Assembly: GCA_049999805.1 (NCBI GenBank)
Contig: JBNGIO010006255.1
Span: 95,701 to 115,700 of the forward strand
Source: Folioceros fuciformis
Lineage: Eukaryota
Direction of reading: 5' to 3'
Length of the DNA: 20,000 nucleotides
This document shows, piece by piece, positions 1 through 20,000 of the stretch; the stretch's first letter is position 1; every line of letters begins with the position of its first letter. The position numbers and the translations under genes are program-made. The notes below the pieces were generated by a model. The model made no database searches and was not told the DNA's origin. It was given only the letters and a program-made list of their open reading frames with translations.

Positions 1-55
1 TCGATTCTCGATTCATCGCAGCACGTTTCGACCTTGCAATCCCGAGCCATGCAGC

Positions 56-1346
56 TCAATCGAAGGTCAAGGATGGCTCCTTCGAGCGGATGAAGTTCAG
101 CAAGGATTCCATGTCACGCGCTCCCATGTACTTGTGCAGTGTCCTCCCTCTGTTGAAGATGATGAGAGTTGGGAAACCCTTGACTGAGAGCTTGTCCGCG
201 AGTTTGGGGAAGACGTGACAGTTCACTTGCGCAAGCTGCAATCGGAATGAAGGAAGATATCAGCGTGTTCCTCACGACCAATCCAGCCATTCCCCTTCAC
301 ACTGCTTCTAATCCGCAATCAAAGCAAAAGCGCACAGCGCAGAAGACGATTCACCTGAACTTTGGAGCCACGCTTGCTCAAGACCAAAGCAAGCTCATCC
401 CACACTGGATGCAATTCTTTGCAGTGCGGACACCAGGGCGCGTAGAAGAGAACAAAAGTCGGTCTGCAGTGCATGCGAGCGCATAATTTGATTGCTCAGC
501 TGGTCAGTATACTTTCTTACATCCATAAGTCGTGACCTCATCTCAATCTCCCACATCTGATTCATTGCACACACAAATTCTAGAGCTCTCACACCGTACC
601 TCCGAGACACCATGTCAGCGAAGTGCTTGGGAGAGAGCTCCATCACAGCAGGCAAAGCCTCTCTCCTACACCAGGAAAAATGCTGTCAGGCTGATGTCAT
701 GGCCAGGAAACCGAGATGTCTGCCGATGCATAGGCCCAAATTCGGCATCTGGGAAGCAGGATAGGATCCATATGCATGATGAGGATCTTACGCACAGGAG
801 GGGAGGCACGTAGTCCGGGTCCAGATCGGAGGTGGTCTGCACCGCAACATGGGCCGTGGCAATGTGGATGCCGGTTCTATCAATGGTGTAGGACGGTAGA
901 ATGGGCAGAAGCCTGGCCACAGCAAGAACGCCGGCTACGGCCCAAGCGGCCATGCCAAACGAGGCCACCGAGTCTTGAAAAGTCCGGCTCTCCCGCCGGG
1001 AGCGGTCGAGAAGGAAGCTTAAGGCAGCGCGATCTACCAAGCTTCTGCGCAGCGCCTCGCCCTTATGCCACATAAAATTCAGTGTCTGGTCCGAAGGACT
1101 GAACCAGGATTGCCGCGGGTTGGGAGGCTTGGGATCTGGTTGCTCGTCGGGACGGGGGCCCTTGTCTGGATTGGATCCTGATCTCGTTCTAAGGATCGTG
1201 CTCCGCAAATCTGCGCACCGACGCGCATTCCGGAGGAATCTCGCAATCTGGTGGTGGTGTGGTGAATGCGAGACAAGACGTGGTCTCAGGCTGGATTTTG
1301 CAGTCCATTGCTGCCGTGACGGAAGCAGAACCAGAGATGTGCCCAT
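56..1346 (-). CDS. Thioredoxin/PDI-like domain protein (WCPHC active site) with a transit-peptide-like N-terminus and one hydrophobic segment, ~301 aa
   Basis: Exons 1346-796, 665-600, 463-355 and 235-56 join in phase through GT-AG introns. The domain reads [41 protein letters not shown]...[30 protein letters not shown]...[14 protein letters not shown], a classic Trx fold with the cis-Pro FPT motif. The last three exons are secure; the start codon and first donor are less certain. Confidence 0.8.
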
Positions 1347-1630
1347 GTTCCGACCACTCGGAAGGAATGCACTCTTAAATCGAACTTGCATATATTTCAG
1401 TTGTTTGAAGGCCAATTTGTAACCCACTCGGGGACAGGGGGTATGTACGCTCATAACAGATCTTCCGGCAATGCATGCTAAACCTCCTCTACAAGAAGAG
1501 CATTCAAGGAGTCTTCCGGAAGAAGGAAGGATTCTTCCAAAACCAAATTCAAGACGTCTTCAAAACCCAACTTCAAACTAAGGCCCGTTGGTATTGATAG
1601 CAAATGTAAATTACACAAATCTTGGTCACC

Positions 1631-2768
1631 ATGGCGCGAAAATTCATTAAGCTTGGAGCCTTGTTCACCAAGAGCAAGAGCATTGACTTCCCATCAAAAC
1701 GACTACTAGAGAAGCACTTCATTTCCACTCTTGCAACATGTCCACCAACTTCTCCAACAAAAGCTACACTCGAGCAAAAACCTGAACCCGTTGTATCAAC
1801 CGCTTCTTCAGCAAAAGTTTCTCACGCACCCTCAAAGACAGCAGACAAAAGCAAAGAATCATCCAAAGATGGAGAGAGACTCGAAGCTAAACCAAAGCGT
1901 TCATCAGATGGGTCCAAGAAAACAAAGAAGGAGAAACCTCCAAACATGAAAAAATTTGACATCTACAGATGGAACCCCGACGTGAAGAGAAAGCCAACCA
2001 TGCATCAGTACGTGATCAATACAAATGAGTGTGGTCCTATGATACTGGATGCCCTGTTGAAGATCAAGAATGAAATGGATCCCGGACTAACTTTCAGAAG
2101 ATCTTGTCGAGAAGGCATTTGTGGATCGTGTGCCATGAATATCAATGGCTGCAATGGGCTAGCTTGTCTGACTGGCATAGACGTGGATCCTTCATCACCC
2201 ACAACTATTACCCCTCTTCCCCACATGTATGTCATCAAAGATTTAGTAGTGGACATGACTAATTTTTTCAATCAGTATAAACAAGTAGAACCTTGGCTGA
2301 AAACAAAAGGCCCTAGTCCAGGAGGCCGTGAATATCTCCAGTCCAAGCACGATCGTGAGAAGCTGGACGGCATGTATGAGTGCATTCTTTGTGCGTGTTG
2401 TTCCACATCTTGTCCATCCTATTGGTGGAATCCGGAAAAATACCTAGGCCCAGCATCTCTTCTCCATGCCCATAGGTACCACCAAACTTTATCATCTCAG
2501 GCTTGTTTCCTCTCTTTCTTTTGATGAAAACTTGTTCAATTCACTCCTTGCTCCATTGCAAGTGGATTGCTGACATTCTTTGCTCCATTGCAGGTGGATT
2601 GCTGACACTCGTGACGCCTATACAAAAGAAAGGTTGGAAATGTTGGCTGATGAATACAAGCTTTACAGATGTCACACCATCATGAATTGTGCTATTGCTT
2701 GCCCCAAGGGCTTGAATCCAGGTCTACAAATATCTAAAATCAAGTACCTACAAGTTACCAAGAAATAG
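1631..2768 (+). CDS. SDH2: Succinate dehydrogenase iron-sulfur subunit (SDH2-1/2-2 type), mitochondrial, 339 aa
   Basis: Exons 1631-2475 and 2594-2768 with a GT-AG intron. Fe-S motifs are present: [28 protein letters not shown] and [26 protein letters not shown] and KLYRCHTI match the SDH2-1/2-2 clade rather than SDH2-3. Confidence 0.97.
2542..2610. repeat. 32-bp tandem duplication spanning the SDH2 splice acceptor
   Basis: cactccttgctccattgcaagtggattgctga (2542-2573) is followed by cattctttgctccattgcaggtggattgctga (2574-2605) and a partial third copy, cactc. Confidence 0.9.
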
Positions 2769-3598
2769 ATGGGAGATAGGTTTCCCTTTCCCTCCATGTC
2801 TACACTCTTTTCAAATAAGGTTTGCTCACCACCAAAAATTAGGCTGGTTTCAACTACTTGTATTTATTCCCAATTTCTTCTTCCTTCTAATATTAGGCTA
2901 ACATTTGGCTATGTTACAAAATAGACTCTAAATGCTACTTAAACTTGACAAACCCATTGTGTGATTTCAGCACTCCTTACACATGGTGAAGTAGATAAGT
3001 GGTGAACAAAGCTGAAGTTTGATTTATTAATTTTTTTTAATTACTATAAATTTATTTCCAAAGTGTTGTATCACTTCAAGATGCATTTGTGATCTCCTTC
3101 TATCCATACTATCTTGGAGATGAGTTTATCCCATCTTTCATTCAATACATTACCAAGTGTGTCTCTATCTTAGATTATTCCTCTTTAGATTTTTTTAGAG
3201 TTAATTTAATTAATTATATCTAAAGAATAAAATTAAATCTATTTGAAAAAAAGTACCTCTTTAGATGTATAAAGTGTAAGGCTCCAACTTTTGATATTTG
3301 CCATCAAAGATGGTCGTCATCCTAGGACCACTTTTGATTCTCGTTCATAAAGAATTTAAAGAATACACATAACAACAACTTTACACAAGAGAAAAGTTGA
3401 TACCAAGACTTTATCAGGATGAGAGATAGAATAGGCGTATGGAGATAAGGGCGCAAAGGCCAGCTAGGTGCCTTATCATGAAAGAAGCAGGAATGGTAAA
3501 GGCAAAAGAAAAAGAGCTATCCTGGAGACATAACGAAATAGTGGGTTCTGGAAAGAGGAGGCGTCGTGGTTGGTGGCTTTCGAGGCTTGTTTGGCAGG

Positions 3599-4099
3599 TT
3601 AACGAAACAGGAACTCGGCCCTGCGCGGCGACAGATGGCAGACGACAGTTGTTAGGCAACTGAAATTGGGAATTGTTCTTTGGAAAAAGGAAAGGGGGCA
3701 GAAGAGACGGAGGACGTCCAGTCCAGTCCAGTGAATACAAAACAGGAAAGGGAAGGGAAGGGAAGGGGAGGGAAGGGGAAGGACAAGGTGACAGTGCGAC
3801 ACGCACCCTTCATCTTCCAACGTGGTTGTACCCGCTTTACCATGGAAACGACCGCCCCCGTCCCACACCGTCCCGCAGCAGCGCCCGCTCTATACCGACC
3901 TCCAAGAAGCAGGAGAGCGGATCGTGAGGAAGGGGAAGCGCTAGCTCTGCCGCTCCACTCCACTCCACTTCACTGGCACGGAAGCCGCTTCGCCGTCCCC
4001 TTCCCCGCCTCCCACCTCCTTCTCCCCGGGAGGGCGCGCTGCCAGGCGCCCGAATTGGCGGCCCGGCCCCTGCTGCCTGCCCATGCTGCCGTAGATCAT
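3599..4099 (-). other. Putative unannotated spliced transcript (small ORF or lncRNA), divergent from GT47
   Basis: Candidate minus-strand introns are 4015-3890 (GTGGGA..TAG) and 3806-3621 (GTGCGT..CAG, with a long pyrimidine tract). One frame from ATG 4099 stays open across both junctions and gives 62 aa. I recognise no homology. Confidence 0.35.
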
Positions 4100-4889
4100 C
4101 GCCCGCTGCCGCTCCTGCTTCCGCTGCCCCTTCCCCTGCCCCTGTCCGCATTTCCTCAGGCAGCCTGTCAGACCTTCCGCTGGACGGGACCCGACATTCT
4201 TCCTCTCGCCGTGGCTTTCGGGAGGGAGCTGGCTGGCTGGCTGGCTGGCTTGCCGGCCTCCGTCCTGATCCGCGATTCCGTGTCCCGGGCCGCACGTGGG
4301 AATTCGTGCGAGAGGGGAGTTGGGTCGTGCGCCAAGGGGATTGCGGGTGGTGGGGGCGATTGCGGCTCGCCACCATGCGGCTGCTCGAGACAATGCGGGC
4401 AAGATCCGCGGACTGGTTGTGATTTGTTGGGGTTGCGGAATTTGCAGAGGTGAGGATGCGGATGAGGAGGGGAGGTAGATCGGACGGTGGGGTCCGGTTG
4501 CGAGGCTGGGATTTGAGGCGGATGGAGTTCGCCGGGCGAGGGTGGGTGGAGATGGTGGTGTGGGTATCGGGATGGAGCGGTTGTTTGGACGGCGCTGTAG
4601 CATGTCCGTGAAGGCTGAGCGGGCGGGGGTTGAGTAGGCTTAGGTTGCAGGGAGTAGGCGTCGGGCAGGCTTGTGGGATGGAGGGGAGGATGGGCGTCAC
4701 GTGGGCGACAGCGGCAGCGCGTGAGCTTGTTGTGCTGAGAAAGTGTGGGAGGACGACGGCAGCTGAAGTAAGAAGCTGACGGGGTTATTGAGTGGGAGTT
4801 TGTGAAGGATTGGGAGCTACCTGCTCGCGTCGCCTCTCCTTGCCCCCTCTCGTCTTTTGTCTCGCTTCGGTTGGTTGGTAGGCAGGATA

Positions 4890-6644
4890 ATGGTGCCCTT
4901 GCGGAAGAATCGCAGGGTGGCCTGCGCGATGGTGTTTCTGACTGTGGCAGTGCTCTACTTCGTGCTCCCTCTGCTCTTTCCCGGGAGCTCTCTGAACCTT
5001 CAGTTTAACAAAATTCAGGAGGGTGTCATGCGTGTCTCGCTTTCACCGAAGCATAGATCCTGGGAGTATGTCGATTCTGGGATCGGGTGCGAGGAGATGT
5101 TGAAGGTGTTCATGTACGACCTCCCTCGGAGATTCAATTTTGGGATTATGAGGCGAAATGATCTGGAGCAGGACGTTCCTTGGCCTCATGACAAGACGGC
5201 TCCCCCTTGGCCTGTTAAATCGGGGCTACGGAAGCAGCACAATGTAGAGTACTGGATGACTGTGGATCTCTTAGGGCAGCGACAGGAAGCAGGGTCTGAA
5301 AGGAGCAGAGCCATCAGAGTGAGCAATCCAGAGGACGCAGATGTGTTTTTCGTTCCGTTCTTCTCTTCCTTGAGTTTCAATACATATGGCAAGGCTATGC
5401 GAGACCCGGATACGGAATATGACAAGGCTCTGCAGGTTCTTGCTCGTCACCGTTTGACGGCTACCACCGTTTTCTACTGCTGCTCTGAGACTGGCTTCCT
5501 TTCTACTGGGCTGCTCTTACCTGTGTGATGCTGTGTACTCTGCAGGCTGAGTTGATGGATATCCTCCGGCATTCAAAGTGGTGGCAACGGTCTCAAGGCC
5601 GGGATCATGTTGTTCCTTTGCACCATCCAAATTCTTTCAGGTTCTTGCGGGACCAGCTGAACGCCTCTATCCTCATCGTTTCCGACTTCGGGAGAGTCTC
5701 TGCAAATATCTCAAGGTTGGCCAAGGACGTTGTTGCACCTTACACACACGTTGTGGCTCCTGCTGCTGACGACGAGGTGGACCCGTTTGAGTCCAGACAT
5801 GTCCTCGTGTATTTTCAGGGCCAGATTGTGAGAAAAGACGTAAATATCCACACCTACCTTCTCCCCCTCTCTATGGCGCTTGTTACATCTGTCAGTACAT
5901 GTGCCAGATGATCTGTTGCACTGACAGTGGGTTGAACTTGGATCATCAGGAGGGCATAGTCCGAACGCTGTTGAAGGAAGTCTTAAATAACCACCCTCGG
6001 GTACACTTTGTCGAGGGTACCGCAACCAAGGAGGGAGTAAAGCAGGTGCACAATGCTTACCCTTGGCATGCGATGAAGGGAATCGGGGGGGGCATGCATG
6101 CATGCATGCTGAGATGAGAGGGCATGGGAATCCTGCAAGTTGTTTGTGTCTTGCATGTGGACGACGGTGTCAGTTTTGTAATCAGCGTTTGTTGCACTTT
6201 CTGCAGGCAACCGCAGGAATGCGAGACTCACTGTTTTGTCTTAATCCAGCTGGAGATACACCATCCTCTTGCCGTCTGTTCGATGCCATTGCCAGCCATT
6301 GCATTCCGGTGATTGTCAGTGATAAGATTGAGCTTCCCTTTGAGGACGAGCTGGACTACAGGGAGTTCAGCCTTTTCTTCTCAGTGGAGGAAGCAGTGCA
6401 ACCAGGTTACCTCCTGACTTACCTTGAAAATTTTGGGAGAGAGCGGTGGTTGAAAATGTGGTCTCGGCTAAAGGAGGTCGCCCACCATTTTAGCTACGAG
6501 GGACCAGCTCGGAGGGATGACGCTGTGAACATGATTTGGAAACAAGTCCAGAACAAGCTACCGGCCGTCAGGTTGGCCATCAACAGGTCTAACCGGCTGA
6601 AGATAAAGGATTGGACTTCCTGGTGGACAGCAGAAGGAAGTTGA
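4890..6644 (+). CDS. Exostosin-family glycosyltransferase GT47 (ARAD1-like arabinosyltransferase), 457 aa
   Basis: Exons 4890-5435, 5546-5839, 5950-6045 and 6207-6644. It has a type II N-terminal TM helix and the motifs [38 protein letters not shown] and [39 protein letters not shown] probable 5'-UTR intron lies at 4768-4885. Confidence 0.95.
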
Positions 6645-7003
6645 CAGCAGAATGTTGAATATTGATAGATCGAACTTGGGATGCAGGAAACTCGATTCCG
6701 ATCTCACTGCGAGAATAATATGCGGGGAGGAGTCGAATTCAAGAGGCTTTGTATGGGATGACATCTGTGATCCGTTGCCTCATCATTCTTTTTCGGATAA
6801 ATGAGCACTTATCCATTGTGTGGCGACATAGCAGAGTGGCCAAGAATGTGCACGCAGTGAGGCGGCACCGAAGTCTGACGTTTAAAAGCAGATGAGAAAA
6901 ATACAAAGATTGCACGGTGCCGTACGTGTTAGGATGAGGCCTCTGTGTGTGAGATCTGCTGCCAAGTGTTTAAGTAGCTTCTTGCTCTTTTTGATAGTCA
7001 GTT

Positions 7004-8588
7004 CTACTTGACAATGAGGACTGCGGAATTTGCAACACCGTAAGACAGAGATCTGGCCGTCTCGAAAAAATGTGCAACGCTTTCTTCGGGAGTGCCCACC
7101 AGGACTCCATGACCGAGATTCAAGATGTGGCCTCTGCTCCCGGCCTTGCTCACAACACTGCAACCAATCCAGATGTCAGATTCTGTGGTGGAAAGGACAA
7201 GTCTGTAGATACGAAAGCTGAGTTCTGTGCAAGTTAGTACCTTTGAATAGCTTCTGTAACAGCATCCAACGGAGCAAAGAGCACAGCCGGATCCACGTTG
7301 CCTTGCACAGCTACGGAGTCACCTAGTCGCCTCCTACCATCAGCCATGTCAATGGTCCAGTCTAAGCCAATCACATCCACAGGGATTTCGCGCATGCGTT
7401 CCAGTAGGCCCCCACTCCCGTTGGCGTAGAGAACCAGGGGCACTCCCGGATAGGTCTCGCGCACCTTGCTCACCACCTGCACACAGTGTGCAAGCCTCAG
7501 TTTCAGGCGCTGTTCTTAGCACCACGATCTGTCAGCTCACAGCGTTGTGTTAGTGGCAAGCACTCTGTCTGCTGTTACCTGCCGGATGTAAGGCTTCGAC
7601 CAGATATCCCACTGCTCAGGGGTAAGCTGACCGCCCCAGGAATCAAATATTTGGACGCACTGTGCTCCAGACCTGATTTGGTAGCCTACATACTCGGCTA
7701 TGTTGTCGGCCAGATGAGAAAGCAGACTGTGCAGCACAGCAGGCGCTTTGTATATCATGCTCTTGATCTTGGTGTATGTACGCGTAGATCCACCCTCCAC
7801 CACGTATGTTGCTAGAGTATACGGGGAGCCCACGAAGCCAAGTACAGCAGCCCCATCACCGACCTGCAATTGCAATCCACCCACAAAGGTAAGCTCACTG
7901 AACTGTGTACAGCTCCGGAGGCGGTGGAGAGATCCCAGACATCACCTCTTTCCTCAGGATGCTCAATGACTCTCCTACAAAGTGCAACTTGTCCAGCTCA
8001 ATCTTGTGCAGAGCTGAGAGGCCTTCCTCTGACCTAATGGGCTTCTCCAGCACAGGCCCCTTAACTTCATCAATCTCGAACTCGATCCCTAGTGCCGGCA
8101 AAGGTGTGAGGATATCTGAGAATAAGATCACTCCGTCCGGCTTAAACGCCTTCCAGGGCTGCAACGATATCTCCACTATCAGGTCCGTCTGCTCCGACCT
8201 CTCCCTGAAGGAAGGATGCTTCTCCGCAAGCTTCCTGTACGCAGCCATGTACCTGCCAGCCTGCCGCATCATCCATGCTGGAGGGCGGGAGATCTTTTCT
8301 CCTCTTGCGGCCTTCACCAGCAATGGCTCTGTCACCAAAGGAGAAGGAAAATGTGGTCAGTCAGTTGGGTCCAACCGAATACCAAGTGCTGGACTTTCTC
8401 CCGCATTCTTCAGGTAGCTTGAACAAAGTACCCTCAGAGGATTGACATTTTGTGACGGGTAAGGAGCTGAATTGAGAATGGGCGGCATTTCGCCCGCAGG
8501 ACTGCCGAAGATTGAGTGTCTCCCCAACAAATGTGCTGCACTTGCTCCCCGCCCCCGCCAACGAGCTGCTCCACAAGCCGGAAATCAT
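7004..8588 (-). CDS. HEME1: Uroporphyrinogen decarboxylase 1, chloroplastic, 404 aa
   Basis: Exons 8588-8432, 8328-7946, 7863-7579, 7476-7241 and 7157-7004. Motifs: [48 protein letters not shown] and HILNLGHG. A Ser-rich transit peptide precedes the domain. Confidence 0.97.
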
Positions 8589-8791
8589 CGAGCTGTCTGG
8601 AATGGCGTACAACCAGTCCAACGGAGCGATTACTCAGGGTGGCACGAAGCCCGGGATTCACATTTCAACCTGGAGCCCGAAGAGATTGGAGCGAGGATCC
8701 CGGGAAGATAGGATCAGAAAGAAACGTTTCGACTTCAGTACATACTGTACATGCACAGTTGTCCCGGTTACCGCCCACAACAGAGTTTCTT

Positions 8792-10475
8792 TCACTTAAG
8801 GACGTCCGCTGGGTGGGACGTAGACGGAGCCACCTCAACCGGTTGGACCGTGAAACCTGCCCTTTCGCAAGCCGCCTGAAGTTGCTCTGCTTGGAGTTCG
8901 CCATTCGGGCACATTGCGACTACGGCTCCTCCACTACCAGTGAATTTGCATGCAGCACCCACGCTTCTTGCCGTTTCCACCATTTGAATGTTAAGCTTGC
9001 CAAGAACTCTGTCTCCGAATATTTGCCTGCAGCAAATTGTGGATGAAGAATGTCACGGCTTGTCCCACAGGCCAAAAGCAGAGGACATGTGACTGGCAAA
9101 GTGAAGTACCTGCGAAGATCAAAGTTGCGATCCATGAGCCTGGCGAGGCTGTCATTGTCATGCGCAAGCAGGGCAGCACGTCCTTGCACAGCCAGATCTG
9201 CAATCTCAGCCATCAGCTTTGTTACTGTTTTGTCACCTTCCGCCCACCTTTTCCTGACAGTACTGTGGACCTGTGACATCGGAGGCTTCTTTAGAAGGCT
9301 TCGGTAGGGCGCCACGTCATTGATGATTCACAAACAAGCAGTCACAGTCATGTCATCGTCGCAACAATTAGAGCCTGTCTACGGTGGTGGTGGTGCTGGG
9401 AAAATGACAACCAAACCGGACTTTCAGGATAGCAGAGTACAAGCCTTTCCAGAGTCGCTTGGGTTGTTGGTGTAAATAAGGTAAAGGGGTGGAAGCAACT
9501 GATGATCCATTGGTGTGTAAATCCCATGACCGAGGCTCTCCATTGCCTGTTTGTTGAAATCCTGCATGCAGCATTGCACCACCCCGTCTAAGCAGCATCT
9601 CAGACCCACCAAGTCTTGAAGCACTCATCTGCCGCTTGCCTGCTGATGTGGTGACAACCGAAACAAACCATGTAGACTAATCCGCCATAGACCTGCACCA
9701 CACGATCTTGCAGACCTGCTGTGATACCCAGCTCTTCTTCTGCTCTTAAAATTAGGCTTGGTCGAAACTCCATCTGTACGAGGTGTCCCACACCATAAAA
9801 CTCTAACAGGCAGTTCATGGCTGCGCATACAATGGCACTGGAGCCTGATAGTCCTGCCTGAAGCACAACCATCTCATATTAGCAAACAATATCTTGCAAC
9901 CAAGGGTCACAACAATCAGTCTCAAACGAACGGGACCACCCAGGCTACCTGTCTGGGAATGTTGGTATCATATGACAAGGTAAAGTTCTTCTCAGGAAGC
10001 TTGATATTGCTTTCCACACAAAATTTGAAGAACACCTCCGAAGTGGCCATCAGCAGCCTAAGCCCTCCATAGTAGCCCTGTGACTGAACGTGTTCGGCCT
10101 GTAGACCTCTGGCAAGTTGGTCAACCCTTGCACGAAGTAGCAGTAACCTCTAGCCATGGTCCAGTGAACTTTTGAGTGAACAACAGATACTAGCAGCATG
10201 AGAATATCAACATACAAAAATCTCCTTAATTAACGCACCAGTTGGCCGAGCGACGTGAATTCACACGGATCGTGTGTCGGATGTGGCCTGAGAGCAAGTC
10301 TGGGTGATGGTTGGACAGAAGCAGAGGCCCAGAAATTTGCCAGAGAGAATGACAAAGTGTTGCCATAGTAGGCGTCACTAGGATTTCCTAGCAGGCCAAC
10401 CCTGGCAAAGACCCGGTGTTCAATTGGCTTGTCACCACGGCCGCTCGGCTCGCTGTCTGCTAATTCTGCATCCAT
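8792..10475 (-). CDS. GLCAK: Glucuronokinase (GHMP kinase family), 362 aa
   Basis: Exons 10475-10239, 10098-9949, 9857-9669, 9561-9445, 9270-9110 and 9026-8792. Motifs: [53 protein letters not shown] and KFTGSGGA. Intron 4 is GC-AG. Confidence 0.96.
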
Positions 10476-10570
10476 GGCGGACTGTTTGAGCGTTATCAAG
10501 CCCTAAGGCAGCGGGTGGACGAAGTAGTCCATTTTTGTGACCGTACAGTGGCTGAATTGCGACAGAAGGT

Positions 10571-11135
10571 ATGGGGAGCTTGGAGGCTGACTTTGTGTCT
10601 CTCATGCAATCGCATGCAAAGAGCAACCAGCTTACGAGGAGTCGAATCGGTTTGTGCAAGCTCGGACTAAACCTTTCTTTACTCGTGCTTGATCGAATCA
10701 AGCCCTTCCTGATTTTGAGTTTGCTGCTCCAGAGAAGGCGAAGAAGGAAGCGTTGGCAGGCGTGTCTGTGGTAGCGGACCTGTTCGTAGACAACGTGAAT
10801 GGAGGCGTGCAAGAGGTTTTCATTAACGAGAAACGCATTGAGCTGGAAGCTCGAGGTCTGAAGGAGACAGTACAGCGGTTTTCGCAGCAGTCTAAACAGT
10901 GGCTGACTCTCTTCCAGACGTTCGACTCGGCGCTCAAGGTGCAACACTCAATGCACTTCTCCTTGTTGGTGCCGTATGGTTTGTTCCTCATCTTCCTTGA
11001 GTGACGTTCCAGTTCTATGGTGTGGTTCAGGAGATAGGGGACTTCGAGAATTGGATCAAGGTGATGGAGTATGATTGTCAGAGCATTGGGGGTGCCCTGA
11101 CTCATATTGCTTCAAGAGGAGGCACCTCGAGATAA
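10571..11135 (+). CDS. BLOS1: BLOC-1 complex subunit 1 (GCN5L1 family), 129 aa
   Basis: Exons 10571-10649, 10733-10938 and 11031-11135. The protein reads VNGGVQEVFINEKRIELEAR...KQW...FDSALKEIGDFENWIKVMEYDC. Confidence 0.93.
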
Positions 11136-11299
11136 CCCTACTTCTGCCGATCTCAAAATCCGCAGTTGCACCAATTGTGAGCAGCTGTCGGGCCCATGAA
11201 GGTTCACTCAGTCGAGTATGACTTTGCTTTGCTGTTGTTGGTTGAGGAACATCTCCAAGGGAAAGGGACTCTATTGTAGAGGCCTGTTTTTACTGTCTT

Positions 11300-12207
11300 T
11301 CAGTCCATTCGTTCAACAGGAAGGTTCATCAATTCTCTAATTCCCTCCAAGACCTGTAAGAAAGGAACACGTCAGTTTAGCAACTGCTGAGGAATATCGC
11401 CAGGAAGTACCTAAATCATGCTGAACCGTAGAAAGAGCATACCAGCTTAATCTGGCCCTTTATGTTCCCTATCTGCTCCGTGCGTGCCTCAATCTGACTG
11501 GGCACAACAAAATTGCCGGTGTAAATAAACTGGAGTACAACTCAATGGCGTTCGACATCGTACCTTGGAAATGAACTGGAAGAAGGAAACCACCTCACCT
11601 GGAGAGGACCTTTTCCGTGACAGCTATGAACTGCAAGGCCTCTCTCAGGGTGAATTCCACATGGAAGCCAAGCCCAACGTCTACGAAAATACGTGATGTA
11701 TCTGGACTGCACACGATGAGGAGGCTTCCAGTCACACGAACCATTTCAAGTAGTTCACTATCTTCAGAATGGAAAAGCAGAGTTCTTCCTATCCCTGACT
11801 CCTTACACTTCAGCTTGGACATAAACCTCAGAGCCAAGATTGATCATAGTCCTGATGTTCTTTATCTTGTTTTGTTCCAGCACTTGGATGTTGTTTGCAA
11901 GATCAGAGCTGCAAGGCCGTGTCAAGCCACATGTTCAAAATGATATCCGCGAGGAGGGAGACCGGTGCAGTTGTGGATTTAGCGATCACTTACAAGACCC
12001 GCTGCTTCTCCAGCAATTTGTCCCTGAATGCATATGATGGGATATGAGAATTATGGCACCAGGTACTCCTGAACGCAGCTGGACACAGGACTCTAAAATT
12101 TTTCTAACTCACCTCTGGGCCACAGCGCGGACAAGATCAGGCTTCAGCCGTTTGTCCACAAATTGCTCATACTGCCGAACCTTGGAGGCTATGTTGACAC
12201 TCTCCAT
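11300..12207 (-). CDS. UXT: Prefoldin alpha-like protein UXT, 147 aa
   Basis: Exons 12207-12113, 12023-11994, 11908-11807, 11706-11599, 11497-11443 and 11353-11300. The protein reads KVRQYEQFVDKRLKPDL...TMINLGSEVYVQAEVPDTSRIFVDVGLGFHVEFT...IKGQIKLVLEGIRELM. Confidence 0.93.
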
Positions 12208-12232
12208 CGCAGCTGAAGGTAAGCTGAGTATC

Positions 12233-12590
12233 TAACCCTGAGCCTGAACCCGAGTTTGAGAAAGCTATTTCTCTGTGTACCTGCCTCCCTTGAGGTTTTT
12301 GAGAAGAAGCTGATGATTTAACCCTGGGGCTTAACCTGAGTTAGGCAAGCTAGGGCTTTGAGGACAGCCACCTTCGGGCTTTTCGGGAAGAAAGAGAATT
12401 CTAGTTCAGTCTAATTCTATCCGTCTTGGGACTCGGATGGTAGTCATAAGAAGAAGCGATTTAACCCTGGGGCTGAACTCGAGTCAGGCAAGCTAGGGCT
12501 TTATGGGCAGCCTCCTTAGGGCTTTTCAGGAAGAAGAAGAATTCTATTTCAGCCCAATCTTTTTCATCCTGGGATTGGGATTGGGCCATA
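12233..12590. repeat. Diverged tandem duplication (~145-bp unit, about 2.5 copies) forming the UXT/RPL29 bidirectional promoter
   Basis: Copies 12302-12448 and 12449-12590 share agaagaagc..ttaaccctggggct..gag..aggcaagctagggcttt..gggcttttc.ggaagaa..gaattcta. A more degenerate partial copy lies at 12233-12310. Site II motifs occur at 12551 (AGCCCA) and 12582 (TGGGCC). Confidence 0.85.
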
Positions 12591-12677
12591 CGAGTTATCG
12601 AGATATTCCAGCCTCATCGTCGCTCTCCCCGCAGCTCCGGTTTACGGCCAAGTTGCGGAGATAGGTTTTTGAGCGCC

Positions 12678-12869
12678 ATGGCCAAGTCGAAAAATCACAC
12701 GGCTCACAACCAGTCTTACAAGGCGCACAGGAATGGGATCAAGAAGCCAAAGAAGAACAAGTATATTTCGCGCAAGGGAATGGATCCCAAGTTCCTGCGC
12801 AACCAAAGATATGCGAAGAAGCACAATCGGGTTCCAGGTGCTGCTGCTGGGGACGATGTTGAAGAGTAG
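12678..12869 (+). CDS. RPL29: 60S ribosomal protein L29 (eL29), 63 aa, uninterrupted CDS
   Basis: [26 protein letters not shown]...[18 protein letters not shown] is the eL29 signature. Confidence 0.98.
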
Positions 12870-12970
12870 TCTCTGCATTCGACTCTGGTGAGCAGCTGCG
12901 TTCCTTCCTTGCTGAGGCCTATCGCTGGTGGCGTTTGTCACACGTGGGATTGGAAGTGCGGGACCTTGTT

Positions 12971-13101
12971 TGGCAACTTTGCCGAGGCCTCTGTCCTGGC
13001 TTTTTCCAGGTCATGGATGATGTCTCTTTTTCCCTGTTGCCAAGATGAGGAGGTCTCTCTCGGTCGTCTGCTCTGTGTGTGCAGACGGTTGGAAGATATC
13101 C
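12971..13101 (+). ncRNA. Box H/ACA snoRNA (AUA tail variant), predicted guide for pseudouridylation of the 25S rRNA U in AGGGAAG-U-CGGCAAA
   Basis: Lower stem tggcaac (12971-77) pairs with gttgcca (13036-42). Pocket strands tttgcc (12978-83) and tttccct (13029-35) pair with 25S GGCAAA and AGGGAAG around an unpaired UC. H box AGATGA (13043-48) is 14 nt from the pocket top. A second hairpin spans 13057-13095, followed by ATA plus 3 nt. The rRNA sequence is recalled from the conserved plant LSU. Confidence 0.7.
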
Positions 13102-13337
13102 GGATTCGACCCCTGATGTCTGGGACCAAAATTATTTACTCCCTAGTGTGCTTTGTTGTGGTTTGCGGGCTGCACGTTTGCTGGTTAGAATTTTGTAGAT
13201 TTGTGCGTGACGACGTAATTTCAAATGTAAGGATGAATTTGAAGGACTGTGATTGATTTTCGTTTGTCTGCCTCCAAGTGCTGTGGTCTACCCTGGTTCT
13301 CTTGTGTCTGTTTGTGCCTTAGTATGCTGTCGGTCGA

Positions 13338-13416
13338 GCACGATGAGGACATCTGAACTGTATGGTTGAGAGTTAAGCTCGTTGATGTAACCATACCTCC
13401 TACTCATTCTGAGTGC
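13338..13416 (+). ncRNA. Box C/D snoRNA, predicted guide for 2'-O-methylation of the 25S rRNA A in AUG-A-GUAGGAGG
   Basis: Terminal stem gcac/gtgc. Box C is ACGATGA (13340-46). Box D' TTGA (13366-69) is followed by a gagt/gctc stem, a 3-nt bulge and the C' GATG. Box D is CTGA (13409-12). The 12-nt guide CCTCCTACTCAT (13396-407) is complementary to plant 25S ATGAGTAGGAGG. Confidence 0.82.
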
Positions 13417-13766
13417 ACGTCTTTTTATGGTGATATTAGGTCTAAACGTGTGGGCCTTACCGTTCAGACTTGCTCGCGTTGTGTGCTTATTTTGTTGATG
13501 GTGCCTGCAGGAACTAGGCGGGCGAAAGGTCTTCTTGGGATGTTGCGGCCATGGTGATTTTTAGTTTGACTTTGTGTCTGCTCCTCGCAGTTGGTGAGGA
13601 AACATGCTATTTTGGCGGTTTTGTCGGAGGCTCTCTAGTGTACAATCGGCAACAGTAATTTGTGCCTGATTGGTTTTTCCTGGCTACCCTTATCTACACA
13701 TTTGAATTCAATTGGATCCTCCGTTTCAAAGGTTCGCGTAAGAGGGACATACACCTCACTGGAATA

Positions 13767-15813
13767 TCACGGAGAAGTACCAGTAACTGTTCGGTGTCTT
13801 GGATCTGTCAACCGGGATTGAACATTTGTGAAACCAAGGTCTTGCATCGCTCTTGCCAGATCCAACTGGTAATACTCATCTGTCCACGGTTCTGTTGACT
13901 TCATGAGCGTGAAGAGAACTGGTGGCAACTCCTGCGCAGAAAACCATCGAGCTGGTTACTACACGTTTAACAGATAGCCTACTTCTTTCTATTACTGCAG
14001 CGTAAATGCAAAAAGCTTGAAACAGAAGCAGATCGAAATCTCAAACAACCTGTATGATCTTGGATTTGGGCTGGAAAACAAGACACAGAAACACAGCCGT
14101 GAGTGACATAGATCCAAAAGTTTCAAAGTAGATGCAGAAAAGGTTGAGCAGCTCTAGGGGGTTTGAGACTACTGAGGTCAGTGAGCCGAACGTACATCGA
14201 CCTCCGTTATTGCAACGGTGCCACCAGGTTTCAAAAGCCTTCGGGCTTCTGCAAGCAAATCTCGAGTTGCCGCAACAGGGCACTCATGGATCTGACTCGC
14301 ACATGCAAAACAGGAGCCCAGAATTAGGAACGCGCGGTCTTCACTGCACTTGTAAGATGCAGACTGTACGGGGACCTTTGCCCTTGTCACATACCACATA
14401 GGCGAAGGACACGATGTCGAAGCTGTCTGACGGAAGGCCTGTGCTTTCCCCTCTTGCATGTATCCATCGGATGGGCTGTTTCCTCGGCTCCTCCTTTGCA
14501 GCCTCTTGTTTGTCCAGGTACTGTGCAACAGCAACGAAATATGGGGACAGATCCACTCCCTGCCACAACAAGCCTTGTGTGAACTAGGACTCCTGTTTTG
14601 TTGCAGTGTGGCCAATATACAGAGCAGCATCAGCACACACCCCCCGAGCTTACTGTAACATGAGCAGAGGGAAACTTGTCAGCCAGGTATCTTGTCGAGC
14701 TGCCTGTGCCGCACCCGATGTCAAGGATTGAGGAAACTGCCCCTCCCGAGTACTGCACATGGTGATTGTATATGGTCTTGTACCAGCCTCCCCTGAGGAC
14801 GTCAATGGCCTCCTCCACCGTCTTGGCTGTCTTAATTGCCCGAACCATCATGCACAGGGTTGCTGGTTCCACCTCAGAGGCTGCCTGCAACCACAACCAT
14901 CCAGTAACTGGCCCCGTCATCCATCAGAGAAGGGTTGATGATTTCATGGGCTCCTGCCACTCACTCGTATGCATCCGTTGGTGACCCATCTCGGGAAAGC
15001 ACATGAAGGAACTGCCACACAGAAGTATAATATTGCCTGCTGAGTGTACCAGCCAGGAGAGATTGCCCTCGCCGTATGCATGAAACTCCTTCAAGTAGTC
15101 TGAAGAAACCACGCACGCAAAAGGACCTCAAAACATGTCTCAACACAAGCAACGGACTTGATGATAACAGAAGGGAAGATGAGCTTACAGTCAGGATACA
15201 CGAGGTTCTTGTTCTCAAGCCGTTCCTTCTCTTCGTGAACCTCCTTGGCCGACAATATGTCTGCAGACATTTTCTGCCAAGGAATGCCTCGCTGCTCCGC
15301 GGTGCTGCACCCATGCGCAACCAAGGAGCAGCCATTCAGCAAATTTCATTAGGAGAAACAAGAGCACACATCGATCGCCTTCTAGCACACGTCCAGGGCA
15401 GGCAAAGGATACGACCCGTCTTCCAGAATGAGCCTGAACCTGATAAGCACAAGTCGAGCCATGGGCTTCAGGAGGCTGAAGAGAGGCTTGAAGGAGATGA
15501 GGCCACTGACTATCTTCGAAAGAGGATCATCCCCAGCCCACCTCGGATGATCCAGCTCCCCGTACGCGTACTCCGGAAGCTCGTAGAGCTGCTCTCCCGA
15601 TGCTGTGCCGGCACTGGCACTTGATGCTACGCTGGTGCTGGCCACTTGCATTCGCGCAGCCACCGCATTTTGGCCATGCCTGCTTCCCAAGGTCCTAGGT
15701 CCCACCAGTCTCCTTCCCTGCACTGCGGATGAGGGAGAACCGTGGATGCTGGAAACTCTAGGGGATGGAACTCGAGCCCGGATGATGGAGCAGTTCCCCA
15801 CGACTGCTGCCAT
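13767..15813 (-). CDS. Class I SAM-dependent methyltransferase (type 11/25-like, cyanobacterial-type family), probably chloroplastic, 405 aa
   Basis: Exons 15813-15440, 15304-15189, 15099-15050, 14884-14654, 14559-14395, 14291-14196, 14070-14050 and 13931-13767. Motifs: YPDYYLKEFHAYGEGNLSW, ILDIGCGTGSST, GVDLSPYF, HECP, RLLKPGG and TLMKSTEPW. The N-terminus is a Ser/Arg-rich transit peptide. Confidence 0.92.
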
Positions 15814-15920
15814 GGCAGCGGAGTTCAAATGGCCGTACCAGCAAACGTTGAACTGGAGTTGAGCGAACAGGTATATCGACCATGGCGTGGTTAAGATCGG
15901 TCACTACATGTCCGTCTTAG

Positions 15921-17689
15921 ATGGCATGCAATCTCCTGGCTAAAAGCTTGTCGCTGGCGCATCCGGTTGGGAGGCTCAGGAGGTGGTCTGTTGTTCGTCC
16001 TAGCAGGGCGGCGAGCAGTCAGTCCATGGCAAGTCTATCGACTCAGGATGTTGCCCCGCGCAGGAGTGCACGGGCAGCAGGAGTGAAGGTGGCAGTTGGC
16101 CAGATGAGTGCTTGCTCGGACACGGACACCAATTACCAAACTTGTGCCCGCCTAGTTCATGTGAGATGTGAATCCGAGCGCTGGTACGTCATGCTGGTCG
16201 GAGGGTTGTGCTAATGGAGCAGAGGTGATGGGTGGCAGGGCAGGATGCCGTAGCACAAGGGGTGAAGCTGCTAAGTCTTCCGGAATGCTTCTCCTTCATC
16301 GGATCTAGGGAAGGGGAAGCCCTGACTGTTGCTGAGCCTCTGGATGGGCCGATCATGCAACGGTACCAAGCTCTTGCTAGGTGATCCCGAGCTGCCCACA
16401 GCCACCTTGCGTTCTGGGAGCAGGTACTATGTTGGTAAGCTCACTTGACGGTGGTGTTGTGTAAAACCTGCTGAGCAGAGAAGCTGGAATCTGGCTAGCT
16501 CTGGGTGGCTTTCAGGAAAAAGGGCCGGATAGCAGTCATCTTTTCAACACCCATGTTCTATTGGATAGTGCCGGGCGAGTCCAGTCGTGTTATCGCAAAA
16601 TTCATCTGTGAGTTCAGCTGAGCTGCTTCTACTTCGCTTCTCTGCTGTCAGAACCTTTCCAGCGTCCTGAGCGAATTGTGGTACTGTATTAGGTTTGACG
16701 TGGATGTGCCAGGAGGTCCAGTGCTGAAGGAAAGCAAGTCAACTGCACCAGGTCGAGGAGCAACCAATGCCATGCAGCTCAGAGATAGAAGAAGCTATTC
16801 TGGGATTCTTGCTGAATTGAATGCATTGTTGATGTCATGTTCAGGATCGGAGGTGGTCGCAATGGATAGCCCAGCAGGACGTCTGGGCCTCACCGTGTGC
16901 TACGATTTGAGATTTCCAGAACTGTACCAAAGACTGAGATTCGTAGAGCAGGCTCAGGTGATGGATCGCTGGCCAGCTTTTCTATAGTTGCGTTCCCTCG
17001 AGACGTCCGCGTTTCCTAACGCATGACTGCTAGCCTACACGTGGTGTGTGTACAGCTGTTGTTGGTGCCATCTGCGTTCACGAAGAAAACTGGGGAAGCT
17101 CACTGGGAGATCTTGCTCCGTGCTCGTGCAATCGAGACTCAGTGCTACGTAAGTGGGAGGCAAGGGTTTGAGGCGTGCCATGCTATGCTATGCTACACTA
17201 TCCAGGGCTGAAGTATTTAATGCTGAGGGATAACGCAGGTGCTGGCTGCCGCCCAAGCTGGGAAACACAACGATAACAGGGAAAGCTACGGCGATGCCAT
17301 GGTCATCGACCCATGGGGCACAGTGGTGGCCCGACTCCCAGGTCTGGGTCTTGCCACCTTTCTCGTACTTCCTCCCCAACCACCTCATCCACTCACCTCC
17401 AGGTGGGTTCCGAACGCTCGCAGACAGACTAGCCACCGGCATTGCTGTAGCCGAGATCGATCAGGAGGTCCTGGAGACCGTGAGGTTGCGAATGCCAATC
17501 CAGCAGGTGTGCTTTTTGTACCATGCTCCTGGTGCTGCCTTACAACTACATATGAATCCTGCAACAGTCACAGACGCTGCTGTGCTGACTCGCCTTGGTT
17601 GTCTATCCGCACAGCACCGTAGGTACGACGTGTACGCGACCGCCGTGGCTAGCGTGGAAGGCAGCAGCAGCAAAGTGTCCTCCCTGTGA
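15921..17689 (+). CDS. NLP2: Nitrilase-like protein 2 / Nit1 (deaminated glutathione amidase), 343 aa
   Basis: Exons 15921-16160, 16244-16380, 16479-16607, 16693-16751, 16845-16957, 17056-17148, 17239-17341, 17424-17506 and 17615-17689. Catalytic E-K-C contexts are LPECF, YRKIHLFD and VCYDLRFPE. Also present: [20 protein letters not shown] and [12 protein letters not shown]. Confidence 0.96.
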
Positions 17690-18505
17690 CTGCTGCCCAT
17701 TTCGAAAACCTGATGCAGGAAGCCATTCCCAAGAATCCTGCGGAGGAGAAGCCAGGCCCCACTTTACAAGATAAACACTAGTATACTTTCCAACGTCCAG
17801 GAGTGATGACATGGTGGCTTGCATAGGGAGCTGCACTTTTGCCCTCTCCACCGCACCTCACCTATGGCCTTCTGGTAGGAAACGGATTCCCGAGGTGGGC
17901 CACGTATCCCCCACCCCACGCAAGAAAACAAAAGCATTTACCGCTGCCCAAGCGCCCATATACAGTAGCGTTGAAGTGTGGATATCCCAATCCTGAATCT
18001 TCCTCTCTCGACTTGGACTTCCGTCCTGTAGATTCCGACGGGATGGACCACAAGTCCTCGTCTTGCACACAACCCCATCGGCTACACTTTTGTACTCCCC
18101 TTTCGAGTACCAAGTTTGTGAAAAGCAAGGGCAGAAGGGAGTAGGTAAAAAAAAAAAAAGGCACGGAGTATGTGAGGGCGATTTAATCGAGCCCATGAGG
18201 CACGGCTATTGGGCAGGCCGACAGAGAGGCAGGCTCCACCTCTTGGGCAACCAATCCAAGCTGGCAGAAAGTATAGCGGGCGGGGGGTGGCGAGCGCTTG
18301 ACCACAGCAGCAGGTTGACCCCAAGGTGCGTGCGTGCGATGGTTGATGAAGCAGGCCGCGGTGCGGAAAAGGTGGAGCCGGCCCACCAAGTGTCTTGTTG
18401 TTGGTTATCGTCTACGGTCACCCTGGGCTCCACAGTCCACACCCCGGAACCGGATAGATGGATCGATAGAAGAAGCATGACATCCGTCCACACAGATCCA
18501 GAATG

Positions 18506-19791
18506 TGTCCAGTCCAGAGCAGTGCAGTGCAGTCCAGTGCAGTGCAGTTTAGTCCCTGCTTACCAAGCTGTGAGCTTCCGGGAATGAAGCAATCGGTTGA
18601 ACAAGGTTGAGAGAACTGTGTTAGGGTGTGTCCTTTTCCCTGTCGCGTGCCCCGTGCCCCGTGCTTTGTGCCTTGTGCCTCGCACAAAATTGAATGGAGG
18701 TGTGACTAAGAATCTCTGCTTTTGTCGCCCGCCAAGGTCGGTCCTGCCTGGCTTGGGCTGGGCTGGGCTGGCCTGGCCTGGCCTCTTTTTGACTGCTCCT
18801 TCTCTCTCCGTTTCGGTTTGGTTGCCCTTTTCCTGCTGGTCGTTGGCTCGTTCCTTCCTTCCATCCTTTCTAGTTGCTTCTCCTTCCTCGTCCCGTGTCC
18901 TTTCTCTCACTGCCTCTGCAGAGCACTGCAGTGCAGCCCAGTGCAGTGGTGACCGATCTGGATCTGGATCTGAGAGACGCATCTGATGGCAGTCCGGGAG
19001 CAGGAAGCGTCACGCTAGCCGTCCCTTCCGCTCACGTCCACTCAGCATCGAGCTGGTTCGCTGTAGCCTCCGCGTCTGGAATAGTAGCAGCCTCGAATAC
19101 CACTGGGCACCCGCTTTCGGTTGCCACAGCGAAATAAAGAAAGAAGCTAGGTGCTTGGCCGCGGGTTAGGCGGATCATCGGAGCCACCTTCGGCGCCGCG
19201 ACACACGCCACCGCGCGCACCGCGGCTCCAAGCCTCTGGGAGCGGCCTCATCACACGCTGGCCCTGCCCTGCCTTGCCCTGCCCGGCCCTGCCCTCCCGG
19301 ACCCGCCGCTCCATAGCCCTGCTTTGCTCGCGGAGGAGGAGGAGAGACGCCACTCCCTCGGGGCAAGGGTAACGGGGAGCCCTAAACCCCTACCCCCTCC
19401 GTTCCGTTTTGTTCCGTCGGGGAGAGAGAGAGAGACGAGTGTCAGAAGCTGGTGTGCTGTGGAGTTAGGAAGTTGAATAACGCTCATGAATCCCAACGGC
19501 TAGAAAGCGGGCCACCGCAGTGGACGAGGTTCCGTTGACCGTGTGGCCGGACCCGACCCGGCAAGACAAGGCAAGGCAAGCCCCGGCCTGGCCTGGCCGT
19601 CCCGTTCCGTGATTCCCACCGTGTACGGCGCCCGTTCTGAAAAGCAGCAGCGTTTCACGACTTGGTTTAAAGGAGCCAAATGGCAGCGAGGAGTCCGAGA
19701 TTCCGACAAAGCGAGCAGGTGGGAGCGTGTTATTGGATCCAGCTTACTTTCCTTAGCCCGCAACGCGGCCCGGCCCGGCCCGGCCCGGCCC
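18506..19791. repeat. Cluster of short pentamer microsatellites in a non-coding GC-rich region
   Basis: (GTGCA/GTCCA)n 18506-18548, (GGCTG/GGCCT)n 18746-18785, (GCCCT)n 19261-19295, (GGCAA)n/(GGCCT)n 19560-19598 and (CGGCC)5 19766-19791. Also (GATCTG)3 at 18955-18972 and (GA)n at about 19422-19435. Confidence 0.8.
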
Positions 19792-19830
19792 AAACCGAAA
19801 TGAGGCCGACGATGCCATGCCCTATTGCGT

Positions 19831-19937
19831 GTGGCCCCTTGTTCTGATACTGCTCCCCGTCACATCGGTGGCCCCCGCGGCCCTAGGCAGGGTGGAATTC
19901 TAATTTGCGATCCTCCTGGTGGGCCCCGCTGGGTCCC
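19831..19937. promoter_or_regulatory. Cluster of TCP-type motifs
   Basis: GTGGCCCC at 19831 and 19868, GTGGGCCCC at 19919 and TGGGTCCC at 19930. The first three match the TCP consensus GTGGNCCC/GTGGGNCC; the fourth lacks the leading G. Confidence 0.35.
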
Positions 19938-20000
19938 GTTAAGTGACCGTGGTGTAGTCGGGTGGTGGCGTCCTATTAGGGGCCGACTCCGCCGATGACG

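Follow-up and report, generated by a model that had tools for sequence, protein, structure and literature searches.

The gene for the ribosomal protein eL29 (RPL29) in Folioceros fuciformis carries a long intron directly behind its stop codon. This raises the question of what such an intron contains, and whether the mRNA can harbour it without being exposed to NMD. The locus was analysed within a window of 20,000 nucleotides, this being the whole stretch of DNA under study, and all positions refer to this window. The preferred reading, which is considered probable, is that the sole intron of eL29 is located in the 3' UTR and constitutes a small snoRNA cluster, comprising a C/D snoRNA and a less certain H/ACA snoRNA. 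The exon junction, 18 nt past the stop codon, would be NMD-safe, and the C/D snoRNA would have been relocated to this site.

The eL29 gene and its 3'-UTR intron

The eL29 coding sequence (CDS) is located on the plus strand at 12678–12869, encodes 63 amino acids, and ends with the stop codon TAG at 12867–12869. The protein matches the Pfam family Ribosomal_L29e (PF01779) with 84.4 bits (cut-off 27) and an E-value of 5.6e-24, and the match runs uninterrupted along the whole model. The CDS thus consists of a single exon, and the intronless RPL29 CDS described in the first-pass annotation is confirmed by the open reading frame and the Pfam match together. In another part of the window, at 1610–2524, lies an SDHB gene. 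Its best named relatives, from liverworts, ferns, lycophytes, and mosses, are 73–80% identical over about two thirds of the query.

The intron extends over 12888–13510 on the plus strand and has the borders GT..AG. Its donor reads GTGAGC from 12888 (GT at 12888–12889), and its acceptor reads CTGCAG up to 13510 (AG at 13509–13510). As the stop codon ends at 12869, the intron begins 18 nt after the stop and has a length of 623 nt. A donor at this distance, opening an intron of this size, had been proposed from the DNA letters, and the proposal is borne out by the sequence as well as by a joint in an assembled contig. This contig, record 4 (3308 nt) of the public run X1, passes from 12886/7 to 13510/1 and skips 623 nt with GT..AG borders (cut +1, side 255). 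The junction 12887/13511, which had been singled out for checking, is hence found spliced in one X1 contig.

X1 consists of contigs from one study and is not on record as RNA; its RNA nature is a guess. The share of words sampled from 12600–13800 that is present in X1 amounts to 58%. When the contigs were compared with positions 9000–17000, ten of 13 records agreed to 99% or more. This region contains 22 joints, 15 of which are listed, and all 15 have GT..AG or CT..AC borders in keeping with the strands of the genes. Since every one of these 15 listed joints (of 22) is canonical, X1 behaves as spliced RNA, i.e. as a transcript assembly. The other 14 joints listed among the 22 skip between 83 and 165 nt. 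The eL29 intron is 3.8 times as long as the next longest among the joints listed (15 of 22), in agreement with the earlier statement that it is several times longer than other introns.

Downstream of the junction, letters 300–720 of record 4 are colinear with positions 13510–13930. Exon 2 belongs to the 3' UTR and is assigned to 13511–13930 on the plus strand, since the contig shows no gap between 13510 and 13930. A gene on the minus strand converges on eL29, and this exon overlaps with its 3' end. A further exon of 18 nt followed by a second intron of 62 nt (13529–13590, plus strand) had been proposed. This part of the proposal fails, as the colinear contig, which is the only one listed across the region, keeps the stretch 13529–13590. 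The last junction is likewise not located 36 nt past the stop, the sole junction shown being the one at +18. Exon 1 ends 18 nt past the stop and covers at least 12588–12887 on the plus strand. Its 5' limit at about 12588 is a minimum obtained by counting back letters 1–299 of record 4 under the assumption of colinearity, that piece itself being unlisted.

Beyond 13930, record 4 passes through CT..AC joints, which belong to the minus-strand gene, and then through GT..AG joints, with introns removed and strands correct. Because it continues through the introns of the convergent gene, record 4 is regarded as an assembly chimera of overlapping transcripts from three genes. The merging with the convergent gene also renders the poly(A) site of eL29 unreadable from this contig. 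In the runs X2 and X3, which stem from other organisms, alignment is confined to parts of the eL29 CDS, with none across the 3' UTR.

The mean word depth of X1 is 7.9 and 15.3 in the two intron bins and 8.4–11.6 in the intergenic bins, and all 30 bins are covered at low depth. As the intron bins are similar to the intergenic bins, depth is uninformative on intron retention or snoRNA abundance. Coverage of every bin, including intergenic ones, also means that DNA may be present in a run whose kind is a guess, in which case the joined contig could derive from a processed (retro)copy existing as DNA and not from spliced RNA. Such an origin is extremely unlikely. The same contig runs into the neighbouring genes, whose introns are likewise removed in the orientation expected of each gene (CT..AC, then GT..AG), and canonical borders at 15 of 15 listed joints (of 22) are what is expected of a transcript assembly.

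The position of the junction bears on the fate of the mRNA. According to sections of PMC4417159, plant NMD is triggered by introns located more than 50–55 nt after the stop codon. In the same sections, the Arabidopsis UPF3 intron, located 19 nt after the stop, is described as leaving a reporter unexposed to NMD. The sole exon junction shown for eL29 lies 18 nt past the stop, with the stop ending at 12869 and the junction following 12887, and is therefore closer than 50 nt. An NMD-blind position had been claimed for the last junction, and by the 50–55-nt rule as given in those sections of PMC4417159 the claim holds at +18. The eL29 intron in this respect resembles the last intron of UPF3, at 19 nt past the stop, in that fewer than 50 nt separate it from the stop codon (PMC4417159, same sections). 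The two genes differ in that UPF3 is no snoRNA host, and UPF3 mRNA is NMD-sensitive by virtue of its long 3' UTR.

Because the junction is so close to the stop that the EJC would be lost to the terminating ribosome, it should not mark the eL29 mRNA for NMD. With the plant 50–55-nt rule as the basis, the eL29 mRNA can reasonably be expected to be immune to NMD. A long 3' UTR in this mRNA could yet act as a trigger. The criterion for NMD immunity also includes a 3' UTR below approximately 300–350 nt.

The box C/D element and its relatives

Two snoRNA-like elements had been noticed inside the intron. The C/D element at 13336–13418 stands. The H/ACA-like element, starting at 12970, stands with regard to its 5' hairpin and falls short in having no ACA box. 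Both are encoded on the plus strand, i.e. on the strand of eL29, and both are located within the intron that is spliced out in the contig including an eL29 exon.

The C/D element is of the Z105 type and was recognised on the plus strand at 13336–13418 through the Rfam family snoZ105, its boxes, its terminal stem, its guide, and covariation. The C box AUGAGGA (13343–49) shows one deviation from the RUGAUGA-like consensus, and the same variant is present in many homologues extracted from metagenome loci. The D box CUGA is located at 13409–12. A terminal stem of 4 bp is formed by GCAC (13338–41) and GUGC (13413–16), and the D guide (13396–13408) comprises the 13 nt that immediately precede the D box. 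At relaxed thresholds, Rfam RF00145 snoZ105 matches 13335–13412 with 33.5 bits and an E-value of 0.0019, which is the best match in 12600–13800. At Rfam gathering thresholds, no match was obtained for either element, the scores being 33.5 against 45 for snoZ105 and 18.9 against 100 for snoR144.

In common with RF00145, the element has a C box, a terminal stem, and a size near 80 nt, and its guide and D box agree fully: the 18-mer ACCUCCUACUCAUUCUGA, which spans both, does not differ from the Rfam snoZ105 consensus. This 18-mer was found in at least 119 public metagenome stretches. Compared over the 80 nt up to and including the D box, they represent at least 52 different sequences, and in most of these (at least 119) stretches the C box and the terminal stem are recognisable. 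Ten loci with the 18-mer were scanned, and five of them pass the Rfam snoZ105 threshold (L001, L022, L023, L046, and L096). Among the loci that pass it are angiosperm-like ones from metagenomes, which carry this 18-mer. The element in the eL29 intron differs from the Rfam family in scoring below the gathering threshold and in its internal part, which is nearer to moss-like copies. Its nearest relative among the matches listed is one such copy, L064, with 85% identity over 81 nt.

The terminal stem was analysed in an alignment, A1, of the C/D element of the window and 27 loci selected because they do not exceed about 90 nt. In the six-pair terminal helix of A1, 91.5% of cells are paired, compared to 60.5% in shuffled alignments (none of 500 attains 91.5%) and 21–52% when the helix is slid. 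The figure of 91.5% is somewhat inflated, as a script that searches for stems had set the ends of the rows. Changes on both sides of the helix occur in 47 cells. The terminal stem covaries among the 27 loci and the window element. On these sequence features, 13336–13418 is regarded as a genuine C/D snoRNA gene.

An LSU rRNA fragment in L156 is a Watson-Crick complement of the guide CCUCCUACUCAUU over 13 consecutive nucleotides, and one in L161 is so over 12. The LSU fragment of L121 has one difference in the same place. These target-pairing fragments, and that of L120 used for the H/ACA-like element below, derive from unknown eukaryotes, are part of chimeric IMG/VR contigs, and represent rRNA other than that of this plant. 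Among the IMG/VR stretches, 72 of 74 have no similarity to the L121 LSU fragment and were taken as chance; L156 and L161 matched it. No rRNA is present in L122.

Counting upstream from the D box, the fifth guide nucleotide lies opposite the A in AAUG[A]GUAGG of LSU rRNA. By rRNA numbering, this predicted methylated A presumably equals yeast Am1133 (A1133) and Arabidopsis Am1140/1143, the site of AtU38, and Rfam snoZ105 is taken to be the family that is probably named AtU38 in Arabidopsis. Arabidopsis Am1143, formerly Am1140, is guided by AtU38 according to a part of PMC8583080.

The setting of the guide differs among its relatives. The closest copies among the matches listed are L064, L035, L062, and the L030 group, with identities of 79–86%. 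In these loci, Rfam places snoZ101 directly downstream, and some of them also contain snoZ157 and U36a/SNORD36. The alga-like contig L027 includes Z105, SNORD36, Z101, and Z107 together, and angiosperm-like loci contain SNOR75-Z105 arrays, in both cases as assigned by Rfam. In contrast to these SNOR75-Z105 and Z105-Z101-Z157-U36a clusters, the C/D element of F. fuciformis is located in the 3'-UTR intron of a protein gene. A search for eL29 near the loci with the same guide was negative for all 119 listed (tblastn, E ≤ 1e-3), and at E ≤ 50 it returned noise, with a best E-value of 6.7. Upstream sequence before the snoRNA amounts to at least 800 nt in 93 of these 119 listed loci and to at least 2000 nt in 69. 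When 12501–13800 was compared with the same 119 listed loci by blastn, the C/D element alone matched. Since none of the 119 listed loci has eL29 nearby, the eL29 host arrangement has no conservation in the loci that could be searched.

One X1 contig matches positions 13376–13415 exclusively and has different flanks on both sides. It is read as a putative second copy of the C/D element at another site in this organism. The simplest reading of the sequence comparisons is that the cluster arrangement would be ancestral and the copy in the eL29 intron a relocated duplicate.

Plant snoRNAs are commonly clustered, either as independently transcribed units or within introns of host genes, according to portions of PMC7671301. 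Portions of PMC4417159 and PMC7671301 further indicate that independent clusters express most plant snoRNAs, and relatives of the C/D snoRNA described here are found in such clusters. The two elements might accordingly have a promoter of their own or derive from a precursor distinct from the eL29 pre-mRNA, their location in the eL29 intron being incidental. This is unlikely, as the intron that houses both elements is spliced and they share the strand of eL29, and the distance from the end of the C/D element to the 3' splice site is 92 nt. A distance of approximately 92 nt to the 3' splice site is near the spacing that favours splicing-coupled assembly of C/D snoRNPs in animals. Expression of both elements from the eL29 pre-mRNA is the reading followed below.

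The H/ACA-like element

The second element begins with an H/ACA-like 5' hairpin and H box at 12970–13048 on the plus strand, which were identified through the MFE fold, the Rfam snoR144 alignment, and pairing with LSU rRNA. When 12970–13048 is folded alone, the unconstrained MFE structure (-27.0 kcal/mol) is the canonical arrangement of hairpin, pocket, and hairpin, followed by the H box. In this plus-strand fold, a lower stem of 8 bp (12970–77/13036–43) is followed by an internal loop of 6 + 9 nt, whose sides represent the pocket strands (12978–83 and 13027–35), and by an upper stem (12984–88/13022–26). The H box AGAUGA (13043–48) fits ANANNA and is single-stranded. The distance from the upper stem to the H box is 16 nt, or 14 nt without two unpaired U.

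Rfam RF02412 snoR144 matches with 18.9 bits and an E-value of 0.93 against a gathering threshold of 100, the alignment being concentrated in the first hairpin. The letters agree with the snoR144 consensus in the lower stem, in the two strands of the pocket, and where the upper stem begins; the H box has the same position as in Arabidopsis snoR144. The pocket pairs with the LSU fragment of L120 through 7 bp (one G-U) and 6 bp around the U-C in AGGGAAG-UC-GGCAAA. The element thus resembles snoR144 further in that the predicted target sequence of pocket 1 occurs in eukaryotic LSU rRNA (L120). Arabidopsis snoR144 is described in part of PMC2685112 as an H/ACA snoRNA of 144 nt from an intergenic cluster, with Psi1897 (pocket 1) and Psi1255 (pocket 2) of 25S rRNA as predicted targets. 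The F. fuciformis element differs from it in its unaligned second hairpin, in having no ACA box, and in its intronic instead of intergenic location.

A candidate 3' domain was assigned by folding to 13049–13133 on the plus strand. It includes a strong hairpin (13060–13092) and a closing stem (13052–57/13122–27), both predicted by the fold, and overall it is predicted to form either a pocketless long stem or a three-way junction. Reading of the sequence revealed no ACA triplet throughout 13049–13347. Candidates for a box in place of ACA are AGA at 13094, AUA at 13096, and AAA at 13128/9, and a scan of 13085–13175 for box triplets yielded these three kinds alone. The function of the element is uncertain because its 3' half is devoid of an ACA box.

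A gene of the snoR144 type is very probably the source of this element. The odds that the element still forms a stable RNP appear roughly even. In the competing account, the C/D snoRNA alone is functional, and the H/ACA-like stretch is a decaying remnant of the snoR144 type that has lost its ACA box and 3' pocket and gives rise to no stable RNP. The missing ACA in 13049–13347, a 3' domain that does not fold as hairpin, pocket, and hairpin, and the snoR144 score of 18.9 bits (gathering threshold 100), with the first hairpin alone aligned, are all in favour of decay. The 5' hairpin, the guide strands, and the H box, by contrast, are intact and correctly spaced, which is unexpected in a long-dead gene, and the ANA variants AUA (13096) and AAA (13128) are located directly after stems. 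Some H/ACA RNAs accept an ANA variant in place of ACA. Taken with both sides, the remnant account has a real but limited chance and is held to be doubtful. The element is treated below as a putative, less certain H/ACA RNA.

An alternative C/D reading of 13007–13122 (GAUGAUGU ... CUGA) was considered and rejected. Its Rfam matches are noise (SNORD87 with an E-value of 8.6, SNORD89 with 3.7), its stem is 5 nt off the C box, and part of the stretch coincides with the conserved H/ACA hairpin. A look-alike of the snoR144-like pocket was encountered in L027, L031, and L104 in a regular-expression search of all loci and was likewise discarded, as Rfam calls no H/ACA snoRNA there.

The hairpin also contains the sequence tttttccag (13001–13009, plus strand) in its apical stem-loop, which had been proposed as a cryptic acceptor acting as a switch. 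Its location inside the H/ACA-like hairpin is correct. The switch is without support, as no joint at 13009/13010 is present among the 15 listed joints of 22 in the X1 contigs within 9000–17000. An intron with a mainly regulatory role, in which retention or use of the 13009 acceptor would send the eL29 mRNA to NMD or destroy the H/ACA RNA, is very unlikely. The acceptor-like motif is present and either event would lengthen the 3' UTR, which is compatible with such a role. Use of the 13009 acceptor adds no NMD-triggering junction, though, because the junction would stay 18 nt after the stop, and the longer 3' UTR would be the only possible trigger; the joint at 13010 that such a role involves is, as stated, absent from the 15 listed of 22.

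Proposed working and significance of the locus

In the preferred reading of the intron as a small snoRNA cluster, the eL29 pre-mRNA would be spliced at 12887/13511, yielding an mRNA that keeps one junction 18 nt past the stop. The intron, either excised or still in the precursor, would then be trimmed to two RNAs, in the manner described in general terms for intronic and clustered snoRNAs of plants (PMC7671301). The first product would be an 83-nt C/D snoRNA of the Z105 type, predicted to 2'-O-methylate the A in AAUG[A]GUAGGAGG of LSU rRNA. The second and less certain product would be an H/ACA RNA related to snoR144, whose 5' pocket may turn the U in AGGGAAG-U-C-GGCAAA of LSU rRNA into pseudouridine. 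The C/D copy would be an extra, relocated one, the relatives holding a Z105-Z101-Z157-U36a cluster. The proposal that one gene yields eL29 together with two guides for LSU rRNA can be maintained for one transcription unit and at least one guide, as indicated by the X1 splice and the LSU pairing; the H/ACA guide is uncertain.

A more far-reaching version assembles these elements into a single history. In this version, a Z105-type copy left its cluster and came to lie with an ACA-less snoR144-like RNA in an eL29 intron that is kept within the NMD-blind 50 nt. Selection on the stability of the host mRNA would fix the position of the intron, and the H/ACA RNP would work via an ANA box and an atypical 3' domain. 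As a whole, this version is speculative and rather unlikely.

Intronic snoRNA clusters are reportedly known from work on rice and Chlamydomonas. With the intronic clusters of plants and green algae, as described in portions of PMC7671301, the eL29 intron shares the presence of more than one snoRNA in one spliced intron of a translation-related host. It differs from those of rice, Chlamydomonas, and Ostreococcus in its location in the 3' UTR of a gene with an intronless CDS. In the literature on snoRNAs in UTR introns and on bryophyte and lycophyte hosts, no description of snoRNAs in an RPL29 3'-UTR intron was found, and supplementary tables may list such cases. The presence of snoRNAs in introns of ribosomal-protein host genes, the occurrence of several snoRNAs per plant intron, and the 50–55-nt rule of NMD are already known. 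As host-intron snoRNAs, plant intronic clusters, and the NMD rule are all established, the eL29 locus reveals no new mechanism. It is a tidy but fairly ordinary case of plant host-intron snoRNAs, mostly real and less special than first proposed.

The locus flags two unannotated candidate RNAs, one C/D and one H/ACA-like, that are missed by the Rfam thresholds. It provides an example from outside the seed plants of a ribosomal-protein gene that would co-express a guide for rRNA modification from a 3'-UTR intron at +18. Such a layout would couple the supply of protein and guide RNA, in principle without exposing the mRNA to NMD. The comparison also points to the mobility of snoRNAs, with the same guide being clustered in moss-like and alga-like contigs and residing in the intron of a protein gene here. 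The locus is worth annotating; it offers an apparent snoRNA relocation, which is of mild interest, together with a putative H/ACA relative without an ACA box.

Metagenome contigs with a snoRNA cluster

Among the matches listed, a cluster of several snoRNAs (Z105-like, snoZ101, snoZ157 and U36a/SNORD36) is repeatedly found in moss-like and alga-like metagenome contigs. It occupies positions 9001-10045 in L030, 3431-4442 in L111 and 2217-3983 in L027, where Z107 is also a member, and it is further present in L062, L064 and L035. The Z105-like members of these clusters score below the Rfam gathering threshold, as does the C/D copy of the window. Both pocket strings of the window's snoR144-like pocket (UUUGCC ... 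UUUCCCU) recur in one stretch of L027 (2228-2289, reverse strand), L031 (1748-1809) and L104 (3769-3830). In these three contigs, the stretch and the Z105-like snoRNA share a strand, with the stretch some 2.6 kb upstream, and Rfam called no H/ACA snoRNA at it.

Eukaryotic LSU rRNA fragments were found fused to unrelated sequence on four IMG/VR 'viral' contigs, namely L120 (about 6240-6642), L121 (the first ~400 nt, reverse strand), L156 (1-~330) and L161 (the last ~220 nt, reverse strand). These contigs are probably assembly chimeras.

Transcript-like contigs at eL29

In X1, a public run whose contigs behave as a transcript assembly, one contig covers the overlap of the eL29 3' UTR with the 3' end of a convergent gene on the minus strand (13511-13930), which is large enough that the assembler fused both into a single contig. 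The open reading frame of the minus-strand gene ends near 13767, and its CT..AC introns begin at 13931. A different X1 contig matches the window only over 13376-13415, the 3' portion of the C/D snoRNA, and has differing flanks on both sides; it probably represents a paralogous copy of this snoRNA, perhaps one residing in a cluster. Within the eL29 CDS, contigs of X3, a run from another organism, match 12678-12826. A low-depth X1 contig matches only 12705-12753 of this CDS, with many differences and divergence beyond, and possibly derives from a second, diverged eL29 gene.

Other features of the window

The gene for the succinate dehydrogenase iron-sulfur subunit (1610-2524) encodes, in one open frame, an extended N-terminus that is long and rich in lysine and serine, and the matches to this protein span only about 60-80% of the query. 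Upstream of eL29, a 124-nt unit is present in two direct copies (12315-12438 and 12458-12581; 81% identity, spacing 143), the second of which stops just short of the inferred eL29 transcript start. TGGGCC motifs at ~12585 are similar to site II elements, which occur in the promoters of plant ribosomal-protein genes. The repeat pair may have arisen by duplication of a promoter module, or it may represent a small repeat element.

What the first reader, a model, noticed from the sequence alone, without database searches (positions are those of the whole stretch)
12971..13101. H/ACA snoRNA with a complete pseudouridylation pocket for 25S rRNA GGGAAG-U-CGGC
Seen: 7-bp lower stem, bipartite pocket, H box ANANNA at the canonical 14-nt distance, and a pocket-less second hairpin with a GU-repeat loop ending in AUA rather than ACA. 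Known from memory: plant LSU rRNA contains GGCAAGGGAAGTCGGCAAAATGG. The pocket pairs 7+6 bp (one G-U) and leaves U-C unpaired. I cannot assign this RNA to a named family, so both the guide and the modified site may be undescribed.
Basis: partly seen in the sequence, partly recalled or inferred. Interest (0 to 1): 0.75.

Follow-up and report, generated by a model that had tools for sequence, protein, structure and literature searches.

The report
Intronic snoR144-like H/ACA snoRNA
This is most likely an ordinary pseudouridine-guide RNA (box H/ACA snoRNA) sitting in an intron of a ribosomal-protein gene, and its guide is the one already described for the plant snoRNA snoR144, so it is a divergent relative of a known RNA and not a new one.

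Summary
Window 12971-13101 (+) folds as hairpin-hinge-hairpin. It has a 7-bp lower stem, a 6+9-nt pocket, H box AGAUGA, a pocket-less second hairpin and AUA in place of ACA.

The pocket's best rRNA match is the U of GGGAAG-U-C-GGCAAA in eukaryotic LSU rRNA: 7+6 bp with one G-U, and 11 of 500 shuffled guides score as well.

The guide is not undescribed.
- Rfam snoR144 (RF02412) aligns weakly, at 18.9 bits against a gathering score of 100, but exactly over the lower stem, both pocket strands and the H box.
- A bona fide snoR144 (L001, 174 bits) and tandem arrays of snoR144-like genes (L003-L005) carry the same stem and pocket with unrelated upper stems.
- Chen & Wu 2009 predicted Psi1897/25S for this pocket of Arabidopsis snoR144.

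New context: an RNA contig splices 12888-13510 out of the eL29 transcript, while the DNA is contiguous. The RNA therefore lies in a 3'-UTR intron of the eL29 gene, together with a C/D snoRNA at 13335-13419.

Still open: accumulation of the RNA, its 3' end, the species' own 25S sequence, and pseudouridine at the site.

The parts
12678..12869 (+). Coding sequence of ribosomal protein eL29 (63 aa, stop TAG at 12867-12869); the host gene
   Evidence: Pfam PF01779 Ribosomal_L29e, 84.4 bits against a cut-off of 27. It is covered by RNA contig record 5 of run X3.
12888..13510 (+). 3'-UTR intron of the eL29 gene (623 nt, GTGAGC...CAG). It holds both snoRNAs.
   Evidence: table 5: X3 contig record 5 (3308 nt, depth 122.9) joins 12886 to 13510, skipping 623 nt with GT..AG ends (cut +1). 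DNA run X1 record 1 runs through 12200-13598 without a gap.
12971..13101 (+). Candidate box H/ACA snoRNA, snoR144-like (131 nt if it ends 3 nt after AUA)
   Evidence: Fold. Rfam snoR144 18.9 bits at 12970-13074. Model R1, built without the window, scores 47.1 bits at 12970-13050.
12971..12977 (+). Lower stem, 5' strand (UGGCAAC)
   Evidence: Pairs with 13036-13042. GGCAAC is invariant in 12 of 12 aligned sequences.
12978..12983 (+). Pocket 5' strand UUUGCC; pairs with rRNA GGCAAA on the 3' side of the target U-C
   Evidence: 6 bp. Invariant in 12 of 12 sequences.
12984..13026 (+). Upper stem-loop. Its base GAG/CUC is conserved; the rest is lineage-specific.
   Evidence: GAG/CUC pairs are kept in 12 of 12 sequences. 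The apical part cannot be aligned between the window, L001 and the L003-L005 group.
13027..13035 (+). Pocket 3' strand UUUUUCCCU. Positions 13029-13035 pair with rRNA A-GGGAAG; 13027-13028 stay unpaired.
   Evidence: 7 bp including one G-U, with an offset of 2. UUUUUCCC is invariant apart from one copy, L005a.
13036..13042 (+). Lower stem, 3' strand (GUUGCCA)
13043..13048 (+). H box AGAUGA (ANANNA)
   Evidence: The A positions of the box are invariant in alignment A1 (A74, A76, A79).
13049..13095 (+). Second hairpin: 17 bp with two 1-nt bulges and a UCUGUGUGU loop, no pocket. It is not alignable to the 3' hairpins of the homologues.
   Evidence: z -3.19. Alignment A1 shows no similarity.
13096..13098 (+). 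AUA, the putative ACA-box variant. The predicted 3' end is at 13101.
   Evidence: AUA, AAA and AGA are named as alternative ACA boxes in the review PMC7991803 (passage). The real 3' end was not mapped.
13335..13419 (+). Box C/D snoRNA in the same intron: C box about 13340-13346, D' at 13353-13356, D at 13409-13412, terminal stem GCAC/GUGC
   Evidence: Rfam snoZ105 33.5 bits and snoZ162 25.4 bits, both below the gathering score of 45. The guide upstream of box D is an exact 12-nt complement of LSU 1377-1388 of L027.

Best explanation
Window 12971-13101 (+) is an intron-encoded box H/ACA snoRNA gene. Its 5' guide domain is homologous to that of plant snoR144.

Proposed mechanism:
1. It is transcribed as part of the eL29 pre-mRNA, inside the 3'-UTR intron 12888-13510 (shown).
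2. It is released by splicing or by endonucleolytic cuts and then trimmed by exonucleases (inferred from what is established for intronic and clustered snoRNAs).
3. It is protected by the Cbf5/Nhp2/Nop10/Gar1 proteins bound to the two hairpins, the H box and the AUA box (inferred).
4. Its 5' pocket pairs with 25S rRNA on both sides of the U in GGGAAG-U-C-GGCAAA, at the start of domain IV, and presents that U to Cbf5 for conversion to pseudouridine (pairing shown in silico, catalysis inferred).

The 3' hairpin has no pocket and probably serves only for RNP assembly and stability. A box C/D snoRNA at 13335-13419 is made from the same intron.
For: 1. Architecture: all H/ACA elements are present. 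Hairpin 2 and the whole RNA fold better than shuffles (z -3.19 and -2.79), while the flanking intron does not (z +1.2 and +1.8).

2. Independent model: Rfam RF02412 snoR144 aligns at 12970-13074, matching the lower stem, both pocket strands and the H box (18.9 bits, E 0.7 in a 901-nt search).

3. Homologues: a 23-base pattern found 5 metagenome loci.
- L001 is a true snoR144 (174.4 bits, above the gathering score of 100).
- L003-L005 carry arrays of snoR144-like genes (7 matches, 28.3-35.6 bits), each with a 3' hairpin and an ACA or GCA box.
- In the 12-sequence alignment, GGCAAC/GUUGCC, UUUGCC, UUUUUCCC (one copy differs), GAG/CUC and the A's of the H box are invariant. The upper stem is unrelated in the three lineages yet still pairs.

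4. Model R1, built from the 11 homologues without the window, scores 47.1 bits (E 1.6e-9). The next best match in the 20 kb scores 9.6 bits.

5. Target: for the pockets of the window, L001 and L003c, the best site in SSU, 5.8S and LSU is the same U (score 12.5; the next best is 9.5). 11 of 500 shuffled guides reach that score.

6. Context: the sense strand of an intron of a ribosomal-protein gene, beside a C/D snoRNA with a 12-nt rRNA complement.

7. Literature:
- AUA is an accepted ACA variant (review PMC7991803, passage).
- A box-to-target distance of 15 +/- 1 is typical (PMC7075261, passage). Here it is 14 or 16, depending on how it is counted.
- Chen & Wu predicted Psi1897/25S for pocket 1 of snoR144.
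Against: - No ACA box. The 3' hairpin does not align with any homologue and has no pocket.
- The Rfam score is far below gathering, and the hit is not listed in the whole-window search at E up to 1.
- The R1 score is partly circular. The homologues were fished with a pattern taken from the window and the Rfam consensus, so 23 of the 68 model positions match by construction.
- There are only three lineages. L003 and L005 look like two versions of one array, and the model's effective sequence number is 2.41.
- No pair in the conserved stems shows a true compensatory change. They are invariant, which says nothing about structure.
- The guide leaves two U's unpaired next to the upper stem.
- The guide match alone is only moderately unusual (11 of 500 shuffles).
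- The MFE fold is a minority of the ensemble, and the centroid loses the lower stem.
- Not examined: the species' own 25S rRNA; the ends or abundance of a ~131-nt RNA; pseudouridine at the site.
- I could not confirm that Arabidopsis U1897 is this U. In record L027 it is LSU position 1911, and my attempt to calibrate the numbering through pocket 2 failed.
Confidence: 0.7

Rival explanations
1. It is a decaying or disabled copy of a snoR144-like gene. The 5' guide hairpin is still intact, but the 3' hairpin and ACA box have been lost, so no stable RNP forms and the sequence is degraded with the intron. The real guide for this site would then lie elsewhere in the genome.
For: - No ACA in the 290 nt after the H box.
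- The 3' hairpin is unalignable, short (about 47 nt) and has no pocket.
- 3 of the 10 array copies in L003-L005 also carry GCA for ACA, so defective copies occur in this family.
- A passage in PMC7075261, citing Bortolin et al. 1999, says both stem-loops are needed in vivo in eukaryotes.
Against: - All 15 pocket bases, the 7-bp stem, GAG/CUC and the H box are unchanged, while the upper stem has diverged beyond alignment. That pattern is expected under continued selection.
- The 3' hairpin is a strong, non-random structure (z -3.19) followed at the right place by an accepted box variant, AUA + 3 nt.
- No second copy of the H/ACA hairpin was laid from the DNA contigs of run X1 at 80% likeness, although a paralogue of the C/D guide was. 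Contigs cannot prove absence.
Confidence: 0.2
2. It is a chance intronic hairpin with an accidental rRNA complement. No RNA gene is present.
For: - The guide-target match alone is reached by 11 of 500 shuffled guides.
- Rfam finds nothing at gathering thresholds.
- The minus strand folds equally well.
Against: - The same stem, pocket and H box occur in a bona fide snoR144 and in arrays of H/ACA genes.
- R1 scores 47.1 bits here and at most 9.6 bits elsewhere in the window.
- The pattern is expected 0.00 times in 200 shuffles of the window. The pattern was derived from this site, so this shows only that it is specific.
- The neighbouring C/D snoRNA and the ribosomal-protein host intron fit a snoRNA locus.
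Confidence: 0.03
3. It is a structured cis-element of the eL29 3'-UTR intron that regulates splicing or host mRNA level, not a trans-acting guide.
For: - It lies 83 nt from the 5' splice site of an intron that starts 18 nt after the stop codon.
- X3 contig record 8 (229 nt, depth 9.2) shows some intronic RNA at 13009-13237.
Against: - The homologues in L001 and L003-L005 are not next to an eL29 gene: tblastn gave no hit better than E 0.23, and that one is in L002. The conserved part therefore travels independently of this host.
- What is conserved is exactly the guide and the protein-binding boxes.
Confidence: 0.05

Closest known systems
Arabidopsis snoR144 (Rfam RF02412; Chen & Wu 2009, PMC2685112, Table 3 read); represented here by L001:7514-7657 (174.4 bits)
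   Same: - Box H/ACA architecture.
- Identical lower stem GGCAAC/GUUGCC.
- Same pocket strands: UUU(UU)GCC and UUUUUCCC.
- Same GAG/CUC base of the upper stem.
- H box one nucleotide after the stem.
- Same best rRNA target U.
   Different: - The window's 5' pocket strand is 2 nt shorter.
- Its upper stem is about twice as long and unrelated in sequence.
- Its 3' hairpin is unrelated and lacks the second pocket, for which Chen & Wu predicted Psi1255/25S.
- It has AUA where snoR144 has ACA.
- It is intronic in an eL29 gene, whereas snoR144 is listed as 'IGR, cluster' in Arabidopsis.
- Its Rfam score is 18.9 against a gathering score of 100.
snoR144-like tandem arrays in metagenome contigs L003, L004 and L005 (unnamed organism)
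   Same: Identical GGCAACUUUGCCGAGG start and CUCUUUUUCCCUGUUGCC end of the 5' hairpin, including the 6-nt 5' pocket strand. The H box is at the same place.
   Different: - They are arranged as head-to-tail arrays with a period of about 215-230 nt, not as a single intronic copy.
- They have a shorter upper stem.
- They have 3' hairpins of about 65 nt ending in ACA (7 of 10 copies) or GCA (3 of 10).
- No eL29 gene lies nearby.
Intron-encoded snoRNAs and intronic snoRNA clusters of ribosomal-protein and other host genes (animals; rice; Chlamydomonas). Recalled from general knowledge; no paper was read here.
   Same: Sense-strand location in an intron of a translation-related host gene. More than one snoRNA, of both classes, lies in one intron.
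   Different: Here the intron is in the 3' UTR, 18 nt after the stop codon. I did not check how common that is.

Membership tests
Box H/ACA snoRNA (class) | Hairpin-hinge-hairpin-tail secondary structure | tested here: met
   The MFE fold of 12971-13101 gives two hairpins separated by a single-stranded hinge. The same 5' hairpin is predicted for 5 of 5 homologues folded. Caveat: for the window the centroid differs from the MFE.
Box H/ACA snoRNA (class) | H box ANANNA in the hinge, directly after the 5' hairpin | tested here: met
   AGAUGA at 13043-13048, immediately after the lower stem. The A positions are invariant in alignment A1.
Box H/ACA snoRNA (class) | ACA box three nucleotides from the 3' end | tested here: inconclusive
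   There is no ACA. AUA at 13096-13098 follows the 3' hairpin. AUA is listed as an alternative box in the review PMC7991803. [quoted passage not shown]
Box H/ACA snoRNA (class) | Pocket with bipartite complementarity to a target RNA that leaves U-N unpaired, about 14-16 nt from the box | tested here: met
   7 bp (one G-U) plus 6 bp around U-C of LSU rRNA (record L027, position 1911). This is the best of all sites scanned, and 11 of 500 shuffles score as well. The distance is 14 nt from the pairing guide base, or 16 nt from the upper stem. Two guide U's are unpaired. The organism's own rRNA was not seen.
Box H/ACA snoRNA (class) | Stable accumulation and binding by Cbf5/Nhp2/Nop10/Gar1 | not testable with these tools
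   Only assembled contigs of one probable RNA run were available. They show the spliced host mRNA and a 229-nt intronic contig at 13009-13237.
Rfam RF02412 snoR144 | Score at or above the family's gathering threshold (100 bits) | tested here: not met
   18.9 bits, E 0.7. There are no matches at gathering thresholds in the whole window.
Rfam RF02412 snoR144 | 5' hairpin with the family's lower stem and pocket-1 guide | tested here: met
   The cmscan alignment and alignment A1 show an identical stem and pocket strands. R1, built without the window, scores 47.1 bits (partly circular).
Rfam RF02412 snoR144 | 3' hairpin with second pocket and ACA box | tested here: not met
   The cmscan alignment collapses the 3' hairpin: 67 model positions are replaced by 12 nt. 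MAFFT finds no similarity. The fold shows no internal loop.
Intron-encoded snoRNA | Lies within an intron, on the sense strand of the host gene | tested here: met
   Joint 12886->13510 with GT..AG ends on the + strand in RNA contig X3 record 5. The DNA contig X1 record 1 is uninterrupted. The host is eL29.

The most novel reading that the evidence does not exclude
Only the 5' guide domain of snoR144 is ancient. It has been kept base for base in three lineages whose upper stems share nothing, while the 3' domain is free to be replaced. In this organism the replacement is a pocket-less hairpin with an AUA box, and the gene has moved into a 3'-UTR intron of eL29. On this reading, the pseudouridine predicted at the GGGAAG-U-CGGC site is a widely conserved plant-lineage modification that has so far rested on a single Arabidopsis prediction. 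I found no yeast or human equivalent listed for it, and no experimental mapping in the text I could read.
Probability: 0.35. Interest if true: 0.35.

Novelty: new member of a known kind. Interest (0 to 1): 0.25.

Why it matters
The practical value is annotation. Rfam's snoR144 model has a gathering score of 100 bits and misses this gene and the arrays in L003-L005, so relatives of this guide outside the model's narrow seed go unannotated.

It also gives a concrete, testable prediction for this organism: one pseudouridine at the start of 25S domain IV, with its guide made from the eL29 pre-mRNA. That arrangement couples a ribosome-modifying RNA to the expression of a ribosomal-protein gene.

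The strict conservation of the guide beside an entirely diverged upper stem and 3' hairpin illustrates which parts of an H/ACA RNA are under selection.

None of this changes what is known about how H/ACA snoRNAs work.

Tried and rejected
- **Rfam at gathering thresholds, whole window:** 0 matches. At E up to 1 there were 3 matches, none of them the H/ACA.
- **Whole genome of the window:** not held. The organism's own rRNA and possible paralogues could not be searched.
- **The genome search on L001:** I then obtained eukaryotic rDNA from contaminant contigs in prokaryote assemblies.
- **Calibrating Arabidopsis numbering (1897 against 1911 in L027):** I tried to reproduce the Psi1255 prediction for pocket 2 of L001.
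  - My strict scan put the best pocket-2 site at LSU 367.
  - A relaxed scan around 1240-1290 gave nothing distinctive.
  - The equivalence of U1897 with this U therefore remains inferred.
- **Sequencing runs:** no RNA holder is listed as such. X3 is 'RNA?' by guess and behaves as RNA, since it has a spliced joint.
  - Parts of the intron without X3 cover (12932-12992, 13298-13358) say nothing.
  - X5 and X6, from other organisms, matched only the eL29 coding sequence, so they give no comparative data for the snoRNA.
- **Longer 3' domain:** looked for downstream of 13101. The fold of 13043-13260 is not better than shuffles (z -0.76), and the spacers have z above +1.
- **Synteny:** no eL29 gene next to the homologues.
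- **L002:** judged a chance pattern match (60% GC, no R1 match). It was left out of the Rfam search and out of all alignments.
- **Literature on the site:**
  - The search '1897' + Arabidopsis + 25S + pseudouridine returned only reference-list hits besides Chen & Wu.
  - In Streit & Schleiff 2021 (PMC8351944) I read passages and section 9 part 2. The site and snoR144 are not mentioned in that text. Their Supplementary Table 2 and the Sun et al. 2019 data, which I could not see, may say whether it has been mapped.
  - The HydraPsiSeq search gave two reviews only.
  - The term 'snoR144' occurs in 1 paper of the library.
- **Earlier findings of this scan:** nothing by place, by sequence or by words.

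Full report
**1. What is in the sequence**

ViennaRNA's minimum-energy fold gives these elements:
- a 7-bp lower stem, 12971-12977 with 13036-13042;
- an internal loop with strands UUUGCC (12978-12983) and UUUUUCCCU (13027-13035);
- an upper stem-loop, 12984-13026;
- a single-stranded AGAUGA at 13043-13048;
- a second hairpin without an internal loop, 13049-13101, whose loop is UCUGUGUGU and which is followed by AUA (13096-13098) plus three bases.

The fold energy is -48.2 kcal/mol with z -2.79, and 1 of 200 shuffles folds as well. The second hairpin alone has z -3.19. The intron sequence after it is less structured than shuffles (z +1.20 for 13102-13240, +1.80 for 13200-13334). A longer 3' domain is not supported (13043-13260, z -0.76).

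Two points go against relying on energy alone:
- The MFE structure makes up only 0.057 of the ensemble, and the centroid loses the lower stem.
- The reverse strand folds as well (z -3.78).

**2. Rfam**

At gathering thresholds nothing in the 20-kb window matches any of 4227 families. A permissive search of 12600-13500 lists 9 matches up to E 10. Two matter.
- **RF02412 snoR144**, a plant H/ACA family, at 12970-13074. It scores 18.9 bits (gathering 100, E 0.7). The printed alignment puts the family's lower stem, both pocket strands and H box exactly on those of the window, while the 3' hairpin collapses.
- **RF00145 snoZ105** (33.5 bits) and **RF00329 snoZ162** (25.4 bits) at 13334-13419. Both are plant C/D families with a gathering score of 45.

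In the whole-window permissive search, only the C/D matches and one unrelated match stay under E 1.

**3. Homologues**

I wrote a pattern from the letters shared by the window and the Rfam consensus and scanned the metagenome contigs. It found 5 loci with 10 matches.
- **L001:7514-7657** is a bona fide snoR144 (174.4 bits).
- **L003, L004 and L005**, all from one metagenome, hold head-to-tail arrays of snoR144-like genes. There are seven further Rfam matches at 28.3-35.6 bits, and model R1 finds 10 full copies plus one cut by a contig end. The copies in L003 pair off with those in L005, so these two are probably two versions of one array.
- **L002** is a GC-rich contig without the 5' stem strand and without an R1 match. 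I treat it as a chance hit and left it out.

In the 12-sequence alignment, the following are invariant or differ in one copy only:
- GGCAAC and GUUGCC;
- UUUGCC;
- UUUUUCCC;
- the GAG/CUC base of the upper stem;
- the three A's of the H box.

The rest of the upper stem is unrelated among the window, L001 and the array group, yet it pairs in each. The conserved pairs never vary, so they give no covariation evidence. The argument rests on selective conservation of the guide, not on compensatory change.

A covariance model built from the 11 homologues without the window (R1) finds the window's 12970-13050 at 47.1 bits, E about 1.6e-9. The next best match in the 20 kb scores 9.6 bits. This figure is partly circular, because the homologues were selected with a pattern that the window matches by construction. 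The Rfam hit and L001's Rfam score are the independent anchors.

**4. Target**

No genome is held for the window.
- By eye, 33 of the 41 loci have LSU-like flanks, and 8 are chance occurrences in unrelated DNA.
- Two were checked with Rfam. L027 holds SSU (666-2473), 5.8S (2731-2886) and LSU from 3101 (2060 bits). L023 holds LSU.

A simple bipartite scan (helices read outward from the pocket, G-U allowed, up to 2 unpaired guide bases at the apex) was run over SSU, 5.8S, LSU 1-2258 of L027 and the 3' parts of three other LSUs.
- For the pockets of the window, L001 and L003c, the same best site comes out: the U at LSU 1911 of L027, in GCAAGGGAAG-UC-GGCAAAAUGG.
- The window pairs 7 bp (one G-U) plus 6 bp, score 12.5. 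The next best site scores 9.5.
- 11 of 500 shuffled guides reach 12.5.
- The two guide U's next to the upper stem stay unpaired in every family member.
- The H box is 14 nt from the pairing guide base, or 16 nt from the upper stem. A passage of PMC7075261 gives 15 +/- 1 as typical.

Chen & Wu 2009 (PMC2685112, Table 3) list the following for Arabidopsis snoR144: 144 nt, 'IGR, cluster', Psi1897/25S for pocket 1 and Psi1255/25S for pocket 2. They list no yeast or human equivalent, and snoR144 is not among their northern-tested RNAs.

I could not fetch Arabidopsis 25S, and my attempts to calibrate the numbering through pocket 2 failed. That U1897 is this U is therefore inferred from L001's pocket having this site as its best match.

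**5. Genomic context**

- The ORF 12678-12869 is ribosomal protein eL29 (Pfam PF01779, 84.4 bits).
- I laid the contigs of four runs on 12200-14000. Run X3 is a probable RNA run of the same organism. Its contig record 5 (3308 nt, depth 122.9) covers 12588-12886 and then continues at 13510. The joint skips 623 nt with GT..AG ends on the + strand.
- The DNA run X1 is uninterrupted across the same region.
- So 12888-13510 is an intron that begins 18 nt after the stop codon. Both the H/ACA candidate (83 nt from the 5' splice site) and the C/D snoRNA (about 91 nt from the 3' splice site) lie inside it, on the sense strand.
- A 229-nt X3 contig of low depth (13009-13237) shows some intronic RNA but cannot show ends.
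- X5 and X6, from other organisms, match only the coding sequence.

**6. The 3' half**

There is no ACA in the 290 nt after the H box. The only candidate box is AUA at 13096-13098, directly after the hairpin. A review (PMC7991803, passage read, citing Ganot et al. 1997) states that AUA, AAA or AGA can replace ACA.

The hairpin has no pocket and no similarity to the homologues' 3' hairpins. Among the 10 array copies, the 3' hairpins also vary, and 3 carry GCA for ACA.

The functional state of this 3' half is the main uncertainty. It is the basis of the relic rival, to which I give 0.2.

**7. Verdict**

The interpretation as an H/ACA guide for that 25S site is supported by homology, target match and context. 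The suggestion that the guide and site are undescribed is not supported: this is a divergent, intronic relative of snoR144 with the same pocket 1.

By Rfam's own threshold it is not a member of RF02412, and its 3' domain differs. I therefore file it as a new member of the H/ACA kind that works like snoR144 pocket 1. Interest is low to moderate.

Noticed in passing
window 13335-13419 (+): A box C/D snoRNA lies in the same intron. It matches Rfam snoZ105 (33.5 bits) and snoZ162 (25.4 bits), both below the gathering score of 45. It has a GCAC/GUGC terminal stem and a D box at 13409-13412. The guide upstream of box D is an exact 12-nt complement of LSU 1377-1388 in record L027, which by the fifth-nucleotide rule predicts 2'-O-methylation of the A at 1380 of that record.
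   Followed up: partly
window 13376-13416, runs X1 and X3: A 346-nt contig, present in both the DNA run and the probable RNA run, matches the C/D guide region twice with 1-3 mismatches. A paralogous locus with two copies of this C/D snoRNA therefore exists elsewhere in the genome (table 8).
   Followed up: no
window 12315-12581: A tandem repeat of period 143, 1.9 copies, 81% matches, lies just upstream of where the eL29 RNA contig starts (12588). It is possibly promoter or 5'-UTR sequence.
   Followed up: no
window 13511-14200: The same RNA contig that carries eL29 exon 2 runs on into exons of a minus-strand gene. The next joint, 13932-14049, reads CT..AC on the + strand (my reading of the loose end). 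Minus-strand ORFs at 14630-14923 carry a SAM-methyltransferase motif (Pfam Methyltransf_25, 25.5 bits, below its cut-off of 27). The two convergent genes seem to overlap at their 3' ends.
   Followed up: partly
window 12867-12888: The eL29 stop codon lies only 18 nt upstream of the 3'-UTR intron, so the whole snoRNA-bearing intron is non-coding.
   Followed up: no
L003:535-1337 (-), L005:1435-2416 (+), L004:1370-1604 (+): These are head-to-tail arrays of snoR144-like H/ACA genes with a period of about 215-230 nt. 3 of 10 copies have GCA instead of ACA, and the H boxes vary (AUAUCA, ACAUCA, AUAGCA, AUAGUA). All score below Rfam's gathering threshold for snoR144.
   Followed up: partly
L006-L046 (genome contigs): By eye, about 33 of the 41 prokaryote-assembly contigs returned for an 18-base eukaryotic LSU motif carry eukaryotic rDNA. 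That points to contamination of those assemblies. L027 holds a full SSU-5.8S-LSU unit.
   Followed up: no
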